In this document: one piece after another, positions 1-64,000 of the stretch | Numbering within the stretch: the first letter of the stretch is position 1 | Layout: every line of letters starts with the position of its first letter | Notes under the pieces: generated by a model | What the model saw: the letters and a program-made list of their open reading frames with translations, nothing else | What the model was told of the DNA's origin: nothing | The model's database searches: none | Translations under genes and position numbers: made by a program | NCBI GenBank assembly: GCA_017395505.1 | Contig: JAFPUH010000037.1 | Location: 59,226-123,225, forward strand | Source: Kiritimatiellia bacterium | GTDB lineage: Bacteria; Verrucomicrobiota; Kiritimatiellia; RFP12; UBA1067 | DNA: 64,000 nt | Direction: 5' to 3'

Positions 1-1927
1 GATGGCGCCGCCGGGCGAGAGCTTCTGGAACTTCGCCTCGATCTCGAGCTTCTTGAACGCATCGATCGGCTCTGTCACGTGGATGTGGTAGGAGTTCGTG
101 ATGTAGTTCTTGTCGGTAACGCCCTTGATGATGCCGAAGCGCTTCTGGAGGCACTTCGCGAACTTGTAGGTCGTGGACTCGAGCGGCGTGCCGTAGAGGG
201 AGTAGTCGATATCCTCGGCGGCCTTCCACTTCGCGGTGTACTCGTTGAGCTTCTGCATGACCTCAAGGCCGAACGCCTCGCCCTCCGGCTCGGTGAGCTT
301 CTTGCCGATCATCGCATAGACGCACTCCCAGAGGCCGGCGTAGCCGAGCGAGATCGTCGAATAGCCGCCGAAGAGCAGCTTGTCGATCTTCTCGCCCTTC
401 TGGAGACGCGCGAGCGCACCGTACTGCCAGAGGATCGGCGCGGCGTCGCTGGACGTGCCTTTCAGGCGCTCGTGGCGGCACTGCAGCGCCTTGTGGCAGA
501 GCTCGCAGCGCTCGCCGAAGATCTCCCAGAACTTCGCCATGTCGCCGTGGGCCGAGAGCGCGATGTCGACGAGGTTGATCGTCACGACGCCCTGGTTGAA
601 GCGGCCGTAGTACTTCGGCTTGCCAGGCTCGTAGTTGCCGGCGTTGGCGACGTTGTTGAAGCCGTTGCCAGAGCGGTCGGGCGTAAGGAACGAGCGGCAG
701 CCCATGCAGGTGTAGGTGTCGCCATGGCCGACCTCTTCACCCTTCGAGAGCTTGTACTCGCGCATCTTCTTCTCGCTGATGTAGTCTGGCACCATGCGCT
801 TCGCGGTGCACTTCGCGGCGAGCTCGGTGAGGTACCAGTAGGGAGTGCCCTCGCGGACGTTCTGCTCCTCCAGTACGTAGATGAGCTTCGGGAAGGCAGG
901 CGTCACATAGACGCCCTGCTCGTTCTTGACGCCGCGGATACGCTCGTTCAAGACCTCCTCGATCACCATGGCGAGGTCCTTGCGCTCTGCCTCGCTCCTC
1001 GCCTCGCCGAGATACATGAAGACAGTCACGAAAGGCGCCTGACCGTTCGTCGTCATGAGGGTGACGACCTGGTACTGGATGGTCTGAACGCCCTTCTGGA
1101 TCTCCTTGCGAACGCGCTTCTCGACGATCGTGTCAAAGGCCTCCTTCGACATCTGGACGCCAGCGAGCTGGCACTCCTCCTCGAAATCCTTGCGGATGGC
1201 CTGACGGGAAATCTCGACGAACGGCGCGAGGTGGGTGAGAGAGATCGACTGGCCGCCGTATTGGTTCGAGGCGACCTGCGCGATGATCTGCGTAGCGATG
1301 TTGCACGCGGTCGAGAACGACTTCGGCTTCTCGATCATCGTGCCGGAGATCACTGTGCCGTTCTGCAGCATGTCCTCGAGGTTGACGAGGTCGCAGTTGT
1401 GCATGTGCTGGGCATAGTAGTCCATATCATGGAAATGTATGATGCCCTCCTTGTGCGCCTGCACTACGTCGGTCGGCAGAAGCAGACGGGCCGCGACATC
1501 CTTCGAGACCTCGCCCGCCATATAGTCGCGCTGCACGGCGTTGATTGTCGGGTTCTTGTTCGAGTTCTCCTGCTTGACGTCCTCGTTGTTGCACTCGATG
1601 AGCGACATGATCTGCTCGTCGGTCGTGTTCGCCTTGCGCTTGAGTTCCTGCTTGTAGCGGTAGACGATGTACTTCTTCGCGATCTCGGTCGCGTTGAACT
1701 CCATGATCTTCGTCTCGACGACGTCCTGAATCTCCTCGACCGTCATAGCGCGGTCGCGAGCCTCGCAGACGCCTGCGACTTCCTCCGCGATGAGCTTGAT
1801 GCGGCCTTCGCTCAGCGCGTTCTTGTAATCCACGGCCTGGCTGGCCTTGCGGATGGCGTTCTCGATCTTGGTGATGTCAAACGGAACCTCCTGGCCGCTC
1901 CGCTTGATGATCTTCATCGCTTTCATG
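1..1927 (-). CDS. nrdD: Anaerobic ribonucleoside-triphosphate reductase (class III RNR), 5' portion; C-terminal end lies beyond the window start
   Basis: Manual minus-strand translation from ATG (rc of 1925-1927) gives MKAMKIIKRSGQEVPFDITKIENAIRKA... (ATP-cone) then ...GHGDTYTCMGCRSF...NYITNSYHIHVTEPIDAF... typical of NrdD. The six-frame track only reports the antisense + ORF 79..1947 because the real ORF runs off the window. Confidence 0.85.
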
Positions 1928-1993
1928 TGTCGTGTTCTCTCTTTTGAGGTTAAGTGTGAAATGTCTTCTGTTGTGGTGTTTGGTATATATCAT

Positions 1994-2009
1994 ACACTAA
2001 ATATTGTAT
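1994..2009. promoter_or_regulatory. NrdR-box-like 16-bp palindrome (ACACTAAATATTGTAT) overlapping the -35/spacer of the nrdD promoter
   Basis: Matches the NrdR operator consensus acaCwAtATaTwGtgt at 13 of 16 positions. It lies directly upstream (minus-strand sense) of TGATATATA (-10-like, about 1984-1992) and about 65 nt from the nrdD ATG. Confidence 0.45.
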
Positions 2010-2086
2010 GTGCGCAAGGGGGAAAATGTAAAAAGTTTTCAACAGGTTGTAGACAATAAATCTACACACCACCATAAATAGTAGAA

Positions 2087-2118
2087 CCCCTAGGGCTGCA
2101 CTACGCATTCCCTAGGGG
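2087..2118 (-). terminator. Hairpin formed by two CCCTAGGG palindromes 14 nt apart, downstream of the galM stop; possible terminator
   Basis: CCCCTAGGG ... CCCTAGGGG inverted repeat, followed on the minus strand by TTCTACTATTTATGG. No clean U-tract. Confidence 0.3.
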
Positions 2119-2151
2119 TTGTGGCGCGCCTATATGCTGCGCGAAGGCCTT

Positions 2152-3249
2152 TTACTTGGCGGAGAAGCGGAACTCCGTCGTCGTGCGGTACGTCTGGCCG
2201 GGCTTGATGAACGTCGTAGGCCACTGCGGCTTGTTCGGCGAGTCGGGCGCGTGCTGCGTCTCGAGCGCGACGCCGCAACGGAACGAGAGGTGCTCGCCAC
2301 CCTTCGCGGTCTGGTCGTAGCTGGCCCAGTTGGCGGTGTAGACCTGCAGGCAGGGCTCGGTCGTCCACACGTCGACGTTGCGTCCGTTCAGCGGACAGTA
2401 AACGCCGCCGGCGTAGATGAGGCCGCCTTTCCCACCGGCCATGATGCCTTCGTCGAGAACCCAGTTGTGGTCGTAGCCCTTGCCGATCTCGAGCTGCTCG
2501 TTGGCCTCGTTGATGCGCTCTCCGATACGCATGCCCTTGCGGAAGTCGAACGGCGTGCCGTCGACCTTCGCGATCTCGCCGGTGGGAATCTGGCCGGGAT
2601 CGGTCGGCGTCACCTGCGAGGCGGCGATCGTCATCACGTGGTCTTCGATCGTTCCGCCAGCTTCGCCCTTGAAGTTGAAGTAGACGTGCTGCGTCATGTT
2701 GATCGGCGTCTCCTTGTCGGGGACTGCCTCGTAGTCGACGCGCCACACGTTGTCCTTCGTGAGCGTGTAGGTTACCTTGACCTCGACCTTTCCGGGGAAG
2801 CCCTCGTCACCGTCGGGAGAGACGTGGGTGAACACCACGCCGACGTCATCGCCGTTTACAAAAGGCTCGGCGCCCCAGACATATGCGTCCCATCCGCGGG
2901 CGCCGCCGTGCAGGTTGCAGCCGATTCCGGCGGGCGCATTGTTGAGCGCGGGCAGTTTGTACTCGACGCCGTTCATGGTGAAGCGTCCGGCACCGATGCG
3001 GTTGCCGTAGCGGCCTATGATGCAGCCCCAGTAGGGGTCGCCGCCATCCCAACCGGCGGGAGAATCGAAGCCGACTACGACATCCTTCATCGCTCCGTCA
3101 CGGTCGGGCGTGAAGAGCCTCACGACCTTGCCGCCGTAGTCGCTGACCTCGAGGACCACCCCGCCTGCGCCGTTCAGGGTGAACTTGCGGGCCTTCTCGC
3201 CGTATTTCGTCGTGCCGAAATCGCTGACCTCGTAGCTTGGCTTGTTCAT
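2152..3249 (-). CDS. galM: Aldose 1-epimerase (galactose mutarotase)
   Basis: 365-aa ORF with mutarotase hallmarks (HGG.RGWD, NHVYFN-like QHVYFNF, C-terminal FRFS). Confidence 0.85.
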   Translation of the reverse strand: MNKPSYEVSDFGTTKYGEKARKFTLNGAGGVVLEVSDYGGKVVRLFTPDRDGAMKDVVVGFDSPAGWDGGDPYWGCIIGRYGNRIGAGRFTMNGVEYKLPALNNAPAGIGCNLHGGARGWDAYVWGAEPFVNGDDVGVVFTHVSPDGDEGFPGKVEVKVTYTLTKDNVWRVDYEAVPDKETPINMTQHVYFNFKGEAGGTIEDHVMTIAASQVTPTDPGQIPTGEIAKVDGTPFDFRKGMRIGERINEANEQLEIGKGYDHNWVLDEGIMAGGKGGLIYAGGVYCPLNGRNVDVWTTEPCLQVYTANWASYDQTAKGGEHLSFRCGVALETQHAPDSPNKPQWPTTFIKPGQTYRTTTEFRFSAK

Positions 3250-3253
3250 TGGA

Positions 3254-3517
3254 CTATTCTCCTTTAGGTTGTTTTCTTCTGCTTGTGACTTCTATGACAT
3301 TCACCTGATTGCGCAACTGCAGCATTATCTGCTCGACGACCCTGCCGCTGCCGTAGACGTCGATCTTCATGCGCGAGACCGTTCCGTCCTCTGTGGGACC
3401 GACGTTGAGCGTCTGTATGTTGTAACCGCGGCCGGATATGAGCCCGACGATGCGCGCTAGCACGCCCGGCTTGTTCTCGACGTAGCAGTTCAGCCTGTAT
3501 ATCTGGTTTTCGCTCAT
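3254..3517 (-). CDS. ilvN: Acetolactate synthase small (regulatory, ACT-domain) subunit, short form
   Basis: 87 aa; NKPGVLARIVGLISGRGYNIQTLNVGPTED matches the IlvH/IlvN ACT domain. Directly downstream of ilvB. Confidence 0.75.
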   Translation of the reverse strand: MSENQIYRLNCYVENKPGVLARIVGLISGRGYNIQTLNVGPTEDGTVSRMKIDVYGSGRVVEQIMLQLRNQVNVIEVTSRRKQPKGE

Positions 3518-3526
3518 CGCCTGACC

Positions 3527-5260
3527 TCAGTTGAAGACCATTTCGCTCACCGGCTTTCCGGCCGGGATCATCGGATACACGTTCGCCCTAGGCTCGACGA
3601 TGACCTCGACTACAGTCGTCTTCGGCGAATTGATCGCCTTGGCGATGGTCGAGTCGAGCTTGGCCGGGTCGATTACGCGGTAGGCCTCGGCGCCGTGGGC
3701 CTCAGCGAGCTTTACGAAGTCTGGCAGGTAGTCGTAGTCGAGATCCTGTTCGAGATGCTCGTTGTTGGGACGCCCCTTCACGGTCAGTATCGAGCCGGAG
3801 TAGTTCTTCTTGTAGAAGAGCTCCTGCCACTGGCGAACCATGCCGAGGCAGCCGTTGTTGATGATGATGAAAGTTACGGGCAGCTTGTGCTCGACGGCGC
3901 AAACGACCTCCTCGAACGTCATCTGGGCTCCACCATCGCCGCATATCGCTACTGTCTTGTGGTCGGGTCTGGCGAACGCCGCGCCAATCGCGGCGGGGAT
4001 GCCGAAACCCATAGTGCCCATTCCGCCGGACGTGAGGAAGTGGCGCGGAATCGAATAGCGGAAATGCTGCGCCGCCCACATCTGGTGCTGGCCTACGTCG
4101 GTAACCACGACCGCCCTTCCCTCGGTCGCCTTGTCCACAGCTTCCATCACTGCCTGCGGCATGATTACGCCAGGGTGCATCTGGCTCCACGAGACGGGAT
4201 GCGACTTCTTCCAGCCGTCGATCTTGGCGATCCATTCAGGATGCGTCGCCGACTTTACGCGCGAAGATACGGTCGTCAGCACGTCCTTCACGTCTGCGAC
4301 GATGCCAAGCGCGACAGCCACGTTCTTGCCTATCGACGCGGGGTCGCAGTCGACATGCACGATCTTCGCATGCGGCGCATACTTAGAGATCTTGCCGGTG
4401 ACGCGATCCGAGAACCTGACGCCAAGTGCGATTATGAGATCGGCCTCATTCATCGCCCAGTTCGCGGCCGGGGTGCCGTGCATACCGGCCATCCTGAGCG
4501 AAAGCGGATCGCGCTCGTCGAAGCTGCCTAGACCCATGAGCGTAGTCGCCACGGGAATCCCCGCCTTGTGCGCGAGGGCCGCCACATCCTTCGCGGCGCC
4601 GCTCGCGACGACTCCGCCACCGGCGTATATCACTGGACGCTTCGCCTCGTTGATCATTCTGGCGAACCTGCTGAGCTGCGCCGAGGTGGCAGCGCTTTCG
4701 GGGTGGTATGCCCTGAGCGACACGCGCTCTGGATACTGCGCCGACGTAAGCGCCTGCTGGCAGTTCTTGGGAATGTCGATCACGACCGGACCTGGCTTGC
4801 CGTGGGTCGCGATGTAGAACGCCTGAGCGACGATCTCGGGTATCTCGTCGGCTGAATGCACGAGGAAGTTGTGCTTGGAGACTGCTCTGGTGACGCCTGT
4901 CGTGTCGGCCTCCTGGAAGGCGTCGGTGCCTATCAGGCTCATCGGCACCTGTCCCGTTATCACGATAAGCGGCACGCCGTCGATGTTCGCCGTGGCAAGG
5001 CCGGTGACGGTGTTGGTCGCTCCTGGACCTGAGGTCACGAGGCATACGCCTGGCTTCCCCGTCGAACGCGCATAGCCGTCGGCCATATGCACGCAACCCT
5101 GCTCGTGGCGGCCCAGCACAAAAAGGAACTTCGCGTCGGGCAGGCAGTTGAATATGTCTAGAGCCTGTCCACCGGGGTAGCCGAACAGAACCTCCGTTCC
5201 TGCCTTCGTGAGCGAATCAACCAGCGCCTGAGCACCGGTACGTGTTTCATTACGGTTCAT
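3527..5260 (-). CDS. ilvB: Acetolactate synthase large subunit (TPP-dependent)
   Basis: 577 aa; N-terminal TPP domain GYPGG, central FAD region, C-terminal TPP motif GDGG...NN. Typical AHAS. Confidence 0.9.
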   Translation of the reverse strand: MNRNETRTGAQALVDSLTKAGTEVLFGYPGGQALDIFNCLPDAKFLFVLGRHEQGCVHMADGYARSTGKPGVCLVTSGPGATNTVTGLATANIDGVPLIVITGQVPMSLIGTDAFQEADTTGVTRAVSKHNFLVHSADEIPEIVAQAFYIATHGKPGPVVIDIPKNCQQALTSAQYPERVSLRAYHPESAATSAQLSRFARMINEAKRPVIYAGGGVVASGAAKDVAALAHKAGIPVATTLMGLGSFDERDPLSLRMAGMHGTPAANWAMNEADLIIALGVRFSDRVTGKISKYAPHAKIVHVDCDPASIGKNVAVALGIVADVKDVLTTVSSRVKSATHPEWIAKIDGWKKSHPVSWSQMHPGVIMPQAVMEAVDKATEGRAVVVTDVGQHQMWAAQHFRYSIPRHFLTSGGMGTMGFGIPAAIGAAFARPDHKTVAICGDGGAQMTFEEVVCAVEHKLPVTFIIINNGCLGMVRQWQELFYKKNYSGSILTVKGRPNNEHLEQDLDYDYLPDFVKLAEAHGAEAYRVIDPAKLDSTIAKAINSPKTTVVEVIVEPRANVYPMIPAGKPVSEMVFN

Positions 5261-5274
5261 CTAATCCAATCGTC

Positions 5275-6837
5275 CTACTCTTCTTGCTTCTCTTCTTCTT
5301 GCTTCTTTTCTTCTGTTTCAGTTCCTTCGCAGCCGCAGTCAAACACGATGTCGGACGCGAGACCTCCGCCGAGCGAGCGGTAGAGGGCTATGAGGTCCAC
5401 CGTTATCTGTCCGCGCGAAACGGCCAGCTCCTCCTCGAGGTTGAGGCGGCTACGCTGCGCATCGAGAACGTTGTTGAAGTCCCTGAGGCCGTTCTTGTAG
5501 AGGTCCTGAGAAATCGTGACGGCATCGGTCGCGGCCTTTACCGCGCTGTTCAGCGCCTGATAGCGATGGTATTCGAGGGTGTAGGCGGAGTAGTTGTCGC
5601 GAACCTCAGCATACGCGCTCTCGAGAGCCAGCTCGTAGTTGAGGCGAGCCTCCTCGACCCTGGCCTCGGCAGCTTTGGTTCTGGCCACGACATTGCCGCC
5701 CTGAAGAAGCGGCCAGGAGATGGACGGGCCGATCGACGCATAGAAGCTGCCGGGCTGCGCGAATTTCGATGCCTGCACCGACTCGAGGCCAAGACCGCCA
5801 GTGATGAAGAGCTTCGGATACCACGCCGACTTGGCCACACCTACGCTCGCTACCTGCGCGGCGAGGGTACGTTCGGCGGCCTTTACGTCGGGACGCGACC
5901 TTATGAGATCCATCGGCAGCTCGGCCACCTTCTGCGGCGACATGAGCCAGTCGCGCCCGGGAACAGGCTTGAGAGTCTCATGCAGCTCGCCCGGAGTCTT
6001 TCCGGCGAGAATCGCAATCGCGTTCTTGAGAGCCTCCTCCTGCGCGAGAAGCTGGGGTATCCTCGCGCGAGTCTGCTCAACGATATAGGCGCACTGGTGC
6101 ACGGCCAGCTCGTCGCCAATGCCGGAGTCGAAGCGCGACTTGAGGATGTCGTATGTCTCGCTCTGCAGCTGAAGGTTGTTGCGGGCGACGGCTATGCGGT
6201 CCTGTATCGTCCTGAGAGTGATGTACTGCTGGCCAAGACGGGTCGTGAGCTCGACCCAAGCCTGTGCGACGCCCCAGCCAGCCGCCTCTGCCTTTGCGAG
6301 AGCCGCCTCGGTTGCGCGACGGTTGCCGCCGAATATGTCGATCTCCCACGACGCGTTGAAGCCGGCGTTGAACACGTCAAGCTGCCTGTGGCGGTATGCA
6401 CCCTGCACGCTGCGGTTGTTGCGGTGTGACTCGGTGCGCGTGGCGCTGCCGTCGATCGAAGCCTTGGGCGAGAACGCCGAAAGCGTGCCGATCATCTCCC
6501 ACTCGGCCTGACGCAGACGGCTGACCGCCGCCTTGAAGCTCAGGTTGTCGGCTATGGCGCACTCGACGAGTTCGGCGAGAACAGGATCGTTCAGCCTCTC
6601 CCACCAGCGGGCCATGAGATCCTCGGAAACTACGACGCGCTCGTCTGCCTCCGCCTCGGCAGTCTTGTACTCGCCGGTGCCGGAGAGCTCTTCGGTCGGA
6701 GAACCCGCGTCAGGCAGGGCGCAGACAGGCGCCTCGACCTCCGGCTCGGTGTAGTCCGGTCCGACGGACGGCAAGTTCATGCACCCCGTTGTGGCCGCAA
6801 GCGAAAAGACCGCAAACCTGTTGAGAACCTTCTTCAT
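5275..6837 (-). CDS. RND efflux outer-membrane factor lipoprotein (NodT/OprM family) with a C-terminal K/E-rich tail
   Basis: 520 aa; signal peptide plus lipobox (LAATTGC); OEP-type repeats; ends ...CEGTETEEKKQEEEKQEE. Confidence 0.9.
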   Translation of the reverse strand: MKKVLNRFAVFSLAATTGCMNLPSVGPDYTEPEVEAPVCALPDAGSPTEELSGTGEYKTAEAEADERVVVSEDLMARWWERLNDPVLAELVECAIADNLSFKAAVSRLRQAEWEMIGTLSAFSPKASIDGSATRTESHRNNRSVQGAYRHRQLDVFNAGFNASWEIDIFGGNRRATEAALAKAEAAGWGVAQAWVELTTRLGQQYITLRTIQDRIAVARNNLQLQSETYDILKSRFDSGIGDELAVHQCAYIVEQTRARIPQLLAQEEALKNAIAILAGKTPGELHETLKPVPGRDWLMSPQKVAELPMDLIRSRPDVKAAERTLAAQVASVGVAKSAWYPKLFITGGLGLESVQASKFAQPGSFYASIGPSISWPLLQGGNVVARTKAAEARVEEARLNYELALESAYAEVRDNYSAYTLEYHRYQALNSAVKAATDAVTISQDLYKNGLRDFNNVLDAQRSRLNLEEELAVSRGQITVDLIALYRSLGGGLASDIVFDCGCEGTETEEKKQEEEKQEE

Positions 6838-6838
6838 G

Positions 6839-9800
6839 TCACTTTACCTCCCTGTCCTTAAGCTGACGGCGACGGTACGCCATCGTGGAAATGTATGCAA
6901 ATACGCGCTTGATGTTCTCGCGCCACGTCTGGAAGAGCGCATACAGCCCCGGCACGAGAAGTATGCCGAACACAACCGACGCGAGCATGCCGAAGAATTC
7001 GGTAGTGCCGAGGTGGTTGCGGCTCGCGGCGCCGGCGCCAGTTGCGAGCATCATCGGCAGCGTGCCGAGAAGCGTCGTAAGAGCAGTCATGAGCAGCGCC
7101 CTCAAGCGTTCGCCGGCGGCGGAGCCGGCGGCATCCACGATCGAGTAGCCCTCGTTCTCGCGCTTGTCCTTGGCGAACTCGACTATGAGAATCGCGTTCT
7201 TCGAGGCCAGACCCACGAGCAGCACGATGCCGAGCTGCGCGTATATCGAAAGCGGATACGGCGAGCCTGTCTGGTAGATGCCGAAGTACTTGAGCCCCAG
7301 AAGCGCACCGAACACCGCGACGAAGATGGAAAGCATCACGGGCAGCGGAATCGTCCAGCTCTCGTACTGAGCCACAAGGAAGAGGTAGCCGAAGAGGATC
7401 GCAAGCGCGATCAGCGCCGCGGCACCACCTTCGTTGCGAGCCTCCTGGAACGAGAGATCCGCCCAGTCGTAGCCGTAGTCGCCAGGCAGCTCCTCGGCGA
7501 AGAGCTTCTTTAGCCGCTCCATCACTGCGCCCGACGCGACGCCCGGCATTGGCTGGATCATCAGCTTGGTCGTCACATACTTGTCGCGGGTGTAGACCGT
7601 TCGAGGTCCGAGCTCGCGTGTTATCGTGCCGAGCGAACCGATCTGGACCATCGCGCCTGTCTCACCGCGCACATAGAGGCGAGAGACAGCCTCGGGCGTC
7701 GCGCGCCCTTCCCAGTCGGACTGTATGGTCACGCGGTTGACCTGGGTGCCCAGGTTGACGTCGTTGACGTAGCGCGAACCGAGGTAGTTCTGAAGCGTGG
7801 TGTATACGGTCGCGACAGGCACCTTGTACATCTCGGCCTTCACGCGGTCGAGGTTGAACCTCAGGTGCGGCGTCACCGCGTTGTAGCCTGAGTACGCCAT
7901 CATGATCTCGGGGAAGACGCTCTTGTCGTTCAGCTTCGCGAGCAGCTTCTTCTGAACCTCCTCGACCTTGAGCGGATCGGCCGAACCCTTGTCCTGGATG
8001 TTCACCGAAATGCCGTTCGCCAGGCCGAGGCCGGGAATCGCCGGCGGCATGAACACCTTCCAGCTGGGCTCAGGAACCGCAGCAAGCGTCTGCATCAGCC
8101 TCTGGACGAGTGCTGCGGCGCTCTGGTCCTTGCCCTTGCGCTCCGACCAGTCGGCCAGGTCTACGATCAGCATGGCCTGGTTTTCGCCTCGGCCGCCGAC
8201 CATCGAGAAGCCGGTGATCGTAAGAACGCTGCGAATCTCCGGAACCTTAAGAAGTATGTCCACCGCCCTGAGCGAAACGTCGCGCGTACGGTCGCGGGTA
8301 GAGCCCTCCGGCATCTCCATCGACGCGAAGACGACGCACTGGTCCTCATCCGGCAGGAATGAGGTCTGGGTGCCGAGGAACATCTGGAGAGTCAGCAGGA
8401 TCGTCAGCACGAGCAGCGCCAGCGCAAGGAATATCCTCGACGCGAGCCACTTCGCGAGGCGTATGAAGAAGCCCTTGAACGCATTGATCACCCAGTTGAA
8501 CCATGCGAGCGGACCATGCTTGTATGGCCTCGCCTCGTGCAGTATGAGCGAGCAGAGGGCAGGCGCGAGCGTAAGCGCGCAGACGGTCGAGAAGCAGACC
8601 GCCGCCGAAAGCGTGACGGAGAACTGCTGGTAGATGCGCCCCGTGATGCCGCTCATGAAGCCGACCGGCACGAAGATGCCGAGCAGCACCAGCGTAGTCG
8701 CGATGACTGCGCTCGTCACATCGCTCATCGCCTGTATAGCCGCCTCCTTGGAGTTGAGCCCGCGGGTTTCGATGAGGTACTGCACGCGCTCGACCACGAC
8801 GATGCAGTCGTCGACGACGACACCGATCGCAAGGATCAGTCCGAACAGGGTGAGAATGTTTATCGAATAGCCCAGCGCCGACATGAGAATGAACGTCGAG
8901 CAGAGCGAAACGGGAATGGTGAGGCAAGGTATAAGCGTCGCGCGCCAGTCCTGCAGGAAGAGGTAGCAGACCAGCACCACGAGCGAGAACGTTATGATGA
9001 GCGTCCAGATGATCTCCTGTATGCAACGCTGCACGTAGTCGGTCGCATCGTATGGGATGACCCACTCGAGATCGTCCGGGAACGACTCGGCGAGGTGGGC
9101 CATCTCGGAGCGGATACGCTTCATCGTGGCTATTGCATTGGCGCCCGGCTTCTGCTGCAGGGCTATCGAAACCGCGTTGCCGCCGTCGAGCTGGCCGGTG
9201 AACATGTAGTTCTGCTCGCCGACTTCGGTGCGGGCGATGTCCTTAAGCCTGACTACGCCGCCGTTGGCGTCGCGCCGGACCACGATCTCGTCGAACTCCT
9301 TGGCGGTCATCAGACGCCCCTTCGCGACGAGCGACATCGTGAACCCCGCATGCTCGCCGGTCGGCGCAGCGCCTACCGAGCCAAGCGACGCCTGTATGTT
9401 CTGCTTGGAGACGGCCGCAATCACCTCTTCGGAGTTCATGCCCTGTGCCGCAAGACGCGCAGGGTCGAGCCACACGCGGACCGACAGCTTCGGCCCGTAG
9501 ACCGTCGCCTCGCCCACGCCGGCCACGCGCAGCAGCACCGGCTGGATGTTGGAGTAGATGTAGTCTGATATCTGAAGGCGGGAAAGCGTGCCGTTCGGCG
9601 ACCTGACCGCGATGAAGCCAAGCATGTCCTCTGACTGCGCGCGGATTCGCCCGCCCAGCTGCTTGACTTCTCCCGGCAGCTTGGCCTCGGCCTGCGCGAC
9701 GCGGTTCTGGACCTTTACCATGTCCATGTCGCGGTCGCTGCCGACCTCGAAGGAAACCGTAAGCGAATACGTACCTTCGTCGCTGCAGCTGCCCGTCATG

Positions 9801-10072
9801 TAGATCATGTCGTCCACGCCGTTCACTTCGTCTTCGATCGGCATGGCCACGGTGTTCAGCACCTCCTTGGCGTTTGCGCCGGGATAGGTGTAGTTGATTG
9901 AGATCGTAGGCGGAGTCAGGCGGGGATACTGCGATACGGGAAGCTTCCAAATCGCCATCACGCCAGACATCGTCAACACGATGGCTATGACCATCGCGAA
10001 CCTGGGACGCTCCACAAACGTCCTGGAGAACGTCTTTATCTGGTCGATGGCGGGTCTGAGGGTGAGTTTCAT
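6839..10072 (-). CDS. RND multidrug efflux transporter (AcrB/MexB family)
   Basis: 1077 aa, 12-TM HAE1-type architecture with conserved N-terminal motifs (FVERPRFAMVIAI...). Confidence 0.95.
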   Translation of the reverse strand: MKLTLRPAIDQIKTFSRTFVERPRFAMVIAIVLTMSGVMAIWKLPVSQYPRLTPPTISINYTYPGANAKEVLNTVAMPIEDEVNGVDDMIYMTGSCSDEGTYSLTVSFEVGSDRDMDMVKVQNRVAQAEAKLPGEVKQLGGRIRAQSEDMLGFIAVRSPNGTLSRLQISDYIYSNIQPVLLRVAGVGEATVYGPKLSVRVWLDPARLAAQGMNSEEVIAAVSKQNIQASLGSVGAAPTGEHAGFTMSLVAKGRLMTAKEFDEIVVRRDANGGVVRLKDIARTEVGEQNYMFTGQLDGGNAVSIALQQKPGANAIATMKRIRSEMAHLAESFPDDLEWVIPYDATDYVQRCIQEIIWTLIITFSLVVLVCYLFLQDWRATLIPCLTIPVSLCSTFILMSALGYSINILTLFGLILAIGVVVDDCIVVVERVQYLIETRGLNSKEAAIQAMSDVTSAVIATTLVLLGIFVPVGFMSGITGRIYQQFSVTLSAAVCFSTVCALTLAPALCSLILHEARPYKHGPLAWFNWVINAFKGFFIRLAKWLASRIFLALALLVLTILLTLQMFLGTQTSFLPDEDQCVVFASMEMPEGSTRDRTRDVSLRAVDILLKVPEIRSVLTITGFSMVGGRGENQAMLIVDLADWSERKGKDQSAAALVQRLMQTLAAVPEPSWKVFMPPAIPGLGLANGISVNIQDKGSADPLKVEEVQKKLLAKLNDKSVFPEIMMAYSGYNAVTPHLRFNLDRVKAEMYKVPVATVYTTLQNYLGSRYVNDVNLGTQVNRVTIQSDWEGRATPEAVSRLYVRGETGAMVQIGSLGTITRELGPRTVYTRDKYVTTKLMIQPMPGVASGAVMERLKKLFAEELPGDYGYDWADLSFQEARNEGGAAALIALAILFGYLFLVAQYESWTIPLPVMLSIFVAVFGALLGLKYFGIYQTGSPYPLSIYAQLGIVLLVGLASKNAILIVEFAKDKRENEGYSIVDAAGSAAGERLRALLMTALTTLLGTLPMMLATGAGAASRNHLGTTEFFGMLASVVFGILLVPGLYALFQTWRENIKRVFAYISTMAYRRRQLKDREVK

Positions 10073-10082
10073 GCGAGGCTCC

Positions 10083-11303
10083 TCATTCGTCGATCGGTGG
10101 TTCGTAGCCGGGAGTGATGTCGTCGTTTGGCGTCGGCTCGACCGGCATTATCTTGATGCCGGGGCCGAGCTTGGAAGTTCCGGAAAGCACGACGCGCTCG
10201 CCAGGCTCAAGCCCGGTGACGACAGGCACCCAGCCTTCGAAGTTCTCCTTGATCTCGACGGGACGCTGCTCGACCGTCATGTCTTCGCGGACGACCCACA
10301 CGCCCTGGTTGCCGCCAGGCAGGTCGAACACGCACTGCTGGGGAATCGACGGATATACCGGCGGATTGGCGTAGTCGGTAAGAAGCGTAACGTAGCTGTT
10401 CGGTATCAGCAGCCGCTCTGGGTTGGGGAACGAGAGGCGCATCATGATCGAGGCGGTCTCCTTCGACATCTGGTTGTCGTCGAAGTCCCACGCGCCCTCC
10501 TGGTCGTACTCGCTGCCGTCTGGCAGCAGGAGGCGCATGCGGAACTCGTGGGCCATGCCCTTCCTCTGCGCCTGACGCCATGCGATATATGCACGGTCGG
10601 TGAGGGGGAACGAGACGCGGATCGGGTCGATCTGAACGATTTTCGCGAGAGGCCCCTTGGACGGCGCGACATAGTCGCCGAGGTGGGCGATTGTCTTGCC
10701 GATCTGACCGGAGATGGGCGCGACTACCTTCGCCTTCTTGAGGTCGTATTCCGCGACCACGAGATTGGCCCTTGCCTGCATCACCTTCGCTCTGGCGCTC
10801 GCGAAGCCAGCCTCGGCATCGTCAAGTTCCTTCTCGGTGATGCCGCGCGAATCGGCCTTCTCCATACGCTCGTAGTAGCGCTGTGCGCGACGCTCCTCGG
10901 CCTCGGCGGCGGATAGATCGGCCTTGCGCTGGTTCACTACGGCCTGATAGCGTTCGTCGTCAAGCACGTAGAGAAGCTGCCCTGCCTGGACGATATCGCC
11001 TTCCTTGAAGGTGATCTCCTTGATGTATCCGTCAACCTGCGGCAGAAGCTCGACCTCCTGGATAGCCTCGGCATGTGCCACGAAGCGTTCCGGCAGGTTG
11101 TAGACGCGGTTTTCGACGTTGGTCAGCGCGACGGTCTGCGGCATTCCTGCCATCGCCGCCATGGGATTGGCCGCCGCCGGCTTCTCGGCCGGCACGAGTT
11201 CGCGCGCAACCCAACCGCCGACTGCACAGACCGCAGCCAGCACAACAGTTCCTATAAGTGCGCCGATTGCGCCCTTCGATTCTTTTTTCGTGGCTTCTGC
11301 CAT
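10083..11303 (-). CDS. RND efflux periplasmic adaptor (membrane fusion protein, AcrA/HlyD family)
   Basis: 406 aa; N-terminal TM, coiled-coil, lipoyl/beta-barrel motifs (VAPISGQIG). First gene of the MFP-RND-OMF operon. Confidence 0.9.
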   Translation of the reverse strand: MAEATKKESKGAIGALIGTVVLAAVCAVGGWVARELVPAEKPAAANPMAAMAGMPQTVALTNVENRVYNLPERFVAHAEAIQEVELLPQVDGYIKEITFKEGDIVQAGQLLYVLDDERYQAVVNQRKADLSAAEAEERRAQRYYERMEKADSRGITEKELDDAEAGFASARAKVMQARANLVVAEYDLKKAKVVAPISGQIGKTIAHLGDYVAPSKGPLAKIVQIDPIRVSFPLTDRAYIAWRQAQRKGMAHEFRMRLLLPDGSEYDQEGAWDFDDNQMSKETASIMMRLSFPNPERLLIPNSYVTLLTDYANPPVYPSIPQQCVFDLPGGNQGVWVVREDMTVEQRPVEIKENFEGWVPVVTGLEPGERVVLSGTSKLGPGIKIMPVEPTPNDDITPGYEPPIDE

Positions 11304-11322
11304 ATCATCCTCCCTAGAGTTT

Positions 11323-11350
11323 GCACCTTTGCAAGGTATGGTGCATGTAT
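11323..11350. promoter_or_regulatory. Imperfect palindrome TTGCACC-TTTGCAAGG-TATGGTGCA in the 5' leader of the efflux operon (operator-like)
   Basis: Lies between the -10 (rc of 11361-11366, AGGTATAAT) and the MFP ATG. Related to the perfect palindrome CCGCACCATATTTGCAAATATGGTGCGG at 18044-18071. Confidence 0.35.
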
Positions 11351-11417
11351 AGGTAGTGTATTATACCTAATTTTGCGGGTCTGCGTCAAATGCTGACGCG
11401 ATATGAAGAAGGCTTCG

Positions 11418-11912
11418 TTACTTGGCCGGAGGCTTCGGCCACTCCACACCCGACATGGTTTCGTCGAGCTTCTTCAGGAACGCCTTGGGACCGCCCTGCG
11501 TATAGCCGCCAATCCGCCTGACGACCTCGCCTTTCGAATCGGTTATGACCATCGACGGAAATCCGCTTATCGAGTATTTCTGGAGCAGTTCCGGATTCTG
11601 CTTCGCAGCGAGGTTCGAGAGCCTCTTCCTGTCCTTGGGATGGTCTATCATGACCAGCACATACTTCTTCGAGGCGCGCTTTATGAACGCACTCTGGGAA
11701 AACACCTCGGCATCCATGCGGACGCAGTAGCCGCACCAGTCCGAGCCGGAAAACGCCATGAACACAAGCTTGCCTTCGCTTTCGGCCTTTTCCCTTGCCT
11801 TGGCCACATCCTCCATCCAGCCCTTCGGTACGCTTCGCGAAACCGACGGCGCGGCATTCGCGACCACGGTGAACATAGCCAATACGACCGCAACTGCATT
11901 CTTTACTTTCAT
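11418..11912 (-). CDS. Secreted thioredoxin-like protein (SGSDWCGYC motif; DUF255/thioredoxin_7-like)
   Basis: 164 aa with signal peptide and a CxxC in a thioredoxin-like context. The motif GSDWC is shared with the N-terminus of the 50269..53418 protein. TGTAAAAT sits 6 nt before the ATG, so the transcript is likely leaderless. Confidence 0.6.
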   Translation of the reverse strand: MKVKNAVAVVLAMFTVVANAAPSVSRSVPKGWMEDVAKAREKAESEGKLVFMAFSGSDWCGYCVRMDAEVFSQSAFIKRASKKYVLVMIDHPKDRKRLSNLAAKQNPELLQKYSISGFPSMVITDSKGEVVRRIGGYTQGGPKAFLKKLDETMSGVEWPKPPAK

Positions 11913-12042
11913 GCGCGTATTTTACAAAATGGCGGCGACTTTGTCAATCGCCTGCTAGAGAGGGATGCCCATGAACCCGGCATTGGAGAAGACCACCGCA
12001 AGCCGAAGGACTTCCCCTGGACGCAACCTGGCTGCGGGAGCA

Positions 12043-14094
12043 TCACTTCTTCACGACCGTGAAGACGTTGCGGTTGCCGACCCTCTCGTATGTGACCGAA
12101 TCGGACATCTTCTTGACCATCATTATGCCAAGACCGCCGATTGGCCTTTCAGCCGCGGAAAGCGTCGTGTCCGGATCGGTGTGCGACAGCGGATCGTACT
12201 CGTCGCCATCGTCTATGAACGACATCTTTACGCATTCGGGATTCTCATTCTCCTCAAGGTCCACCTCGAAGCAGGTCGCTCCGGAATGCTTTACGATGTT
12301 CGAGCATATCTCGTCCAGTATTATGTGGAGCGTCGGCAGAAGGCTCTTGCGCTCGACCGTCTCGTCGAGGAAGTCGGACGCGGCTGCGACACCGGCCTGG
12401 GTCGACGGGAACGACTTTGCGCGGCGCGTGCCGTTGAACCTCAAGAGGAGCTGCGTGCAGTCGTCGGCCTGCTCGACACCGAGGCCATGGGCCCTCACGC
12501 ACGCCAGAACGGCGCCGAGGATGCGCGAACGCGAACCTTCGAACAGCGGAGTGCCGCCGGCGAGCATCGACGAGATGTCCTGCTCTAGGCGTTCTTCGCC
12601 GAACAGCACGTTCTTGGCGTCAGGCTGCTCGGTGATTCCGTCCGTGTAAAGGTATATCGCGTCGCCTGGCTTGAGCTGAAGCGTCTCGCTGCGGTACTTG
12701 ACGCCCGGCATGACGCCGAGCACGAGACCGGGTGTCGAGCGCATGAAGCTCGTGCGGCGGCCATCCTTGTCGGGAGCCTCCGATATGAATATCGGCGGGT
12801 TGTGTCCTGCGTTCACGTAGTTGACGGTGCCGGTCACGAGATCTATCTCGCCAACCCATGCCGTGACGAACATGTTTGCGCCGTTGTCGCGGCTCAGGGC
12901 CTCGTTCGCGGTCGTGACGACCTCGTCGATCGGCCTGCCCGTCTGGGCGATGCCCTTTATGGACGCCTTCGCCCTCATCATGAAGAGCGCGGCCGGAACG
13001 CCCTTTCCGCTCACGTCCGCGATCAGGAACGTCACCTTGGCCGGACCCGAGAAGTAGAAGTCGTAGAAGTCGCCTCCGACATCCTTCGCCGTGTTCATGT
13101 CGGCGAAGATGTCTATCCGGTGCTCTCCGGGGAACGGCGGGAAGGTACGCGGAATGGCGCTCTCCTGGATCTCGGAAGCCATCGCCATCTCCTTCTTGCG
13201 CTGCGCGGAGATTTGCCCTTTGACATAGCCTGCAATGACGATTCCCACCAGGAACGAGGCCAGAATGAGGGCCATTCCGTTCAGGAACGCCGATGTTGCG
13301 ACGAGTACACGCCTTTCAACTATCGCAGTGCGCTTGGGAATGACGGCATATACCGGGAAGCCCTCGATTATGCGCTTCTCGCAATAGCTCTCTTCGCCAG
13401 GATCGACCCACTGGCCGCCCTCGCAACCGGCCTCGGGATGCGATATGATCGTGCCGTTGACCGTCGTTATGAATATGCCGCCGTTGTCCCCGCTCACATG
13501 CCAGCCGTGTGTCAGGCCCGTGACTGCGGTTCTGGACAGGTTGCGCACCGACTGCGGCCGGGCGCCGACCTGCACGAAGCCGCCGTCAGGCAGCCACACG
13601 CCGACATACTTTACCATATCGCCGCGAAGCGTGTTGGGCAGAAGAGGCTGGGTCACCTCGAATTTGTCTGTGAGCAGCGCAGCAAACTCCTTCGCCTGGC
13701 CGTCCGCCTTGGTGAAGTCTAGAGCCCCCACCTCCTCGCGGCGCGCGCTGTGTGTAAGCATTCCGTCGGAGTTGACGATGCATATCTCGTCGACGCGAAG
13801 CTCGTCGGCCACATTCCTGAGCCGGCGGCACGACTCGTCGGGATCGTTCCACCACGGCTCTTCGCGCATCTCGTAGTATTTGTCGCGAAGCAGCATCGCC
13901 TGGCGCAGCATCTTGGCGTCCACACGCTCGCGAATGTCGACCGCGACATCATTGAATACGTTGTCGAAGATGCGCTGCATCTCCCGCTTCGTCATCTTCT
14001 CGTGAAGAATCCACGTAAGCACCATCGACGCGACGAACGCTATGGCGACAGCGCCGACGAGCCTAAATACAAGTCTGCGATTGGATGTCTTCAT
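12043..14094 (-). CDS. Membrane sensor PP2C (SpoIIE/RsbU-type) serine phosphatase fused to a C-terminal RsbW/SpoIIAB-type HATPase kinase domain
   Basis: 683 aa: TM1, a periplasmic domain of about 230 aa, TM2, a PP2C domain (DVSGKG, DGITE motifs), then a HATPase_c N-box and G-boxes (DDGDEYD, GGLGIMMVKKMSD). Confidence 0.85.
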   Translation of the reverse strand: MKTSNRRLVFRLVGAVAIAFVASMVLTWILHEKMTKREMQRIFDNVFNDVAVDIRERVDAKMLRQAMLLRDKYYEMREEPWWNDPDESCRRLRNVADELRVDEICIVNSDGMLTHSARREEVGALDFTKADGQAKEFAALLTDKFEVTQPLLPNTLRGDMVKYVGVWLPDGGFVQVGARPQSVRNLSRTAVTGLTHGWHVSGDNGGIFITTVNGTIISHPEAGCEGGQWVDPGEESYCEKRIIEGFPVYAVIPKRTAIVERRVLVATSAFLNGMALILASFLVGIVIAGYVKGQISAQRKKEMAMASEIQESAIPRTFPPFPGEHRIDIFADMNTAKDVGGDFYDFYFSGPAKVTFLIADVSGKGVPAALFMMRAKASIKGIAQTGRPIDEVVTTANEALSRDNGANMFVTAWVGEIDLVTGTVNYVNAGHNPPIFISEAPDKDGRRTSFMRSTPGLVLGVMPGVKYRSETLQLKPGDAIYLYTDGITEQPDAKNVLFGEERLEQDISSMLAGGTPLFEGSRSRILGAVLACVRAHGLGVEQADDCTQLLLRFNGTRRAKSFPSTQAGVAAASDFLDETVERKSLLPTLHIILDEICSNIVKHSGATCFEVDLEENENPECVKMSFIDDGDEYDPLSHTDPDTTLSAAERPIGGLGIMMVKKMSDSVTYERVGNRNVFTVVKK

Positions 14095-14768
14095 TTCTCG
14101 CCCCTCGCCGCAATCACCTCGTCTAGCGCCGCCTTCAGGCGGACGTTCCCCTTGCCGAGAGCTATGCCGAAGTTCTCGCGCGTCTCCAGCCGTGACGCCG
14201 CCAGCTCGCCGCCGGACAACTCCGCGGTATGCCTGACGGCGCTGCTGTCGAAGAATACCGCATCGACGCGTCTGGCCCTCAAAGCCTTCAATGCCAAAGG
14301 ATACGTATCGTAGCGTATCGGATCTATGTTGTGCGCCGACAGGTAGAAGTCGTAGGTAGACGCATCAATGGTCGCAACGCGCAGGTTCTCGACCAAGATC
14401 ATTGTCGGCATGCGCTCGCTGGCGCGGTAGAGGAACATTCCGCCCTCGTGCGCATACGGCTCCGAGAAATCTACGGCCTGGAGACGCCCCTCGGTGATCG
14501 TTATCGTGGACGCCGCCATGTCGGCCTTGCCAGAACTGACCATCGGCAGAAGGTCGGGGAACTTCGCCCAGCGGACCTCAAGCCCGCGCCCAAGCTTTGC
14601 GGCGGCTTCGCGCGCTATGTCAATCTCTATGCCGACGATCTCGCCGGTCGCTTCGTCGCGGTATGAGAACGGTGGAGTGTCTGTAGTCGTTATGAGCACA
14701 AGCGGCGGCTCGGCCGCCACGAGGGACGTCGCCAGAAGGACGCCCAGAAACGCAAGACTGCTTTTCAC
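14091..14768 (-). CDS. Periplasmic solute-binding protein, family 3 (amino-acid-binding type), orphan (no permease or ATPase nearby)
   Basis: 225 aa, signal peptide, SBP_bac_3-like sequence. ATGA overlap with the downstream phosphatase-kinase gene. Confidence 0.75.
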   Translation of the reverse strand: MKSSLAFLGVLLATSLVAAEPPLVLITTTDTPPFSYRDEATGEIVGIEIDIAREAAAKLGRGLEVRWAKFPDLLPMVSSGKADMAASTITITEGRLQAVDFSEPYAHEGGMFLYRASERMPTMILVENLRVATIDASTYDFYLSAHNIDPIRYDTYPLALKALRARRVDAVFFDSSAVRHTAELSGGELAASRLETRENFGIALGKGNVRLKAALDEVIAARGEK

Positions 14769-14770
14769 GG

Positions 14771-15064
14771 TCAGACGATCGTAAAGATGGAACTCATGCC
14801 CGTGATGTCGAAGACGCTCTTGACCATCTCGTTCGGGCTCACGATGGACATCTTGCCACCAGAGACCATCATCGCCTTCTGCGCACCCATGAGAACGCGT
14901 AGACCTGCGGACGAGATATATTCAAGATCGGCAAAGTCGAACAGTATCTCCGTTACGCCGTCAAGCTTAAGCTCGCCCTCAAGCTCCGGCGAGGTGTTGG
15001 TGTCGAGGCGCCCCTCGACCTTGAGCGTAAGGCATCCGTTTTCCAGTTTCTTCTCGATTTTCAT
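14771..15064 (-). CDS. STAS-domain anti-sigma-factor antagonist (SpoIIAA/RsbV-like)
   Basis: 97 aa; DLEYISSAGLRVL carries the conserved phosphorylatable Ser in a STAS fold. First gene of the operon; SD AAGGAA 8 nt before the ATG. Confidence 0.8.
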   Translation of the reverse strand: MKIEKKLENGCLTLKVEGRLDTNTSPELEGELKLDGVTEILFDFADLEYISSAGLRVLMGAQKAMMVSGGKMSIVSPNEMVKSVFDITGMSSIFTIV

Positions 15065-15102
15065 TTATGGTTTCCTTGTAGGCTAAATAGCAGTATGCTT
15101 TA

Positions 15103-15114
15103 TATATTATACCA
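15103..15114 (-). promoter_or_regulatory. Extended -10 promoter TGGTATAAT for the STAS / SBP / phosphatase-kinase operon
   Basis: rc of 15106-15114 is TGGTATAAT; about 34-nt leader with an SD. Confidence 0.5.
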
Positions 15115-15205
15115 AATTTGCCTCGTCTCGTGTGCTGGGAATTTTTGCAAAGACCACAAGGTAGGTGGACTCATGTACAGCCAAGAGCAAAATCCAGTTT
15201 CGCAT

Positions 15206-15380
15206 GGTTTGCGAAGTTGTTTTGGCAAAAATGGAGGTGGTAAGTATAGAAATATAGTATATATTAGATATATATTACTAATTATATTTTACACACAAAA
15301 ACAATTTCGCAACGCGCAGGGGGGTACCCTTATAACATGGCACACCCCATGCGAAGTTGGATTTTTGCGAAGTTGGATTT
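15206..15380. promoter_or_regulatory. Three copies of TGCGAAGTTG(G/T)(A/T)TTT (two in tandem at 15348-15380) plus a 60-bp AT-rich tract, upstream of the partner-switching operon promoter
   Basis: Direct repeats at about 15208-15223, 15348-15362 and 15367-15381. The AT-rich block 15241-15300 contrasts with the 65% GC background. Confidence 0.35.
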
Positions 15381-15386
15381 GCCCTG

Positions 15387-16010
15387 CTATGCGTTTACCC
15401 GCATATCCGCCCAGAGCTGTTCCTGTGCCTCGATGACGAGAAGCATCATTTCGCGGGTCGCGTCATCGATTTCGGCCGCTTCGTACCGTGCATTTGCGAT
15501 GTTGCCGAGCATGATCAGCGCCTCCGTCCACATCTCGTACGAGCAGGAGTCCTTCCTTTTGGCGAGTTTCGCACCTTCGAGAACGTATGCATCGAGCGCC
15601 GTTCGCACATCGCGCTGGAATACGCTCTCGTCGAAAAGCGTGTCGGTGTCGTTGGGGTCGTTCTCGTCGTCGGGGTCCTTGAGCCTGTATTCGAACGTCG
15701 CATCGAAGGCCATGACGAACATCACGACCTCCATGAGCTGGCGCTTGCTGTCGAATTCAAGCGGAAGGCGGCATACGCCGTTCGCGAGACTGTCGGAGTC
15801 CTCATTGATAGCCTTTAGAATGTGGCTCTTCACATTCTCGCGCCTTTCGGCGTCCAGTGAGGGATTCGCCGGCTGCCTGTCGTAGCCGAAGTAGAACATT
15901 TTCAGTATGGGACGCCAGAAGTCGTCCGTCCTGCGCTCCTTTGCGGCCTCCCAGTCAAGGACTTCGCCGTCGGTTCTCTGCGTCTTGCCAATGAAATCGA
16001 GCGTCTTCAT
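15387..16010 (-). CDS. Hypothetical acidic protein (207 aa), downstream partner of the P-loop protein
   Basis: ORF with a 4-nt overlap (16007-16010) to the upstream gene. No recognisable family. Confidence 0.5.
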   Translation of the reverse strand: MKTLDFIGKTQRTDGEVLDWEAAKERRTDDFWRPILKMFYFGYDRQPANPSLDAERRENVKSHILKAINEDSDSLANGVCRLPLEFDSKRQLMEVVMFVMAFDATFEYRLKDPDDENDPNDTDTLFDESVFQRDVRTALDAYVLEGAKLAKRKDSCSYEMWTEALIMLGNIANARYEAAEIDDATREMMLLVIEAQEQLWADMRVNA

Positions 16011-17779
16011 TTCGCGTTCCCCTTCTTTATGACGTATTTGGTGCCCTTTCCGTTCGAGCCGATTCTATGGAGTATCGTCACCTCGTCGCGATCTTCGAGG
16101 GTTTCCTCTATCTTGTCCATCTCGAACTTGGTGACATGCAGCCCCTTTGTGATTTCCGAGCGCATCACTCCCGCGTCGCCTGCCTTGCGGATCATGCGGA
16201 TCGCGGCGAGCACCTTCTCGTCCGTCTCGTTTGTCGCCGCGTAGTCTCGCGCCATCTGCAGCATGCGGCCCTGGATCGCCTTGACGAGCGCCCACGCCCA
16301 GCGGACGCCCTCGACGGAGATAACCGGCCTTTCGATGTCGGCGCTGATCGCGTGCAGGAGCGCGAGCTTGAGGACCAGTTCGACCGAACGTCCCCACACC
16401 GACTCCTCCATCGCGTCGCCCGCCGCCTTTTCGTAGAGCGCGTCCGACTCGTCGGAGACCTTGCGAGCCTCCTCCTCGGCTTCCGGCGACATCTGCACGA
16501 GATACGGCTGTATAGGCCCCCTGTCGCCCGCAGGCGGGGGCATCGCCGCAAGCCGCGACACCTTGTCGGTCACGAAATACGGCACGGGGTTCGCCTCCAG
16601 CCCCGACTTGAAGTTGTCCTTGCTGCGGGGCCCCGCCTCGAATACGAGGCAGCGCCCGAGAAGTCCGCCCGTAAGCGCGCGCTGGCTGAGGGCGCTGTAG
16701 AAGTTGCTCGGCGTCGCTGTCGCGAACATCGAGAAAGAGGGCTTTACGATGTCCTCTCGGCCCTGCGGCTTGTTGGGGCCGGCGGCCTTGGCGCGCGTCG
16801 TGTGGATCGAGCCGGACGACGTGAAGATGCTCAGCATCAAGCGCCAGAGGGATTCCGTCGCCGAGCTGCTGTTGCGGTCGCTCTTGAGCTCGCGAAGCAC
16901 CGAGTCGTACTCGTCGAACTGGCAAAGGAGCGTCGGCGAGTTGAGGAGCGCATCCTCGAGGCCCTGTCCAGAGGCGACGTTCTGTATGACGGACGACGAC
17001 ATGCGGACGTTCGCGGCGAGGTTCTTTATCACCTTTCGGGGGTGGTCCTTGCCGGTCGCGGAGCCGGCGAGCGCGATTATGTAGAGGTTTGGGTATGCGT
17101 CGCGGGGGCCGACGAACTTGCGTCCCGCCAGGTGGGCGAGGAACACGAGCGAGCCCGCGAAGGAAAGCACGCGATTCGGACGGTGGGCCGAGAGCATCAT
17201 GTATTCGGTGAGCTCGTTCACGAAGCCGGGCACATTGAGGAGCGACTCGTCGATCGCGCCCTGGTTCTGGGGCGAGGACGCCTTCTCGGGGGCCGGCGCG
17301 GCCTCGTCGCCGCAGGGCGGCAGGGTGATGGTCGAGATCATGTCTCGAGCGGCCGTGTAGCGGCTCGTCACCTCCTCGTTGAGCGCGGAAAGCGCAAACT
17401 GGCGGGCCTCGAAGGACGGGAAGCTCCGCATGTTGATGTCTTCGGTGCCGCGCCTGAGGTCGCGCTCGCACACGACGGACACGAACTCGCGGAAGTCGGT
17501 GCGAATCGTGGCGGTACTCGCCGCGAGGCCATTGAAGAAGTCCAGAAACCCGTCGTCGGCCAGCTCCGGCATGCTCTTTACGGCCGCAACGCCGCGTACT
17601 ATGGCGTCTTGGCTCGTTTCGTTCATAAGCGCACGGAAAGCGGCGCTTCGGCTGTCGCTCGAGAAATAGCTGTTCTCAATTCCGATCCGCTCGACAAGGA
17701 GTTTCGCCTGCCGCGCGAACTGCACAAGATGAGACAGCACCGCATACTCAAGCCGCTCTTCTTTGGTGATGTCTTTCAT
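16007..17779 (-). CDS. P-loop NTPase-like protein resembling the DUF3987 / VirE (phage-plasmid primase C-terminal-like) family, with a C-terminal winged-helix-like region
   Basis: 590 aa from the internal ATG at 17779. The longer track ORF to 17959 would read through the REP-like repeat. Deviant Walker A LYIIALAGSATGKD and Walker-B-like LLCQFDEYD. TGGTATAAT sits 8 nt upstream of the ATG, suggesting a leaderless transcript. Confidence 0.55.
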   Translation of the reverse strand: MKDITKEERLEYAVLSHLVQFARQAKLLVERIGIENSYFSSDSRSAAFRALMNETSQDAIVRGVAAVKSMPELADDGFLDFFNGLAASTATIRTDFREFVSVVCERDLRRGTEDINMRSFPSFEARQFALSALNEEVTSRYTAARDMISTITLPPCGDEAAPAPEKASSPQNQGAIDESLLNVPGFVNELTEYMMLSAHRPNRVLSFAGSLVFLAHLAGRKFVGPRDAYPNLYIIALAGSATGKDHPRKVIKNLAANVRMSSSVIQNVASGQGLEDALLNSPTLLCQFDEYDSVLRELKSDRNSSSATESLWRLMLSIFTSSGSIHTTRAKAAGPNKPQGREDIVKPSFSMFATATPSNFYSALSQRALTGGLLGRCLVFEAGPRSKDNFKSGLEANPVPYFVTDKVSRLAAMPPPAGDRGPIQPYLVQMSPEAEEEARKVSDESDALYEKAAGDAMEESVWGRSVELVLKLALLHAISADIERPVISVEGVRWAWALVKAIQGRMLQMARDYAATNETDEKVLAAIRMIRKAGDAGVMRSEITKGLHVTKFEMDKIEETLEDRDEVTILHRIGSNGKGTKYVIKKGNAK

Positions 17780-17820
17780 GGCTACTATTATACCAAAAAT
17801 GGCGAGACGGTGCGTCGCAC

Positions 17821-18030
17821 AGGTCCCGGCGGGCAAGGCGTCAAAGTCCCAGGACCCCAGACTATTTTGCCCTGCCACTTTTCGTATTGGAGTCCCAGGA
17901 CCCCAGACGTCAAACCCCCAGGACTTTGACCCCTTGGGTCCTAGGACTTCACACCTCAAAGTCCTAGGACTTCATACCCCAAAGTCCTAGGACTTTGCTC
18001 GCCTCTCCGCGTGACCCCTTCAAGCCGCCT
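17821..18030. repeat. REP-like intergenic element, copy A (about 210 bp) with three GTCCTAGGAC palindromes; homologous to 58599..58760
   Basis: Alignable to copy B from AGGTCC(C/A)GGCGGGCAAGGCGTCAAAGTCCC through GACTTTGCTC.CCT.CCGCGTG. Several nested inverted repeats. Confidence 0.8.
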
Positions 18031-18043
18031 CGAAGAACCACTT

Positions 18044-18071
18044 TCCGCACCATATTTGCAAATATGGTGCG
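18044..18071. repeat. Perfect 28-bp palindrome CCGCACCATATTTGCAAATATGGTGCGG
   Basis: Seen directly in sequence. It sits 26 nt past the stop of the 18097..20262 gene and is not followed by a T-tract. Confidence 0.8.
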
Positions 18072-18096
18072 GAATTCTAACGCCCGTAATATTACG

Positions 18097-20262
18097 CTAT
18101 GGCATTTCGACCGTCACCTTGAAGAACCGATGAAGCGAATTGGTCGGATACGCCCATTCCTCAGTAGACGATAGCGTCTCCTTGCCATATATCTTGTAAA
18201 GCCGTTCAATGCTATTCGTGTTCAAGTTCGGCTCCCATGTCACAACTGGCACGCCATCTTGCATGTCTATCTTCGCCGTAAACACGCTCGTTTCATTCGT
18301 CGGGTTTGTTCCGGCCACAAACTCTTCCCAAAGTCTCGTCGCCTTCCCGCCCTGCGTCTTGCCGCTCAAGGCAATCGCCGTTGTCTCGAAGTCAGTATCC
18401 TTGCCATCAAAACCGTATTTCGTCAACCACGAATACGGCACGGGTTCTGGTGTGGTCATTGTGAAGCCACTACCGTCGGCAGGCGCCCACTGCACCTGAT
18501 CAACCCAAATGCAGTCTGGCGCATACGAAGTCGCGCCATCCTTGCGGTATTCCCATTTGAGCGTATGCTTGCCGCCTCCCACAATTTCATGCGAGACATA
18601 ATGCCATTCGCCATCATGGCCGGCAATCCTCGCCACAACCACATCATCTACCAAGAAAGCACCATAATCATAGTAACCGTCGTCCCCTTCTTCCTCATCG
18701 GCTTCTTCGCACGCCGCTCTCCACCAGAACGACACCTTACCGTCCTTCTTAATCGAAGATTGCAGCCATGTAGTCTCGTTATTGCCAATCGTACCACTCT
18801 GCACGGACGACACGCCGTCATGCGAAACGTCCGTCACAACGGTCCAGGGATGCGAGTCATCCGTCTCCATCGTGTAACCGTAGAAATTCGCCGCCTCGCT
18901 CAAAGACTCACTTCGCGTGAAGGTCGCCGTAGCCTCTTCCGAATCCTTCCAATCATCCTTGACGGCAATCGCCCGCACGCTGCAAGATTGATAGATGCCG
19001 AAAGGATGCTTGTACTCGCGCCCATTCACCGCTGGGTCGCCCCCGTCAACCGTGTAGAGTATCGTCGCTCCTTCAGTCTCGCACGAAATCGAAACTGCCT
19101 GTGAAACATTGTCAAAGGTTATCCCGCTTGGTTCGATAACTGGTCGCTCAACAGTATACCACTCGCGCGTAAACGTCGCCGTCGCAGTTTCGCTATCAAA
19201 CCAATCCTCCTTAAATGCTTTGGCCTTAACCGTTGTTGTGTCGTCAATTGCAAACGGTCCTGTGTAGAGCGCACTCTTCTCCGTCGGTTCACTCCCATCA
19301 AGCGTATAATGAATCTCGACACTATCGGTTTCACAAGAAAGCGTCACTATGTTGCCGGCCCAATTGAACACATTCTCTTCTGCGGATATGTTCGGCTCGA
19401 CTGCTTGACCAAACGCATACTCATTCGAGTAAACGACTTGATATGGATATTCGGCAACATACGCCAATGCCTTGACTTGTACCCGATGGGTTATCGAAAA
19501 CGGGCCTTCATACAGGAAACATTTTGCGGTTTGATTTGTAGTCGGCTCGCTCCCGTCAATCGTATAATAAATTTTTGCGGTATCATTTGCTGATGTCAAA
19601 ACAACTTTTCTGTCTTCAGCAAGCACGCCGTCAGCTGGAGCAAAGTTCACTTTTGCGGCTCCATAATCCACCGCGCCCATGAGCCATGTTTCACCTTCTA
19701 CCCAGTCTTCGCATCCCTCAACCGCCATACATCCATTACCTTGAGAGTAATTGAAGCGTCCCGTGCAGCTACATTCGCGGCCGCCGGCACTCCAACTAGA
19801 TGAAATAGTGGTTGCTGGTTTTAAGCCTTCAAACATGATATTTACTGTATTTTTGATGGGATAAACCCACCAGCCTCGCCATGTATCATAATAATTATGA
19901 TCCCTGAGACTTGCCCTCGAAAAAAATGAGCTTCCATTTGTTGCGATTCTTAAAACGGTTGAAGGGACTATTACGGCCGTCACATCCGAATCATCAGGTA
20001 TTTTGATAGCACCTACCCCAATACCAACTACTGGCATACCATCAATCATAGATGGCAATCTTAATACCTTTGGCAGCGCTCCACTATGGGCGGGCAATGG
20101 ACTATTGGACTCATTAGGAACCATTGTTCGTGTGGAGGGATTCTCCAAAACAACGCCATCTTTATCTTCATAATAATACCAAGTGATTCCTTCTATGGTT
20201 TGTGTCAGAGCAAAGACACTGCTGGTGATCCCCGCAAATATCAAGACTAACATGCTTTTCAT
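18097..20262 (-). CDS. Secreted or cell-surface protein with a BspA-like leucine-rich region and four chitobiase/beta-hexosaminidase C-terminal-type (Fn3-like) repeats
   Basis: 721 aa with signal peptide. Repeated IYYT(I/L)DGSEPT / ILYTVDGGDP modules. Markedly lower GC than the flanks. Confidence 0.75.
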   Translation of the reverse strand: MKSMLVLIFAGITSSVFALTQTIEGITWYYYEDKDGVVLENPSTRTMVPNESNSPLPAHSGALPKVLRLPSMIDGMPVVGIGVGAIKIPDDSDVTAVIVPSTVLRIATNGSSFFSRASLRDHNYYDTWRGWWVYPIKNTVNIMFEGLKPATTISSSWSAGGRECSCTGRFNYSQGNGCMAVEGCEDWVEGETWLMGAVDYGAAKVNFAPADGVLAEDRKVVLTSANDTAKIYYTIDGSEPTTNQTAKCFLYEGPFSITHRVQVKALAYVAEYPYQVVYSNEYAFGQAVEPNISAEENVFNWAGNIVTLSCETDSVEIHYTLDGSEPTEKSALYTGPFAIDDTTTVKAKAFKEDWFDSETATATFTREWYTVERPVIEPSGITFDNVSQAVSISCETEGATILYTVDGGDPAVNGREYKHPFGIYQSCSVRAIAVKDDWKDSEEATATFTRSESLSEAANFYGYTMETDDSHPWTVVTDVSHDGVSSVQSGTIGNNETTWLQSSIKKDGKVSFWWRAACEEADEEEGDDGYYDYGAFLVDDVVVARIAGHDGEWHYVSHEIVGGGKHTLKWEYRKDGATSYAPDCIWVDQVQWAPADGSGFTMTTPEPVPYSWLTKYGFDGKDTDFETTAIALSGKTQGGKATRLWEEFVAGTNPTNETSVFTAKIDMQDGVPVVTWEPNLNTNSIERLYKIYGKETLSSTEEWAYPTNSLHRFFKVTVEMP

Positions 20263-20627
20263 ACTCTTTCTCCTTTCGTAGAATCTGTGATAATGATATG
20301 CGTGCCATAAGGTGCACCTCGTTTTTGAAGTTCCATCTTAATGTTCAATTTATGCCATTCACAATACCTCTTAAGTTCCTCGAATTCTTCTAGTCCGTCG
20401 AAGGCTCCGCTTCCGTGATGCCGAGAGATGAAGCAAACATCACCAGTCGTTGTATAACCAACAGTGGCATGATCAAGAAACTTCAAATTCTTACAAGAAC
20501 CAAATATGCTTTTTTGTAAGCAACCCCTTGGGCACCGGCCGCCACGCAAAACCAGAGCTGGGCAACCAGAATGATAAGTCTTAATCTCCTTGCCGTCTGG
20601 TAAGGAATAAATGTATGGTTTTGACAT
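20259..20627 (-). CDS. Small Cys/His-rich hypothetical protein (122 aa), translationally coupled upstream of the surface protein
   Basis: 4-nt overlap with 18097..20262. Motifs SGCPALVLRGGRCPRGC and HATVGY..ISRHHGSG. Possibly a papain-like or C39-like fold, unproven. Confidence 0.45.
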   Translation of the reverse strand: MSKPYIYSLPDGKEIKTYHSGCPALVLRGGRCPRGCLQKSIFGSCKNLKFLDHATVGYTTTGDVCFISRHHGSGAFDGLEEFEELKRYCEWHKLNIKMELQKRGAPYGTHIIITDSTKGERV

Positions 20628-20852
20628 CTATCAGTATCTCCTTTCGCCTGCCGCTACCTAGTTTGTGAGATGAGCACCGGTGGCAAAAGATAAGCGGCGC
20701 ACTCTCAAGATTCACATCTTCTGGAGGCACCGGAAAGAGCCCGAAGTAAAACATGATTAGAAAGTACGCCGCGTGGATACCACGCAGCGCAACTTCGTAT
20801 TTCGCCTTACTCCTTGAAAATTTCCGGTTTTCCAGAAAGCTACTATACGCTG

Positions 20853-21036
20853 TTGCGTACGTTGCACGGGTTAGGTTGCCCACCCCGCGCTTTTCTCCAC
20901 TCCACTTCACCCGAAGTGTGGGAGCTACGGCCGGCTTTTCTGCCCGACCGGTATGTCAAAGAACCTTGCCCTTCTCGCGAAGGAACGGCGAATATGATAC
21001 CATATCGCCGCGCTCATTTCAAGCGCGGCGAGAGGG
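20853..21036 (-). repeat. About 185-bp repeat R190, copy 1: GC-rich structured segment ending in a hairpin (TCGCCGCGC-TCATTTCAA-GCGCGGCGA) immediately followed by TGGTATCAT
   Basis: More than 95% identical to 21616..21797. The 3' 50 nt also occur at 23121..23170 and, diverged, at 58836..58878. Confidence 0.85.
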
Positions 21037-21063
21037 AAATTAGTTTTCGAAATTCTGTGCCTA

Positions 21064-21312
21064 CTACACCCGAACACCATATTCATATATGGCATCACTC
21101 GGCAAATCTATTCTATCGCTCCAAACAACGCATGTCCGACTTGAATCAAGCCGCGCATTCTCAAACAACCCAGGCAATGTGCGCAAGTCTTCAAACGCCT
21201 TTATTGTGCTGATATCATCGGCGACGTCATATACCACATCCCGCCCCTCGTCAAAATGGACGAAGAGTTTGTAATCTGGCAAGGTCTTAATACTTGATAT
21301 CCTGCGTATCAT
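21064..21312 (-). CDS. DUF2442 family protein
   Basis: 82 aa with the characteristic ...VVWSDRIDL....LY C-terminal pattern. Forms the usual pair with DUF4160. Confidence 0.65.
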   Translation of the reverse strand: MIRRISSIKTLPDYKLFVHFDEGRDVVYDVADDISTIKAFEDLRTLPGLFENARLDSSRTCVVWSDRIDLPSDAIYEYGVRV

Positions 21313-21324
21313 AGCTTAGCCCTA

Positions 21325-21576
21325 TCAAAGCGGTGGCAGCTTCACTATCCGCTGTGTCTTCCACATTTCTTCCAGTTCGCCTCTGTGCAACGACAACCAT
21401 TCCTTGACAAGTCGCTGCGCAGTCAATGGCAAATCTCCATCCGTCATTTCGGACGAAGCCAAATCAAACACTCCGACGCACTCGCCATAAATGGCATGTA
21501 TGTGCGACGGATCATGTTCTTTAGGCTTAAAGAACATCTTAACGACTATACCATAAAATCTTGCAATCTCTGGCAT
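21325..21576 (-). CDS. DUF4160 family protein
   Basis: Starts at internal ATG 21576 (MPEIARFYGIVVKMF...HIHA.YGE...) with SD GGAGGG 8 nt upstream. The track ORF to 21630 is an upstream extension. Confidence 0.65.
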   Translation of the reverse strand: MPEIARFYGIVVKMFFKPKEHDPSHIHAIYGECVGVFDLASSEMTDGDLPLTAQRLVKEWLSLHRGELEEMWKTQRIVKLPPL

Positions 21577-21615
21577 TTTAAATGCCCTCCTTTCTTTCCG
21601 ATGGTCTATTCTAAA

Positions 21616-21797
21616 TTGCGTACGCTGCACGGGTTAGGTTGCCCACCCCGCGCTTTTCTCCACTCCACTTCACCCGAAGTGTGGGAGCTACGGCCGGCTT
21701 TTCTGCCCGACCGGTATGTCAAAGAACCTTGCCCTTCTCGCGAAGAACAGCGAATATAATACCATATCGCCGCGCTCATTTCAAGCGCGGCGAGAGG
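21616..21797 (-). repeat. About 185-bp repeat R190, copy 2 (hairpin plus TGGTATTAT at its upstream end); precedes the DUF4160/DUF2442 cassette
   Basis: Near-identical to 20853..21036; ends 40 nt before the DUF4160 ATG. Confidence 0.85.
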
Positions 21798-21850
21798 TCA
21801 AAATCTCATTCCTTCAGTGGGCTCGGAGTAATGCGCAAATCCGGCTGCAA

Positions 21851-22051
21851 TCACTTTGAACGAATACAGTTGTAAAGATATTCGCCACTTTCACGGTAAA
21901 GTCCCGACTCAGGGTCTATCAGCTTAGTGAAGAATGCAGAATGATAAACCTCGTCCATGGCATCTTCAGGCGACTTACCCTCATGTGCGACAATCGCCGC
22001 AATCAAGTCCTGTATCGCAAACTCGATAAGCTGCTTCTGCTCATTTGACAT
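21851..22051 (-). CDS. DUF3791-like small protein
   Basis: Internal start MSNEQKQLIEFAI...SPEDAMDEVYHSAFFTKL resembles the DUF3791 N-terminal region. Overlaps the DUF3990 3' end. Confidence 0.5.
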   Translation of the reverse strand: MSNEQKQLIEFAIQDLIAAIVAHEGKSPEDAMDEVYHSAFFTKLIDPESGLYRESGEYLYNCIRSK

Positions 22052-22538
22052 TGAGCACCTCCTTGAAGCGAAGCAACTTGACGGCACGTTCGGTATGGAA
22101 TGAATACTGCGTATAAAGCTCCTTGAACTTCATGCGCTGCGCAAACTCATCAACCGTAATCAAATCCTTTTCATACAAACGAAACAGCAACGAGAGTTTG
22201 TCGTTCGCAATAGGACCGACAACAACATCATACCGATTGTCACGATTGTGGTCTTCCGCTGGCTGATCAATCTTTCTGTTTGCCTTTACAAAAAGCGCCC
22301 ATTCACGACACGGCTCAGCAAACTTTTTCACATTCAAGGAATCAAAAACGCCATCATCCGCTTCAAACACCATGACCTTAGGCACGCCTCCTAGCCGGAC
22401 GACTCTTTGGCGAGCAGTCTTCTCTGCGCACTCAAGCGAACTTGTCGCATAAAAGCCCCGTCCAAAATCTTTAGCCGGCAGACCTTTGGCAAGGTCGATT
22501 TCGCAAAATCCCAGATTTGACCCATGGTAAAGCTTCAT
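22041..22538 (-). CDS. DUF3990 family protein
   Basis: MKLYHGSN...DFGRGFYATSS matches the hallmark N-terminus of DUF3990. Confidence 0.7.
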   Translation of the reverse strand: MKLYHGSNLGFCEIDLAKGLPAKDFGRGFYATSSLECAEKTARQRVVRLGGVPKVMVFEADDGVFDSLNVKKFAEPCREWALFVKANRKIDQPAEDHNRDNRYDVVVGPIANDKLSLLFRLYEKDLITVDEFAQRMKFKELYTQYSFHTERAVKLLRFKEVLNVK

Positions 22539-22795
22539 GCGGCGACACCTCCGTTCCTGCGAGCGACTTGGGCCATATCAGCGACCGCTTCTTCAATCGA
22601 ATATGTGTGTTCAATATCGTAGTGGTCGGAAAGAAACGAAAGCGCACCATGTTTCTTCAAATAGTCGAACGCTTCCAGATATGACATACCATATGTGTCC
22701 GCAAAATCATTCACGCACACCACAAAGTAGTCAATCTTGTTTTTCGTCAATTCTGGCATGACAATCCATTTCTTTTGAGCTAATGATTCTGCCAA
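22535..22795 (-). CDS. DUF3791 family protein
   Basis: ...DYLKKHGALSFLSDHYDIEHTYSIEEAVADM pattern typical of DUF3791. ATGA overlap with DUF3990. Confidence 0.6.
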   Translation of the reverse strand: MAESLAQKKWIVMPELTKNKIDYFVVCVNDFADTYGMSYLEAFDYLKKHGALSFLSDHYDIEHTYSIEEAVADMAQVARRNGGVAA

Positions 22796-22804
22796 GGTCC
22801 CTGT

Positions 22805-23104
22805 TCATACGGCAACAGCCTCCTTGCACACACGATGCGCAAAACCAAGCGAATGCGGCAATATATGCGACGATACCAGATCAACCTTGCAGTTGAACAG
22901 TTTCTCATACTCCGACGACATAGCACATTCGTTGCGCCAACTGTATTCGCCTGGCATCCACTTCACCAAGAAATCCACATCGCTGTCGGGACGCTCCTCC
23001 TTGCGGGCGCACGAGCCGAAGACCCAAAGCTTTTCGGCCTTGTGCTTCCTGGCGATGGCGTATATCTCGTCACGCCTCGCCCGTATCTCGTCAAGCATGC
23101 ACAT
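22805..23104 (-). CDS. Minimal nucleotidyltransferase (MNT / Pol-beta superfamily), no cognate HEPN partner seen
   Basis: Start MCMLDEI... (ATG at 23104 or 23098). GS-x9-DxD motif in LWVFGSCARKEERPDSDVDFLV. Confidence 0.7.
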   Translation of the reverse strand: MCMLDEIRARRDEIYAIARKHKAEKLWVFGSCARKEERPDSDVDFLVKWMPGEYSWRNECAMSSEYEKLFNCKVDLVSSHILPHSLGFAHRVCKEAVAV

Positions 23105-23120
23105 ATTTGCAACATCCCGA

Positions 23121-23170
23121 AGGAACACCGATATGATACCATATCGCCACGCGCGAATCAAGCGCTGAAC
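23121..23170 (-). repeat. R190 3'-tail fragment (hairpin plus TGGTATCAT) at the right boundary of the low-GC island
   Basis: CGAAGGAACACCGATATGATACCATATCGCCACGCGCGAATCAAGCGCTG aligns to the last 50 nt of R190. GC composition returns to the flank level immediately to the right. Confidence 0.7.
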
Positions 23171-23172
23171 GA

Positions 23173-24318
23173 TCAGGAGAAAGTCTTTGCGTAATCGGAG
23201 TAGATAGCGGCCGCGTCAAGGTCCGACCGTGCCATTCTGAAGGCGTTTGCGCCGCATTTCGCAGTGTCGAGCGAACTGAGCGTTCTCACGAGACTTGCGG
23301 CATCGGATGCGCGGTATAGGGCGCCGGCCTCATGGCGGGCGAGCAGCTTGGCGCTTTCGCCGCCGAGGGAGCTGACGACCGCAAGCGATGCTTTGGCATA
23401 GTCGCAGAGCTTGTAAGGTACGCCGACGCAGCTTGAATCGTCCATCGGTATCATGCCGACGTTGCAGCCGGCGAACATGCGCGAAAGCTCCTCTTCGCCA
23501 AGATAGCCCCTGAAGCGAACGCGCGACGAAACGCCAAGCCCTTCCGCAAGCTGGCGCAGCGCCCCTTCTCCTTCTCCCTTTCCGGCGATGTCTAGCGTTG
23601 CGTCAGGCAGTTCTGCGAGAGCGCTCACGACTGTTGCGAGGTCGTATGTCCGGCCGAGATTTCCGGCGTATGCGAGGCGCAGCGCGCCATCATCCTTACG
23701 GACGACAGCAGAAGCGCCGGACATGTCGATGCCGTGGTAGAACCTGCGAACTTCGCCCTTGAAACCGTAGCCGCGAACGAGATCGATGTAGCGGTCTGCT
23801 ACGACGGTTATCGCGTCCGCACCGAGGTAGTTCGCTCGGGCGAGGCGGCGAAGCGGCCATAGCGCCGCCTTGGGAGCGACGCGCTCGAACGTCTCTGGCC
23901 ACGCATCCATGACATCAATGACGAGCTTGGCGCCGAATTTCGCTGCGAGACGGCGAGCGACGAGTCCTGTCGAGAGCGGAGGAGTCGAGACGACGATCAG
24001 ATCAGGGGCGCCATTCTTTTTCGCCGCGGCTTGGGCGAGGCGCGACCATTCGCGCGAATAACGCCAGTGGCTGATCATGCGGCCAAGCGAGACGTTGGCG
24101 GAATAAGGCGGCTCGTGCACCAGGCGAAGCGCGAAACTAGGCGGCTCTCCTGCTATGGCGCGGCGTGTCTTTGTCGTATGGTTGAAGTCGGCCGTCCAGA
24201 GGGTCACTTCATGCCCCGCGCGCGCAAAAGCCTCCGCCATGAGCCAATACCGCTGGGGACGAAAACCCTCCAGCGGAAGGTTGTCGAAGGGATTCTCTAT
24301 CCAGACGCGCAAATTCAC
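23173..24318 (-). CDS. Glycosyltransferase family 4 (RfaG-like)
   Basis: GTG start overlapping the der stop (GTGA). N-terminus ...GFRPQRYWLMAEAFARAGHEVTLWT and C-terminal E-x7-E region typical of GT4. The track extension to 24816 overlaps der and is rejected. Confidence 0.75.
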   Translation of the reverse strand: MNLRVWIENPFDNLPLEGFRPQRYWLMAEAFARAGHEVTLWTADFNHTTKTRRAIAGEPPSFALRLVHEPPYSANVSLGRMISHWRYSREWSRLAQAAAKKNGAPDLIVVSTPPLSTGLVARRLAAKFGAKLVIDVMDAWPETFERVAPKAALWPLRRLARANYLGADAITVVADRYIDLVRGYGFKGEVRRFYHGIDMSGASAVVRKDDGALRLAYAGNLGRTYDLATVVSALAELPDATLDIAGKGEGEGALRQLAEGLGVSSRVRFRGYLGEEELSRMFAGCNVGMIPMDDSSCVGVPYKLCDYAKASLAVVSSLGGESAKLLARHEAGALYRASDAASLVRTLSSLDTAKCGANAFRMARSDLDAAAIYSDYAKTFS

Positions 24319-25697
24319 TCCTCCGGCGAAGGCTGCACGGGGGCGGGGGGCTTTGGTCCGGCGCTGTTGCGGCTGCGAGCCTTGAGGAATATCCTGAGAG
24401 GCGCGCCCTCGAGACCGAACCTGGCGCGTATCTGCTTGTCGAGATACGACAGATAGGCGAGAGTCACCAGCTTGGGGTCGTTCACGAAAAGACGGATAGT
24501 CTGGGGATTCGTCGCAACCTGGAGTCCGTAATATATCTTGAGGCGCTTGCCCTTGATCATCGGCGAGAGCGTCTTTTTCGTCGCCTTCGTGATGACGTTG
24601 TTGAGCATTCCTGTCGGGATGCGCTCCGAGGCCGAAGCCGCGGCGCGGTCGATCGCGTCGACCGTACGGCGGATGTTGTAGCCGGACTTGTTGGAGCAGA
24701 AGACGACCGGCGCAAACGAGAGAAACGGCATCATCGTCCTTAGGGCAGGCACGGCCTTCGTCTCGGTTATGCCCTCCTCCTGGGCGAGATCCCACTTGTT
24801 CATCAGTATGACGCAAGCCTTGTTCGCGTCGAGAATCTTACCGGCGATGCGCTTGTCTTGCATCGTCGGGCCCATCACGGGATCCATCACCAAAAGCACG
24901 ACGTCGGCTTCGTTTATCGCATCCTCCGAGCGGAAGAGCGAGAAGTTGTCTACCGAAGTCTTCGACATCTTCGTATGGGGCTTCATTCCGGCGGTGTCGA
25001 CGAGCATGTAGCGGCGCGCCTCTGGGCCGGTGCCGATAGTGAAAGGCACCTCGACCGCGTCGCGAGTCGTGCCGGGGATATCGGAGACGATTACGCGGGG
25101 CGCGTTGAGGAGGCGGTTCACGTATGAGCTCTTGCCTACATTGGGGCGCCCGACGATCGCGACCTTGAGCGGACGCGAAGTTGCGGCATCCTCGGAGACC
25201 GGCGGCAGGCGGGAGGCAACATCCTTCAAAAGCGCCTCGATGCCCCTGCCATGCTCGGCGGAGGTCGGGAAAACCGGCAGCCCGAAGCGCTCGAATTCGG
25301 CGGCGCGCCAGTCGTCATCGGCGACGTCGCACTTGTTCGCGGCTATCACGCAGGGAACGCCAGATTCGCGCACTCGCTTTATGACCTCGCTGTCGAGGGG
25401 CGTTATGCCCTCGCGTGAATCGACGACTATCACGCAGACGGCGGAATCCTCGACTGCCAGCGCAGCCTGGCTCTTCGTCTCGTCGTCGAGGGGGTCGTTC
25501 GTCACATGGCGGTCGAAGGCGATACCGCCTGTGTCGACCAGCATAACCTTGCGGCCAAGGATATCCACCTCGCGGGTCACACGGTCGCGCGTCACGCCGG
25601 GCTGGTCGAAGACTATGGCGACGCGCTTCTTTGCGATCCTGTTGAAAAGAGCGCTCTTGCCCGTGTTGGGGCGCCCGACGAGAGAGACGACGTTCAT
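24315..25697 (-). CDS. der: Ribosome-biogenesis GTPase Der (EngA), tandem GTPase domains
   Basis: Two G-domains (GRPNTGKS, GRPNVGKS) plus a KH-like C-terminus. Confidence 0.95.
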   Translation of the reverse strand: MNVVSLVGRPNTGKSALFNRIAKKRVAIVFDQPGVTRDRVTREVDILGRKVMLVDTGGIAFDRHVTNDPLDDETKSQAALAVEDSAVCVIVVDSREGITPLDSEVIKRVRESGVPCVIAANKCDVADDDWRAAEFERFGLPVFPTSAEHGRGIEALLKDVASRLPPVSEDAATSRPLKVAIVGRPNVGKSSYVNRLLNAPRVIVSDIPGTTRDAVEVPFTIGTGPEARRYMLVDTAGMKPHTKMSKTSVDNFSLFRSEDAINEADVVLLVMDPVMGPTMQDKRIAGKILDANKACVILMNKWDLAQEEGITETKAVPALRTMMPFLSFAPVVFCSNKSGYNIRRTVDAIDRAAASASERIPTGMLNNVITKATKKTLSPMIKGKRLKIYYGLQVATNPQTIRLFVNDPKLVTLAYLSYLDKQIRARFGLEGAPLRIFLKARSRNSAGPKPPAPVQPSPEE

Positions 25698-26641
25698 CAG
25701 AATTTGCTCTTCTTGGAGAGAATGTAGAATACGGCCGCTATTACGAAGCCGAGCGCGCCAGAGAAGCCCATCACTATCGCGAACGAGTGGGGATGCGCCA
25801 TGAACGGAAGCGTCGTCAGGTTCATGCCGTAGATGGACGCCACAAGCGTAGGCACGGCGAGCAGAATCGTAACCGCCGTAAGGTACTTCATGACGTTGTT
25901 GAGGTTGTTGTTGATCAGCGAGGCGAAGGTATCGAGCGTTCCGTTGAGGATGTTCGCGTGGATGGTCGCCGTCTCGAGGGCCTGCTGGTATTCGACAAGG
26001 GCGTCCTCGAGCTGGTCGCTGTCGTCTTCCGTAAGCACGACCTGACGCGAGGTGTTCGCGCGGGCAAGGGCGATCGTATCGGCCTTTAGGGATGTCGTGA
26101 AGTAGACGAACGTCTTTTCGATCGTAAGCAGCTTCAGAAGCACCTTGTTGGATATCGACTCGTGCAGCTCGTCCTCAAGGTCGATCGTGCGCTGGTGAAT
26201 GTCGTGCAGGTAGCGCAGGAAGAGCACTCCGCCGTGCCAGAGCAGGCGGAACGCGAAGCGGTACTTGTCCTTCGGCGGGCAGACGCGACGTATCTGGTCG
26301 AGAAAGGCCGTAGTCACAGGGGTGCGCATGCTGCAGACGGTAATTACGCTCTCGCCGATCAGGATGATACCTAGCGGCACGGTGCAGTAGGGCGCAACCT
26401 CGTCGTCGTCGACGGGGCAAGGCACATGCACGATCAGAAGCGTCGCATCGTCCTCGTAGTCGAAACGCGGCCTTTCGTCGCGGTCGAGCGGGTCGGTCAG
26501 GAAATCACGCGGAACGTTGCAGTAGGAGGCGACGGACTCGATCTCGGTTGTCGTAGGCTCGACGAGGTTGACCCAACACGACGACGACAACTGGGGAGTC
26601 TCCTTGAGACCTCCGTTCTCCCAGCGATATATCGTCATCAT
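25697..26641 (-). CDS. corA: Magnesium/cobalt transporter CorA
   Basis: YGMN motif (YGMNL) before two C-terminal TM helices. ATGA overlap with der. Confidence 0.9.
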   Translation of the reverse strand: MMTIYRWENGGLKETPQLSSSCWVNLVEPTTTEIESVASYCNVPRDFLTDPLDRDERPRFDYEDDATLLIVHVPCPVDDDEVAPYCTVPLGIILIGESVITVCSMRTPVTTAFLDQIRRVCPPKDKYRFAFRLLWHGGVLFLRYLHDIHQRTIDLEDELHESISNKVLLKLLTIEKTFVYFTTSLKADTIALARANTSRQVVLTEDDSDQLEDALVEYQQALETATIHANILNGTLDTFASLINNNLNNVMKYLTAVTILLAVPTLVASIYGMNLTTLPFMAHPHSFAIVMGFSGALGFVIAAVFYILSKKSKF

Positions 26642-26682
26642 GTCGCACCCCCTTCCTTTATTGCGTTCGCTATTGCAATTCC

Positions 26683-27693
26683 CTAGGCAAGCTGACCGAG
26701 GAACCTGACATCGTTCTCGTAGAGCCAGCGGATGTCGGGAATACCGTACTTGATCATCGCGATGCGCTCGACGCCGAAGCCGAACGCGTAGCCGGAAACC
26801 TTTTCGGGATCGTAGCCCACGTGGCCGAAAACGCGAGGATCCACCATTCCGGCGCCAGCGACTTCGATCCAGCCGGAATCCTTGCAGACGCGGCAGCCCT
26901 TGCCCTTGCAGAGATGGCAGCTGAAGTCCACCTCGACCGAAGGCTCGGTGAACGGGAAGAAGTGCGGACGGAAGCGCACGGTCACGCCGTCGCCCATCAT
27001 CTCGTGGGCGAAGTAGGCGAGGACGCTCTTGAGGTCGGCGAGCGAGACGGGCTTGGTGTCGACGTAAAGGCCCTCGATCTGGTGGAAGTTCGCCGAGTGG
27101 GTCGCGTCAGTCGTGTCGCGGCGGTATGTACGGCCGGGGCAGATCACGCGGATCGGCGGCTTGTTCGCCAGCATCGTGCGAATCTGCACGGGCGAGGTCT
27201 GGGTTCTCAACAGCGTATCGTCGTCGAACCAGAAGGTATCGCTCTTGTCCATCGAAGGATGGTGGGGCGGCGTATTGAGCGCGGTGAAGTTGTTGAAGCG
27301 GTTCTCGAGCTCGGGACCGTCGGCGACTGTGAAGCCGAGGCGCCCGAAAATGCGGGCCGTCTCTTCGATCACGCGTGAGAGCGGATGCTTCGCGCCAAGC
27401 GAGAACCAGCGGCCAGGCAGCGTAACATCGGCATCTGCGGCGCGCTCAGCGCCACCGCCTGCGCCCTTCGCCGCGAGCGCAGCCTCAACCTCGGCGCGCC
27501 ATGCCTGAACAGCCTTGCCGAAAGCGGGGCGCTCTTCCTTGGGAACATCCTTCATAGCCTTTATCAAGGCCGGAATCGAACCGTTGCGGCCAACGTACTT
27601 GACGCGAAGAGCCTCGACGGCAGCGGCATCAGCCGCCGACGCGATTTCCTTAAGGCTCTCAGCCTTTGCAATCTCGAGTTCTGCCAGTGTCAT
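26683..27693 (-). CDS. pheS: Phenylalanine--tRNA ligase alpha subunit
   Basis: Class II aaRS motifs (FHQIEGL..., GFGVERIAM). Its own TGGTATAAT promoter at 27715-27723. No pheT follows. Confidence 0.95.
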
Positions 27694-27714
27694 TCTTAAA
27701 CCTCTGATGAATGG

Positions 27715-27723
27715 AAATTATAC
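27715..27723 (-). promoter_or_regulatory. Extended -10 (TGGTATAAT) promoter for pheS
   Basis: rc of ATTATACCA; 23-nt leader with an AGAGG SD. Confidence 0.5.
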
Positions 27724-27736
27724 CATATTTTCGCGC

Positions 27737-28918
27737 TCAGCGGGACGCGATTCTCGCCGCAAGCGCAGGCAGGTCCGGGTCGCGCGCTCCGCAGGTCGCA
27801 AACGCCTCGAAGCTGCTGCGGTGGACAGAAATCCAGCCGTAGGCCGAATCGAGGTCGGCGACGAGTTCAGAGCGCGGCACCTTCGCGGCGAGCGCATCGG
27901 AATTCACCGAGCGGTCGGTCGTACCCCCGGCGTCGTAGACGGGCAGCAGAAGCAGCCTGTCCTGCGGACGTATCGTGGCGTTGAACATCTCAGCGAGGGC
28001 ATCCATCATCTTGCGGAGCGGAGCATAGCCGTGAGGACGCCATACGACGCAGATTCCGCCAGGGTGGTGCTCGGCGAGAGTCGTCCACATCGCCCTGAGC
28101 TTCTCGGGGTTGTGGGCGTAGTCGTCGTAGACGTTTTCGCCGTATTTCTGGAGCCGACGCTCCACTCCACCGAAAGTCATGAGCGCTGCGCGGGCCTTCG
28201 CCTCGTCGCAGCCAAGCGCCTTGGCCATCTCAAGGGCGAGAAAGGCGTTGTTGCGGTTGTGGCGTCCGGGTATCGAGACATCGGCCTCGCCGTAGAGGGT
28301 GCGGCCGTCTATCACGGGTCCGGCGCAATTGCTTACGAAAGCGTCGAAGACCTCATCCATCTCCTCCTTGGAATAGTGGTCGGCAGAGGCGTTGGTCACT
28401 ACGGCGGCGTAGGGCTTGAACGCAACTAAAGACTTGTCGCTTTCGTCCACCTCGGCTACGGCATACTCGCCGCGTCCGAAGCGCACGGCCCCTTCCCAAC
28501 CGGGAACGTTCGCGCCGTTCACGCACATGGGGTCGAAGCCGCACTCGGAGAGTATGTGGCCTAGCATGGCCGTAACGGTCGATTTTCCGCAAGTGCCGAC
28601 GACGGCGACAAGCTTATATGGGGAAAGGGTGCGAGAAAGCGCCTTCGCACGGTGCGTCACAGGAATGTTCAGCGAAGCGGCCTTCAAGAGGCCGGGGTTG
28701 TCGCTCTCGATTGCGGTGGAAACGATCACTTCGCCGGTGGTTCCGTCGATGCCGCTGCCATCGTCTGGATGGCACCTTACGCCGAGCGACTCCAGAAAGT
28801 CGATGTTCTTCGTCTTGAGGTTGCGGTCTGCACCGGTCACTTCGTCGCCCATACGCACAAGCGCCGTTGCAAGAGCGCTCATGCCGACTCCGCCAATGCC
28901 TATGAGATGACGCTTCAT
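27737..28918 (-). CDS. Compact Mur-ligase-family protein (MurC/Mpl-like, about 394 aa)
   Basis: Start MKRHLIGIGGVGMSALA; P-loop GTCGKST; C-domain DDYAHNPEKL. Shorter than canonical MurC or Mpl. Its start overlaps the prfB stop. Confidence 0.65.
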   Translation of the reverse strand: MKRHLIGIGGVGMSALATALVRMGDEVTGADRNLKTKNIDFLESLGVRCHPDDGSGIDGTTGEVIVSTAIESDNPGLLKAASLNIPVTHRAKALSRTLSPYKLVAVVGTCGKSTVTAMLGHILSECGFDPMCVNGANVPGWEGAVRFGRGEYAVAEVDESDKSLVAFKPYAAVVTNASADHYSKEEMDEVFDAFVSNCAGPVIDGRTLYGEADVSIPGRHNRNNAFLALEMAKALGCDEAKARAALMTFGGVERRLQKYGENVYDDYAHNPEKLRAMWTTLAEHHPGGICVVWRPHGYAPLRKMMDALAEMFNATIRPQDRLLLLPVYDAGGTTDRSVNSDALAAKVPRSELVADLDSAYGWISVHRSSFEAFATCGARDPDLPALAARIASR

Positions 28919-30066
28919 CACTTCTTTTCGCCGGCTGCCTTCATCTGGAGCCAAGCTTCGATGAAAGGCTGGATGTGCCCATCCATGACGCCGTTGACGT
29001 CGCTAGTTTCGCACTCGGTGCGGAGATCCTTCACCATCGTGTAGGGACAGAAGACGTAGGAGCGAATCTGCGAACCCCAGCCGTTCTCCGACTTGGCGCC
29101 GTAGAAACGGTCCATCTCAGCCTTCTTCTGGTCTTCGTAGTATTCGTAGAGCTGGGCGCGAAGCATGTTCATCGCCTTCTCCTTGTTCATGTGCTGCGAG
29201 CGCTCCTTCTGGCACGCGACCACGATACCGGTCGGCAGATGGGTCAGGCGGACGGCCGAATCAGTCTTGTTGACGTGCTGGCCGCCGGCTCCACCGGCAC
29301 GGTAGGTGTCGATGCGAAGATCTTCATCCTTTATCTCGACATCGATATCGTCGTTGATCTCGGCCACGGTCTCCATCGAAGCGAAGCTCGTCTGGCGGCG
29401 CTTGTTCGAATCGAAAGGCGAGATTCTCACGAGACGGTGGATGCCTCGCTCTGCCTTGAGCATTCCGAACGCATAAGGACCCTCGACGCGGAAGTAGACA
29501 TCCTTGAGGCCAGCCTCTTCACCCGGCTGCTGGTCGTATTCCTCGACCTTCCAGCCCTGGCTTTCGGCGTAGCGGATGTACATGCGGTAGAGCATCTGCA
29601 CCCAGTCGCAGGCCTCGGTTCCGCCCTGGCCAGCGTGAAGCTTCACGAACACGTTGCATGCGTCGAACTTGCCGCCCAGAAGCGACTGCATCCTGAGCTT
29701 CGAGAAGAACTCGTCGGCCTTTGCGCACTCCGCAAGCGTGTCCTTGAGCGCAGTCTGCTGCGCGGCGCCATCCTCCATCTCCGCAAGCTCGAGCATGACG
29801 CCGGAGTCTTCGACCGACTTGAGCAGCGAATCGTAAGGCCCGACATATGCGCGCTCCGCGTTGGTCGCGGCTATGACTTCGCGAGCCTTTGTCTGGTTGT
29901 TCCAGAAATCGGCGCCAGTCTGCTGCTCCTCGAGGTCGGCAAGGCGTTTGCGACGCTCGTCTATCTTAATGTAGTCGGCCATCTCGCCGACGCGCCGCTT
30001 GAGGTCCTCGATGCGCTGGCGCACCTCCTCGACCTCCAAGAGCTTCTCCTTGACTTCCTCTGCCAT
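28918..30066 (-). CDS. prfB: Peptide chain release factor 2 (single uninterrupted frame, no programmed +1 frameshift evident)
   Basis: Start MAEEVKEKLLE; GGQ motif (AGGAGGQHVN); SPF tripeptide (RISPFDS). Confidence 0.9.
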   Translation of the reverse strand: MAEEVKEKLLEVEEVRQRIEDLKRRVGEMADYIKIDERRKRLADLEEQQTGADFWNNQTKAREVIAATNAERAYVGPYDSLLKSVEDSGVMLELAEMEDGAAQQTALKDTLAECAKADEFFSKLRMQSLLGGKFDACNVFVKLHAGQGGTEACDWVQMLYRMYIRYAESQGWKVEEYDQQPGEEAGLKDVYFRVEGPYAFGMLKAERGIHRLVRISPFDSNKRRQTSFASMETVAEINDDIDVEIKDEDLRIDTYRAGGAGGQHVNKTDSAVRLTHLPTGIVVACQKERSQHMNKEKAMNMLRAQLYEYYEDQKKAEMDRFYGAKSENGWGSQIRSYVFCPYTMVKDLRTECETSDVNGVMDGHIQPFIEAWLQMKAAGEKK

Positions 30067-30094
30067 CCTAGATCTCCTTGCTTGACGGTTGCCC

Positions 30095-30134
30095 TTAAAA
30101 AAGAGAATCGCCCCCCGCTGGAGACGATTCCCTT
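30095..30134 (-). terminator. Rho-independent terminator after secDF
   Basis: Minus strand shows GGGAATCGTCTCCAGCGGGGGGCGATTCTC followed by TTTTTT. Confidence 0.55.
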
Positions 30135-30152
30135 TTACCGAGCCAATGGTAT

Positions 30153-32708
30153 TTACTTCTCTTCCTTGGCTTCGACCTCGAACTCGGGACGCTTGCCGCG
30201 ATACCACCAGAGCATTATCGGCGTCGCGATGAAGATCGAGGAGTAGGTGCCGGAGACGACACCGATAAGCATCACAAGGGCGAAGTCGAAGATCGAACCG
30301 TCGCCGAACGCGAAGAGCGCCGCAACCGCGAAGAACGTCGTGAGCGAGGTGATGACCGTACGGCCGAGGCAGGCGTTGATCGACGCGTTGCAGATCTCGG
30401 TGAAGGTCAGGCGACGGTCGTAGCGGAGCTTCTCGCGAATACGGTCGAACACGACGACCGTGTCGTTCACGGAGTAGCCGATGATCGTCAGAAGAGCCGT
30501 GATCACGATCAGCGAAACCTGGCGGCCGCAGAGCGAGAACAGGCCGAGGGAGATGAGCGCGTCGTGAGCAAGCGCGACGAGAGCGCCAAGGCCGAACCCG
30601 AACTGGAAGCGGAAGCCGACATAGATGAGGATCGCCACGAGCGAGAAGAGCACTGCGTAGGTACCGCTCTTCTTGAGGTCGGCGCCAACCATGGAGCCGA
30701 CTTCGTCGACAGAAGCGGGAACGATACCGGCCTCGGGGAACTTCTCCTGAAGGAGCTTCGTCACGTAGGCGCCAACATCCTTACCCTCGAGCTGGGACCC
30801 TTTCTTCGTCTCGGCGGTCTCGCCGGTCTTGACGAGAAGCGTCGTATCGCCGACACCCTCCTGATACTGGATGACCGTCGCGTTGTCGAACGGATTGAGC
30901 GTCTCGCGGATCTCCGCAACGGCAGGCTTGGCGTCCTGCTTCAGGTTGTAGACGATCGAGGTGCCACCCGTGAGATCGACCGCGAGGACAGAGGCGGGAT
31001 TCGTAAGACCGCGGATCGCGAAGATGAGAAGCGTGACGGCGATGATCGCGAAGGAGCCGCCGACCGTGTACTTCGCAGGCTTCATGAAGTCGAACTTGGG
31101 AGTCTTGAAGAACTCGCGCATCTTGAACGCGGTCGTACGGGAAGGATCGACGGCATGGTCGAGAACAAGGCGCGTCACGACGACAGCCGTGAACATCGAG
31201 ATCACGACGCCGGCCGTAAGCGTAATCGCAAAGCCGCGGACAGGACCTGTTCCGACGACGAAGAGAATGACGCCGGTTATGATGGTCGTCAGGTTCGAGT
31301 CGAAGATCGCAGTAAAAGCGCGACCGTAGCCGTTCTTGATCGCGTCGCCAGCGTTGCGGCCGGCGGCGAACTCTTCGCGGATACGCTCGAAGATGAGCAC
31401 GTTCGCGTCAACAGCCATGCCGAGCGAGAGGACGAGACCGGCGATACCGGGCATCGTCAGCACGGGCAGCTGCATCGAACCGCCGCCGCCCATGGAAGGA
31501 TCGTGGGCGAACACGCCGAGGATGTTGGCGACGAAAACGAGAGCCGTAGGCAGAAGCGCGATATCGAGGAAGAGCGCGACGTCAGCCACGAGACCCGTGT
31601 ACCAGTAGTAGAAGAACATGAAGAGCGCTACGAGCGCAAAACCGAGCGCGGCAGCAATGACACCGGCATGCTTGGCGTCTTCACCGACGGTCGGCGAGAC
31701 TGAGGTCTCGGCCAGAATCTTGAGCGGCGCAGGCAGCGCGCCGGCGTTGAGCTCAGCGGCGAGCTTGTTGGCGGATGCGGCATCGAAGCGGCCGGTGATT
31801 TCGCCACGCGAGCCGATCTCGTCGTTGATGACGGGAGCGGAAATGAGCGTCTCATCGAGGATGATCGCAAGCTGACGGCCACGATCAGTCGGATTCTTGG
31901 GACCATGCGCCTTGTAGTTGCGCGTGAGGGTCGAGAAGATGCGGCCACCCTCCGAGTTGAGCGTGAAGCCGATCGAAAGGCGACCGGAGGTGGGCTCGCG
32001 CTGAACGGCGGCGGAAACGAGCGCTTCGCCTGTCAGTTCGGTCTTGCGGGCGACGAAGTTGGGCGAATACGTACCGTCACCGTTGTCCTCAAGCATGAAG
32101 CGGTAGCGGGCATCAGGCGTCTCGAAAGCGGCGAGACGGGCGGCGTAGCCCTTGGTCTTGGAGACTTCAGCCCAGTTCTCTGTGCGGGCATAGCCGTTGC
32201 CGCTCTTCTTGTACCCCTCGGGGGCGACATCCTTGGAAAGGAGCTTGGCGACGAGCTGGTCGTTCTTCGGATGCGTCAGGCGGAACTCGAGGAACGCCGC
32301 GCTCTGAAGACTTGCCTTGGCGGCCTTGCGAACCTCTTCATCGACACCGGGCAGCTGCACCAGAAGGCGGTGGTCCTTCATGCCCTGGATCACAGGCTCG
32401 TTCGTACCCATCGCGTCGACGCGGCGGCGGATGACCTGGATTATGCGGGCATCGCAATCCTTCAGCGTATCCTGTATCTTGGCTTCGACGGCACCAGGGG
32501 TGTTGGTGATCGCCGGATTCGCCGCGATGATCGTCTCGGCAAGCTTGTCGGTGTCGACGCCGAGAGTGAAGGACGTGCCGCCTTTCAGATCAAGGCCGAA
32601 GCGGAGCTTCTCGGACGGAGGATTGCAGACATAAATGGACACGACGGCGATAAGCGCCAAAACGAGCCACTTCCATATGTTGTTGCGGACGATGTTTTCC
32701 TTTGCCAT
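30153..32708 (-). CDS. secDF: Fused protein-export membrane protein SecDF
   Basis: 851 aa; SecD periplasmic domain plus a duplicated 6-TM SecD/SecF module. Confidence 0.95.
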   Translation of the reverse strand: MAKENIVRNNIWKWLVLALIAVVSIYVCNPPSEKLRFGLDLKGGTSFTLGVDTDKLAETIIAANPAITNTPGAVEAKIQDTLKDCDARIIQVIRRRVDAMGTNEPVIQGMKDHRLLVQLPGVDEEVRKAAKASLQSAAFLEFRLTHPKNDQLVAKLLSKDVAPEGYKKSGNGYARTENWAEVSKTKGYAARLAAFETPDARYRFMLEDNGDGTYSPNFVARKTELTGEALVSAAVQREPTSGRLSIGFTLNSEGGRIFSTLTRNYKAHGPKNPTDRGRQLAIILDETLISAPVINDEIGSRGEITGRFDAASANKLAAELNAGALPAPLKILAETSVSPTVGEDAKHAGVIAAALGFALVALFMFFYYWYTGLVADVALFLDIALLPTALVFVANILGVFAHDPSMGGGGSMQLPVLTMPGIAGLVLSLGMAVDANVLIFERIREEFAAGRNAGDAIKNGYGRAFTAIFDSNLTTIITGVILFVVGTGPVRGFAITLTAGVVISMFTAVVVTRLVLDHAVDPSRTTAFKMREFFKTPKFDFMKPAKYTVGGSFAIIAVTLLIFAIRGLTNPASVLAVDLTGGTSIVYNLKQDAKPAVAEIRETLNPFDNATVIQYQEGVGDTTLLVKTGETAETKKGSQLEGKDVGAYVTKLLQEKFPEAGIVPASVDEVGSMVGADLKKSGTYAVLFSLVAILIYVGFRFQFGFGLGALVALAHDALISLGLFSLCGRQVSLIVITALLTIIGYSVNDTVVVFDRIREKLRYDRRLTFTEICNASINACLGRTVITSLTTFFAVAALFAFGDGSIFDFALVMLIGVVSGTYSSIFIATPIMLWWYRGKRPEFEVEAKEEK

Positions 32709-32743
32709 TTCTTTTGCCCTCTTATGGGAAATTTTGGTGGTAT

Positions 32744-32752
32744 ATTATACCA
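32744..32752 (-). promoter_or_regulatory. Extended -10 (TGGTATAAT) promoter for secDF
   Basis: rc of ATTATACCA, 36 nt upstream of the secDF ATG. Confidence 0.5.
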
Positions 32753-32785
32753 AATTTCGCCCAAGCCGTCTAGTGCCAAGCCGCT

Positions 32786-34459
32786 TCAGCGAAGGAGAAA
32801 TCTACGCCAGCGGGGCAGGTAGTAACCGCCAAGAAGCTCAGAGTATTCGCGGTTGGCGTAATCGGTCAGCGAAGTCGTGCCGAAGCGGCGGCTGGTCCAT
32901 GTAGTAACCATGCGGCGGAAGGCGCCAGCCCCCCTTTCGCCGGCCCTGGCTCTAGCCTGCGCCTCGTAGGTCGAAAGGCGAAATTGCGGCGCTGGCGCCA
33001 ACAGCCGGTGTTCGCGCTCTATTAAGTCTAGAAATTCAAGGCGCGCCTTAACATCGCTTTCGAGCCAGGGCATGAGCGCGCGGGCTCGATTCGCCAGGCA
33101 TTGACGGTAGACATCGACGAAATCCTCGCGTCTCGCACCGCATCTCGAAAGAAGCGCGGCGGCACGCTCGAGCATGGCCGGCGAATACCACAGCCCGCCT
33201 CGAGGCCCCCAAGTGCTCGCGTTGTCCGCAGAAAACGACGGCAGGGCGCACATTACGTTCTCTACCGTCCCCTCCTGGCAGCGAGGACATGCATAGACAG
33301 TATCGGCAAGGATGCGCCACGCCTCTGAAAGCATCGGATTCTTGAAGCCGTTGCGCTTCTCGACCCAGCTCTCAAGCCAGTCCCCCAGTTCCGCGTCGGA
33401 CAGTTCGCTGCCTGTCTCGCGCATCATCATCTCCTCGAAAAGAGCGTAGCACACGGGATTTGTGAAATATCCCTCGGATAGCGAGCCGTATCCGCGAAAG
33501 GTCCTGGCTCCGCGTCCTTTTGCGGCGCGTCCGAGACGAGCAAAAGTCTTAAGGTTGCCGTAGAGTCCGTGATTGCCGCCGAAGTTCAGCACCTCGCACC
33601 AGACCCAGGGCAGATCGCCAAAATCCAGATCGCACACGGAGTCGTCGGCGTCGAATGCACTCATATCCTTTACGAGCGCTTCGATAAGGGTGTAGCGAGG
33701 GTCGAGACCGGCGCGGACAGCCGGCGTTGGATTGGCCTGCCAAGCCTGAACCACCCACGTCACACCCGGAAACGCAGTCTGCTGGGCGGATTGGACGGCT
33801 CGTGTCGCGTCGGTTACATCTATACCGGCCGCTTTTCCGCCTTCGTGAAAGAGGTCGCCAGCCAGATACTTAGGCTCGAAACCGTAGACCACCTTGAGGT
33901 TCTTGTGCCAGATGGCGGCTACTTTGGCGAATTCTTCGCCCGTCGGATCAAGCATAGGTGGCCGCTCGTAGCAACTCCATTGTCCCTGCGGAATCGCAGT
34001 GGGGTGACCGAGAGGCATCATGCCGACATATCCGTGAAGGATCGGCTCTATTCCCCTTTCGCGCATCTTCTCGCAGATGAAGCGGCCGCGTTCGCCATCC
34101 GCATCTATCGTAGCCTGGTCGAGAGGTCCGCCCTCTCCCGTCAGGTTCGCCATAAGCCACCATGCCCTGGCGCATTCGTCGGGAATGAAGGCGAATATCG
34201 CATCCTCGCCGTAGCCGAGCTCGCGAAGCGTCATCTGCCATACCTTGAAAGTTCCATCGGTGACGAGAGCCACATTGTACCCAGCGTCTGCAAGACGGTC
34301 GATTTCGCGCGACCAGTCAGATTCCGAGAGGTACGCGAAGGTGTAGGAGAGCGTGCAGTAGTTGTAGGCTATGCGGAGAGGTGGGACGTCGGCGCGGCAG
34401 ACGAGCGCCATAGCGAGAGCGAGCGCCGCCAAAATTCTAGGCTTTAGGGTGTGTGTCAT
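32786..34459 (-). CDS. Secreted glycoside hydrolase resembling alpha-N-acetylglucosaminidase (GH89)
   Basis: Signal peptide. The N-terminal region PLRIAYNYCTLSYTF...W.REIDRLADAGYNVAL resembles the NAGLU N-terminal/TIM-barrel region. Assignment is by recollection only. Confidence 0.55.
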   Translation of the reverse strand: MTHTLKPRILAALALAMALVCRADVPPLRIAYNYCTLSYTFAYLSESDWSREIDRLADAGYNVALVTDGTFKVWQMTLRELGYGEDAIFAFIPDECARAWWLMANLTGEGGPLDQATIDADGERGRFICEKMRERGIEPILHGYVGMMPLGHPTAIPQGQWSCYERPPMLDPTGEEFAKVAAIWHKNLKVVYGFEPKYLAGDLFHEGGKAAGIDVTDATRAVQSAQQTAFPGVTWVVQAWQANPTPAVRAGLDPRYTLIEALVKDMSAFDADDSVCDLDFGDLPWVWCEVLNFGGNHGLYGNLKTFARLGRAAKGRGARTFRGYGSLSEGYFTNPVCYALFEEMMMRETGSELSDAELGDWLESWVEKRNGFKNPMLSEAWRILADTVYACPRCQEGTVENVMCALPSFSADNASTWGPRGGLWYSPAMLERAAALLSRCGARREDFVDVYRQCLANRARALMPWLESDVKARLEFLDLIEREHRLLAPAPQFRLSTYEAQARARAGERGAGAFRRMVTTWTSRRFGTTSLTDYANREYSELLGGYYLPRWRRFLLR

Positions 34460-35030
34460 GATATACGTAGCGTTGGCGCATGAACTTTATCGAACGTGAG
34501 AATATCTGGTCCACATTGGCGGAGGACGAGACGTCGAGGAAATCGCGAACCTCCTCGCTCGAAAGGAAGAATCGCGTCTTCAGCAGGTGTATGTAGCATC
34601 TCTCCGGGTCTTCGTTCCAGAGTTCACGGAAGCACCACAGCGTCATCTGCCACACTTCGCGGCGTACGACCTCATGATCGTGCTTGGGCAGACTCAACGC
34701 CTCGCTCTCGCCATCCTCCCCCTGGTACGCGCCCTCGATCGATATCTCGCCGTGCCTGTTGGGATCGGCACCGAGTATGTAGCCGCGAACATAGGTGCGA
34801 ATCCATCCCTGGAGACTTCCGCCATCGTCCCTGTAGAGATCGATCTTGCGGCGGCCAAGCATGTCCTCGTATAGCATGCCCATAAGGTCGCCTGCGGTTA
34901 TCGAATAGCGCTTCATCAGCTCGGCGCTGCGCTGCGACGTTGACTCGGGCTCAACGACCTTCTCCCATACCAGCTTCCAGCCGGCGTCCTCGCCCGCCTT
35001 GACAAGTTCGTACCATTCGTGGTCCGTCAT
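34437..35030 (-). CDS. Sigma-70 family (ECF-like) RNA polymerase sigma factor
   Basis: 197 aa with region-2-like (LYEDMLGRRKIDLYR...GWIRTYV) and region-4-like (SSEEVRDFLDVSSSANVDQIFSRSIKFMRQ) segments. Confidence 0.55.
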   Translation of the reverse strand: MTDHEWYELVKAGEDAGWKLVWEKVVEPESTSQRSAELMKRYSITAGDLMGMLYEDMLGRRKIDLYRDDGGSLQGWIRTYVRGYILGADPNRHGEISIEGAYQGEDGESEALSLPKHDHEVVRREVWQMTLWCFRELWNEDPERCYIHLLKTRFFLSSEEVRDFLDVSSSANVDQIFSRSIKFMRQRYVYHDTHPKA

Positions 35031-35347
35031 GCGAACGTAAGCCCTCCCGGAATCGGCTTCGGAAAGTCATTGCGATGCAGCCAAAGCGAACTTTCGTGCT
35101 TGCCTCGGATGAAATCGACGAACGAGATGCGAGCCTTCCCGTCTCTTACGGCGAGTCGCCGACCGGCGAATTCGAACACCGCCTCGGGAACAGGCGAACC
35201 GTCTCCCTGCGAAATCTCGATCGGCAGGATGCTGCGCTCGTCGGATCCGCCCGGAAAAGTCAGCTTGGCCACCCAGCAGCCGGCCGGATCTTTCGTCGGC
35301 TGCGACATGAAGGTGAAGGTTATGGTCTTGCCGTCAGGAGTCCGCAT
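35027..35347 (-). CDS. Hypothetical protein (106 aa), translationally coupled upstream of the sigma factor
   Basis: ATGA overlap with the sigma gene. No family recognised. Confidence 0.4.
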   Translation of the reverse strand: MRTPDGKTITFTFMSQPTKDPAGCWVAKLTFPGGSDERSILPIEISQGDGSPVPEAVFEFAGRRLAVRDGKARISFVDFIRGKHESSLWLHRNDFPKPIPGGLTFA

Positions 35348-36275
35348 ACGGATTCTCCTTGTCTATCTCCGCCTCGATCCTAGGCAGACTGTCGTGCAGC
35401 GACAGCTTGAAAGGCAGATTCATGCAAAGCGGACGGAGTATGCGGAACATCCTTCCGGAAAGTATCTTTATCTCGCCTGGTATCCTGCCGCGCGAGATCA
35501 TGAGCTTCAGAAGACGGCGAGGCATAGACTCCCAGAGTCCGCGAAGCCCGTATTCTGGAGTTATCGTCGCCAGCTCCCAGATGACCCGTTCGCCGGTCGC
35601 GCCGTCCAGACCGACAAGTGCATAGGCGCAACGAGGACGCTTCTCGGAGGTGAAGATTCCCCTGGCCATGCGGAAATCCACTTCTATGGACTCCTCCTGC
35701 ACAAAAGGCAGGTCCTTTGCGATCTTCACGTCATCCGGAGGCAGTATTATGTGCTCGACGTGGGGCCTTATGTCAGGAATCGGCAGCGGCTCGTCGCGCC
35801 ACTGTCCGTCGGCACCTTCGACGCGCGCAAATATCGCCTTCTCACCAGCGTATTTTAGCGGCAGCTGCCTGTCAGCCTCAATACGCATCATGACACCGAA
35901 CACATCCCAGAACATCCTGACGCAGAGATTCGTCGCGGCTTCGTCTATATCAACCGGCACATATCCGGGATCGTTCCTCAGGACCTTCGGGTCTTCCTCA
36001 CGGAGTATCAGAAGTTCGTAGTGCGCCAGTTCCATAGGCATGGTGGCGAAGCCAAAGTTTCGGTCCATGCGAAGACGGATGAAATCCTGAAACGTCTGCC
36101 AGCCTTCGAACAGCATTATTCGGGCTTTGACAAGCGGCGCAAAATCTTTGATTAGCGCGCAGAAATACGGTAGCGCCGTGCCTTTGGGCTTGATGGCCCA
36201 ATGGTATCCGGAAAGTTCATCCCACAAGTCGAGATCGTCTATCCGCCGGCCTATCTCAGCGATTGTCATCGTCAA
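35334..36275 (-). CDS. Hypothetical protein (313 aa), first gene of the sigma-factor cluster
   Basis: ORF with plausible coding composition. No family recognised. Confidence 0.4.
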   Translation of the reverse strand: MTMTIAEIGRRIDDLDLWDELSGYHWAIKPKGTALPYFCALIKDFAPLVKARIMLFEGWQTFQDFIRLRMDRNFGFATMPMELAHYELLILREEDPKVLRNDPGYVPVDIDEAATNLCVRMFWDVFGVMMRIEADRQLPLKYAGEKAIFARVEGADGQWRDEPLPIPDIRPHVEHIILPPDDVKIAKDLPFVQEESIEVDFRMARGIFTSEKRPRCAYALVGLDGATGERVIWELATITPEYGLRGLWESMPRRLLKLMISRGRIPGEIKILSGRMFRILRPLCMNLPFKLSLHDSLPRIEAEIDKENPYADS

Positions 36276-37504
36276 CCCAGCTCGACAACCCTTCCGCCCT
36301 CAAGCCTCGACTTCTCGGCGGCGAATGCAATAAGATGGCTTTCAAGCGACTCTTCCGTTACGCGGCGCATCTCATCCCTGTCGCCGGCGTGTAGAAGGCG
36401 CAGAAGCTCTACGACGAGATTGAAGTCGCCTCCTCCGTGGCGCGACGGATTGTCAACGCGAAGAGAGAACGGTGCGCAGTTGGCGTTGAGCGAACTGCCG
36501 TCGAAACGGCATATGTGCAGAGACTCTCCATCGCCGACTATCTCACCGTTAGTGCAGCTTATGCGCGTAGTGCGTATGTTGCGCTCGGTGTAGCCGGCCA
36601 TGACGAGGCTTACGGTAGCCCCGCCCTCGAACTCCATATTTACCGTCTGATGGTCCGGCACATCATTGTCGCACGCATAGACGCAACGCCCGTAGTCTGT
36701 ATCGCGCACAACCTTCTCCATCGCCTCGCGCGATGTGTCAGCGAACATGTAGCCGAGCTGCGAACCGTAGTCGAGATACATCTTCTTCGCGCTCCATATG
36801 CAGGATCGCTCGATCTCTTCGGGACACTGCACGCAACGGTCGGCCGCACCTGCAGGCTTGTTCTCGGGACGGAAAACCTTTATGGACCCGAAACTTGTCA
36901 CCCGGCGGCATTTGCGCCCAAGCCACCAAACGAAAAGGTCGAAGTCGTGCGAACACTTCTGGAGTATTATCGGCGATGCCTTGACCGAGTTGGACCAGTT
37001 GCCTCGACAGTGCGAATGGGCAATCTTGAAGAAGCCGACGCTCTCCTGGTGCGCGATGGAAACCACCTCGCCCAACTCGCCCGAGTCGACTATAGCCTTT
37101 ATGTGGGCAAAATACCGCGTATAGCGGAGAACATGGCCGATGATCACAAGAAGCCCCTTGGATACGGCCTTTTCGATTATCTCGCGGCACTCCGACTCCT
37201 TTGTCGCGATGGGCTTTTCGAGAAGAAGATGGTAGCCTTTATCAAGCGCGGCGAGCGCAGCCTCGTGATGCAGGGCATCGGGAAGCGTCACGAAAACGAC
37301 ATCGGCATCGGGACGCGAGGCCAGGCACTCGCGCCAGTCACCCCAGTAGCGGGGCGCGGGTATCGTCTCAGCCTGCTCGGGATCGGCCACTCCGACTATC
37401 TCGAGCTGGTCTGGATGCTCCTTGGCATACGCGGCATAGGCGCGGCCACGGTAGCCCGCACCGAGCACGATTGCGCGGATAGCCCTGTTGTCGCTGTCGT
37501 TCAT
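36272..37504 (-). CDS. Gfo/Idh/MocA family NAD(P)-dependent oxidoreductase
   Basis: Rossmann N-terminus AIVLGAGYRGRAYAAY...EKP. TGGTATAAT sits 8 nt upstream of the ATG, suggesting a leaderless transcript. Confidence 0.85.
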   Translation of the reverse strand: MNDSDNRAIRAIVLGAGYRGRAYAAYAKEHPDQLEIVGVADPEQAETIPAPRYWGDWRECLASRPDADVVFVTLPDALHHEAALAALDKGYHLLLEKPIATKESECREIIEKAVSKGLLVIIGHVLRYTRYFAHIKAIVDSGELGEVVSIAHQESVGFFKIAHSHCRGNWSNSVKASPIILQKCSHDFDLFVWWLGRKCRRVTSFGSIKVFRPENKPAGAADRCVQCPEEIERSCIWSAKKMYLDYGSQLGYMFADTSREAMEKVVRDTDYGRCVYACDNDVPDHQTVNMEFEGGATVSLVMAGYTERNIRTTRISCTNGEIVGDGESLHICRFDGSSLNANCAPFSLRVDNPSRHGGGDFNLVVELLRLLHAGDRDEMRRVTEESLESHLIAFAAEKSRLEGGRVVELG

Positions 37505-37533
37505 CGGTAGTGATTATACCATAAATGGACAAA

Positions 37534-38580
37534 CTACGCCATACGGCGGGCCGCAGACATGGAAAGAGAGACAGCGGCGAGAACGAGAAGCGCGCCGGAG
37601 AGCAAAAACGCGGCGAAATGCTCCGACCAGCGGTCGTATGCCTCCATATTGAGGCGCGTCGTCTCTAGCTGGTCGATCTCCTCCAAAGCCCGCTCGAGCG
37701 AATCGCGGTCGTTTACCGAAAAATACGTTCCCCCTGTCGTCGAGGCTATGCTCTTTAGCTGCCGCTCGTCAAATGTCATGTCGGCGTACTGCACAATCTG
37801 GCGTCCGAAGAAGTCGCGTGCGATGATCGGTGTGCGGCTAGCGTTCGTGCCCACTCCGATGGCGTAGACCTTGACGCCCATAGCAGCTGCAGCCTTTGCG
37901 GCTTCATCCGGCTCGACCGCACCGGCGTTGCTCACGCCATCCGAAAGAAGTATCACAATCTTCGACTTGGGCTTGGCATCCTTGAGTCTGGCAAGCGCTG
38001 TTGCCAACCCGTCGCCGATTGCGGTCATCTGCTCGCCTTCTCCAATCTGGCCGCCTTGGGCGTCTATCGCGGCTGAAGGTATCTCCACACCCTTCAGCAC
38101 GTTTAGCAGCGCGTCATGATCCGCAGTGAGCGGAGAGCGCGTTGCAGCGTAGCCGCCGAATGTCACAAGGCCTATAAGATCGTCGGGACGCTTGGCGACG
38201 AATTCCGCAAAAAGCTTCTTCACGACAGCAAGGCGAGTAGTCTCGCGAGAGAACTTCTCTCCCTCCGGCGTAAGGTCTAGAGCATCCATGGAACCCGAGA
38301 CATCGACGGTCATCGCGATCGCTATGGCGTCTATAGTCTTACGTTCGCGGGCGAGAGGCGAACGAGGACGAGCCGCCGCGACGACCATCAGCGCAAGACC
38401 GGCGATCATCATGTAAGGGGTCATGGCCGCCACCTTCGCGCGCCAGCCGGCAGCACCGACTGGGAGCCTTGAGATTGCGGGATAGCGTATTCCGCTGCGC
38501 CTAGCGCGCCGCAGCAACCGCCACGCGACAAATGCGAGCGGCAACGCAAAAAGCAGCATCAGCGGATTTGCCAGGCTCAC
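37534..38580 (-). CDS. VWA-domain membrane protein (BatA-like)
   Basis: N-terminal TM helices, then a VWA MIDAS motif (DVSGSM). Confidence 0.8.
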   Translation of the reverse strand: MSLANPLMLLFALPLAFVAWRLLRRARRSGIRYPAISRLPVGAAGWRAKVAAMTPYMMIAGLALMVVAAARPRSPLARERKTIDAIAIAMTVDVSGSMDALDLTPEGEKFSRETTRLAVVKKLFAEFVAKRPDDLIGLVTFGGYAATRSPLTADHDALLNVLKGVEIPSAAIDAQGGQIGEGEQMTAIGDGLATALARLKDAKPKSKIVILLSDGVSNAGAVEPDEAAKAAAAMGVKVYAIGVGTNASRTPIIARDFFGRQIVQYADMTFDERQLKSIASTTGGTYFSVNDRDSLERALEEIDQLETTRLNMEAYDRWSEHFAAFLLSGALLVLAAVSLSMSAARRMA

Positions 38581-39545
38581 TTTACAACCTCCGCCGAATC
38601 GGCCTTGAGATAGTCGCGAGCAGAGTCGGTCGCCTCGTCCGCCATCTGAGGCGTCGCCTCGACGCCAGCGAACTTGACCATGTCGGCGTTTTCGAGGAAC
38701 CGCCTGAGAGAGGCAGTATCCACGACCCTCGTCTCGTCCTCACCGCATTCGCGAAGGAACTCGTCCGTCGTCATGTGCGGCGCGCGAATACCGTACTTGC
38801 GCTGCACGTAGCGCCTCACGACCATCGTCAGCTCAACATAGAAGTCCTTATACCTTCCACGTCCAGGGAGTCCCTTCTTTAGCAGTCGGTCGAGCTCTAC
38901 CCACGCTCGCTCAATCGGGCTCATCAGATGCTCCCTGACTCGACGCGAGATGTACCTTATTCCGAAAAGAAGCGCGTACGCCACCGCAACGACAGCTGCA
39001 AGGGCCGCAGTGAGCTGCCCTACTAGCCTCCAGCTCAAGGGCGGAAGGTCCTTTTTCGGATTCACCTCCATCTCTCCCGTCACTGGTTCGCGTGGCGGCG
39101 GTTGGCCGAACCTGACAGGTCCTGCGATAAACGAGTAGGCTCCATCGTCCGCGCGGGACGACAGCATGCGAGGCGAGGCCTTGACTACGAATGGCGCTAT
39201 CTTGTACTCCTCCGCGCACGGTTCAGGCACGAGCTTCCAGTTGACTGTCTGAACAATGCGCCCGTCCTTGTCCGTAAAAGGTTCGTCCTCGAAATCCTCG
39301 GCGACGGAGAAGCCGCGAACGCGTCCTCTCAAATCTGGCGGCAAGACTTTCATGTCTTGCGAAGATTTGACGGTGACAGTAAGAAACACGCTACGCCCTG
39401 GGTCGATCGCCTCGGGATCGCCATCAATCGAAAGCTCGACCCCGTTTCGCTCCACCATAAGCAGCGACGCCGCCACAAAAAGACACTTCAGCACAAGATC
39501 ACCTCTTCCTTGCGCGACGCTTGAAGAGCGTCCTGACCTCATCAA
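38577..39545 (-). CDS. Hypothetical membrane protein (BatD/DUF4381-like position in a Bat-type cluster)
   Basis: 322 aa with one central TM. Lies between the DUF58 and VWA genes. Confidence 0.45.
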   Translation of the reverse strand: MMRSGRSSSVAQGRGDLVLKCLFVAASLLMVERNGVELSIDGDPEAIDPGRSVFLTVTVKSSQDMKVLPPDLRGRVRGFSVAEDFEDEPFTDKDGRIVQTVNWKLVPEPCAEEYKIAPFVVKASPRMLSSRADDGAYSFIAGPVRFGQPPPREPVTGEMEVNPKKDLPPLSWRLVGQLTAALAAVVAVAYALLFGIRYISRRVREHLMSPIERAWVELDRLLKKGLPGRGRYKDFYVELTMVVRRYVQRKYGIRAPHMTTDEFLRECGEDETRVVDTASLRRFLENADMVKFAGVEATPQMADEATDSARDYLKADSAEVVK

Positions 39546-40389
39546 TGTATGGCCTGTCAGTCGCGACAGTCATCGTATCCATGCCCGTCTTGACGAAGAA
39601 TCGCCGCAACGCCTCGTCATCTGCAGCAGCCCGCCCGGCGAACTCGCGTCGGACCCTTTCGCTTGACGTATCGACAAGCACAAGCTCTCCAGTCTCGAGA
39701 TCCTCGAGCTCGACAAGCCCGACATCTGGCAGCACCCTCTCCGCAGGATCGCTTACCGGAACACAAACGACATCGTGATGCCTGGCCGTTGCCCTGAGCA
39801 TTCTCTCGAAACTGTCGTGGTCTGCAATAAAGTCGGATACGAGAAACACCACGGCGCGACGCTTCTGCACGCCGTTCAGGAACTTGAGAGCCGCTGCAAT
39901 GTCGGTGCCGCCCTTAGCCTCGTCTTCAGCCGCCAGCACCTCGCGCACAAGGCGCATCACGCTGTCGCGGCCCTTTCGAGGCGGTATGTACTTCACTATC
40001 CTGTCGGAGAAGAGCACCAGCCCTATCTTATCCTGATTGCGTATGGCCGTAAGCGCGAGAAGCGCCGTAACCTCAGCCGCAAGTTCCATCTTCGAGCGAT
40101 GGCCGGAGCCGTAACCCTGCGAGCCCGAAACGTCCACCATGAAAAGCACGGTGAGTTCGCGTTCCTCCGCGAAGCGCTTTATGTAAGGCACTCCAGTCCT
40201 GGCAGTGACGTTCCAGTCGATCGTCCTGACGTCATCCCCCGCTATGTACGGCCGCACCTCGTCGAACTCTACGCCCTGGCCCTTGAATGTCGAGTGGTAG
40301 TCGCCGCTGAGCTGGTCGTCGATGAGGCGGTTGGTGAGGATGCGAATCTTCCCCACCTTGGCCATTAGTTCCTTTACGTCTGTAGCCAT
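39499..40389 (-). CDS. DUF58-domain protein (MoxR-associated)
   Basis: Typical DUF58 sequence (DDVRTIDWNVTAR, VDVSGS). Confidence 0.8.
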   Translation of the reverse strand: MATDVKELMAKVGKIRILTNRLIDDQLSGDYHSTFKGQGVEFDEVRPYIAGDDVRTIDWNVTARTGVPYIKRFAEERELTVLFMVDVSGSQGYGSGHRSKMELAAEVTALLALTAIRNQDKIGLVLFSDRIVKYIPPRKGRDSVMRLVREVLAAEDEAKGGTDIAAALKFLNGVQKRRAVVFLVSDFIADHDSFERMLRATARHHDVVCVPVSDPAERVLPDVGLVELEDLETGELVLVDTSSERVRREFAGRAAADDEALRRFFVKTGMDTMTVATDRPYIDEVRTLFKRRARKR

Positions 40390-40398
40390 GCCGTAAGC

Positions 40399-41211
40399 CT
40401 AGACCATCGCACCGCTCCAGCCGAGCTTCCTCGACAGGACCTCGTACGGATCATAGCCCTGAAACTCCACGAACGGCGCGCACTCAGGAGACTTGCGTAT
40501 CTCGATCGAATCGCCGTCATCAAGCATCAGCGCATTCTCTCCGTCGGCGTAGACGCCGATCTTTCCTCCGCGCTCGCCATCCCTCGAACGGAGCGTCACG
40601 CGCATGGAAACCTCGTCGCTCACAACCATCGGCCTCACGCCCAGAGCATGCGGATTCATCGGAGTTACGACAAAGCACGACGAATCCGGCATCAACACAG
40701 GGCCACCCGCCGAAAGCGAATACGCCGTAGACCCGGTTGGCGTGGCAAACACGAGACCGTCCGCAAAATAGCGAGCAGCGCCGCGTCCGTCAACCGCGAG
40801 GTCTAGAACAGCCGCGTGGCCCGAAAGTTCTCTTGTTAGCACCATGTCATTCAGCGCAACGGCAACAGCATCGGAAGCCCCAGCCCTGCGAACCTCGAGC
40901 ATAGTACGGCGCGATATGCGGAAAAGTCCTTCCTTGAGCATTGAAAGCGCCTTGTCGAAGTCCTTGCGCTCAACGCTCGCCAGATAGCCAAGACCACCAA
41001 GATTGAATCCGGCGATCGGCTTTTCGCGATGCAACCGCGCGGCGCGCAATATGGTTCCGTCACCTCCGAGCGCAATCACGACATCAGCCTCGTCGCCCTT
41101 GGCGCAAAGCTCCATGCCGTAATCACCCAGAGACGCAACGAGCGCTTCGTAGGCAGCCTTCGCCTCAGGCTTCTGCCCGTTTACATGGAAATGGACTTTC
41201 CTGACAATCAT
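40399..41211 (-). CDS. nadK: NAD+ kinase
   Basis: GGDGT motif (ALGGDGTILRAA); NE/D short motif. ATGA-type overlap with the upstream oxidoreductase gene. Confidence 0.9.
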   Translation of the reverse strand: MIVRKVHFHVNGQKPEAKAAYEALVASLGDYGMELCAKGDEADVVIALGGDGTILRAARLHREKPIAGFNLGGLGYLASVERKDFDKALSMLKEGLFRISRRTMLEVRRAGASDAVAVALNDMVLTRELSGHAAVLDLAVDGRGAARYFADGLVFATPTGSTAYSLSAGGPVLMPDSSCFVVTPMNPHALGVRPMVVSDEVSMRVTLRSRDGERGGKIGVYADGENALMLDDGDSIEIRKSPECAPFVEFQGYDPYEVLSRKLGWSGAMV

Positions 41212-42611
41212 GCCTTTGAGTCCCTCGACTCCGCAAGACGGAGTAGCTCGCGATTCTTCTCGCCGAGCGCAGGCTTCTTCTTGAAGCTGGCGACCAGTGC
41301 CCTTTCGAGGCTTTCATCCGAAAGGCCTGTGCACTTGAACTTCTTGAGCGCGGCGAGCATCATGGTGTTCGCAGCCTTCGGCACGCCAAACTCCTCCGCC
41401 ATCTTAATCGCAGGCCATACAATGAGCCTGACGCCTTCGGGCGGCTGAACCTTTACGGGCACAGTCTCGTCGACGATCACCGTGCCGCCCGACTTCACGT
41501 CGCCCACAAACCTTTCATATGCCGGCTGGTTCATGCAGACAAGCACGTCCGGATGCTCGACCGTCGGCGAACCGATAGGTGTGCCTGAGACGACGACAGA
41601 GCAGTTTGCGCTGCCGCCGCGCTGCTCCGGGCCGTAGCTCGGAAACCACAGCGTGTGGCGACGCTCAAGCCGCGCAGCCTCTGCAACGGTGAGACCGAGA
41701 GAGAGGATGCCTTGGCCGCCGTAGCCAGCAAACTTGAATCGGCGCTCTGCGAAAGACGCGTCCGTCTCGGCCGCAGGGACAGCATCCTTCTCGGCGAAAA
41801 GCTCGCTGCACGACGCGACCTGCGGTATGGGGCGCACGGACAGCGCCTCACGACCCGTCTCGTCGCGAAATACGCCAAGAGGGAACTCCTTCTCCATCTC
41901 GTTCATGCAGAAGGCTGCGGCGTCTTGCGCGTTCATCTTGAAGTTTGTCGGGCACGGCGCCAGTATCTCGAGCATCGCGTAGCCCTTGCCGTCGCGCTGT
42001 ATCTCGAAGACCTTTCGGATTGCCTGCTTTGCCTGCATTATCCTGCGAGTATCTGCCACCGAAACGCGGGCGATGTAGACAGGTGCCTTGAGCTGCGCGA
42101 AGACCTCGCAGACGTGCAGAGGATGTCCTGTCAGCGCAGGGTCGCGCCCGAACGGAGTCGTCGTGGTAGTCTCGCCGTCGAGTGTCGTCGGAGCCATCTG
42201 CCCGCCGGTCATTCCGTAGAGCGAATTGTTGACGAATATGCAGCCAAACTTCTCGCCACGGCTCGCCGCCTGAAATGCGTTGTTGAAACCGATCGCGCCT
42301 AGATCACCGTCGCCCTGGTAAGCGATCGTCACGGCATCGGGACGCGCCCTGCACGCACCGGTCGCGGCCGCGCTCGCCCTGCCGTGGGCCGCCGATATGT
42401 GCGCCGCATCCCAGTAGTAGTAGGTGAACACGCCGCAACCTACTGGATCCACAAAGATCGTACGGTCCTGAAGTCCAAGTTCGGCGCATGCCTCCGCAAT
42501 CAGCTTGTTTATTATGCCGTGGCCGCAGCCGGGGCAGTAGTGCGTGAAGCTGACGTTCTTTCCGCTTCTCGGAAAGACCTTGTACATTCCCTTCTGTTCG
42601 ATCGCCGCCAT
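41208..42611 (-). CDS. 2-oxoacid:ferredoxin oxidoreductase, fused beta (TPP-binding) and gamma subunits
   Basis: N-terminal CPGCGHG / GDGD TPP motifs. C-terminal gamma domain starting RFKFAGYGGQGILSLG. Confidence 0.85.
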   Translation of the reverse strand: MAAIEQKGMYKVFPRSGKNVSFTHYCPGCGHGIINKLIAEACAELGLQDRTIFVDPVGCGVFTYYYWDAAHISAAHGRASAAATGACRARPDAVTIAYQGDGDLGAIGFNNAFQAASRGEKFGCIFVNNSLYGMTGGQMAPTTLDGETTTTTPFGRDPALTGHPLHVCEVFAQLKAPVYIARVSVADTRRIMQAKQAIRKVFEIQRDGKGYAMLEILAPCPTNFKMNAQDAAAFCMNEMEKEFPLGVFRDETGREALSVRPIPQVASCSELFAEKDAVPAAETDASFAERRFKFAGYGGQGILSLGLTVAEAARLERRHTLWFPSYGPEQRGGSANCSVVVSGTPIGSPTVEHPDVLVCMNQPAYERFVGDVKSGGTVIVDETVPVKVQPPEGVRLIVWPAIKMAEEFGVPKAANTMMLAALKKFKCTGLSDESLERALVASFKKKPALGEKNRELLRLAESRDSKA

Positions 42612-43666
42612 CAGATCATCTCCTTTGCGGACTTGACCGCATCATCGACCGAAACCACCTCACCGCCCATGCGGTGCACCATCTTCACACCGGCGGCCTC
42701 AGCGCCAAGTCCGGCCTTAGCCAGGTTGAGCCTCACATCGTCAGCGAACTGTCCGGCGTCCAGCTCTATCGTCATTATCTTGCGCCCCTTCGCGACAGCC
42801 GCGAGCTGTTCGCGCGGGAACGGATTGAGAGTTACCGGACGGAACACTCCAGCCTTCACTCCGACCTTGCGCAGCTCCTCCGCCGTGGTCCTGGCAATTC
42901 GACCAGAAATGCCATAACCCACAATCAGCAGCTCGGCGTCGTCCGCGAGATAGGCTTCGCCTATTGCGTCCTCGGCCATCTTCGCGTACTTCTCCTGAAG
43001 ATGCAGATTGAACTGCTCCTGCTGGGCCGCATCAAGGTAAATGGACTTTACGAGGTTCTCGCGCGTCTTGGGTTCGCCTTGGGCGGCCCAGTCGCTGAAA
43101 TCGGGTCTCTGAAGACCGCTCTCCGGCAGAAGCACCGTCTCCATCATCTGACCCTGTAGCCCGTCCGCAAAGACGACCGCCGGCGTGCGCCACTTGGCCG
43201 CCATCTCAAACGCCTTCATGGTGAGATCGAACATCTCCTGCGCGCTAGCAGGCGCAAGGGTGAATGTCTGGTAGCTGCCGTGGCCACCGCCCTTAACCGC
43301 AGGAGTGTAGTCGGACTGCTCGGGATACACATTACCGAGACCGGGACCAGCGCGGTTAACGTTCACCACTACAGCCGGCAGCTCCGCGCCGGCAAGATAG
43401 GAAATTCCCTCCTGCATCAGCGAAAAGCCGGGGCCGCTCGTCGCAGTCATGCAGAGCTTGCCAGCACCAGCTGCGCCAAACATCATGTTTATCGAGGCCG
43501 TCTCGCACTCTGCCTGTACGAACGTGCGCCCAAGCATAGGGAACCACTTCGCTGCACCGTGCGCAATCTCGCTCGCCGGCGTTATCGGATAGCCGAAATA
43601 CAGGTCGCAACCCGCGTACAGTGCGCCCATTACGACCGCCTCGTTGCCTTTCACGAACTTGGTCAT
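42611..43666 (-). CDS. 2-oxoacid:ferredoxin oxidoreductase alpha subunit
   Basis: Typical alpha subunit (KGNEAVVMGALYAG...; MTATSGPG). Confidence 0.85.
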   Translation of the reverse strand: MTKFVKGNEAVVMGALYAGCDLYFGYPITPASEIAHGAAKWFPMLGRTFVQAECETASINMMFGAAGAGKLCMTATSGPGFSLMQEGISYLAGAELPAVVVNVNRAGPGLGNVYPEQSDYTPAVKGGGHGSYQTFTLAPASAQEMFDLTMKAFEMAAKWRTPAVVFADGLQGQMMETVLLPESGLQRPDFSDWAAQGEPKTRENLVKSIYLDAAQQEQFNLHLQEKYAKMAEDAIGEAYLADDAELLIVGYGISGRIARTTAEELRKVGVKAGVFRPVTLNPFPREQLAAVAKGRKIMTIELDAGQFADDVRLNLAKAGLGAEAAGVKMVHRMGGEVVSVDDAVKSAKEMI

Positions 43667-43860
43667 TTCTCAATCCTCAATGCATATGGCTCGGGACAGT
43701 TGTAGAAGCATATTCCGCAGCTTATGCAGCCCTCGCCCTTGTATTTGACGGACTTTATGCCCATAGCGTTCAGCTCGTCGCCTAGCGCAAGGCATTTCTT
43801 CGGACACGCCGCCACACAGCGTCCGCAACCTTTGCAGTTCTCTTTATCCACAACAACCAT
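43663..43860 (-). CDS. 4Fe-4S ferredoxin (delta subunit of 2-oxoacid:ferredoxin oxidoreductase)
   Basis: 65 aa with two CxxCxxCxxxCP clusters. Confidence 0.8.
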   Translation of the reverse strand: MVVVDKENCKGCGRCVAACPKKCLALGDELNAMGIKSVKYKGEGCISCGICFYNCPEPYALRIEK

Positions 43861-43884
43861 GATACCACCTCGTATTGAGGGCCG

Positions 43885-44337
43885 TTATACAATATCCTGC
43901 ATGAACGCGCCCGTTTCATGCGCCTCAGATCCGTCCGATCCGGACGAGAGGTCGGCCTTATATTCAGAGACGAATTCACGCCAAGTCTTGACCACATCGG
44001 CGAAACGGTCGACCATATCTAGAGATTTGTCGGGGTCGATCCTGTCGAGCCATGTATACTTCTCTAGCCAGATCGAACCCGTCTCGGGATTAATCGTCAG
44101 CGTAGAGCCGGCGGTTCCGCCGTAAAGCCAATTGGCCTGGAGGGCAACACGATAGAGAGCCTCAAGACCATCTTCTGGCGGAGGCACACCAATCTCGGCC
44201 ATGAAGAGCACAAGATCGCCTGCCTCATGAAGCATCACCGAAACGCCATCGATATCGAGCCCGCAAACTCCGCCTTCGGCCTCGATCTCAAGGTTCAACT
44301 TTTGCCCAAGTGACTGTATGAATTTATCGAATTCCAT
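43885..44337 (-). CDS. CesT/YbjN-family protein (T3SS-chaperone-like fold; putative sensory transduction regulator)
   Basis: 150 aa, acidic. Pattern similar to the CesT/Tir-chaperone family. TGGTATAAT sits 7 nt before the ATG, suggesting a leaderless transcript. Confidence 0.45.
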   Translation of the reverse strand: MEFDKFIQSLGQKLNLEIEAEGGVCGLDIDGVSVMLHEAGDLVLFMAEIGVPPPEDGLEALYRVALQANWLYGGTAGSTLTINPETGSIWLEKYTWLDRIDPDKSLDMVDRFADVVKTWREFVSEYKADLSSGSDGSEAHETGAFMQDIV

Positions 44338-44422
44338 GGTGGTAATTATACCAAATCTCAGTTCTCAGACGCAAGGGGGATGCTAAAAACCCAACATGTA
44401 ATGCAAAAAATAATCGAAGGAT

Positions 44423-44499
44423 TGGTGGGCGGTGAGAGACTCGGACTCCCGACCTTGACCGTGTAAAGGTCCTGCTCTAACCAACTGAGCTAACCGCCC
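44423..44499 (-). tRNA. tRNA-Val (anticodon TAC), CCA encoded
   Basis: rc is GGGCGGTTAGCTCAGTTGGTTAGAGCAGGACCTTTACACGGTCAAGGTCGGGAGTCCGAGTCTCTCACCGCCCACCA, which folds as a cloverleaf (7-bp acceptor, GCTC/GAGC D-stem, anticodon loop TTTACAC, T-arm GGGAG/CTCTC). A TGATATAAT promoter lies 14 nt upstream. Confidence 0.85.
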
Positions 44500-44519
44500 T
44501 AAAAACGGTGCGTATTATA

Positions 44520-45215
44520 TCATATTTTCGGAACCGCCGACAATAGCCTTTTGGTATAGTCGCTCGTCGGGTGCTCGAAGACTTCAGCCGCTTCGCCGGA
44601 GTCGACGAAGAGGCCCCTTTCCATAACACAGATCCTGTCGCAGACGTTCTTCACAACAGCCAGGTCGTGTGCAATCAGAAGAATCGAAATGCCGAGGTCT
44701 CGGCGAAGTTCACGCAAGAGGTTCAGCACTCTCGCCTGAACAGATACGTCAAGCGCCGAGACAGGTTCATCGGCGATCAGCACCTCGGGCTCGCACGCAA
44801 GTGCCCGGGCCACAGATACGCGCTGGCACTGTCCGCCGGACATCTCGCGCGGATACTGGTCGAGAACCGCCTTGCTTAAGCCAACAAGCTCCAGAAGTTG
44901 CTCGGGAGTGCGGTGGCGTATGCCCTTCACCTTGAGCGTCTCTGCGAGAGTCTGACGCACGGTCATGCGCGGATTCAGAGAGCCGACGGCATCCTGAAAC
45001 ACCATCTGAACGGACTTTGCATTACAGACTATGCGCCCCGACGACGCCTTCTCGAGTCCGATAAGTGTCTTGGCGATGGTGGACTTTCCGCTTCCGGATT
45101 CGCCGACGATGCCGAGAATCTCGCCCTGCCTCAAGGTGAACGACACGCCCTTCACGGCCTCGAAATCGCCGTATCTGACGTGCAGGTCTTCTACTTCGTA
45201 GAGGTTGCCGCTCAC
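44520..45215 (-). CDS. ABC transporter ATP-binding protein (oligopeptide Dpp/Opp-type ATPase), orphan, coupled to argH
   Basis: Walker A GESGSGKST, signature LSGGQ, Walker B ILLIADEP. 4-nt overlap with argH. No permease or SBP partner nearby. Confidence 0.85.
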   Translation of the reverse strand: MSGNLYEVEDLHVRYGDFEAVKGVSFTLRQGEILGIVGESGSGKSTIAKTLIGLEKASSGRIVCNAKSVQMVFQDAVGSLNPRMTVRQTLAETLKVKGIRHRTPEQLLELVGLSKAVLDQYPREMSGGQCQRVSVARALACEPEVLIADEPVSALDVSVQARVLNLLRELRRDLGISILLIAHDLAVVKNVCDRICVMERGLFVDSGEAAEVFEHPTSDYTKRLLSAVPKI

Positions 45216-46573
45216 TTGAGAAGATCTTTCTTTGCGGCGAGAAGCGCGCCGAGCCTTTCGGACACCGACTTGAGCATCTTCGCCTCGCGCTCCGCATAGA
45301 GGGTGTGATCGATGCCACCCGTCGTACCAGCGTGTGTCTTTGCGGCGACAGCTTCGTCAGGGCCTTCATTCTCGAGACGCTCCAGATGGTCGCGAACCTC
45401 GTGATACGCGTCGCGCCAAGGCATGCCGCCGGCAACCATCTTGAGGGCTACGTCAGTCGCGAAGACTCCGGGCGAGAACGAGGCGCGGCAACGCTCGGCA
45501 TCGAAGCCGAGCCCGGCGACGACCTTCAGCAGTATGCGCAGCGTCGTGCGCGTTATGTCGAGCCCCTTCATGTAGAGCGACTTGCAGTCCTGAAGGTCAC
45601 GGTTGTATCCGCCAGGCATCGCATGCATAAGCGTCATCGACGCGGTGCTGAGTCCGATGACCTGTGCAGTCTTCGAGCGCACGAGCTCCAGCACGTCGGG
45701 GTTGAACTTCTGCGGCATGATAGAGGAGCCTGTGCAATATTCGCGCGGAAGCTTGAAGCAGCCAAACTCCGGCATGGAGAGGAGTATCATGTCCTCCGCA
45801 AGACGCGACAGCACGATCATCAGCTGCGCGAGGGCCGAGAGCAACGACGCCTCGCATTCGCCACGCGCCATCGATGCTCCGAAGCAGTTGTGGAGCATGC
45901 GCGAAAAGCCGAGCAGCTCAGTCGTCCTCTGCCTGTCGATAGGCAAGGGCACGCCATAGCCTGCCGCAGAGCCTAACGGATTGAGATCTGCAAGGCGATA
46001 GGCGGCCTCGAGGTTCTCGATCTGATCCAGCACCATCTCGGCGTGTCCCGTGGCCCACATCTCGATGCTGGACGGCATCGCCGGCTGAAGGTGTGTGCGC
46101 CCGACGAGCGGGGTCTTGCCGCCTCGCACAGCGAAAGCCCGCAGTTCGGCTGCGAGAGCGACAGCCTCAGCCTCGGTGCGGAGCAAGGCATCCTTTATGT
46201 GAAGGCGAACGTCGACCGCGACCTGGTCGTTGCGGCTGCGGCCCGTATGTATCTTCTTGCCGAGATCGCCAAGCTCCTCGGTCAGCATGCGCTCGACGGC
46301 CATGTGCACATCCTGATCGTCCTCGCGTATCGTGAACTCGCCCTTTTCCGCAAGCTCCGATATCCTTGCGAGGGCTTTGCGGACGGACGCCGCCTCTTCT
46401 TTCGTGACAATCGGGCTCTTGAGCGGCATCTCCGAAAGCATCGTAACGTGGGCGGCCGTGCCCATGCAATCCCAAACCGCGAGGTCGAGATCCAATATGG
46501 GATCGTCCCCTACCGTATACTTCAGCACATCCTGATCGATCGTGTTGTCGGTGATGGTCTTAGCGTTCTTCAT
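45212..46573 (-). CDS. argH: Argininosuccinate lyase
   Basis: Fumarate-lyase signature GSSIMPQKFNPD and an ArgH-typical N-terminus. Confidence 0.95.
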   Translation of the reverse strand: MKNAKTITDNTIDQDVLKYTVGDDPILDLDLAVWDCMGTAAHVTMLSEMPLKSPIVTKEEAASVRKALARISELAEKGEFTIREDDQDVHMAVERMLTEELGDLGKKIHTGRSRNDQVAVDVRLHIKDALLRTEAEAVALAAELRAFAVRGGKTPLVGRTHLQPAMPSSIEMWATGHAEMVLDQIENLEAAYRLADLNPLGSAAGYGVPLPIDRQRTTELLGFSRMLHNCFGASMARGECEASLLSALAQLMIVLSRLAEDMILLSMPEFGCFKLPREYCTGSSIMPQKFNPDVLELVRSKTAQVIGLSTASMTLMHAMPGGYNRDLQDCKSLYMKGLDITRTTLRILLKVVAGLGFDAERCRASFSPGVFATDVALKMVAGGMPWRDAYHEVRDHLERLENEGPDEAVAAKTHAGTTGGIDHTLYAEREAKMLKSVSERLGALLAAKKDLLK

Positions 46574-47471
46574 TTTCGACTCCCTTGAGCATCTCTTCTG
46601 CCAAATCGAGCATCTTGCGCAGTTCTTCCGGCGGCTTCTCGCCCTTAGCCAGCTCGACGAGGAAAAGTCCGTATGTCATAACTGCAGCAGTCATCTTGTC
46701 GCCATGTCCACCGCCGAAGAGCAGAAGCTCCTTTACCTTGTTTATCGCCGCTAGGCGAACATCTGCATCGTTTGCTACGTCGATCGCCTCATCGAAAGAA
46801 AGAGACTCGTAGCGTCCGCAGAATGGCGTTCCGTGGTATTCCGGATACAGCCTCAGGCGCGAGGCGAAGTTGACGACATCCTCGTGCGAGGCGATGCCTG
46901 GCGCCAACACAGAGCGCAGCAGCTTGAGGTAGTATTCATCGTCGCGCCCCGGCTCGAATACCCCTAGCTCGCGCCAGCGTTTCAGCTCGGCGCGTTCGTC
47001 CTCTACGCGAAGAACGGGATCTGCCTCTCTCAGGCGCTTCAGGGCCGCGGCATCGTCGAGCGTCTCGCCCTTGACTGCGAGAAAGAACGCCTTTACCACG
47101 GCGACGCGCAGGGACTTCCGGTCGGAGTAGCCGGGCGCAGGCAGGCGGATTCGCGTAAAGGCGCCGCCCTTCTCGCGCTTGCCAACGCTGGCGACGACAT
47201 CTGTCACGTTCGTCCGTACGGACCCGACATGCACGATGATGCCGGGTTCTTCGAAGTGGACCGGCTTCATCATCTGCGACTTGTAGAGGGTCGTGCAGAT
47301 GTCGGATACGAACGTCGCGACAGGACCCTGATACTCGCGCCGCATGTCGGAGGGACAGTCTGCATAGACCTGGACGAGTCCATCCATATCTGTGATCGGC
47401 GGGGCCTTCAGGCGCTCGATTATCTCGGCTCGGGTGAGGGCGAAGAGCAGTATCGCGGCGAAGGTCGGCAT
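46560..47471 (-). CDS. Hypothetical secreted protein (303 aa)
   Basis: Signal-peptide-like N-terminus. Overlaps both neighbours within the operon. Confidence 0.4.
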   Translation of the reverse strand: MPTFAAILLFALTRAEIIERLKAPPITDMDGLVQVYADCPSDMRREYQGPVATFVSDICTTLYKSQMMKPVHFEEPGIIVHVGSVRTNVTDVVASVGKREKGGAFTRIRLPAPGYSDRKSLRVAVVKAFFLAVKGETLDDAAALKRLREADPVLRVEDERAELKRWRELGVFEPGRDDEYYLKLLRSVLAPGIASHEDVVNFASRLRLYPEYHGTPFCGRYESLSFDEAIDVANDADVRLAAINKVKELLLFGGGHGDKMTAAVMTYGLFLVELAKGEKPPEELRKMLDLAEEMLKGVENEER

Positions 47472-48550
47472 CAGCGTATCTTAATCAGAATGATGAGCAG
47501 TATGGGCATCACGATCAGCTGGAGCAGCGTGAAGCGCATCAGCACCTGGGCGTTGGACCAGCCGAGGTTCTTCTTGCAGTGGTCGTGCAGCGGAAAGCGT
47601 ATGCGGCGGATCACGTTATCTTCGGCTATGCCGCGTCCGCACTTCTTGGCGAGGCGCAGCAGGACGAGCTTGGCGAGGCCACCGCCGCCGTTAACCAGTA
47701 TGACTGGCGCAAACGCAAGGACGAGGAACGGGTTGCCAGTGACGAGGGAGCCAGCGCCCACGAGGATGCCAAGGAAGCGGCTGCCGGCGTCGCCCATCAG
47801 TATCTTCGAGGGTTCGGCGTTGAACCACAGGTAGCCGCCGAATCCACCGGCGACAGTCATCACAAGAATCGCCCAACGGGCGGCGTCGGGGTTGCAAGGC
47901 AGCAGGAAGTAGTGGGCGACGGGCTTGTAGCCGATCACTATGTAGAGCATCACCGCGAGAAAGACGAGCTCGATCGTGGTGAGGGTTCCAGCAAGACCGT
48001 CGACACCGTCTGAGCAGTTTGTGGCATTCATCGTGAACCACAGGACGAAGGCTGCAGCAGGAACGTAGAGCCACATCGGCACGACCCACATGCCCTTCCA
48101 GAACGGCAGCCACACCAGGGTGGAGTGTCCCTTCGCAATGAAATAGGCTATTGCGACGGCGCAAACTGCGTCGAGTAGCCCCTTCTTGAGCTCGCCCCAC
48201 GGCACTTCGGCTCGATCGTCGAGATAGCCGAAAACCATCGCGGCGTGGATCGCGACGACTGCGAGGAAATCCCAAATCGAGAGCGGCACGAAGATCAGCA
48301 CCACAGGCAACACTATGGACGAGACGAGAAAGCCAGCGCCTGTGGGCTTTCCGGCCGACGCCATGCCACCAAGGTCTTTGCAGAGAACCTTGCCACGGTC
48401 ACGAGGCAGACGGTCCCAAAGCTTGGGCAAGAGGACCCACGCGAGTATTGCGGCGGTGAAAGTTCCGCCAGCCAGCAGCAGGGCATGGGATTGCAGCAGA
48501 CGGAACGGACCCCAATATGGGGTCAGGTATTGCGAGATGTGGTATAGCAT
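47471..48550 (-). CDS. MraY/WecA-family polyprenyl-phosphate sugar-1-phosphate transferase (MraY-like, outside any dcw cluster)
   Basis: 10-TM protein with NATNCSDGVDGLAG (NAxNxxDGxDGLA motif) and an MLYH... N-terminus resembling MraY. Confidence 0.65.
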   Translation of the reverse strand: MLYHISQYLTPYWGPFRLLQSHALLLAGGTFTAAILAWVLLPKLWDRLPRDRGKVLCKDLGGMASAGKPTGAGFLVSSIVLPVVLIFVPLSIWDFLAVVAIHAAMVFGYLDDRAEVPWGELKKGLLDAVCAVAIAYFIAKGHSTLVWLPFWKGMWVVPMWLYVPAAAFVLWFTMNATNCSDGVDGLAGTLTTIELVFLAVMLYIVIGYKPVAHYFLLPCNPDAARWAILVMTVAGGFGGYLWFNAEPSKILMGDAGSRFLGILVGAGSLVTGNPFLVLAFAPVILVNGGGGLAKLVLLRLAKKCGRGIAEDNVIRRIRFPLHDHCKKNLGWSNAQVLMRFTLLQLIVMPILLIILIKIR

Positions 48551-49296
48551 TGATTTTCCTTATAAAACACTTTCCATAGAAACAGTCCACGGGCAGGCGC
48601 AGTCTCGACACGAGCAGTGCGAGGCGTCGCAGCCTCGAGCAGCTCGCGCACGGCCTCCGGCGTTTCGTTGCCCTTGCCCACCGAAATCAGAAAGCCGACC
48701 ATCGAGCGCACCTGCTTGTAGAGAAAGCCGTCGCCTCGCACGATGAAGACGTATTTATGGCCGGAGCGCCTGACATCGAACGAGAAGATCGTCCTTACAG
48801 TCGTCTCGAGCTCGCGGTTGGGGTTCGCGGCGAACGAGACGAAATCGTGCTTTCCGACGAAAAAGGCGGCGGCCTTCTGCATCGCCTTCAGGTCGAGCGG
48901 ACGGTGGCAGAACGTCCAATATGGCACGAGATGGGGCGGCAGTATGTCGGCCTGATACAGTTGATAGCGGTATTCCTTGCCCTTGGCCGAGAGACGGGCG
49001 TCGAAGCGGTCGTCCGCATAGGACGCCTTTAGTATGCGAACGCTCTCAGGCAGACGCGAATTCATCGCACGCACGAGGTTCTTGGGCGGAATCGGCTTTG
49101 TCAGGCGGAAGTGTCCCACAAACCCCTTCGCATGCACCCCGGCGTCAGTGCGCGACGAGCCGAAGATTCTAACGGGCTCGCCCTCAAGATAGGCGAGAAC
49201 CTCCTCGACCACCTGCTGCACGCCAACGGCATTCTCCTGGTACTGCCAGCCGGAAAATCCCGTGCCGTCGTAAGCGATTACAACCTTGTACTTCAC
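48523..49296 (-). CDS. truA: tRNA pseudouridine(38-40) synthase
   Basis: Catalytic Asp motif GSSRTDAGVHA. Typical TruA length. Confidence 0.9.
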   Translation of the reverse strand: MKYKVVIAYDGTGFSGWQYQENAVGVQQVVEEVLAYLEGEPVRIFGSSRTDAGVHAKGFVGHFRLTKPIPPKNLVRAMNSRLPESVRILKASYADDRFDARLSAKGKEYRYQLYQADILPPHLVPYWTFCHRPLDLKAMQKAAAFFVGKHDFVSFAANPNRELETTVRTIFSFDVRRSGHKYVFIVRGDGFLYKQVRSMVGFLISVGKGNETPEAVRELLEAATPRTARVETAPARGLFLWKVFYKENQCYTTSRNT

Positions 49297-50288
49297 GCCT
49301 TGATCTTCTTCAACTCCCCGGCGCGGGACTTCGGCACTACAAGAACAGCGTCCTTCGTTGCTACGACAATCATGTCGCTCACGCCCAGCACGCGGATCTT
49401 CGGGCCCTTAGAAACGCAGATGTTGCCGGAACTCTCGACAAGGGCGCAGTCGCCGTCTGCGACGTTTCCAGCCTCGTCATGCGGATAGTAGCGCTCGAAG
49501 GCGCCGTAGCCACCGACATCGTCCCAGCCGAAATCGCCAGGCACAACCGCAACTCCGCCAGAACGCGATAGAGCCTCCATCACAGCGAAGTCGAACGATA
49601 TCTTGGGCAGCGGCTCGTATACCCTGCGAAGCTGGCAAGTCCTCAGACTCACTCCGGCACAGAGCGGCAGAAGGTCGGGAGCGTTTGCGGCGAACGCCTC
49701 GCGGAATGTCTCGACGCGGCCGATGAACATTCCAGCGTTCCAGAGGTAGCCTTTCTTCACATAGGTCTTCGCATTCTCGACATCCGGCTTCTCGACGAAG
49801 CGGCCCGACTTAGGGTCGACATACCCGAACGCCGTCGACGGGCACGAGGGCATTATGCCGAGGGTGACGATCTTAGGCTCGGCGTTAGCGAGCGCGATCG
49901 CCTGCCTGACGACGCTCTGGAAGCGCCTCACATCGCCAACCAGCTGGTCAGAAGAGAACACGCCCATTACGCCATCTGCGCAAAGGCCTGTCGACAGCGC
50001 TATGGCCGCGCCCGTATCGCGGCGCATCGGCTCGCCTACAATGTTTGCTTTCGATATCTCGGGCAGTTCGCGCCTGGTGGCCGTTACCAGATTGCGCGAA
50101 GTTACGATGAACAGATTCTCAGGCGCGACGAGTCCCTTCAGTCGCGAAACGGCCTGGCGTATGAGGCTCTCGCCGCCGAACACGTTCAGGAACTGCTTAG
50201 GCCTCTCCGGAGTCGATAGCGGCCAGAAGCGTTCGCCTGAGCCGCCGGCCAGAATTACGGCCTTGAAATCAGTAGAGTTTTGTGCCAT
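49293..50288 (-). CDS. Sugar-phosphate nucleotidyltransferase (mannose-1-phosphate guanylyltransferase-like)
   Basis: N-terminal ILAGGSGERFWPLS motif of NTP-transferase family. Confidence 0.7.
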   Translation of the reverse strand: MAQNSTDFKAVILAGGSGERFWPLSTPERPKQFLNVFGGESLIRQAVSRLKGLVAPENLFIVTSRNLVTATRRELPEISKANIVGEPMRRDTGAAIALSTGLCADGVMGVFSSDQLVGDVRRFQSVVRQAIALANAEPKIVTLGIMPSCPSTAFGYVDPKSGRFVEKPDVENAKTYVKKGYLWNAGMFIGRVETFREAFAANAPDLLPLCAGVSLRTCQLRRVYEPLPKISFDFAVMEALSRSGGVAVVPGDFGWDDVGGYGAFERYYPHDEAGNVADGDCALVESSGNICVSKGPKIRVLGVSDMIVVATKDAVLVVPKSRAGELKKIKA

Positions 50289-53200
50289 AGACGAGAATCT
50301 TGTTGAGATGGAAGAAATCCTTTCGGGCGCCGGCCTTGCGGCTCACGCGCACCTGACGGGTGCAGTTGCCGCCACCCCTGAGATCAACCCTGTATGTCTC
50401 CTGCGCCTTGTCGGACGCGAACACCTGACGCCACTCGCTGCCGTCCTCGGAGATCTCGACGACAATCGGCACCTGCCTGTTGCCGTTGACACCGCCAAAG
50501 CGGTTTTCGATAAGCACGCCCTTCACGTCCGTAGGACCGGCGAGGAACACCGTAGCCCAGGGACTCTCCTCGCTCTCGGTATGGAAGGCGCCCTCGCTGC
50601 ACGCGGACTCGTCGATTGCGAGCGGATAGCGCGCAGGCTTGTCGTGTCCGCAAGTGGACGATGTCTGCAGCAGACCGTCCTTGCTGACGAGGTCGCCGCC
50701 GAAATCCTTCAGAGGATACTTCTGACCGCCCTTGGGCAGGGGTTGAAGCTTCTCCTGCAGCTTGACGATGTTGCGGAACGCCTCGATGTTGCCGTTCTTG
50801 CTCGCGGCGAGCAGCATCGGGCCGAAGTTCATCCCGCTGCCATCGCCGTCCTTGGCGTCCTTCGTCTTGGCGGCGACAGCTTCGTTTATGCACTGCGTGA
50901 AGAGCTTCGAGCCCTGGGCACTCTTCGTGAAGAAGTCGCTGCCCCAACCCATCGTCTGGGAGAAATAGTCTGACGTGCCATACTGCGCCTCAAGCATCGC
51001 CTTGAGCACGTCGTAGCGCATCTGCATGTCGTCGCCGAGCGACTCGCCCCATGTTGCAAGGACGGTGCTGAAGTCGGCCTCCTCCTCGATGCGGGTGTTG
51101 CCCTGCTTGAGGAGAGGAGCGAATGCGATCAGCTCATCCTTGAGCGCAGGCTTGCCCTTCTCCTTCGCGACGCGCTGGAAGTAGGGCGTAAGGATGTTCC
51201 AGAGAGGCTGGCGACCGGACTTCATGCCGCGGGCGCAGCCGCGAACCCACACGCGCAGCAGGTCGAGCGGTGTGTTCGAGCGCATCAGCCACTCGCCATA
51301 CTCGTGCCACGCGCCGTAGTGGTCGGGCTTCGCGGCGCATGCGTGCTGATAGAAGGCCTCAATCAGCTTGCGGTCGCGCTTGGACTCCTCGGCGAGGTGA
51401 GCCAGCGCAATCATGCGGTCAGCCGCAAGGCGCGTCTCGCGATCGCCTGAGAATGTTCCCTCGAGCGCCGGAGTGTACTGCCACTCGTGCTTGTTCCAGA
51501 AGCACATGTGCATCTGCGAATGGCCTGTCACGTTGTAGTTGATCTCCCACTTGCCGCTTGGCAGACGACGAGAATAGGCGCAGTGGCCAGGCTGTCCGAC
51601 GGTCGTCGAGGGCATTCCGTGCGAGTTTGCGATGGCGCTGCCGAACTTGGAGAGCTCTCCGCAGACGCCGCCGACCATCTGCGACATCTTGCGCTTGGGC
51701 CACTCGCCGGCCGTGGACCAGGGCTTGTAGTACCAAGGCCCGTGCACCGAGTCGCCGAAGCAGTTCTTCAGACGATAGACAATCATCCACGGCGTTCCGC
51801 CGTACTCGCGCACCGGCAGGTTGACGAACTTCTCGAGATGGCGCTGCTGGTTGGCCATGTCGTCGCAGCTGCCGGTAGCGTGCCCCTGATGCACTGCGAA
51901 GCGCCAGAGCCACACCGGCTGGTCGTAGGCCGACTTGTGCAGTCTCCCTGTGAGCGCGCTCGAGCGGTAGGCGTCGAGCACGTCGGCAAGCCACGCTTCG
52001 TCCTTGTCGGGGTAGACCTGGGCGAGCGCCGTCATGAAGCGGCGGCCTTCGTTATCCTCAAACTTGCCGTTGTCGTACTCGACCCACCTGCCGTTGTCCT
52101 GATAGATGAGCGATTCGAGGGCGAGTATGGCCTTGGCACCGTCGCCAGGCGCAGTTCCTGCATAAGCCCATGCGTCGGTGCTGTTCTCGGGGAAGGTTCC
52201 GCTCCACGCGAAATCCTCGAGCCACGCGCGGTCGTTTATGAATGCCTTCACGAACTTCTCGCTGCCGGGACGGCCTGTAAGATCCTGCCAGCCCTTCTGC
52301 CCGATGAGACGCAGCGCCGCATACTGCGCAATCGCCAGCTTCTGGGGCTCGGTCAACTTCGCGCCGGGCTTTATGGACGATATCTGGCGCTTCGCGTAGT
52401 CGAGCTTGAACTCCTCGGGAATTCCGGACGAACCAGCGCCGCGCGGCCTGACGGCGGCGTGCTTGAGACCCTTCGACTCGATCTTCTCGCCTTCGAGCAT
52501 GAGACGGCCCATCGCGAACTGCCCCCACAAAGTGTTGCGACCAAGGGCGAAGACCTCCTTCATCAACGTCTTCTGCGCTGGAGTGAGCGGCTTGTCGGTT
52601 CCCTCCTGGGTGAGGGCGTACTCCATTATCTTCACCCACTGCTTCTGGTTGGCGTTGAAGTGCTTCTGGGGCAGCGACTTGGCCTTGGCGACCATCTGCT
52701 CGGCCTTCGCGCGGTTGCCGTCAGCCTTCAGGTTGGTGACTGTCTCGACCTGAGCAACTGTCTTGTATTCGTCGAGGTCGAAGTGCGCGAGCCAGCCATA
52801 CCTGTCGCCGGCATCGAGCTTGACGAGCGCGTCCCACTCCTTGCGCCAGCCGTTGTTGCCGGTCGTAAGCTCGCTGAAATGGAACGGACCCATCTGCTTG
52901 GCGAGAATGTCGAAGCCTCGTCCATAGAGGTCGGCGGCCTCCTCGGGGGCGGACGTCTTCTCTGCCTTCTTGAAGAGCGCGACGACCTCGTCCTTCTTCT
53001 TCGTCAGGTTGCCTATCGCCTTGGCCAGCTTCTCGCCGGTCGCGCTCATCGGCACGTTCTCGATCTGCGCGAACACACAGAGATCCTTGCCGTTCGCCGC
53101 ATAGCAGGTGATCGCAGGAAAGCGCTTCGTGCGTATCAGGATCGGCTTTACGCGCTCGTTGGCTGAGCGGACGGCGTCGGTCAGATTGTCCATGTCGTCA

Positions 53201-53418
53201 TAGACGCCGGTCACATATTTGGAGTCGACTGCCTTGCTACGCAGAAACGCCGTAGACTCGAAAGCCTTGCGGACGCTTTCGCCGCTTACACACCAGTCGC
53301 TGCCGCACTGGAGAACGAGCACACCCTTGCCGGTACGCAAGGCTTCGGCATCAATCGACTGCGCTGAACGCGCCTCGACCGCGAGAAACGCGGCGAGCAA
53401 TACAAGCATTGTTCTCAT
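50269..53418 (-). CDS. Large secreted protein (1049 aa): N-terminal thioredoxin-like segment (CGSDWC), a central candidate transglutaminase-like Cys/His core, and a C-terminal F5/8-type-C (discoidin)-like domain
   Basis: Start at internal ATG 53418 (MRTMLVLLAAFLAVEARSA, signal peptide). TGGTATAAT sits 6 nt upstream, suggesting a leaderless transcript. Motifs GVCGELSKFG...HCAYS and a C-terminal NRFGGVNGNRQVPIVVEISEDGSEW. The 77-codon upstream extension in the track is rejected. Confidence 0.65.
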   Translation of the reverse strand: MRTMLVLLAAFLAVEARSAQSIDAEALRTGKGVLVLQCGSDWCVSGESVRKAFESTAFLRSKAVDSKYVTGVYDDMDNLTDAVRSANERVKPILIRTKRFPAITCYAANGKDLCVFAQIENVPMSATGEKLAKAIGNLTKKKDEVVALFKKAEKTSAPEEAADLYGRGFDILAKQMGPFHFSELTTGNNGWRKEWDALVKLDAGDRYGWLAHFDLDEYKTVAQVETVTNLKADGNRAKAEQMVAKAKSLPQKHFNANQKQWVKIMEYALTQEGTDKPLTPAQKTLMKEVFALGRNTLWGQFAMGRLMLEGEKIESKGLKHAAVRPRGAGSSGIPEEFKLDYAKRQISSIKPGAKLTEPQKLAIAQYAALRLIGQKGWQDLTGRPGSEKFVKAFINDRAWLEDFAWSGTFPENSTDAWAYAGTAPGDGAKAILALESLIYQDNGRWVEYDNGKFEDNEGRRFMTALAQVYPDKDEAWLADVLDAYRSSALTGRLHKSAYDQPVWLWRFAVHQGHATGSCDDMANQQRHLEKFVNLPVREYGGTPWMIVYRLKNCFGDSVHGPWYYKPWSTAGEWPKRKMSQMVGGVCGELSKFGSAIANSHGMPSTTVGQPGHCAYSRRLPSGKWEINYNVTGHSQMHMCFWNKHEWQYTPALEGTFSGDRETRLAADRMIALAHLAEESKRDRKLIEAFYQHACAAKPDHYGAWHEYGEWLMRSNTPLDLLRVWVRGCARGMKSGRQPLWNILTPYFQRVAKEKGKPALKDELIAFAPLLKQGNTRIEEEADFSTVLATWGESLGDDMQMRYDVLKAMLEAQYGTSDYFSQTMGWGSDFFTKSAQGSKLFTQCINEAVAAKTKDAKDGDGSGMNFGPMLLAASKNGNIEAFRNIVKLQEKLQPLPKGGQKYPLKDFGGDLVSKDGLLQTSSTCGHDKPARYPLAIDESACSEGAFHTESEESPWATVFLAGPTDVKGVLIENRFGGVNGNRQVPIVVEISEDGSEWRQVFASDKAQETYRVDLRGGGNCTRQVRVSRKAGARKDFFHLNKILVYGTKLY

Positions 53419-53460
53419 GTGAGTATTATACCAAATCCCCATACAGACAGGCAACCGCAC

Positions 53461-53497
53461 AAAAAAAGCAAGCCCCCGCACAACTTGGTGCGAGGGC
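53461..53497 (-). terminator. Rho-independent terminator after hndD
   Basis: Minus strand shows GCCCTCGCACCAAGTTGTGCGGGGGC followed by TTGCTTTTTTT. Confidence 0.6.
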
Positions 53498-53542
53498 CAG
53501 CTTTTGAGTCGAGCCGGCGGCTGTTCCGCCGTCGGCAACACC

Positions 53543-55345
53543 TTACTTGGCGAAGGTGTAGACGTCGACCTTCTTGTAGCCGGTGTGCAGCAAGTGGTGA
53601 GCCTTCTCGCCGCCCTGCGCACCGGTCTTGCCGTCGAGGAAGTCGGCATAGAGCGACTGGACCTCTGGGTTGAGGTGCGACATGCGCAGAGTGCACTTCT
53701 CGTCGTCGGTGTAGATGCCGGCGGTGCGCTTGGCGCGGACTTCGTCCGTCGCGAGGCAGGGCTGTCCGCCGCCGCCGATGCAGCCGCCGCGGCACGCCAT
53801 AACTTCGATGAAGTCGAAGCGAGGCTTGACGCCGTTCTTGCGGTCTTCGCGGATCATATCGAGCACCTTCTCGACGTTGCCCATCTGGTGAGCGACGGCG
53901 ATATTGACCTTCGTGCCCTTGATGTCGATCGTCGCGGTCTTGACGCCTTCCATTCCGCGCACTTCCTTGAAGTCGATGCTCGGAGGCTGGGCGTCGCCAG
54001 TGATGAGGCAGTAGGCCGTGCGGAGCGCGGCTTCCATGACGCCGCCGGTGACGCCGAAGATCGTGCCAGCGCCGGTGTAGGCGCCGAGCAGCTTGTCGGC
54101 GGGCTCTTCAGGCAGCGACGCGAAGTCGATGCCGGCGGCCTTGATCATGCGGGCGAGCTCGCGGGTCGTGAGGACGACGTCGGTATCCTGGAAGCCGGTG
54201 GAGTTCATGTGCTCGTCGCGGATGATCTCGTGCTTCTTCGCCGTGCAGGGCATGATCGAGGTGACGTGAACCTTCGCGGGATCGACACCGTTCTTCTCGG
54301 GCCAGTAGCTCTTGGCGAGAGCGGAGAGCATCTGCTGGGGCGACTTCGCGGTCGAGAAGTTCTCGGTGAAGTCGGGAGCATACTTCTCCATCCAATCGGT
54401 CCACGCAGGGCAGCAGCTGGTGAGGAGCGGAAGCTGTCCACCCTCGGTGAAGCGCTTGATGAACTCGGTGCCTTCCTCCATGATCGTGACGTCAGCCGAG
54501 AAGTTCGTATCGAACACCTGGTTGAAGCCGAGGCGACGGAGCGCGGCGTAGATCTTGCCGGTCGTGAGCGAGCCGGGAGCCATGCCGAAGGCCTCGCCGA
54601 GCGCGACGCGGACAGCAGGGGCTATCTGCACGAGGCAGACCTTTTCGGGGTCCTGCAGCGCAGCCCAGACCTTCTTGGTCTCGTCGTTCTCGTAGATCGC
54701 GCCCACGGGGCAGTGCGCGGAGCACTGGCCGCACTTGATGCAGGGCGACTCGGCGAGCTTGACGCCGGCGGCGGGGGCCATCACGGTCTTCTCGCCGCGG
54801 CCGATGAACTCGAGCGCCCAGACGTTCTGCATCTCCTGGCACACCTCGGCGCAGCGGCCGCACTTGATGCACTTGTCGGAGTTGAGGACGATCGACGGCG
54901 TGGAGTTGTCGATGTCGCGGTGGATGACCTCGCGCGGGAACGGGATGTCGCGGATGCCGAAGTCGGCGGCGATGTCCTGAAGCTCGCAAGAGCCGGAACG
55001 CGGGCACTGCAGACAGTCCTGCGGATGGTTCGCGAGGATGAGCTCGAGAACGGTGCGGCGAACCTGCACGATATCAGGGTCGTGGGTGATGATCTTCATG
55101 CCCTCGGTGGCCTCGGTGCAGCACGCACGCAGAAGCTTCGGGCTCGGGACGAACTTGCCGGGCTCGGTGCGCGAAGGCACGAGCTGGCGGACGACGCAGA
55201 TGCCGCAGCTTGCGCCGGGCTTGAGGTCGGGGTGGTAGCAGAGCGTCGGAATCTTGATGTTCGCGGCGCGAGCGGCGACGAGGAGGTTGGAGCCCTTCGG
55301 GACTTCGACCGCAACGCCGTTGACTTCGAGTTTAACCATATCCAT
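53543..55345 (-). CDS. hndD: [FeFe]-hydrogenase catalytic subunit (HndD/HydA type; N-terminal 2Fe-2S, 4Fe-4S clusters and H-cluster)
   Basis: H-cluster motifs TSCCPAW, MPCTAKK, CxxGGCIGGGG. N-terminal 2Fe-2S ferredoxin-like domain. Confidence 0.9.
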   Translation of the reverse strand: MDMVKLEVNGVAVEVPKGSNLLVAARAANIKIPTLCYHPDLKPGASCGICVVRQLVPSRTEPGKFVPSPKLLRACCTEATEGMKIITHDPDIVQVRRTVLELILANHPQDCLQCPRSGSCELQDIAADFGIRDIPFPREVIHRDIDNSTPSIVLNSDKCIKCGRCAEVCQEMQNVWALEFIGRGEKTVMAPAAGVKLAESPCIKCGQCSAHCPVGAIYENDETKKVWAALQDPEKVCLVQIAPAVRVALGEAFGMAPGSLTTGKIYAALRRLGFNQVFDTNFSADVTIMEEGTEFIKRFTEGGQLPLLTSCCPAWTDWMEKYAPDFTENFSTAKSPQQMLSALAKSYWPEKNGVDPAKVHVTSIMPCTAKKHEIIRDEHMNSTGFQDTDVVLTTRELARMIKAAGIDFASLPEEPADKLLGAYTGAGTIFGVTGGVMEAALRTAYCLITGDAQPPSIDFKEVRGMEGVKTATIDIKGTKVNIAVAHQMGNVEKVLDMIREDRKNGVKPRFDFIEVMACRGGCIGGGGQPCLATDEVRAKRTAGIYTDDEKCTLRMSHLNPEVQSLYADFLDGKTGAQGGEKAHHLLHTGYKKVDVYTFAK

Positions 55346-55366
55346 GTTGAAAGTTCCTTTCCTCTC

Positions 55367-57154
55367 TTAGCCGTGGCTGATCGCGCCGAACTTGCAGGTC
55401 GCCTCGCACGCGCCGCACTTGACGCACTTCGCGGGGTCGATGACGTGAGGCTGCTTGACGCTACCCGTGATCGCGCCTGCGGGGCACTTGCGGGCGCACA
55501 TCGTGCAGCCCTTGCACTTCGCGGCATCGATCTTGTACTGGACGAGCTTCGAGCACTTGCCCGAGCGGCACTTCTTGTCCTTGATGTGCTCCATGTATTC
55601 GTCCATGAAGTACTGCAGGGTCGAGCGCACGGGGTTCGAGGCGGTCTGGCCGAGGCCGCAGAGCGAAGCCTTGTTCATGGCGTCGCAGATCTGCTGCATG
55701 TCGGCGATGTCCTGCTCGGTGCCGCGACCCTCGGAGATCTTCTTGAGGTAGTTGAGGAGCTTGCGTCCGCCGATGCGGCAGGGCGCGCACTTTCCGCAGC
55801 TCTCGTCGACCGTGAAGTCGAGGTAGAACTTCGCGATGTCTACGACGCAGTCCGTCTCGTCCATGACGATGAGGCCGCCGGAGCCCATGATCGAGCCGAT
55901 CTTCGCGAGCGACTCGTAGTCGATCGGGGTGTCGAGGAACTGGGGCGGGATGATGCCGCCGGAAGGTCCGCCGGTCTGGGCCGCCTTGAACTGGTGGCCG
56001 CCGCGGATTCCGCCGCCGATGTCGAAGATGATCTCGCGGAGCGTCGTGCCCATCGGGACTTCGATGAGGCCCGAGTTGTTCACCTTGCCCGTGAGAGCGA
56101 AGACCTTGGTGCCCTTCGTCGTCGCCGTGCCGATCTTCGAGAACCAGTCCGCGCCCTTGTTGATGATGACGGGGATGTTCGCGAGGGTCTCGACGTTGTT
56201 GATGACGGTCGGACGTCCCCAAAGGCCCTTGACAGCCGGGAACGGAGGACGCGGACGCGGCATGCCGCGGTTGCCCTCGATGGACTGGAGAAGAGCCGTC
56301 TCTTCGCCGCAGACGAACGCGCCGGCGCCGAAACGGAGCTCGATCTCGAAGTCGAAGCCGCTGCCGAGGATGTCCTTGCCGAGAAGGCCGAGCTCGGAAG
56401 CCTGCTTGATGGCGACCTGGAGACGGTGGATCGCGAGCGGGTATTCCGCGCGGATGTAGATGAAGCCCTTCGAAGCGCCAATCGCGTAGCCGGCGATGAT
56501 CATGGCCTCGAGAATGGAGTGGGGGTCGCCCTCAAGGGTCGAGCGGTCCATATACGCGCCGGGGTCGCCCTCGTCGGCGTTGCAGACCATGTACTTCTGG
56601 CCCTTGGGCTGCTGCTGCGCAAACTTCCACTTCATGCCTGTCGGGAAGCCTGCGCCGCCGCGGCCGCGAAGGCCGGACTTAAGCATCTCCTCGACGACCT
56701 GCTCGGGCGTCATCTCGAAGAGCACCTTTTCGATCGCCTTGTAGCCGTCGCGCGCAATGTAGTCCTCGATCTTCTCGGGGTCGATCACGCCGCAATTGCG
56801 GAGGACGATGCGGTACTGCTTCTGGTAGAACGGAATGTTCGCCTCGGCGACGAGCTTCTTCGCCTGCTCGGGGTCGTAGCAGAGGCGCTGTACGACGCGG
56901 CCCTTGACGAGGTGCTCCGCGACGATCTCCTTGACGTCTTCTGGCTTGACCTGCACATAGAACGTGCCCTGCGGAAGGATCTTCACGATCGGGCCCTGCT
57001 CGCAGAAGCCGAGGCAGCCCGTGGTGACGACCTGGACGGTCGAGTCTAGGTTCTGCGCCTTGAGCTCGTCGTGGAACGCCTCGACGATCTTGTCGCCGCC
57101 GCCCGAGAAGCAGGCGGTGCCGCCACAGATCAGTACATAAGATTGATAAGCCAT
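55367..57154 (-). CDS. hndC: NuoF-like NAD(P)H-binding flavoprotein subunit of the hydrogenase (HndC/HydB)
   Basis: Thioredoxin-like 2Fe-2S N-terminus, NuoF FMN/NADH core (GRGGAGFPTG), C-terminal 4Fe-4S motifs. Confidence 0.9.
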   Translation of the reverse strand: MAYQSYVLICGGTACFSGGGDKIVEAFHDELKAQNLDSTVQVVTTGCLGFCEQGPIVKILPQGTFYVQVKPEDVKEIVAEHLVKGRVVQRLCYDPEQAKKLVAEANIPFYQKQYRIVLRNCGVIDPEKIEDYIARDGYKAIEKVLFEMTPEQVVEEMLKSGLRGRGGAGFPTGMKWKFAQQQPKGQKYMVCNADEGDPGAYMDRSTLEGDPHSILEAMIIAGYAIGASKGFIYIRAEYPLAIHRLQVAIKQASELGLLGKDILGSGFDFEIELRFGAGAFVCGEETALLQSIEGNRGMPRPRPPFPAVKGLWGRPTVINNVETLANIPVIINKGADWFSKIGTATTKGTKVFALTGKVNNSGLIEVPMGTTLREIIFDIGGGIRGGHQFKAAQTGGPSGGIIPPQFLDTPIDYESLAKIGSIMGSGGLIVMDETDCVVDIAKFYLDFTVDESCGKCAPCRIGGRKLLNYLKKISEGRGTEQDIADMQQICDAMNKASLCGLGQTASNPVRSTLQYFMDEYMEHIKDKKCRSGKCSKLVQYKIDAAKCKGCTMCARKCPAGAITGSVKQPHVIDPAKCVKCGACEATCKFGAISHG

Positions 57155-57169
57155 TGTGTCTCCTTACTT

Positions 57170-57565
57170 TCAGGCGTTCTTGACGATATCGACCGAAGGC
57201 CTGTCGAGGATCTTGCCCTCAATGAGGTTGTGGCCGACGATGTGCTTCTCGACGATCTCCTTCGCGGTCGCGGCATCGACGTGACCGTAGATGACCGCGG
57301 GCATTCCGGGGACGACGACCTCGACGGTCGGCTCGGAGTGGCAGAGGCCCATGCAGCCCGTCTGGCGGATGAGGACGTTCGTGAGGCCCTTCTCTGTGAG
57401 CGTATCTACGAGGGCAGTGAATGTATCCTTCGCGCCGGCGGCTATGCCGCAGGTACCCATGCCGACGATGACCTGCACGTCCTTGTTGGAGTTGTCGCGC
57501 ATTTCCATCGCCTTCTGCTTTTCGCCGCGCATCTTGCGCAGGTCGTCCAGTGTAAGCTTTGCCAT
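57170..57565 (-). CDS. hndB: Thioredoxin-like [2Fe-2S] ferredoxin subunit (HndB-like)
   Basis: 131 aa with a CxxxxC...C...C 2Fe-2S thioredoxin-like ferredoxin pattern (GTCGIAAG...CMGLCH). Confidence 0.7.
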   Translation of the reverse strand: MAKLTLDDLRKMRGEKQKAMEMRDNSNKDVQVIVGMGTCGIAAGAKDTFTALVDTLTEKGLTNVLIRQTGCMGLCHSEPTVEVVVPGMPAVIYGHVDAATAKEIVEKHIVGHNLIEGKILDRPSVDIVKNA

Positions 57566-57587
57566 TTTCCTGTCTCCTTAGATTAAA

Positions 57588-58067
57588 TTAGCCGCGCTCG
57601 CGGTAGATCTTGATGAGGCGCTCGACATCCTTCGTCTCGAGCTTGCCGTGCACTTCGCCGTTGATGACGACGACAGGGGCGAGGCCGCAGCAGCCGAGGC
57701 AGCGGACGGCTTCAACCGTAAAGAGCCCGTCGGGTGTCGTCGCATTGAGGCCGACGCCGAGCTGACGCTCGAACTCCTTGACGAGATCGTCGCCGCCTCT
57801 GAGGTAGCACGCCGTACCGAGGCACACCTGGATGATGTACTTGCCTGCCTTCTGCAGCTTGAAGAAGTTGTAGAAAGTCACCACGCCGTAGATCTTCGCG
57901 AGCGGCACCTCGAGCATCTCCGAGATTTCGATCGCAATGTTGCGCGGGATGTAGCCGTAGGTCTGCTGAACCTGGTGGAGCACCATGATCAGGTTGCCGG
58001 GCTTGGCCTTCCAATCAGTGACGAACGCCTTGAGTTCCGGCGTCATCTGTTCGAGTTGTTCGCTCAC
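57588..58067 (-). CDS. hndA: NuoE-like [2Fe-2S] subunit of the hydrogenase (HndA/HydC)
   Basis: GTG start; NuoE signature CLGTCYLRGG...CLGCC. First gene of the operon, with GGAG SD and a TGGTATAAT promoter at 58108-58116. Confidence 0.85.
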   Translation of the reverse strand: MSEQLEQMTPELKAFVTDWKAKPGNLIMVLHQVQQTYGYIPRNIAIEISEMLEVPLAKIYGVVTFYNFFKLQKAGKYIIQVCLGTACYLRGGDDLVKEFERQLGVGLNATTPDGLFTVEAVRCLGCCGLAPVVVINGEVHGKLETKDVERLIKIYRERG

Positions 58068-58107
58068 GAGTGTTTCTCCATAATCTAGTTGTTAGAGTTT
58101 GATGGGA

Positions 58108-58116
58108 TTATACCAA
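58108..58116 (-). promoter_or_regulatory. Extended -10 (TGGTATAAT) promoter for the hndABCD operon
   Basis: rc of ATTATACCA; about 40-nt leader containing GGAGAAACACTC-GTG. Confidence 0.5.
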
Positions 58117-58154
58117 ATACTCCGAACGCCTGCAACCAGTTAGATAGGTCTAAT

Positions 58155-58307
58155 TTATATCTTCAGGCAGATGACGAGCAGCTCGACGGCAATGACGACG
58201 AGCGAGGCGGCGATGACTATTCCGACGGCCGTAATCATCCGCCCCCACTCACGGAAAGCCGTCGCGGACTCCCTCGCCGATTCCTTGATGTTGTCGAACC
58301 ATTTCAT
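58155..58307 (-). CDS. Unannotated 50-aa single-TM peptide (MKWFDNIKESARESATAFREWGRMITAVGIVIAASLVVIAVELLVICLKI), leaderless
   Basis: Not in the ORF track (under 60 aa). TGATATACT sits 7 nt before the ATG. Polar N-terminal half, then one hydrophobic helix. The opposite-strand 60-aa ORF (58171..58353 +) has no such signals. Confidence 0.35.
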   Translation of the reverse strand: MKWFDNIKESARESATAFREWGRMITAVGIVIAASLVVIAVELLVICLKI

Positions 58308-58433
58308 GCAGTCAGTATATCATATCCAGCCCCTTCCCGCAACCAGACATTAAAGCCGCCGTCTTTATCGCCCAACTCTTAAGGCCTAGGCGGAATTCGG
58401 GTTGGTATTGTATTTAGATTCTCTTTTCTATTC

Positions 58434-58500
58434 TCTTTTGTGTCCCGCTGTGGGAGGGTATCCCTCCCGCTGTGGGAGGGTGGGGGTCCCACTCTGGGAT
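58434..58500. repeat. Tandem hairpin repeats (CCC)TCCCGCTGTGGGAGGG(T) x2 plus a degenerate third unit
   Basis: GTGTCCCGCTGTGGGAGGGTATCCCTCCCGCTGTGGGAGGGTGGGGGTCCCACTCTGGGATG. Each unit is itself an inverted repeat (CCCTCCC-GCTGT-GGGAGGG). Confidence 0.7.
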
Positions 58501-58598
58501 GATGTCCCCTACAGTTAGGGAGATGTAGCGTGTACTTGATTGGCATAATGATGCGATGGCGAATCTTCTACAAAAAACGCCCTTCGACGCTGCTGTGC

Positions 58599-58760
58599 AG
58601 GTCCAGGCGGGCAAGGCGTCAAAGTCCCGGGACCCCAGACCTTTTTCCCCCGCCACTTTTCGTATTGGGGTCCCAGGGCCCTACACGTCAAACCCCCAGG
58701 ACTTTGACCATTGGGGTCCTAGGACTTTGCTCCCCTCCCCGCGTGGCCCTTTCTAGCCGC
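58599..58760. repeat. REP-like intergenic element, copy B (about 160 bp; one GTCCTAGGAC palindrome); homologous to 17821..18030
   Basis: Same orientation and about 85% identity with copy A over the alignable parts. The spurious 58414..58656 ORF lies inside it. Confidence 0.8.
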
Positions 58761-58835
58761 GACCGTCTAAGCGCAACCAACACCCAGGGGCAGCAAGCTT
58801 CAACCCAAAGAAATGCTCAAGTCACAGGAACAGAG

Positions 58836-58878
58836 ATATAACACCAAATCGCCGTGCTCATTTCAAGTGGGGCGAAAG
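58836..58878. repeat. Diverged R190 3'-tail (hairpin TCGCCGTGC-TCATTTCAA-GTGGGGCGA plus TGGTGTTAT) next to REP-B
   Basis: ATATAACACCAAATCGCCGTGCTCATTTCAAGTGGGGCGAAAG aligns to the R190 tail ATGATACCATATCGCCGCGCTCATTTCAAGCGCGGCGAGAG. Confidence 0.55.
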
Positions 58879-58950
58879 TGCAGGCCATCTTCGCGCTTGC
58901 TTACTCTGCGGCGAATATAGTATAATATGCATTAATTTAATGGTGGCAAT

Positions 58951-59988
58951 ATGCTAGTAGCAAAGAGCGTACGCAAACTGACTGCTTACACGCCCGGCGA
59001 ACAGCCGAAGGCGAAGGATGTGGTCAAGCTGAACACGAACGAGAACCCCTATCCGCCTTCCCCGGAATGCGCAAAGGTGCTCTCCGGCTTCGACCTCGAC
59101 AAGCTGCGCCGCTACCCCGACCCGGAATTCTGCGAGCTTCGCAAGGCTATCGGCAGAATGGTGAAGGCCAACCCCGAGAACATCTTCATCGGCAACGGGT
59201 CCGACGAGATACTGGCTCTTTCGGCCAAGGCATTCGTCGAGGATGACGAGACGATCGGCTCGCTTGATCCGTCGTATTCCCTCTACAAGACGCTTGCGGC
59301 GATACGCGACGTAGAATGGCGCGGTTTCGGCGACCTCTGCGACGTCAAGGGCGAAGGCGCGAAGAAGCTGGCGCTTTTCCTTTTGACGAACCCGAACGCG
59401 CCGACGGGTGTGCTGAAACCGCGCGCCGAAGTCGCCGCGTTCGCCAAGCGCTTCAAGGGTGTCGTAATGGTCGATGAGGCATACGCCGACTTCTCGCGCG
59501 AAAACTGCATGGCCCTCGCGACCGCGAAGGACAACGAGAACGTCATCGTGATGCGCACCTTCTCGAAGAGCTTCTCGCTCGCGGGGCTGCGCGTCGGATA
59601 CTGCGTGGGGCCGAAGCCGCTTGTCGACGCGCTCTACAAGGTGAAGGATTCCTACAACGTCGATGCCGTCGCACAGGCCGTCGCGCTCGCCGCCGTAAAG
59701 GACGCCAAGTGGATGCGCGCGAACGTGAAGAAGGTCGTCGCGACCAAGAGGCGCTTCGTGGCGGAGCTCGAGAGGCGCGGCTGGGACGTGATGCCGAGCG
59801 AGTCCAACTTCGTCTTCGCAAGGCCGGCGCACGCGAAGGCTTCCGAGATTTTTGAACGGTTAAGGGGCAGACATATCTACGTCAGGTACTTTAGCGGCCC
59901 GAAGACGGCCGATCGTCTTCGGGTTACGATAGGGACCGACGGGCAGATGGCGACGTTGCTCGCAGCGCTCGACGAGTTCGACAGGTAA
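58951..59988 (+). CDS. hisC: Histidinol-phosphate aminotransferase
   Basis: Class II aminotransferase; LNTNENPYPPSP; PLP-lysine region FSKSFSLAGLRVGY. Plus-strand TAGTATAAT at about 58906-58914. Confidence 0.95.
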   Translation: MLVAKSVRKLTAYTPGEQPKAKDVVKLNTNENPYPPSPECAKVLSGFDLDKLRRYPDPEFCELRKAIGRMVKANPENIFIGNGSDEILALSAKAFVEDDETIGSLDPSYSLYKTLAAIRDVEWRGFGDLCDVKGEGAKKLALFLLTNPNAPTGVLKPRAEVAAFAKRFKGVVMVDEAYADFSRENCMALATAKDNENVIVMRTFSKSFSLAGLRVGYCVGPKPLVDALYKVKDSYNVDAVAQAVALAAVKDAKWMRANVKKVVATKRRFVAELERRGWDVMPSESNFVFARPAHAKASEIFERLRGRHIYVRYFSGPKTADRLRVTIGTDGQMATLLAALDEFDR

Positions 59989-60022
59989 GCGGAAACCGTT
60001 CACAAAAGCAAAACTACTCAAA

Positions 60023-61378
60023 ATGGAACTTCTAAACTCTCTCTATCCCGTCATCCCACAGGATGTAAACTCTCCTACGCACCCCGTATCGGCCATGGAC
60101 TATATGCCGGTCGAGCAGCTTCGCGCACTCCAGCTGCACCGTCTCAAGTGGACGGTCGAATACGCCTACGAGCGTGTGCCGCTGTTCCGCAAGCGCTGCG
60201 ACGAGCGTGGCGTAAGGCCCGAGCACATAAAGACGCTCGCCGACATCAAGCTGCTGCCCTTCTCCAAAAAGGTCGATCTGCGCGACGAATACCCGATGGG
60301 GCTTCGCGGCGCACCGATGGACGAGATAGTGCGTTTCCACTGCTCGAGCGGAACGACGGGCAAGCCGATCTGCATCCCCAACACGCTCGGCGACGTGGCC
60401 GTATGGCAGAACGGCGCGATGCGCTGCCTCGCGATGTACGGCATCCGCGCCGGCGACGTGCTGCAGGTCAGCTACGGCTACGGACTCTTCACGGGCGGCC
60501 TCGGTCTGCACTACGGCGGCGAAGGAATGGGCTGCGCGGTGCTGCCGACAAGCGGAGGCAACACTGAGCGCCAGGTCATGCTGATGCGCGATCTGGGCGT
60601 CAACGCCATCGCCTGCACGCCGAGCTACTTCCTTCGCATCATGGACGAGGCCAAGCGCCAGGGCGTCGACTTCAGGCGCGACACCAAGCTCAGGCACGGC
60701 ATCTTCGGCGCCGAGCCGTGGACAACCGAGATGCGCGACACGATCGAACGCGAGACGGGCATCGTCGCCCACGACATCTACGGCCTCACGGAGATCGCCG
60801 GCCCTGGCGTCGCCGGCGACTGCCAGCACAGGACCGGCCTGCACATCTGGGAAGACCACTTCTATCCTGAGATCATCGACCCCGAGACGCTCGAGCCGCT
60901 GCCTGACGGAGAGGTCGGCGAACTCGTCTTCACGACGATATCGCGCACCGGCACGCCGATGATACGCTACCGCACTCGCGACCTCACGAGGCTGCACACC
61001 GAAAAGTGTCCGTGCGGCAGGACGATGCGCGTGATGGACCGCATCTCCGCGCGCTCCGACGACATGCTGATCATACACGGCGTCAACGTGTTCCCCGGGC
61101 AGATCGAGGCGGGGCTTCTGCGCGTGCCGGAGGTTGCGCCGCACTACCAGATCATTCTTTCGTCGACCGACACCCTCGACCTCTTCGAGATCAAGGTCGA
61201 GGTCAACGCCGAGGCGTTCTCGGATTCCGTGAGAAAGATGGAGGAGCTGCGCAAGCGCGTCTTCGACGCCGTAAAGTCCATCATCGGCCTCTCCGCGAAG
61301 ATCATACTCGTCGAGCCGGGTTCGCTCCCGCGCAGCGAAGGCAAGATCAAGCGCGTAATAGACAACCGCCGCAAGTAA
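60023..61378 (+). CDS. Phenylacetate--CoA ligase family protein (PaaK / F390-synthetase-like adenylating enzyme)
   Basis: 451 aa; AMP-binding motif SSGTTGKP and the PaaK-like N-terminal region (LQLHRLKWTVEYAYERVPLFRKR). Confidence 0.85.
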   Translation: MELLNSLYPVIPQDVNSPTHPVSAMDYMPVEQLRALQLHRLKWTVEYAYERVPLFRKRCDERGVRPEHIKTLADIKLLPFSKKVDLRDEYPMGLRGAPMDEIVRFHCSSGTTGKPICIPNTLGDVAVWQNGAMRCLAMYGIRAGDVLQVSYGYGLFTGGLGLHYGGEGMGCAVLPTSGGNTERQVMLMRDLGVNAIACTPSYFLRIMDEAKRQGVDFRRDTKLRHGIFGAEPWTTEMRDTIERETGIVAHDIYGLTEIAGPGVAGDCQHRTGLHIWEDHFYPEIIDPETLEPLPDGEVGELVFTTISRTGTPMIRYRTRDLTRLHTEKCPCGRTMRVMDRISARSDDMLIIHGVNVFPGQIEAGLLRVPEVAPHYQIILSSTDTLDLFEIKVEVNAEAFSDSVRKMEELRKRVFDAVKSIIGLSAKIILVEPGSLPRSEGKIKRVIDNRRK

Positions 61379-61393
61379 GGAGGGAGGGAACGG

Positions 61394-62458
61394 ATGAAGA
61401 ACTTCTTCAAGAGCGTCAGAAGGCATATCGGAAAGCTCGACGTCGGACAGCTGAGGGAGCAGTACAACCTCATCTCCGACGAGGCGGAGTTCTTCGATCT
61501 CATCCTCGGCACTCTTGACCGCGGCATACTCGTGCTTGATGACGAGCATGGCGAGGTGAAGTTCTCGAACGCCGCAGTCAAGACGCTCCTCGGCATGGAT
61601 CCCCTTCAAGCCGTGGAGGTTCTTGCGATTCCGCTCGGCAAGGCGTCGAAGCGCGAGATGACCGTTTCGTATCCCGAGGCGCGGGTGTTGGAGATGCAGA
61701 CCTTTCCGATGAAGGGCCGCACTCTTGTGCTGATACGCGACACGACCGCGGAAAAGGTCAGGTCCGAAGAGGAGCTCAGGGCCGGCGCGACAAAGGCAGT
61801 GAGGGATCTTGCGGCCGGCGTCGCGCACGAGATCGGCAATCCGCTGAATGCGATCGCGCTCAACCTTCAGCTTCTCCAGCGCCAGCTCAAGGGTGACGAG
61901 ACGGTAAAGGAATGCCTGCACCAGGTCGCGAGGCTCGACGGCATAATTCGCGGGTTCCTCGCGGCGCTCAGGCCGGCCAAGCCCAACCTCATGCCGGGCT
62001 CGGTGGCGGAGCCTCTCACCGCATGCCTTCGCACCCTCAAGCAGCAGTTCGAGGACAGGCGCATCTCGGTGACGCTCGACATTCCGGGCGCGCTCCCGAG
62101 CGTCGCCATAGACCGCAACCAGATGGAGCAGGTGTTCTTCAACCTTCTCAAGAACGCGCTCGAGGCGATGCATGACGGGGGCAAGATCGCAATCGCAGTC
62201 CACAGCGACGACAACGACGTCATCGTCACGATCAGGGATTCCGGCATCGGCATGACGAACGAACAGCTGGCGCATCTCTTCGAGCCGTACAGCACGAACA
62301 AGTCGGGCGGATCGGGTCTCGGGCTCATGGTGACGTTGCGCATCGTCCACGACCACGGCGGGACCATAGCGGCCGAATCCGTGCGCGGCGAAGGCTCCAT
62401 GTTCACCGTGAAGCTGCCCAGGATAGAGCGCAGGATAAGGGAGCTCAAGCAATGCTGA
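61394..62458 (+). CDS. Sensor histidine kinase (cytoplasmic, PAS-like N-terminus; NtrB-like)
   Basis: H-box HEIGNPLNAI; N, G1, G2 boxes (DSGIGM, GGSGLGL). Strong SD AAGGAGGG. Confidence 0.8.
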   Translation: MKNFFKSVRRHIGKLDVGQLREQYNLISDEAEFFDLILGTLDRGILVLDDEHGEVKFSNAAVKTLLGMDPLQAVEVLAIPLGKASKREMTVSYPEARVLEMQTFPMKGRTLVLIRDTTAEKVRSEEELRAGATKAVRDLAAGVAHEIGNPLNAIALNLQLLQRQLKGDETVKECLHQVARLDGIIRGFLAALRPAKPNLMPGSVAEPLTACLRTLKQQFEDRRISVTLDIPGALPSVAIDRNQMEQVFFNLLKNALEAMHDGGKIAIAVHSDDNDVIVTIRDSGIGMTNEQLAHLFEPYSTNKSGGSGLGLMVTLRIVHDHGGTIAAESVRGEGSMFTVKLPRIERRIRELKQC

Positions 62459-63855
62459 AGCCTAAGATTCTCATCGTCGACGACGAGAGGCCGACACGCG
62501 ACGTAATGGCGCGCGCTCTCTCGGGAAAGTACCATTGCATCACAGCGCCCGACGCCGAACAGGCGATGTCGGCTGTAGCAGAAAACCCGGACCTCGCGCT
62601 TGTCATATCAGACGTGAGGATGCCTGGAGAAGACGGCGTCTCGCTGATCAGGCGGGCCAAGGCCGCGAACCCCAACCTGGCGTGCATGCTGCTGACGGCA
62701 TACGGCACCGTCGATCTCGCCGTAGCCGCGATGAAGGATGGCGCGGACGATTTCCTGACGAAGCCGATCACCGATCTGGACCAGCTCGAGCTCAGGGTGG
62801 ACAAGGCGATAAAGACGCGAGCCCTTGAGCGGCAGGTGGACGAGCTCAAGTCGCAGCTCGACGTGAAGCTCGAGACGTTCACCGGCAATTCTCCGCAGAT
62901 GCAGAAGGTCTACAGGCTCATACGTCAGGCTGCGCCGTCGAACGCGAACGTGCTGATCGAAGGTCCGAGCGGAACGGGCAAGGAGCTTGTTGCGCATGCT
63001 CTGCACAGCCTTTCGCCCAGGGCGGAGGGTCCGTTCGTCGCGGTCGAGTGCGCGGCGCTTTCGCCCACCCTTCTCGAGTCGGAGCTTTTCGGGCACGAGA
63101 AAGGCGCATTCACCGATGCGGTGCGGCAGAAGATCGGCCGCTTCGAGGCGGCGAACGGCGGAACGCTCTTCCTCGACGAGATATCGGAGATCGATGCGTC
63201 CACGCAGGTCAAGCTTCTCAGGGTGCTGGAGACGCGAACCTTCCAGCGGGTCGGCGGCACGGAGGACATAAAGACCGACATAAGGATCGTCGCCGCGACG
63301 AACCGCGACCTCGCGAAATACGTCGCGGAGGGCAAGTTCCGCGAAGACCTCTACTACAGGCTGAACGTAATCGACATCCACCTGCCGGCGCTGAAGGACA
63401 GGGTCGGCGACATCGCGCCGCTTGTTTCGCGCTTCCTAAAGGAGTTTGCGGCCGAGAACGGCGGGCGGGTAACCGGCATCGACGCGCGCGCAATGAAGGC
63501 GCTTGAGGACTATTCGTGGCCGGGCAATGTGAGGCAGCTTAGGAACATCGTCGAGAAGATGACCGTGCTTTCCGGCGGCGGCAGGCTGACGATAGACGAT
63601 GTGCCGGTCGAGATACTCGAGGGCGCTGCGCCCAAGGCGGTTGCCGAGCCGGAGCAACCGGCGACGGGCGAACCCGAGGCCGCACCTGCGGCGTACGACA
63701 TTCCGGCTACGCAGTCGCTGGCCGATTCGGAAAAGGCGAAGATACTGTCCGTGCTGGATTCCGTCAACGGCAACAAGTCAAAGGCGGCGGACATACTGGG
63801 CATCTCGCGCCGCACAATACACCGGAAGCTTAAGGAATGGAAGATAGAGACGTAA
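62452..63855 (+). CDS. Sigma-54-dependent response regulator (NtrC/Fis family)
   Basis: REC domain (DDE...D...K), AAA+ sigma-54 activator motifs (GPSGTGKE, GAFTDA, ESELFGHEKGAFT), C-terminal Fis-type HTH. Confidence 0.9.
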   Translation: MLKPKILIVDDERPTRDVMARALSGKYHCITAPDAEQAMSAVAENPDLALVISDVRMPGEDGVSLIRRAKAANPNLACMLLTAYGTVDLAVAAMKDGADDFLTKPITDLDQLELRVDKAIKTRALERQVDELKSQLDVKLETFTGNSPQMQKVYRLIRQAAPSNANVLIEGPSGTGKELVAHALHSLSPRAEGPFVAVECAALSPTLLESELFGHEKGAFTDAVRQKIGRFEAANGGTLFLDEISEIDASTQVKLLRVLETRTFQRVGGTEDIKTDIRIVAATNRDLAKYVAEGKFREDLYYRLNVIDIHLPALKDRVGDIAPLVSRFLKEFAAENGGRVTGIDARAMKALEDYSWPGNVRQLRNIVEKMTVLSGGGRLTIDDVPVEILEGAAPKAVAEPEQPATGEPEAAPAAYDIPATQSLADSEKAKILSVLDSVNGNKSKAADILGISRRTIHRKLKEWKIET

Positions 63856-63860
63856 GGAAC

Positions 63861-64000
63861 ATGGTGTTGATGGTGCCCTCGCTGAAGCTCATAGAGAAAG
63901 TAGGCGAAGGCGGCATGGCGTGCGTGTGGAAGGCATGGGACATCGAGAACCAGCGGCTCGTCGCGGCCAAGATACTGAAGTCCGAGTTCTCCTCGAACGG
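63861..64000 (+). CDS. Ser/Thr protein kinase, N-terminal fragment (continues beyond the window)
   Basis: MVLMVPSLKLIEKVGEGGMACVWKAWDIENQRLVAAKIL is a glycine-rich loop plus the VAxK lysine of Hanks-type kinases. Confidence 0.55.
   Translation, partial: MVLMVPSLKLIEKVGEGGMACVWKAWDIENQRLVAAKILKSEFSSN

Follow-up and report, generated by a model that had tools for sequence, protein, structure and literature searches.

A probable strain-variable island of a gut Kiritimatiellia bacterium joins a phage-like replication module to promoter-headed gene cassettes

Introduction

In the replication modules of PICIs and SaPIs, the rep helicase gene has an adjacent iteron/AT-rich origin (ori). P4-like satellites contain defence hot spots, and lambdoid phages exchange modules at conserved boundary sequences. 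The PICMIs (phage-inducible chromosomal minimalist islands) of Vibrionaceae are defined by int, alpA, primase and fis and are excised by their own integrase; they are small islands of few genes, in which a defence-gene hot spot adjoins the gene for a DUF3987-type 'primase' (PMC10803314).

Here we describe a locus of a gut Kiritimatiellia bacterium, within a 64-kb stretch of DNA (the window), in which a phage-like replication module is combined with swappable gene cassettes. In gene logic, and by analogy, it resembles satellite-type islands (PICMI, PICI) without their integrase. As with PICMIs, the island is chromosomal and has few genes, a DUF3987-type replication gene and defence candidates nearby; however, int, alpA and fis were not found in the window or in the related islands L113 and L123 (comparison loci, all of them metagenome contigs, carry L numbers), the host phylum differs, and neither promoter-headed cassettes nor a phased palindrome array has been reported for PICMIs. 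The primase/helicase-type replication gene of satellites (DUF3987/DUF5906) is thus present, while no integrase or excision regulator of its own (int, alpA/xis) was found in these three loci. As in PICIs and SaPIs, the replication genes are followed immediately on their 3' side by short iterons around an AT-rich stretch, here a predicted ori-like region, and the iteron sequence varies between related elements, but the island has no Stl-type repressor, int/xis, terminase or capsid-redirecting genes and its protein family is a different one. With P4-like satellites and lambdoid phages it shares a conserved backbone, a variable defence slot and apparent exchange at short conserved inter-module sequences, although those elements encode integrases and packaging signals, and the conserved linker here is a complete predicted promoter.

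Results and discussion

An earlier note on the window had described a low-GC island of cargo genes bracketed by a repeat array, REP-A, and by the tail of a second repeat, R190. GC and codon-usage profiles bear out the composition: GC is 0.463-0.533 in 1-kb windows over 18001-23000 compared with ~0.60 elsewhere, falling at ~17.9 kb and returning at ~23.2 kb in the fine profile, and GC3 per gene is 0.37-0.52 for the cargo, 0.68 for the nucleotidyltransferase (NTase) and 0.75-0.85 for flanking core genes. The cargo named in the note (a surface protein, a Cys-rich protein and small-gene cassettes) was also confirmed. This block is probably the cargo half of a strain-variable chromosomal island of ~8.0 kb (window ~15183-23144, minus strand), all of whose genes lie on that strand. 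In the interpretation we consider likeliest, the island comprises a native backbone and co-oriented foreign cassettes headed by a common promoter module, with REP-A between the two (Table 1).

Table 1. Positions of the island features and of the related solo pair in the window
Feature	Position	Strand	Source
First-cassette tail, predicted promoter, TTGATT-17-TATCAT with upstream TG	23116..23165	-	
Nucleotidyltransferase (Polbeta/NTP_transf_2), matches PADLOC candidate PDC-S09	22805..23104	-	
DUF3791, DUF3990 and 66-aa protein, match PADLOC candidate PDC-M13 A/B/C	21851..22795	-	
R190 copy 2: predicted hairpin-promoter and leader	21616..21797	-	
DUF4160 (21325-21576) and DUF2442 (21064-21312) pair	21064..21576	-	Pfam
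R190 copy 1: predicted hairpin-promoter tail (20983-21035) and ~130-nt leader	20853..21035	-	
X leader, candidate structured cis-regulatory RNA, ~183 nt	20684..20866	-	
Cys-rich protein, 122 aa	20259..20627	-	
Surface protein, 721 aa, three CHB_HEX_C_1/Fn3_assoc repeats	18097..20262	-	Pfam
14-bp hairpin after surface-protein gene, terminator-like	18043..18074	-	
REP-A, phased CCYRGG-centred palindromes (core AAGTCCTAGGACTT), spacings 23, 23, 23, 23, 46 nt	17820..18028	.	
DUF3987 predicted promoter, extended -10 (TGGTATAAT)	17786..17817	-	
DUF3987 helicase-like replication protein, 590 aa	16007..17779	-	PF13148, PHROG
p207, orphan 207-aa protein, always after DUF3987	15387..16010	-	
Ori-like island end, AT-rich core (GC 0.38) between AACTTCGCA iterons	15183..15386	-	
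Solo pair: degenerate tail, REP-B, decayed promoter, hairpin	58576..58879	-	

The DNA had also been proposed to vary between strains, and it does: contigs L089/L090 match the window with 97.5% identity as far as 23144, inside the tail, beyond which their sequence is unrelated and includes an HTH gene on the opposite strand. The left junction of the strain-variable DNA is therefore 23144, and the right junction with core DNA lies at ~15183. Of the two brackets, the tail side holds, since strain homology is lost there, but REP-A is not an edge: the putatively mobile unit runs on through DUF3987 and p207 to ~15183.

The R190 tail is more than a boundary repeat: by sequence, it is a sigma-70 promoter, with a GC hairpin whose loop holds the -35 box. 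The module of ~58 nt consists of the hairpin (CGCCGCGC-N9-GCGCGGCG), with a perfect stem of 8-9 bp and TTGAAA in its 9-nt loop, followed by TGGTATNAT and an initial transcript of ~12 nt, and it heads every cassette both here and in related islands of other metagenomes. All 13 occurrences of TGGTATNAT in the window lie upstream of genes and on their coding strand, and the best sigma-70-like matches of the region are the three island tails. While the two R190 copies are 96-99% identical, the 53-nt tails at 23122-23174 and 58827-58879 have 68-72% identity to them.

Three cassettes make up the array: a tail followed by the NTase and DUF3791/DUF3990/p66; a tail and R190 leader followed by DUF4160/DUF2442; and a tail, R190 leader and X leader RNA followed by the Cys-rich protein, which has no family in Pfam, PHROG or PADLOC, and the CHB_HEX surface protein. 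Related islands hold a different surface-protein cassette between tail and REP array, the same slot being filled by BspA-type LRR_5 proteins in L113 and L119, and homology to the L111 and L113 islands resumes at the hairpin after the surface-protein gene. Window 21796-20983 (R190, DUF4160, DUF2442 and the next tail) is found at 97% identity in L111, L113, L116, L118 and L119. Its neighbours in L111-type islands are a DUF1016 nuclease and a BspA LRR protein of 1154-1200 aa; those in L119 are DUF3990/DUF3791, families that there also follow a tail, in another order, and then FRG and an LRR protein. In L123 the backbone is 87% identical and is followed by a different 23-nt-phased array (CCCTAGGGG) and by cargo of GC 0.40-0.51 that encodes an antitoxin, an EcoRII RM system and Vsr. 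The backbone and individual cassettes are thus found again, 87-97% identical, elsewhere in chromosomes, where the junctions with different cassettes fall exactly at the tails. Three to five distinct islands were compared, and repeats of 180-200 nt could give chimeric joins in such contigs, yet independent assemblies agree, the cassette arrangement recurring in six or more of them.

REP-A separates cargo from backbone and is ~90% identical to a second array, REP-B (58598-58760). The palindrome AGTCCYRGGAC has 14 matches, compared with 2.7 expected, all within REP-A or REP-B. A search for further copies, as the earlier note had suggested, showed that both elements are rare: phased arrays are present at two loci in the window and, across 1.77 Mb of related DNA, at five distinct loci; in that DNA, both they and the tails are confined to such islands. 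No phased array was found in ~1.3 Mb of related Der-anchored loci or in shuffled sequence, and a REP 20-mer is absent from 185,579 species genomes and has one match among JGI metagenomes. Like REP/BIME/REPIN elements, the arrays are intergenic clusters of short palindromes with more than one copy per genome; unlike them, they are rare rather than dispersed at high copy, strictly phased at 23 nt and linked to islands, and the gene tables contain no RAYT (Y1 transposase). REP may serve as a multi-site protein-binding region, such as an operator, a partition site or a recombination accessory.

At 58.6-58.9 kb, REP-B and a tail adjoin without cargo, as had been reported, although the gap between them measures 66 nt and not ~75 bp. 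That this is the unoccupied version of the site is unproven: the -10 box of the tail is degenerate (TGTTAT) and was not called as a promoter, REP-B (spacings 23, 23 and 46) is two units shorter than REP-A, and beyond it lie the remains of a DUF3987-type promoter and, at 58576-58591, a terminator-like hairpin. Strains with cargo at this locus were not found, and other species lack this intergenic DNA at the same operon. From its sequence, the pair looks like a decayed solo copy. The proposal of a recurrent cassette-capture site therefore survives in part: cassettes are re-assorted at tails, but REP-A is internal, the tail is a likely promoter and the cargo-free pair looks more like a decayed copy than an empty site.

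It is unlikely that these features instead make up a site-specific cassette system, in which the tail hairpin would be an attC-like recombination site carrying a promoter by chance, REP would be an attI- or res-like platform, and a recombinase encoded elsewhere, or a backbone protein, would move circular cassettes. Tail limits are sharp, the 5' and 3' ends being constant to within 1-2 nt at eight junctions that have unrelated DNA to either side; direct R190 copies bracket the DUF4160 cassette, as a 40-nt repeat of the R190 3' end brackets the DUF1016 cassette of L113; the tail-to-REP cargo differs between the window and L111, and at 58.8 kb a tail and REP are separated by the short gap of 66 nt; and REP units have a central TA/YR at 23-nt phase, with the L116 contig breaking inside REP. 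The likeness extends to integrons and CALINs, whose short cassettes likewise share one orientation, are rich in toxin-antitoxin-type genes, carry one conserved hairpin element each and recur in different arrays. However, no recombinase was found in three loci, and no IntI lies beside the array (Pfam, tblastn, L113 and L123 gene tables), although CALINs may lack it too. The array is joined to a replication module and not to attI/Pc. Each cassette has its own sigma-70-like promoter, in contrast to promoterless integron cassettes, and the repeat lies at the cassette 5' end without R''/L''-L'/R' boxes. No attC was found at 3' ends, the single GTTAGGT/ACCTAAC in the R190 leader having no partner box, and inspection of the hairpin revealed neither RYYYAAC/GTTRRRY boxes nor an extrahelical base. 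The conserved stretch is exactly the promoter elements and initial transcript, as for a functional promoter; in L117 the R190 leader sits behind a different promoter without a hairpin; and repeats of 58-183 nt suffice for RecA-dependent exchange.

We then compared the flanks of related islands. L113:10217-13117 matches window 18060-15183 at 95.9% identity, and homology ends at 15183; its flanks are a phenylacetate-CoA-ligase-type gene and DHDPS, whereas those in the window are a glycosyltransferase (GT) and STAS. Logan contigs from three samples begin at 15209-15212, or 15183 + k-2, as would be expected of a k=31 graph branch if the island end were joined to more than one flank. Together with deviant composition, the departure of the sister strain beyond 23144 is typical of a classical genomic island; insertion beside a tRNA gene and between direct repeats was not seen. 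The two island ends share no direct repeat of at least 9 nt and no tRNA lies at the island (the window's sole tRNA is at 44.4 kb), so insertion is read from the differing flanks only. Neither an empty-site allele (GT/STAS or ligase/DHDPS) nor a circular form was seen. Within and next to the island, whether in the window, in L113 or in L123, there is no integrase, excisionase, transposase or relaxase; in agreement with the earlier note, Pfam searches of all island genes revealed no recombinase, and tblastn of a Kiritimatiellia tyrosine integrase against the 64 kb gave a best E of only 0.69. Viral contigs scanned for REP, tail and DUF3987 yielded nothing, and island DNA had no blastn match in a phage collection.

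These flanks also bear on the idea, improbable in our judgement, of an immobile hypervariable locus, where a synteny breakpoint after the GT would gather foreign DNA, common promoters would reflect a common regulator and similar blocks elsewhere would be chromosome rearrangements. What follows the GT does differ in each relative (a surface protein, a T3SS cluster, tRNA-Cys then SurA, or an HTH gene), as does the upstream neighbour of the hydrogenase operon in each species, and backbone GC3 is like that of the host. Yet the window and L113 have neither flank in common while the 2.9-kb backbone stops at the same nucleotide (…GGATTTTGCTCTT), one cassette occurs at 97% identity in three different neighbourhoods, and a predicted iteron origin with a phage-type helicase is a hallmark of an autonomous element.

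The backbone, ~2.6 kb of native composition (GC3 of 0.85 for the DUF3987 gene and 0.77 for p207), consists of a promoter, these two genes and the iteron/AT-rich end. The DUF3987 protein matches PF13148 (E 8.8e-10, 38.7 bits, cut-off 27) and positions 336-758 of phrog_3022 'DNA primase' (E 1.5e-61), phage primase/helicases are 24-28% identical to it, and longer homologues have an N-terminal PrimPol domain. Judged by these matches, it is related to the C-terminal two thirds of phage primase-helicases. A mechanical 650-aa ORF overlapping REP-A was rejected, the true start being the ATG at 17779; this lies 7 nt downstream of the promoter, and the mRNA is therefore predicted to be leaderless. In L088, a 32-nt match to the promoter (90% identity) precedes a different first gene. 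The p207 protein, also encoded in L113 and L123, has no match in Pfam, PHROG or PADLOC and, among 1.84 billion, falls in only 25 representative clusters. The iterons begin at 15210, 15350 and 15366, and in L123 every copy has switched together to AACGTCACA with the AT-rich core kept.

The operators of lambdoid phages are tripartite, and REP can be compared with them in unit size and period. Least probable is a decaying prophage or satellite remnant that has lost integrase, regulators and packaging and no longer moves, with REP the old operator of a lost repressor and the cargo former 'moron' DNA: the island has no int gene, its DUF3987 protein lacks the PrimPol domain, REP is operator-like in unit size and 23-nt period, and REP-B and its tail are visibly degenerate, but the same 'truncated' arrangement of 590-aa protein, p207 and ori-like end recurs, its ORFs intact, in at least three loci and 82 homologues, the iterons vary together, and 97%-identical cassettes in islands that differ elsewhere point to recent exchange.

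In the favoured interpretation of a native backbone with foreign cassettes, the element may replicate, or may once have replicated, from its iteron origin in the manner of a satellite or small episome, carrying what are probably defence, addiction and surface-variation genes. Cargo would change through recombination at these conserved promoter modules, for which homologous exchange between the 58-183-nt repeats is the simplest route. Host-like backbone GC3, and divergence (96%, 87%) that roughly tracks that of the genomes, make long residence with occasional relocation as likely as frequent transfer.

A by-product of the island analysis was the X leader, a covarying RNA without an Rfam match. 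At gathering thresholds, Rfam gave nothing for it or the R190 leader in the window, and over 17500-23400 neither had a meaningful match at E<=1. The X leader has homologues in L011 and L058 and contains an internal terminator-like hairpin (20765-20791). Its predicted structure has 56 pairs, with 92% paired, and compensatory changes occur at 14 pairs compared with 5.1 in shuffles.

The low-GC block is predicted to belong to an 8.0-kb island

The earlier note described a block of low-GC DNA between the palindrome array REP-A and a hairpin-promoter "tail". Its composition and gene content were both confirmed. GC is 0.46-0.53 in the 1-kb windows from 18001 to 23000 compared to about 0.60 elsewhere in the window, and a 200-nt profile begins to fall near 17.9 kb and recovers near 23.2 kb. 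Pfam and PADLOC, which give family-level annotations of protein function, recover the cargo genes listed in the table. Island genes lie on the minus strand throughout, and the true start of a long mechanical ORF across REP-A is the ATG at 17779. GC at third codon positions is 0.69-0.81 in the core genes (SpoIIE-type phosphatase, SBP, STAS, glycosyltransferase (GT), the GTPase Der, and CorA), 0.85 in the DUF3987 helicase-like gene, 0.77 in p207 (encoding a 207-aa orphan), 0.37-0.52 in the cargo genes, and 0.68 in the nucleotidyltransferase (NTase) gene. The tail and R190 elements have a host-like GC (0.58), while the ORFs headed by them are foreign.

REP-A itself, which had been taken as an edge of the island, did not prove to be one, as the DNA shared with related islands runs on through DUF3987, p207, and the AT-rich end to position 15183. 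At the other side, two related metagenome contigs (L089 and L090) share 97.5% identity with the window over 6-11 kb. Their homology is lost at 23144, where the tail passes from its -35 hairpin to its -10 box, and unrelated DNA follows. This divergence places the left limit of strain-variable DNA inside the tail and, together with the end of the backbone match at 15183, delimits a unit of about 15183-23144 (8.0 kb), in which REP-A is the predicted border between cargo and backbone. After GT, L089 and L090 retain a tail-like hairpin, CCTCGCCGCGTTTGAAACGGGGCTGGCGAGG, followed by ACATRGGTAACACTTAG repeats and an Xre-type HTH gene, odd at its C-terminal end, on the opposite strand, with divergent promoters and palindromic operators; the two contigs diverge from each other approximately 100 nt in.

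Logan contigs from three samples start at 15209-15212, 29 nt inside the 15183 end, which would be the branch point of a k=31 graph if the island end joins more than one flank. Two Logan contigs from different samples (L003 and L004) both stop at 23083, 18 nt into the NTase gene, suggesting that those samples hold the first ~30 nt past the tail in a second context as well, although an exact NTase look-up found this locus alone.

The Der GTPase encoded next to the island has 79-90% identity to its counterparts in 80 species known from metagenome-assembled genomes. Sampled from rumen, yak, goat, horse, and human gut, these species carry the labels Kiritimatiellae, 'Lentisphaerae', or 'Verrucomicrobia'; the host species is absent from the GTDB representatives. 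None of these 80 Der-anchored loci contains island genes, and beyond GT synteny is too poor to define the island; the DNA downstream of GT is different in every relative (see table for examples). The positions after GT and after the hydrogenase operon are both synteny breakpoints in the clade. In another related species, a tyrosine integrase gene directly follows the hydrogenase operon. When Der, GT, DUF3987, and NTase were looked up as exact sequences, nothing beyond the same strain and locus came back, island DNA had no match in plasmid and phage collections, and neither an empty site nor a circular form was seen. A search for an empty site between the ligase and DHDPS genes that flank a related island (L113, below) was hampered by a ligase family too conserved and paralogous (best cluster 93%, one looked up in another context). 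No tRNA lies at the island ends, and no direct repeats of at least 9 nt are shared between them.

Features in the window and in related metagenome contigs (L numbers)
Feature	Position	Strand	Description	Source
R190 copies	20853-21035; 21616-21797		Tail plus leader
Tails	23122-23174; 58827-58879		53 nt
REP-A	17820-18028		Palindrome array
REP-B	58598-58760		Palindrome array
Ori-like region	15183-15386; L113:12885-13125; L123:12020-12250
721-aa protein		minus	Three chitobiase-C/Fn3-associated repeats	Pfam
Cys-rich orphan protein		minus		Pfam/PADLOC
DUF4160 + DUF2442 pair		minus		Pfam/PADLOC
DUF3791 + DUF3990 + 66-aa protein		minus	Match candidate defence system PDC-M13 A/B/C
Nucleotidyltransferase		minus	Matches PDC-S09
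X leader	20684-20866	minus	183 nt
X leader relative	L011:1927-2112	minus	Upstream of acyltransferase gene
X leader relative	L058:8487-8670	plus	Upstream of secreted-protein genes
TGGTATAAT promoters	17779-17795; 15106-15114; 27717; 44345; 53425; L064:1490-1530
L113-type order, start			Phenylacetate-CoA-ligase-type core gene, 39-nt R190 3'-end fragment, DUF1016/YhcG nuclease cassette
L113-type order, middle			Full R190, DUF4160 + DUF2442, tail alone, 1154-1200-aa BspA-type LRR protein
L113-type order, end			REP + DUF3987 + 210-aa protein, AT-rich end, DHDPS core gene
Phased array of another type	L123:12260-12390		Five CCCTAGGGG-centred units
Broken REP array	L116:8425-8629
DNA after GT	L089:11147-11512; L090:6030-6144		Tail-like hairpin, repeats
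DNA after GT	L005		Lower-GC surface protein
DNA after GT	L091		Type III secretion cluster
DNA after GT	L092		Promoter and tRNA-Cys (11212-11285), then SurA, SpoU, VWA, exosortase genes
Tyrosine integrase	L101:10604-11680
Inverted repeat	2085-2125		Between convergent genes
CCCGCTGTGGGAGGGT repeats	58400-58530		Beside REP-B
50-aa predicted membrane protein	58155-58308

The backbone resembles a replication module with an iteron-type origin

The 590-aa DUF3987 protein matches the C-terminal two thirds of PHROG 3022 'DNA primase' (E 1.5e-61) and shares 24-28% identity with the primase/helicases found in 330 phage records, with just one plasmid record matched. More distant homologues (740-820 aa) have a PrimPol domain at the N terminus, a domain that the 590-aa form lacks. 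Its partner, p207, had no family match and falls into just 25 representative clusters among 1.84 billion proteins; a single-sequence AlphaFold2 model (pLDDT 48) was unusable for fold search. On the 3' side of these two genes lies a 200-nt stretch (GC 0.38) with an AT-rich core between AACTTCGCA repeats and partial inverted copies. In a third island (L123/L124), DUF3987 is 90% identical and the DNA is 87% identical over 17799 to 15207 of the window; there the AT-rich core is kept and all repeats, direct and inverted, have switched to AACGTCACA. Such a concerted change of iterons around a conserved spacer would be expected of a functional origin with a shifted initiator specificity; SaPI and plasmid origins are the comparison for an origin of this type. 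The cargo block of L123 holds an antitoxin, an EcoRII restriction-modification system, and Vsr.

Tails are predicted promoters that start each cassette

The repeats agree with the earlier note. The two R190 copies are 96-99% identical, and the 53-nt tails show 68-72% identity to them. On the coding (minus) strand, the tail reads TTGAAA-17 nt-TATCAT/TATTAT, with TGG just before. The motif TGGTATNAT has 13 occurrences in the window compared to 0.4 expected, all on the minus strand, like the genes; this excess on the gene strand identifies the tail as the predicted extended -10 promoter of the host. In a consensus scan, the three island tails were the best sigma-70-like sites of the region. A GC hairpin of 8-9 bp (CGCCGCGC…GCGCGGCG) holds their -35 hexamer in its loop, and a block of ~58 nt is conserved from the hairpin to ~12 nt past the -10 box. 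A full R190 consists of this promoter and a leader of ~130 nt, whose predicted fold is better than that of shuffled sequences (z = -3.0). In 1.77 Mb of Kiritimatiellia DNA, the tail motif was confined to islands except for one core promoter in two contigs (L062/L064). A by-product is a strong consensus promoter for the lineage. Separately, TGGTATAAT promoters with a start codon only 7-12 nt downstream are numerous in the lineage, which suggests that leaderless mRNAs are frequent there.

Islands are mosaics of self-transcribed cassettes

Searching for exact copies of the 83-aa DUF4160 protein yielded 23 contigs. In at least six independent assemblies (L111, L112, L113, L115, L116, and L118), the same modules occupy a different chromosomal site in the L113-type order (see table). 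This arrangement matches the window in three places: from R190 through the next tail (21796-20983, 97% identity); from the hairpin through REP-A, DUF3987, and p207 to the AT-rich end (18060-15183, 95.9%); and over a short R190 fragment. The shared sequence ends at …GGATTTTGCTCTT in both genomes, with different core DNA beyond. All of the comparison DNA comes from metagenome assemblies, and repeats of ~200 nt are able to lead assembly astray; even so, the main arrangements were seen repeatedly in independent samples.

When all tails are aligned, the ~58-nt block has sharp limits with unrelated DNA on either side. Downstream, five continuations are found (the R190 leader; a second leader type, ahead of LRR and FRG genes; NTase; DUF3990; and the 58.8-kb copy), and upstream there are several contexts. 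Another contig (L119) carries the same families as the window in another order: R190, DUF4160-DUF2442, tail, DUF3990, an 80-aa protein, DUF3791, tail, FRG, and an LRR protein. In L117, the R190 leader stands behind a different, hairpin-less promoter immediately after a core gene. These comparisons establish that the islands are mosaics of self-transcribed cassettes.

We rank exchange of cassettes by homologous recombination first among the ways in which such mosaics could arise, because the repeats of 58-183 nt are long enough for it and the conserved block matches the requirements of a promoter. Site-specific exchange at the tail hairpin seems unlikely given that no recombinase was found in or beside three islands. 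For the same locus we also considered an integrase-less island type of gut Kiritimatiellia in which a 2.6-kb replicon (DUF3987, p207, and iteron ori) would be coupled to cassette exchange at the hairpin-promoter, with REP as a docking or accessory site and the 58.8-kb pair as a spent or empty dock; we regard this combination as doubtful. Under it, every captured foreign gene would arrive with, or land behind, a native promoter, and the island, if this were true, would be a functional analogue of integrons made from unrelated parts with a putative recombinase.

REP arrays are rare, phased, and linked to islands

REP-A and REP-B share about 90% identity. All 14 occurrences of the palindrome AGTCCYRGGAC (2.7 expected) fall within the two REP copies. 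Its CCYRGG cores are spaced 23, 23, 23, 23, and 46 nt in REP-A, 23, 23, and 46 nt in REP-B, and 23, 23, and 23 nt in the L113 copy. The single metagenome match to the REP pattern (L088; spacing 23 and 23 nt) sits at a GC step between a glycosyltransferase/HAD/cytidylyltransferase block (GC 0.40-0.50) and a mobile-element-like block with HU-HIG proteins, and is followed by a promoter 90% identical to the DUF3987 promoter over 32 nt. L123 has an array of a different type, with a period of 23-24 nt, which lies between ori and cargo; REP-A instead lies between cargo and the DUF3987 promoter. Arrays of at least three phased cores were found at these loci only in the 1.77 Mb of Kiritimatiellia DNA and never in shuffles. 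Thus, REP and tail elements scattered genome-wide without linkage to variable cargo, the pattern that the earlier note held would speak against its proposal, are not what this DNA contains; the elements do accompany variable cargo.

The units are perfect palindromes of 16-18 bp, two helical turns apart, and the simplest reading is that REP is a putative multi-site binding region for a dimeric protein, which could act in repression, partition, or recombination. A REP 20-mer had no match in 185,579 species genomes, nor did the REP pattern, the tail pattern, or DUF3987 in viral contigs. Rfam returned noise only for REP (HIV RRE at 17.5 bits; mir-9318), and a fold z-score of just -1.6 argued against REP-B as an sRNA. 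REP-A and REP-B as att sites of one 40-kb element were rejected, since housekeeping genes and a tRNA lie in between. In L116, the array is broken after the third or fourth unit and gives way to unrelated AT-rich DNA with a GCAACCCTAGGGTTGC hairpin, which may mark an insertion or a recombination breakpoint within REP. Elsewhere in the window, an inverted repeat, AACCCCTAGGG…CCCTAGGGGTT, shares the CCTAGG core with REP units; this single hairpin is probably a terminator.

The 58.6-58.9 kb locus is probably a solo remnant

The earlier note saw in the 58.6-58.9 kb locus an unoccupied version of the island site. The analogy is fair in that the locus has the order and orientation (tail, then REP) of the island's last cassette slot; however, the copy looks worn. 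The -10 box of its tail is TGTTAT and is not called by the consensus scan, REP-B has two units fewer, and next come what looks like a DUF3987 promoter in decay (GCGTTTTTTGTAGAAG vs GCCATTTTTGGTATAAT) and a terminator-like hairpin. This intergenic DNA is species-specific, with different neighbours at that operon in other species. A look-up from the hydrogenase side returned many species and no same-species variant; same-species contigs were identical to the window. We therefore read the locus as a probable solo remnant. Beside REP-B is a run of CCCGCTGTGGGAGGGT repeats able to form hairpins and, beyond it, the gene for a small predicted membrane protein.

Relation to known mobile elements

Kiritimatiellia are common but uncultured inhabitants of gut and rumen, and to our knowledge almost nothing is known of their mobile DNA. 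The closest systems in logic are the minimalist phage satellites (PICMIs), which are defined by int, alpA, a primase (DUF3987/DUF5906), and fis, and have a defence hot spot beside the primase (PMC10803314). PICIs have a layout similar to the island's rep and iteron ori. The island falls outside both groups, as no integrase or regulators of theirs were found in it. Like integron arrays, it has one hairpin element per co-oriented cassette and cargo of toxin-antitoxin type; unlike them, it has no IntI and no attC anatomy, and its cassettes are not promoterless. Sites of attC type were ruled out by sequence inspection. The rarity of the arrays, their phasing, and their link to islands rule out a REP/BIME system. 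We therefore file the element as a small replicative genomic island with a hot spot for defence and surface proteins, unusual in having no recombinase in cis, the same promoter at the start of every cassette, and a phased palindrome array.

The locus thus offers a concrete, testable picture of how accessory genes are carried and reshuffled in Kiritimatiellia, with candidate modules for phage defence or addiction (PDC-M13, PDC-S09, DUF4160/DUF2442, and EcoRII) and large BspA/CHB_HEX surface proteins among the cargo. It provides a searchable signature (DUF3987 with p207 and an iteron ori, the 58-nt hairpin-promoter, and the 23-nt-phased CCYRGG array) and raises the question of how an island without a recombinase changes chromosomal site and swaps cassettes.

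A covarying leader RNA candidate within the cargo

A further by-product is a candidate leader RNA, new and covarying, that precedes operons for surface and secreted proteins. This X leader lies between R190 copy 1 and the Cys-rich gene, and DNA preceding an acyltransferase gene in L011 shares ~80% identity with it. A search with a covariance model of the two sequences recovered a diverged, full-length copy in L058 (64.7 bits, E 3e-15) and weaker matches in L022 and L119; the leader had no match in Rfam. A wider alignment (L022, L119, and L111; MAFFT) was too poor for pair counts. In the three good sequences, 92% of cells pair, and 14 of 56 pairs show compensatory double changes compared to 5.1 ± 1.7 in shuffles (0 of 500 reach 14) and 1-7 in slid controls. 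One 8-bp helix reads ACCGGAAA/TTTCCGGT, ACCGCTAA/TTAGCGGT, and ACGACCAA/TTGGTCGT in the three copies, and the leader contains an internal terminator-like hairpin. With three sequences, X is a candidate cis-regulatory RNA, a lead rather than proof.

Follow-up and report, generated by a model that had tools for sequence, protein, structure and literature searches.

The direct repeats at 20853-21036 and 21616-21797 of the window, the 64,000-nucleotide stretch of Kiritimatiellia DNA analysed here, appear to consist of a promoter and the 5' half of a leader RNA about 300 nt long that would act in cis as a new attenuator of the terminator/antiterminator type, a reading to which we assign a probability of roughly 0.6. 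The leader runs along the minus strand from about 20987, its predicted start, to 20685. Covariation between species supports the 5' hairpins of this RNA and two mutually exclusive folds of its 3' domain, one antiterminator-like and the other a terminator.

Anatomy of the repeats

The two copies, here called R1 (20853-21036) and R2 (21616-21797), exist as originally predicted; they are 97.8% identical over 183 nt and flank a DUF4160/DUF2442 pair, both domains of which were confirmed by Pfam. They lie 763 bp apart, within a low-GC island. The proposal that they represent a natural unit of about 185 bp (R190) did not hold up: R190 is a composite, not a functional unit, made up of a 54-nt head, a three-hairpin 5' RNA domain (P1, P2/P2a and P3) and the first strand of a downstream switch. 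Its 3' edge, at 20853 or 21616, is merely the point where the homology between R1 and R2 ends. The conserved RNA of R1 continues for about 165 nt past R190, through a second conserved domain, and ends at 20685 with a 13-bp helix and U-tract (20706-20685); in other species, too, about 165 nt beyond R190 are conserved, as far as a U-tract. R2 lacks this 3' domain and is fused to DUF4160, and a scan with covariance model R1 found no second 3' domain in the window. The features are as follows.

21756-21797, minus strand: R2 head, with hairpin at 21792-21768, -35 box TTGAAA at 21784 and extended -10 box TGGTATTAT at 21764-21756
21614-21731, minus strand: R2 5' RNA domain, ending in strand A and without 3' switch domain (covariance model R2, 113.3 bits)
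21064-21576, minus strand: cassette between the repeats (Pfam: DUF4160, 21325-21576; DUF2442, 21064-21312)
21006-21030, minus strand: R1 head hairpin CGCCGCGC-TTGAAATGA-GCGCGGCG, with -35 box TTGAAA in the loop (21022-21017)
20994-21002, minus strand: R1 extended -10 box TGGTATCAT (promoter scan)
20851-20968, minus strand: R1 5' RNA domain, type 1 (covariance model R2, 112.2 bits, E 1.3e-30)
Parts of the R1 5' domain, minus strand: motif UUCUUUGACAUA; P1, 20951-20927; P2/P2a, 20924-20895; P3, 20890-20864, containing GGGGUGGGCAACCUAACCC
20862-20853, minus strand: R1 strand A, ACGUACGCAA, at the end of the 5' domain
20711-20851, minus strand: R1 3' switch domain (covariance model R1, 121.9 bits, E 2.9e-28)
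Helices of the proposed ON fold, minus strand: X 20838-20832 with X' 20723-20717; D 20828-20821 with D' 20736-20729; Y 20813-20809 with Y' 20747-20743
20791-20765, minus strand: hairpin H, strand A' paired with strand T
20685-20771, minus strand: predicted terminator fold, T 20771-20759 (GCGGCGUACUUUC) paired with T' 20706-20694 (GAGAGUGCGCCGC)
20693-20685, minus strand: U-tract UUAUCUUUU after T'
23115-23165, minus strand: head-only copy with degenerate hairpin, before a gene for an MNT-type nucleotidyltransferase (82.7% identity over 52 nt)
58826-58878, minus strand: head-only copy without RNA-body match (81-85% identity over 52-54 nt)

Covariance-model matches in the window are limited to 20851-20968, 21614-21731 and 20711-20851. 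The RNA-body model scored 113 and 112 bits at the full copies, with nothing above 8.5 bits elsewhere, giving two body copies in 64 kb. The last two entries of the list confirm the predicted tail-only copies, which turn out to be the promoter head alone, with the RNA body absent.

The head had been described as a hairpin followed immediately by TGGTAT(C/T)AT. Both elements are present on the minus strand; they do not abut, since ATA intervenes and places the -10 box 3 nt past the hairpin. The promoter scan identified TTGAAA, a 17-nt spacer and TATCAT or TATTAT preceded by TG, in agreement with the consensus at 10 of 12 positions; the -35 box lies inside the hairpin loop. The head is thus predicted to hold a sigma-70-type promoter, from which transcription of R1 would start near 20987. 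The R1 head hairpin lies 33 nt past the DUF2442 stop codon and may act as a terminator for that upstream gene. At 23115-23165 the scan found TTGATT-17-TATCAT with TG, next to a nucleotidyltransferase whose MNT-type domain was confirmed by Pfam. The motif TGGTATNAT occurs 13 times in the window, where 0.41 occurrences would be expected, and always on the minus strand; it is a generic extended -10 box of this genome and is not specific to the repeat. The exact head hairpin pattern is confined to strain-variant loci of the same species. A partial copy of an iteron-like array lies about 65 nt downstream of the head at 58826-58878.

The 5' RNA domain is conserved as structure. In a MAFFT alignment 90.8% of cells were paired, compared with 35-46% for slid partners, and 14 of the 29 pairs had changed on both sides; an independent metagenomic set gave 89.0% paired cells and 25 of 29 such pairs (slid controls over both alignments, 35-47%). 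The GC-rich hairpin CACUUCGGGUGAAGUG of the original prediction can be identified with helix P2a, for which covariation is seen in other species. The domain diverges into subtypes, of which 1 and 3 have the P3 loop GUGG(G)CAAC, and its last element is the palindromic strand A, (A/G)CGUACGC(A/G)A. In R2, 38 nt separate the junction from the DUF4160 start codon at 21576, and another species has an analogous shortened leader before DUF4160 (locus L040). The shortened copies (R2, L040 and L015a) are without the switch, so the 5' domain may either serve another function or be left over from recombination.

Several further pairings and elements were considered and set aside. Pairing of the 5' motif UUCUUUGACAUA or GAAACAU with the linker CAUGUUU, or with the stretch that precedes T', was sought by eye; one pairing of this kind, CAAGGUUC:GAAUCUUG, is predicted in the minimum free energy (MFE) fold of the window but was not adopted because it is lost in other species. 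A leader peptide, AUGAAAGGAAG...UGA, seen in some copies was rejected, its start codon not being conserved. Pairing of the P3 motif UGGG/UGGC with the 3' end of a tRNA, an idea reminiscent of the T-box, is conceivable only as speculation.

Two exclusive folds of the 3' domain

We propose that the 3' domain works as a switch. In the OFF state A:A', B:B' and C:C' would form, freeing strand T to pair with T' as an intrinsic terminator with its U-tract; as all 5' elements of the OFF fold emerge first, this state would be reached during transcription. In the ON state A' would instead pair with T in hairpin H, alongside the long nested helices X:X', D:D' and Y:Y', and with T' left unpaired RNA polymerase would read into the downstream gene. 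A:A' rivals hairpin H for strand A', and a putative effector acting on the 5' domain or on strand A would tip the balance towards ON.

Both folds leave a record in the alignments. The ON fold was paired in 88.6% of cells in a plain MAFFT alignment, 93.3% in a second alignment and 94.8% over 83 distinct metagenomic sequences (slid controls, 33-48%), and most positions of X and Y show the full set of four Watson-Crick pair types; alignments made with a covariance model are biased towards the model's own structure. The OFF fold, T:T' included, reached 90.2%, against 30-54% for slid controls, with 17 of 50 pairs changed on both sides. Its covariation is thinner than that of the ON fold, as the OFF helices are more conserved in sequence. 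The T:T' helix itself, a GC-rich stem of 12-13 bp that leads directly into the U-tract UUAUCUUUU or UUCAUUUUU, shows 86% pairing, and both partners have changed in 6 of its 13 pairs. A single nucleotide of T (U or C) covaries with A' in hairpin H (A-U, G-U, G-C), and the same position also covaries with T' (U-A in 27 cases, C-G in 9). Hairpin H and T:T' share strand T and exclude one another, and both covary.

Two properties of the proposed terminator qualify this picture. The unconstrained MFE structure of the window leader is the ON fold, at -128.1 kcal/mol, compared with only -101.0 kcal/mol when the OFF fold is imposed, so that termination would need kinetic trapping. T:T' also encloses about 60 nt, which is unusual for an intrinsic terminator.

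Distribution, downstream genes and mode of action

A 19-mer from P3 located the full leader at 36 loci in 29 species-representative metagenome-assembled genomes (MAGs), nearly all of them labelled Kiritimatiellia, Lentisphaerae or Verrucomicrobia and derived from human, rumen, horse, sheep or yak gut; the 3'-domain motif occurs on at least 120 rumen or gut metagenome contigs, and genomes carry several copies. Four matches to the 19-mer were discarded as chance, L037, L038 and L043 (Acidobacteriota) and L052 (Latescibacterota). The first three of these apparently fall inside conserved coding sequence. A contig binned as Limosilactobacillus (L054) has a typical leader aboard and is probably mis-binned. 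An earlier pattern, ACTTCGGGTGAAGTGGAGTGGAG, had no match in the genome collection, because the P2a stretch varies between species. Viral contigs scanned with two patterns gave no match, and carriage by phage is therefore without evidence.

The suspicion that no known non-coding RNA explains the repeat was borne out: none of the 4227 families of Rfam 15 matched it at the gathering threshold. The sole Rfam match in the whole window is a tRNA at 44426-44499, eight homologous loci gave no matches, and relaxing the threshold to E up to 10 over 20560-21060 and 20700-21900 returned only chance-level matches of 13-18 bits. A literature search found no structured RNA, riboswitch, RNA motif or RNA regulator from Kiritimatiellia or Lentisphaerae, and the main text of a catalogue paper on candidate RNAs of the human microbiome makes no mention of these phyla.

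The position of the leader points to action in cis. The downstream gene is co-oriented with it at 110 of 116 loci, whereas the upstream gene has the same orientation in 36 cases and the opposite in 38, and a promoter of the TGGTATAAT type precedes most copies. The predicted promoter-plus-leader module is thereby upheld, with a sigma-70-type promoter in the head, a covarying RNA body next and a co-oriented gene beyond; to these the helix with U-tract and the exclusive antiterminator pairing add two further features expected of a cis-regulatory leader. A stand-alone gene for a trans-acting small RNA of about 300 nt, lying among unrelated neighbours, would also have its own promoter, 3' helix and U-tract, several copies per genome and diverse genes downstream. 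We consider this unlikely, given the bias in orientation (110/116 downstream, 36/74 upstream), the shortened copies that lead straight into ribosome-binding sites, and the covariation of both H and T:T', an exclusive pair that would be superfluous for a constitutive terminator.

The downstream genes are mostly those for BspA/LRR-type surface proteins, polysaccharides, restriction-modification and candidate defence functions, and include very long surface-protein genes and glycosyltransferase, MBOAT and GtrA genes. R1 is a complete leader before surface-protein genes of 122 and 721 aa, the first of which starts at 20627, 58 nt past the U-tract. Structure and conservation are both evident in the 5' domain, but the downstream genes are diverse and the same surface-protein gene cluster recurs behind all of its subtypes, which argues against a classical metabolite riboswitch.

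This cargo resembles that of the RfaH, UpxY and LoaP regulons, and the leader shares with the processive antitermination leaders (HK022 put, Bacillus EAR, LoaP, ops/JUMPstart-RfaH and the Bacteroides UpxY 5' UTRs) a position just downstream of promoters and long operons of surface, polysaccharide or horizontally acquired genes. Modification of polymerase by the RNA, or by a NusG-type factor that it recruits, for terminator read-through in long surface-protein, polysaccharide and defence operons would fit these observations, and also the occurrence of all 5' subtypes before the same class of gene. However, the element has its own terminator, predicted to be regulated by an alternative pairing, which is the hallmark of a local attenuator rather than of a polymerase-modifying RNA, and it has no Rfam match to EAR or JUMPstart; we give processive antitermination little credence.

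The attenuator reading places the leader beside the established terminator/antiterminator leaders (riboswitch platforms, T-box, trp-type), with which it shares a promoter before and a co-oriented gene after, overlapping strands A, A', T and T' in exclusive helices, a last helix followed by a U-tract, and a structured 5' domain in the position of a sensor. It differs from them in matching none of the 4227 Rfam families, in having its expression platform best conserved and its presumed sensor split into subtypes, in a long-range terminator helix enclosing about 60 nt, and in preceding heterogeneous accessory genes rather than a single pathway. The c-di-GMP riboswitches (GEMM-I/II) likewise occur in several copies per genome before surface, polysaccharide and lifestyle genes, but neither matches the leader in sequence or structure (Rfam, E up to 10), and a second-messenger ligand is pure conjecture by analogy.

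A bolder proposal, which we hold only tentatively and think doubtful as a whole, is that the leader represents a new, kinetically controlled class of RNA switch that serves as shared gate to the "contingency" genome in Kiritimatiellia of gut and rumen and in uncultured lineages related to them, comprising giant BspA/LRR-type surface proteins, polysaccharide modification, restriction-modification and candidate defence. The expression platform would be conserved and the 5' sensor fast-diversifying, with the P3 loop as specificity determinant for a trans factor (protein, tRNA-like RNA or second messenger), and the same RNA would also drive cassette shuffling by recombination, as the module is present in each cassette.

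Kiritimatiellia, although abundant in gut and rumen, have hardly been cultured. The leader appears to control their strain-variable surface proteins and defence systems, which shape phage susceptibility and host interaction. Its very strong covariation, two folds and many copies per community make it a ready-made orphan switch for biochemistry. The covariance models could flag leaders, and spurious ORFs called across them, in metagenome-assembled genomes.

Cassette exchange between strains

The repeats were also predicted to organise accessory cassettes, perhaps as a recombination hairpin. The first part is partly upheld, as the cassettes found behind the module differ from strain to strain and their boundaries coincide with repeated heads and 5' domains; nothing points to the second, there being no integrase among ten island ORFs scanned with Pfam, no attC-like R''/R' pairing and a head hairpin confined to strains of this species. 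A DNA-level element, in which hairpins or inverted repeats act as folded single strands or recombinase sites (attC, inverton) that shuffle cassettes, would account for these boundaries, for a lone 36-nt fragment (P3 loop and strand A) at another junction (L002 7144-7179), and for the integron- or inverton-like cargo. X-D-Y and Y'-D'-X' do form a long imperfect inverted repeat, and ACCTAAC in P3 fits RYYYAAC. This motif, however, has no paired GTTRRRY, is missing from the other 5' subtypes and by our own estimate would arise about 0.36 times by chance in 184 nt. The strand-specific G-U pairs, frequent in the alignments, and forward-strand covariance scores of 90-153 bits, against 25-42 bits on the reverse strand, fit an RNA. 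With neither an integrase nor an invertase among the ten ORFs and the promoter outside the inverted repeat, we regard a dedicated recombination element as quite improbable.

Integron attC arrays share repeated structured elements between small accessory, toxin-antitoxin or defence cassettes and a strain-variable content. The original prediction had not matched the repeat to attC sites, and its single ACCTAAC, in the P3 loop, is without a paired partner. An attC cassette array was rejected: the core sites are unpaired, no IntI was found in the ten ORFs, and each cassette carries its own promoter instead of being promoterless. Here, moreover, the element lies 5' of the gene, whereas attC lies 3', and its covariation is consistent with transcription into an RNA that bears a terminator. 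Bacteroidales invertons carry the same classes of cargo (surface proteins, capsule or polysaccharide genes, restriction-modification genes); an inverton was rejected as well, since the promoter here is not flanked by inverted repeats and no invertase was found in the ten ORFs, and the inverted-repeat arms differ freely in sequence from copy to copy.

A recent local duplication, or a MITE-like mobile promoter without RNA function, might be suggested by two nearly identical copies separated by 763 bp in an island of low GC content and by head-only and body-only fragments, but is hardly credible and largely refuted by cross-species covariation, with compensatory changes in every helix and relatives in the 29 species-representative assemblies and at least 120 metagenome contigs. 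A MITE or REP-like repeat was rejected because the ends, CCTCTCGCC... and ...GCGTACGCAA, do not form inverted repeats and lack flanking target-site duplications.

The near-identical copies of head and 5' domain on each cassette provide portable homology, at which cassettes are gained, lost and moved between strains, and we infer that plain homologous recombination between repeats of 54-180 nt suffices for the exchanges. The island would then be a concrete case of regulatory RNA copies doubling as recombination substrates and remodelling accessory content. A unit of 816 bp (21796-20983), comprising head, 5' domain, DUF4160, DUF2442 and the next head, has a counterpart with 97% identity elsewhere on the chromosome (L002 8770-9583).

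Extent of the leader and its promoter heads

The leader RNA described here represents a new family within a known class, the terminator/antiterminator leaders; we infer its mechanism beyond the alternative pairings, and its effector. It came to light through a repeat of about 185 bp, R190, for which the original observation is confirmed. The copies in the window are:

20853-21036, minus strand: R1, the copy with a complete leader
21616-21797, minus strand: R2, a truncated copy
23115-23165: tail-only copy
58826-58878: tail-only copy

R1 and R2 are direct repeats with 97.8% identity over 183 nt, as near-identical as had been claimed, and the minus strand is their coding strand. The tail-only copies, also noted before, are 81-85% identical, with homology restricted to the first 52-54 nt of the repeat. 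Pfam bears out the proposed gene context: DUF4160 and DUF2442 lie between R1 and R2, and the third head is followed by an MNT-type nucleotidyltransferase.

On the minus strand R1 and R2 start with CGCCGCGC-TTGAAATGA-GCGCGGCG, then ATA and TGGTAT(C/T)AT; the predicted hairpin and -10 box are thus both present, separated by ATA rather than immediately adjacent. A consensus scan places sigma-70-type promoters at both (TTGAAA-17 nt-TATCAT/TATTAT with an upstream TG, 10/12 positions), with the -35 box inside the loop of the head hairpin. The motif TGGTATNAT has 13 matches in the window, on the minus strand only, against 0.41 expected, and is therefore a generic extended -10 box of the organism; these sites, which include 15106, 17787, 27717, 32744, 37513, 44345, 53425 and 58107, constitute a usable promoter map.

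The 19-mer GGGGTGGGCAACCTAACCC from the repeat matched 40 stretches in a collection of species-representative genomes. Thirty-six of these belong to 29 assemblies, nearly all of them MAGs labelled Kiritimatiellia, Lentisphaerae or Verrucomicrobia and recovered from the guts of humans, ruminants, horses, sheep and yaks; the remaining four were set aside as chance matches. In the aligned loci conservation extends about 165 nt past the 3' edge of R190 and ends in a helix and a U-tract. Within the window only R1 carries this continuation, reaching 20685; R2 ends directly after the palindromic strand ACGUACGCAA, followed by the DUF4160 ribosome-binding site. R190 is thus a composite, in which a species-specific head with hairpin and promoter is followed by a 5' RNA domain and then by the opening strand of a 3' domain. 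The reading "promoter plus leader" was right in kind and understated the element. Rfam searches of the window and the homologous loci gave zero matching families, in line with the earlier failure to match a known ncRNA.

In another species (locus L040) a DUF4160 gene is likewise preceded by a truncated leader. The DUF4160 start codon in the window lies within a near-perfect palindrome, GGCATTTAAAATGCC (21572-21586), conserved in strain-variant loci, which may form a translational control hairpin.

Alternative folds of the leader RNA

The 5' domain, which is the body of R190, comprises three hairpins:

P1: CCGGUCG/CGGCCGG, with a variable loop
P2/P2a: CUYCYC...GRGRAG around a variable hairpin, in the window the previously noted CACUUCGGGUGAAGUG
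P3: GCGCGGG-GU-GGG-CAA-CCU-AA-CCCGUGC

When 32 distinct sequences are aligned with plain MAFFT, standard pairs make up 90.8% of cells in this domain; sliding the 3' partners by 1-3 columns lowers this to 35-46%. Of the 29 pairs, 14 have changed on both sides. Metagenomic sequences fetched by a 3'-domain motif, without selection on the 5' domain, are 89.0% paired when aligned to the model, with 25 of 29 pairs changed on both sides. An unfiltered search of the whole window with the 5'-domain covariance model recovers just two places, 21614-21731 at 113 bits and 20851-20968 at 112 bits; the strongest match elsewhere has 8.5 bits.

Along the RNA, the 3' domain runs A, B, C, X, GAAA, D, Y, C', B', A', hairpin apex, T, U-rich linker, Y', GGC-D'-GCC, X', AGAC, T' and U-tract, where primed letters denote pairing partners. 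The ON fold consists of nested X:X', D:D' and Y:Y' helices and hairpin H (A':T). It is 88.6% paired in the plain MAFFT alignment (36-48% slid), with 24 of 38 pairs changed on both sides; pairing rises to 93.3% after model alignment and is 94.8% in 83 distinct metagenomic sequences. At most positions of X and Y all four Watson-Crick pair types are present. In the OFF fold, helices A:A', B:B' and C:C' form together with a local hairpin around D' and the predicted terminator helix T:T' (12-13 bp), after which comes UUCAUUUUU or UUAUCUUUU; this fold is 90.2% paired (30-54% slid), with 17 of 50 pairs changed on both sides. T can pair with A' or T' and A' with A or T, never both, and a variable U/C in T covaries with both of its partners. 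These overlapping pairings are the classical 1:2 / 2:3 / 3:4 attenuator logic. Covariance-model scores of 90-153 bits on the forward strand against 25-42 bits on the reverse, together with common G-U pairs, fit an RNA read from the minus strand of the window.

The unconstrained minimum-energy structure of the window leader is the ON fold (-128.1 kcal/mol; -101.0 kcal/mol when constrained to OFF), so the terminator, if used, must be reached kinetically during transcription. Such a route is plausible in this model, as the OFF elements up to A' would all emerge before T.

Subtypes and downstream genes

The gene filling the first 900 nt downstream is on the same strand in 110 of 116 loci with sufficient sequence, and upstream genes are divided evenly (36 same, 38 opposite). 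Most copies also come with a TGGTATAAT-type promoter of their own, 90-200 nt ahead of P3. An independent small-RNA gene could carry such a promoter; taken with the downstream co-orientation, it favours a 5' leader. ORFs called across the leader (125 aa on L002-type contigs from other strains, L002 8584-8961; in the window, mechanical ORFs of 109 aa at 20581-20910 and 57 aa at 21606-21779) are probably spurious because the conservation is of RNA type. At locus L051 a tRNA-like sequence (GTTAGCTCAGTTGGTAGAGCATGTGAC...) directly follows the leader 3' end.

The downstream genes are varied yet recognisably accessory:

Surface proteins with BspA-type LRRs or Listeria-Bacteroides repeats; FGE-sulfatase, BACON and CHB_HEX_C proteins
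FRG, 8xMP, SRA and DUF2971 proteins; caspase-like proteins
DNA methylases, Mrr nuclease, SNF2/PLD helicase
Glycosyltransferases, GtrA, MBOAT
NYN RNase

A scan of metagenomes for the 3'-domain motif GGGCGTTTGGCGATGCCTN{5,6}AGAC returned at least 120 contigs, and among the matches listed only about one in four has a P3 of the R190 type. In the others, sequences such as CCGGG-AAAUCCCGAAAGGA-CCCGG or GGCGG-GUGGCAACAU-CCGCC stand at this position, some with extra hairpins. The type-1 model aligns end to end with one other subtype (28-40 bits), which indicates a common three-hairpin architecture with diverging loops. The subtypes might be distinct metabolite sensors; however, one large surface-protein cluster lies downstream of every subtype, so they do not partition gene function, which argues against this. 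The family combines an unusually conserved platform with a 5' domain that is diversifying and a predicted regulon made up of contingency genes. AT-rich contigs (L070, L113, L171), probably of a different lineage, keep the X/D/Y/T 3' architecture and the exact D' motif, which suggests that the 3' domain either ranges more widely across taxa or has spread horizontally.

Contig L024 carries a second type-1 leader (7547-7847), in which a C of the P3 loop has become A and about 70 nt, forming an extra hairpin, are inserted between P3 and strand A. Arrays of leader-gene cassettes within about 2 kb are thus possible.

Cassette exchange and a putative mobile island

The cassettes and a 721-aa CHB_HEX_C/Fn3_assoc surface protein occupy a low-GC island at about 18.0-23.1 kb (GC 0.44-0.53, flanks 0.60-0.62). 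The cassettes surrounding R190 have matches among the candidate defence systems of PADLOC, which makes them candidate anti-phage systems: PDC-S09 for the MNT gene, and the three components of PDC-M13 for DUF3791, DUF3990 and a 66-aa gene (window 21851-23104).

We compared contigs of other strains encoding identical DUF4160 or 122-aa proteins, the latter from the gene downstream of the complete leader of R1. The module lies ahead of DUF3791/DUF3990 on L015, directly between MNT and the 122-aa gene on L011, and elsewhere in the chromosome, behind an AMP-binding gene, on L002-L004, L007 and L008. An 816-bp unit that spans head, 5' domain, DUF4160, DUF2442 and the following head (window 21796-20983) has a 97% identical counterpart at L002 8770-9583, with both flanks different. 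Compared with the window, L015 is shorter by exactly one repeat unit (763 bp), and a 36-nt piece made up of the P3 loop and strand A occurs by itself at another junction (L002 7144-7179). A recombination hairpin, the other reading offered for R190, is not upheld: Pfam finds no integrase among the ten ORFs of the island that were scanned, and the head hairpin in its exact form occurs in strains of the window's species only. Cassette exchange is most simply explained by homologous recombination between the 54-180-nt repeats, with site-specific recombination as a possible alternative.

An iteron-like array of palindromic AAGTCCTAGGACTT / GGGTCCTGGGAC motifs (17820-18028, minus strand) lies directly upstream of a DUF3987 (primase-helicase-like) gene (16007-17779), and may be an origin, an operator or a mobile-island relic. 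A partial copy of the array at 58598-58760, 90% identical, has a head promoter and lacks the DUF3987 gene. The block of iterons, DUF3987 and a 207-aa gene (15902-18060) is 96% identical at L002 13551-15719 and L003 10217-12385, where it occupies a different chromosomal site, between an AMP-binding gene and DHDPS; thus, even with no integrase found, the whole island (cassettes, giant surface protein and DUF3987) looks mobile.

Follow-up and report, generated by a model that had tools for sequence, protein, structure and literature searches.

The closest described counterparts of the DNA considered here fall into several classes. Iteron-type arrays and secondary cis-replication regions, which belong to mobile elements that encode a helicase or primase, include the ori and crr of phage P4, the SaPI ori, and the arrays of iteron plasmids. 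The operator arrays of autoregulated mobile-element promoters consist of multiple palindromic repressor sites upstream of the promoter, and CALINs are clusters of attC sites that lack an integrase. The locus compared with these systems is a repeat segment in the gap between hndABCD and hisC of a gut Kiritimatiellae genome (Table 1), within the 64-kb stretch of DNA that was analysed as a whole and is called the window below. The gap contains three non-coding repeats, 22-bp hairpin units, the element REP-B, and an R190 tail, whose presence is beyond chance. The segment occupies a divergent promoter region, with a 50-aa ORF and hndABCD on one side and hisC on the other, and coincides with a synteny breakpoint. 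An earlier note on this DNA had described the locus as a mirror of the boundaries of a low-GC island elsewhere in the window and, on account of its lack of cargo, as a vacant insertion site. The mirror is real, as the repeats that bracket the island (REP-B at 17.8 kb and a promoter-type tail at 23.1 kb) recur at this locus. Nonetheless, the spacer is most likely a relic of mobile DNA rather than an empty docking site for gene cassettes. We place a probability of roughly 0.55 on the reading that the segment is non-coding relic DNA from a DUF3987-type mobile module and that its array is a protein-binding site.

Table 1. Coordinates of the spacer repeats, their counterparts at 15-23 kb, and the flanking promoters (window positions; a dot marks features without assigned strand)
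Feature	Position	Strand	Remarks
Repeat segment	58443-58878		In the 640-bp gap from the hydrogenase operon (hndABCD) to hisC
22-bp hairpin minisatellite (TCCCGCTGTGGGAGGGT...)	58443..58508	.	Two good units and one degenerate unit; strain-variable VNTR
Orphan REP-B copy	58598..58760	.	GC-rich arms around four palindromic sites at 23-bp or multiple spacing
REP-B site cores, 58.6-kb copy	58624-58633, 58670-58679, 58693-58702, 58716-58725		
Putative decayed DUF3987 promoter and start codon	58556..58597	-	Colinear with 17778-17819 (BLAST, alignments)
Probable degraded R190 promoter block	58806..58878	-	Alignment with R190 copies; no gene downstream
Full REP-B paralogue	17778..18028	-	Six phased sites and predicted live leaderless DUF3987 promoter
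DUF3987 helicase and 207-aa gene module, with 3' non-coding region	15207..17799	-	2.6 kb
DUF3987 helicase gene	17779-16007	-	Predicted leaderless promoter TGGTATAAT at 17795-17787
R190 copy 1, 183-bp unit	20853..21035	-	99% identical to 21616-21797
Promoter-only R190 relative	23122-23174		
Predicted hisC promoter (TTGCTT, 18-nt spacer, TATAAT)	58897..58926	+	Right limit of the species-specific segment
Predicted extended -10 (TGATATACT) of leaderless 50-aa membrane ORF (58307-58155)	58314..58322	-	Left flank of the repeats
Candidate extended -10-like TGGCATAAT	58541..58549	+	6 nt before ATG 58556

REP-B and an adjoining promoter are common to two loci

The window holds two REP-B copies. The one in the hnd–hisC spacer, already proposed from inspection of the sequence, is confirmed by 90% identity over 130 nt between 58598-58727 and 17820-17949, and 58716-58760 matches 17984-18028 at 89% identity. 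A sensitive BLAST search widens the first match to 58556-58727 against 17778-17949 (E = 3e-41), and the copies are demonstrably homologous. A resemblance limited to the REP unit is excluded, because the two loci stay aligned over a further 42 nt, across the DUF3987 promoter as far as the start codon, and in addition have a distinct R190 block of 73 nt in common. In the 58.6-kb copy the -10 element TATAAT is replaced by TAGAAG (58569-58564), the complement of the start codon, CAT, is kept at 58556-58558, and 19/26 promoter-proximal positions, counted on the alignments, agree with the 17.8-kb copy. The BLAST match ends at the start codon (58556 / 17778), and BLAST within the window finds nothing resembling helicase or module sequence left of 58556.

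As the colinearity runs through the promoter and stops at the start codon, the 58.6-kb REP-B is a gene-less orphan. The mutated DUF3987 promoter and start codon carried by this copy mark the locus as what a helicase module left behind when it was lost or decayed, rather than as a virgin target, and tell against the claim that absence of cargo signifies a vacant insertion site. In the proposed course of events, the array would have been kept, the helicase gene lost, and the promoter mutated to leave the orphan; the single basis for an origin by gene loss is the 42-nt promoter relic.

Phased palindromes in REP-B

REP-B consists of palindromic sites of 18-20 bp with the core GTCCYAGGAC, repeated at an exact 23-bp interval that corresponds to about two helical turns. 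Two more 23-bp units are present at 17.8 kb than at 58.6 kb, and TRF reports a 23-bp period at 17938-17995 (score 102). The phasing, at 23 bp or multiples, is demonstrated by its strictness in 6/6 independent copies and is kept even in two copies of 63-70% identity from other metagenomes. Conservation is higher in the site cores than in the spacers (0.92 vs 0.84, p = 0.0014), and the site motif is enriched (9 matches vs 1.4 expected). We infer that REP-B may be a multimeric protein-binding array, serving either as an operator at the helicase promoter or as an iteron-like site for replication in cis. The operator role is favoured over an origin because REP-B is GC-rich (GC 0.58-0.63) and an AT-rich, repeat-bearing stretch (15230-15310, GC 0.22) lies at the opposite end of the module.

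Several further properties could be expected of a MITE that was mobilised in trans and landed by chance at the DUF3987 promoter and in the hnd–hisC spacer. REP-B is 165-210 bp long, non-coding, and intergenic, and it displays end-to-end dyad symmetry, its 50-nt arms (58588-58637 and 58712-58761) being 72% complementary with a DNA fold z of -3.3. Copies of 63-88% identity occur in different organisms and in at least five contexts, assembly breaks are frequent within it, and a closely related copy of the module is without it. The dyad symmetry, however, derives largely from the palindromic internal sites, and no target-site duplication is present at either window copy in the flanks read (17819/18029 and 58597/58761). 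Moreover, the homology of the window copies continues past the element into the promoter, and strict 23-bp phasing combined with variation in unit number is atypical of MITEs. Copy number is also low, in scans that used one exact two-site pattern and would miss diverged copies: only two (L017 and L026) of the 18 hits among 241 million JGI contigs are true homologues. A MITE origin is thus judged unlikely.

The remaining exact-pattern hits include two multi-hit contigs (L014, L016) with unrelated 23-bp satellites and two others (L023, L029) that are seemingly alike. The pattern recovers no true homologue from the GTDB representative genomes, where Rubrivivax gives a single-match hit, and none from IMG/VR, where the one hit is unrelated to REP-B by BLAST. 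Plasmid and phage collections contain no DNA match to REP-B. The two window copies are 88.6% identical, compared with 86.4% for orthologous alleles, and there is no clear signal of concerted evolution of the copies within the genome.

The DUF3987 helicase module

At 17.8 kb the leaderless promoter of a DUF3987 replicative-helicase gene is immediately preceded by the full REP-B. The helicase protein matches phrog_3022, 'DNA primase', in the C-terminal part (336-758 of 788; E = 1.5e-61); in plasmid and phage collections it matches distant phage primase/polymerase genes only (tblastn), and a sequence search of the PDB retrieves nothing. In a mobile-element replisome, a PriCT-DUF3987 protein has been shown to be a 5'-3' helicase (PMC11724360). 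Pfam, PHROGs, and NCBIfam contain no match to the 207-aa partner protein, which has only 5 homologues and whose AlphaFold model (pLDDT 49.5) is too poor for a fold search. A copy of the 2.6-kb module with 87% nucleotide identity lies in another genomic context (L037), and the module occurs in four different genomic neighbourhoods, several of which have toxin-antitoxin or restriction-modification genes nearby.

The association of the array with the helicase gene is demonstrated by two lineages. The array adjoins a DUF3987 gene at 17.8 kb and in L040-L042, and only as a relic at 58.6 kb; a DUF3987 homologue whose protein identity is only 61% is preceded by a REP-B of 85% nucleotide identity. Some copies of the module do without REP-B, as neither the closest DUF3987 homologue (90% aa; L037/L038) nor a 52% homologue (L039) has it upstream, and it is thus not obligatory. 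In the two JGI homologues, REP-B-like arrays do not adjoin a DUF3987 gene.

These observations describe a small DUF3987 module that is located in different neighbourhoods in ruminant- and gut-type Kiritimatiellae metagenomes, with a phased palindromic array at its 5' edge. A more ambitious and distinctly improbable reading is that REP-B is the cis-acting recognition array of a minimal ~2.6-kb DUF3987 module that moves between genomic sites despite lacking a recognisable integrase or transposase, and that the orphans are functional secondary sites. Were it true, the orphan arrays would serve either as landing sites where the module could settle with its cargo or as enhancers of replication like crr, rather than being dead relics, and the hnd–hisC spacer would be a genuine docking site, unoccupied at present. 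The DUF3987-helicase module would then be a previously undescribed minimal mobile module of Kiritimatiellae, and its array, should it prove to be the recognition site, would offer a way to learn how islands of this kind replicate or move without an integrase.

The R190 block and the low-GC island

The diverged R190 tail noticed earlier is also genuine: 58806-58878 matches 21720-21796 at 76.6% (E = 6e-9), with weaker matches at 20981-21034 and 23121-23162. R190 copies contain a sigma-70 promoter, TTGAAA, with a 17-nt spacer and extended -10 TGgTATCAT, that fully matches consensus. The -10 consensus of this organism, tTGGTATAAT, precedes many start codons by 6-8 nt and also lies upstream of tRNA-Val. 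In R190 copy 1 an 8-bp palindrome surrounds the -35 element and a 130-nt leader follows (leader RNA fold z = -1.9). The 58.8-kb copy retains -35 TTGAAA at 58866-58861 and the 17-nt spacer, and has TGTTAT (58843-58838) at the -10 position, without the conserved A2. Judged by its sequence, the R190 tail is probably derived, in degraded form, from the sigma-70 promoter that heads the island gene cassettes. These cassettes are short, in the same orientation, and of toxin-antitoxin type (DUF4160/DUF2442, DUF3990/DUF3791, nucleotidyltransferase). The block in the spacer would accordingly be a copied promoter whose -10 is damaged and which has no gene to transcribe. The "R190 tail" is best described as a promoter motif, not a recombination site.

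REP-B and R190-like sequence co-occur in the window only at 17.8-23.2 kb and in the spacer, as the earlier note had held and alignment and BLAST now confirm, and their order and orientation are equal at the two loci. The two elements could be boundaries for cassette insertion by site-specific or homologous recombination, with the 58.7-kb locus as an unoccupied copy: they are 45 bp apart here and enclose 5.1 kb of low-GC cargo there. The synteny breakpoint in related species fits a weaker form of this idea, an unstable junction; an IS481 element has entered REP-B in some strains, and DUF3987 modules elsewhere border variable sets of toxin-antitoxin or restriction-modification genes. Against this, none of 33 same-species contig rows (0/33) has an allele with cargo, and island cargo is the same in every contig that covers 17.8-23 kb. 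No attC core pairs (RYYYAAC...GTTRRRY) are found on either strand of 58300-58950 or 17700-23300, and Pfam identifies no integrase or recombinase family in 16 ORFs (6.8-24.3 kb) or in the three ORFs beside the spacer locus. A dead helicase promoter and start codon would be unexpected in a naive target, and the R190 tail is accounted for as a promoter. A vacant landing site therefore appears quite unlikely.

Strain and species variation of the spacer

The population sample consists of the same 33 rows, drawn from 18 + 23 contigs in two overlapping look-ups, and partly carries out the search for inserted cassettes that had been suggested. The junction at 58.7 kb demonstrably lacks a gene cassette throughout this sample. 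The changes are instead gains and losses of whole 22- or 23-bp units, together with an IS481-family insertion within REP-B that three contig rows carry; these rows derive from two samples (L007/L059 represent one contig, L053 the second sample). The polymorphism is demonstrated by spacer alleles of 643, 660, 663, and 687 bp with 2-5 22-bp units and 3-6 23-bp sites. Slippage or unequal exchange would account for these whole-unit changes in both arrays. In a comparison of two strains, 58443-58760 is 86-90% identical, as against 98-100% for the flanks; divergence this strong could also reflect exchange of the block among copies or strains, as opposed to simple decay. The 58.6-kb locus is most likely an inert yet hypervariable relic. 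Its repeats explain why assemblies of this species break at the hnd–hisC locus.

The tandem self-complementary units recognised earlier at the left end of the segment are three in number (58443-58464, 58465-58486, 58487-58508; identity 100/77/77%), and TRF assigns them period 22, 2.6 copies, and score 67. The 19-mer CCCTCCCGCTGTGGGAGGG has one exact and one 3-mismatch occurrence, compared with 0.04 expected. Folded as DNA, the unit region has z = -4.5, with 0/200 shuffles as stable, and the central unit forms a 7-bp stem with a 5-nt loop, a short imperfect palindrome capable of hairpin formation. The unit (<=3 mismatches) is found nowhere in the window outside 58440-58480, and in the related contigs fetched for the scan it is confined to the orthologous locus, with no dispersal. 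It represents a local minisatellite.

Comparison with related species places the segment in DNA that is specific to this species, where synteny breaks down upstream of hisC: sequence is conserved from about 58911 on, and the relatives share just ~38 nt upstream of hisC (58911-58948). Repeats of variable number between divergent promoters raise the prospect of a tunable regulatory region, in which changes in unit number would act as contingency or phase-variation switches, either of hisC or of the 50-aa ORF and hnd operon. Both arrays do vary by whole units between strains, and the region is retained in all examined strains of the species. Each flanking gene, however, has a promoter of its own nearby that is conserved and lies beyond the repeats, and the arrays lie 100-400 bp away from these promoters; in related species hisC has only ~38-100 bp of upstream DNA. 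We regard such a switch as very unlikely.

Coding and RNA potential

The spacer is demonstrably without coding or RNA signal. The ORF 58414..58656 does exist (80-aa, GTG start, minus strand) and spans the repeats, but it is spurious, as had been suspected, since it carries indels of 1, 2, 22, and 23 nt between strains and is not called as a gene in related contigs. The 66-aa plus-strand ORF 58556-58756 has a 1-nt deletion in L003, L057, and related contigs, so that any transcript from TGGCATAAT would be non-coding. Both coding readings were rejected on these non-triplet indels and on the lack of any gene call. Removal of the spurious ORF improves the annotation of the window. By comparison, the 50-aa gene on the left flank is called in all related contigs and is 100% conserved between strains.

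A functional RNA would be either a small RNA or long leader running on the minus strand from the R190-type promoter to a hairpin at 58591-58567, or a plus-strand transcript from TGGCATAAT. Promoter-like sequences do lie on either side of REP-B, on both strands, one minus-strand hairpin is terminator-like, and extensive secondary structure is possible. Folding energy is nevertheless no better than that of shuffled sequences (z = -1.1 and -1.4), and the alignment fold has an unfavourable covariation term of +2.53 with compensatory change in 5/52 predicted pairs. Searches of Rfam in gathering and E-value modes return nothing relevant, the terminator count is at chance level (1 vs 1.3 expected), and the minus-strand -10 is without the key A2. 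Strains moreover differ by blocks of 23, 46, and 69 nt and by 12% substitutions. A functional RNA is accordingly highly improbable.

Comparison with known systems

The relic DNA of the spacer and its intact counterpart share traits with several known systems. The island at 18-23 kb recalls integron arrays and CALINs in having short, same-orientation cassettes of toxin-antitoxin type that are set apart by a repeated 183-bp element. In contrast to those arrays, the repeated element is a promoter and leader, not attC; there are no RYYYAAC...GTTRRRY core pairs and no integrase family in the scanned island ORFs, and no cassette turnover is seen between strains. Like REP/BIME palindromes and hairpin minisatellites, the 22-bp units are short, GC-rich, imperfect tandem palindromes in intergenic DNA with polymorphic unit number; unlike REP/BIME, they are not dispersed and occupy a single locus in the window and in the related contigs fetched. 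REP-B resembles bacterial MITEs such as Correia/NEMIS, ERIC, and RUP in its length, its non-coding, intergenic, and dyad-symmetric character, its several contexts, and its tendency to break short-read assemblies. It differs from them in lacking target-site duplications, in its very low copy number in the searched collections, in its strictly phased internal tandem units, and in homology that runs into the neighbouring promoter.

Closer likenesses are offered by arrays that bind proteins. Compared with iteron arrays, the REP-B sites are palindromic, whereas iterons are asymmetric direct repeats; REP-B is GC-rich, with no adjoining AT-rich unwinding region and an AT-rich stretch at the other end of the module; and REP-B is missing from some module copies. 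The similarities are that tandem sites recur at ~22-23 bp, roughly two helical turns, that the array adjoins a replication-helicase gene in two lineages, and that repeat number varies; as with the crr of phage P4, a second, gene-less copy is present elsewhere on the replicon. The operator arrays of autoregulated mobile-element promoters differ in that four to six sites over 100-140 bp are unusually many and in that no repressor gene is identified in the DUF3987 module. REP-B shares with them, however, 18-20-bp palindromic sites in helical phase that end ~40 bp upstream of a strong promoter, and a conservation that is concentrated in the site cores.

Setting of the repeat segment

The repeats lie within a 643-bp intergenic region (58308–58950) that separates two divergent transcription units. 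The left, minus-strand operon contains four genes, encoding a NuoE-like 2Fe-2S protein, a small protein, a NuoF-like protein and an [FeFe]-hydrogenase, a gene content that fits the earlier label hndABCD; on the right lies hisC, whose homologues at ~70% identity carry the Kiritimatiellae label in NCBI, which makes the organism an uncultured representative of that class. Many ENA and Logan metagenome assemblies, together with one NCBI MAG contig, encode identical or near-identical proteins. A 50-aa ORF situated between the repeats and the hnd promoter has a hydrophobic C-terminal half and no family match; all related contigs have it as a called gene, and its conservation between the two strains compared is 100%.

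The earlier note described tandem self-complementary units, a copy of the palindromic array REP-B, a diverged tail of the island repeat R190 and a spurious ORF, and every one of these elements is present. It further read the segment as a cargo-less insertion site. The locus does mirror the two boundary repeats of the low-GC island (17.8–23.2 kb), but a vacant cassette site is not demonstrated, and the best explanation of the sequence is a hypervariable remnant of a DUF3987-type element, together with a local hairpin minisatellite.

Features of the repeat segment and related loci (L-numbers denote metagenome contigs compared with the window)
Feature	Location	Strand	Size	Remarks
50-aa membrane ORF	58307–58155	-	50 aa	Left flank of the intergenic region
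Class I/II aminotransferase	58951–59988			Right of the intergenic region; consistent with hisC
R190 copies	20853–21035; 21616–21797	-	183 bp	99% identical
Module	15207–17799		2.6 kb	Helicase gene, 207-aa gene and ~180 nt of 3' non-coding DNA
Module copies	L037 7981–10583; L040 4273–6797; L039 8499–9677
IS481-family insertion	L007 about 690–2200 (same contig as L059); L053 2276–3478

An orphan REP-B array

The REP-B copy at 58598–58760 is ~88–90% identical to that at 17820–18028, and a sensitive BLAST search stretches the match to 58556 versus 17778 (E = 3e-41). The palindromic sites (ideal form CAAAGTCCTAGGACTTTG, core GTCCYAGGAC) number six at 17.8 kb and four at 58.6 kb, with core starts 23 bp, or multiples of 23 bp, apart. 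This phasing is also found in the orthologous alleles of other strains, upstream of a module homologue in L040, and in diverged JGI metagenome copies (L017 and L026); conservation across the copies is centred on the site cores (0.92 versus 0.84, p = 0.0014). The family has no match in Rfam or in plasmid or phage collections, and is thus undescribed. Multiple matches to the REP-B search pattern occur in L023 and L029; those in L016 (4900–7164) and L014 are chance matches to long, unrelated 23-bp satellite arrays (CCAGGACTTCCTACATCCACCAC), not homologues. Heptamer microsatellites, (GGTTAGT/ACTAACC)n, lie at most ~300 bp from the REP-B-like arrays in L017 (6130–6190 and 6400–6480) and L026 (2370–2445), and are absent at the window copies.

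The 17.8-kb array stops ~40 bp upstream of the leaderless promoter of the DUF3987 gene (TGGTATAAT, 17795–17787; ATG at 17779). Between the other side of the array and the end of a 721-aa surface-protein gene is a perfect palindrome with a 14-bp stem (TTCCGCACCATATTTGCAAATATGGTGCGGAA, 18040–18075), probably a terminator of transcription that shields the helicase promoter. Homology with the 58.6-kb copy goes past the array and remains colinear through the promoter to the start codon; a count on the alignment gives 19 matches in 26 promoter-proximal positions, and TTTTTGGTATAAT has become TTTTTTGTAGAAG. To the left of the 58.6-kb homology there is no resemblance to the helicase gene or to the 3' end of its module. 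Homology that runs through a mutated promoter to the start codon, with nothing beyond, points to an orphan array with a dead promoter. The REP-B/DUF3987 junction may once have stood at 58.6 kb, the gene being lost later; alternatively, a fragment spanning the junction may have been copied into the site. An orphan array with a dead promoter is the footprint expected under either route. REP-B could instead be a MITE, given its significant dyad symmetry as DNA (z = -3.3) and its presence in several contexts, but it lacks target-site duplications, a scan of sequence collections with one exact pattern showed it to be rare, and the homology between its copies continues into the promoter.

A probable degraded promoter copy

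The R190 tail (58806–58878) is 77% identical to 21720–21796 (E = 6e-9), with weaker matches at 20981–21034 and 23121–23162. A promoter scan for TGGTATAAT, allowing at most one mismatch, gives tTGGTATAAT as the organism's extended -10 box. The box lies 6–8 nt ahead of many start codons, whose genes are thus leaderless, and also upstream of tRNA-Val; on this sequence pattern, a large share of the organism's mRNAs appear leaderless. Examples across the window are 17795–17779, 44353–44336, 53433–53419, 37521–37505 and 58322–58305. The two long R190 copies, whose near identity contrasts with the otherwise heterogeneous island, carry TTGAAA, a 17-nt spacer and TGgTATCAT, with the -35 bracketed by a perfect 8-bp palindrome (CGCCGCGC...GCGCGGCG). 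A 130-nt leader (RNA fold z = -1.9) follows the promoter, and a small gene set including DUF4160/DUF2442 lies downstream of each copy. The "tail" at 23.1 kb corresponds to a nucleotidyltransferase gene's promoter. In the 58.8-kb copy the -35 and the spacing are intact; the -10, TGTTAT, lacks the essential A at position 2, and the downstream side is gene-less. It is best read as a putative degraded promoter copy, not a recombination site.

Hypervariability at a synteny breakpoint

Three tandem 22-bp units occupy 58443–58508 (TRF, 2.6 copies), the central one a perfect hairpin, CCCTCCC-GCTGT-GGGAGGG. The motif does not recur elsewhere in the window, and the unit region folds as DNA far better than shuffles (z = -4.5). 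The minus-strand 80-aa ORF at 58414–58656 exists and, as the earlier note held, is spurious: gene calls in related contigs never include it, and other strains break it by 1-, 2-, 22- and 23-nt indels. On the plus strand, TGGCATAAT with an ATG 6 nt on resembles the typical leaderless start of a 66-aa ORF through REP-B (58541–58756), which loses frame by a 1-nt deletion in other strains; the 14-mer TGGCATAATGATG of this region recurs at 12131–12118. A coding reading of the segment was rejected, as its ORFs are not conserved. An RNA gene was likewise rejected: fold energies are indistinguishable from those of shuffles, the covariation term of the alignment fold is unfavourable, and Rfam has no match. 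There is a single terminator-like hairpin, a frequency at chance level.

The same-species sample comprises 33 contig rows from two look-ups (18 and 23 contigs read), namely L001–L010 and L050–L059 individually plus 13 flagged as similar; several rows duplicate a contig, reached once from each flank. The intergenic region is 643, 660, 663 or 687 bp long, depending on the allele; alleles differ by entire units of the 22-bp array (2 to 5 present) and of the 23-bp array (3 to 6 sites), and REP-B comes in two sequence classes in its left half. In three rows from two samples (L007/L059 and L053), an IS481-family element with a 400-aa transposase lies within REP-B, at the equivalent of ~58684, with an apparent 6-bp duplication (ACACGT) by reading of the sequence. 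Among the 33 rows, no genes lie between REP-B and the R190 tail. Numerous contigs break off within REP-B or the minisatellite, as repeats would lead one to expect. All contigs that cover the island carry the same cargo there. No attC core-site pairs were found, so an integron was rejected, and no recombinase family matched among the ORFs scanned.

Two comparisons set the block apart from its surroundings. First, against another strain's contig (L003) the flanks are 98–100% identical and 58443–58760 just 86–90%, so the history of the block is a different one, faster or recombinational. Second, in related species (hisC 88–92% identical) synteny is kept downstream of hisC, whereas the upstream neighbour differs among three of them (L043–L049): a response regulator, a pterin-binding protein or LuxS. 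Common upstream sequence amounts to only ~38 nt of promoter and leader, so the repeats sit in species-specific DNA exactly at the synteny breakpoint; in this group, rearrangements recur at the 5' edge of hisC.

The DUF3987 module and the possible role of REP-B

The gene beside the 17.8-kb array encodes a 590-aa DUF3987 protein whose matches are the C-terminal portion of phrog_3022 'DNA primase' (positions 336–758 of 788, E = 1.5e-61) and, by tblastn, phage primase/polymerase genes; more distant homologues include PrimPol domain fusions. Experiments on a PriCT-DUF3987 protein established it as a 5'-3' helicase that, with a PrimPol, makes up the replisome of a mobile element (PMC11724360). The L037 copy of the module, 87% identical in nucleotide sequence, stands in entirely different surroundings, beside toxin-antitoxin and restriction-modification genes, and L039 and L040–L042 hold more diverged forms. 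The pair of helicase and unannotated 207–211-aa protein occurs in four unrelated neighbourhoods, and toxin-antitoxin or restriction-modification genes lie close by in several of them; the fetched flanks showed no integrase or transposase. Many homologues are on 2–4 kb contigs, as if both edges break assemblies.

REP-B upstream of the L040 homologue retains 85% nucleotide identity despite only 61% protein identity, and is absent from the L037/L038 and L039 modules, which makes it a conserved yet dispensable 5' appendage. Directly 3' of the module is an AT-rich stretch (15230–15400, GC 0.22) with 9-bp TAGATATAT repeats and two 16-bp TGCGAAGTTGGATTTT repeats, 79% conserved with L037/L038. Phased repeats adjoining a helicase gene could mark an origin of replication; however, REP-B is GC-rich, the AT-rich stretch with its repeats is at the opposite end of the module, and some modules do without REP-B. 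On these grounds a putative operator-type protein-binding array is slightly favoured over a true origin, for which 15230–15400 would be the better candidate. REP-B would then belong to a familiar kind of element, putative protein-binding repeats, set in phase, that border a mobile replication module.
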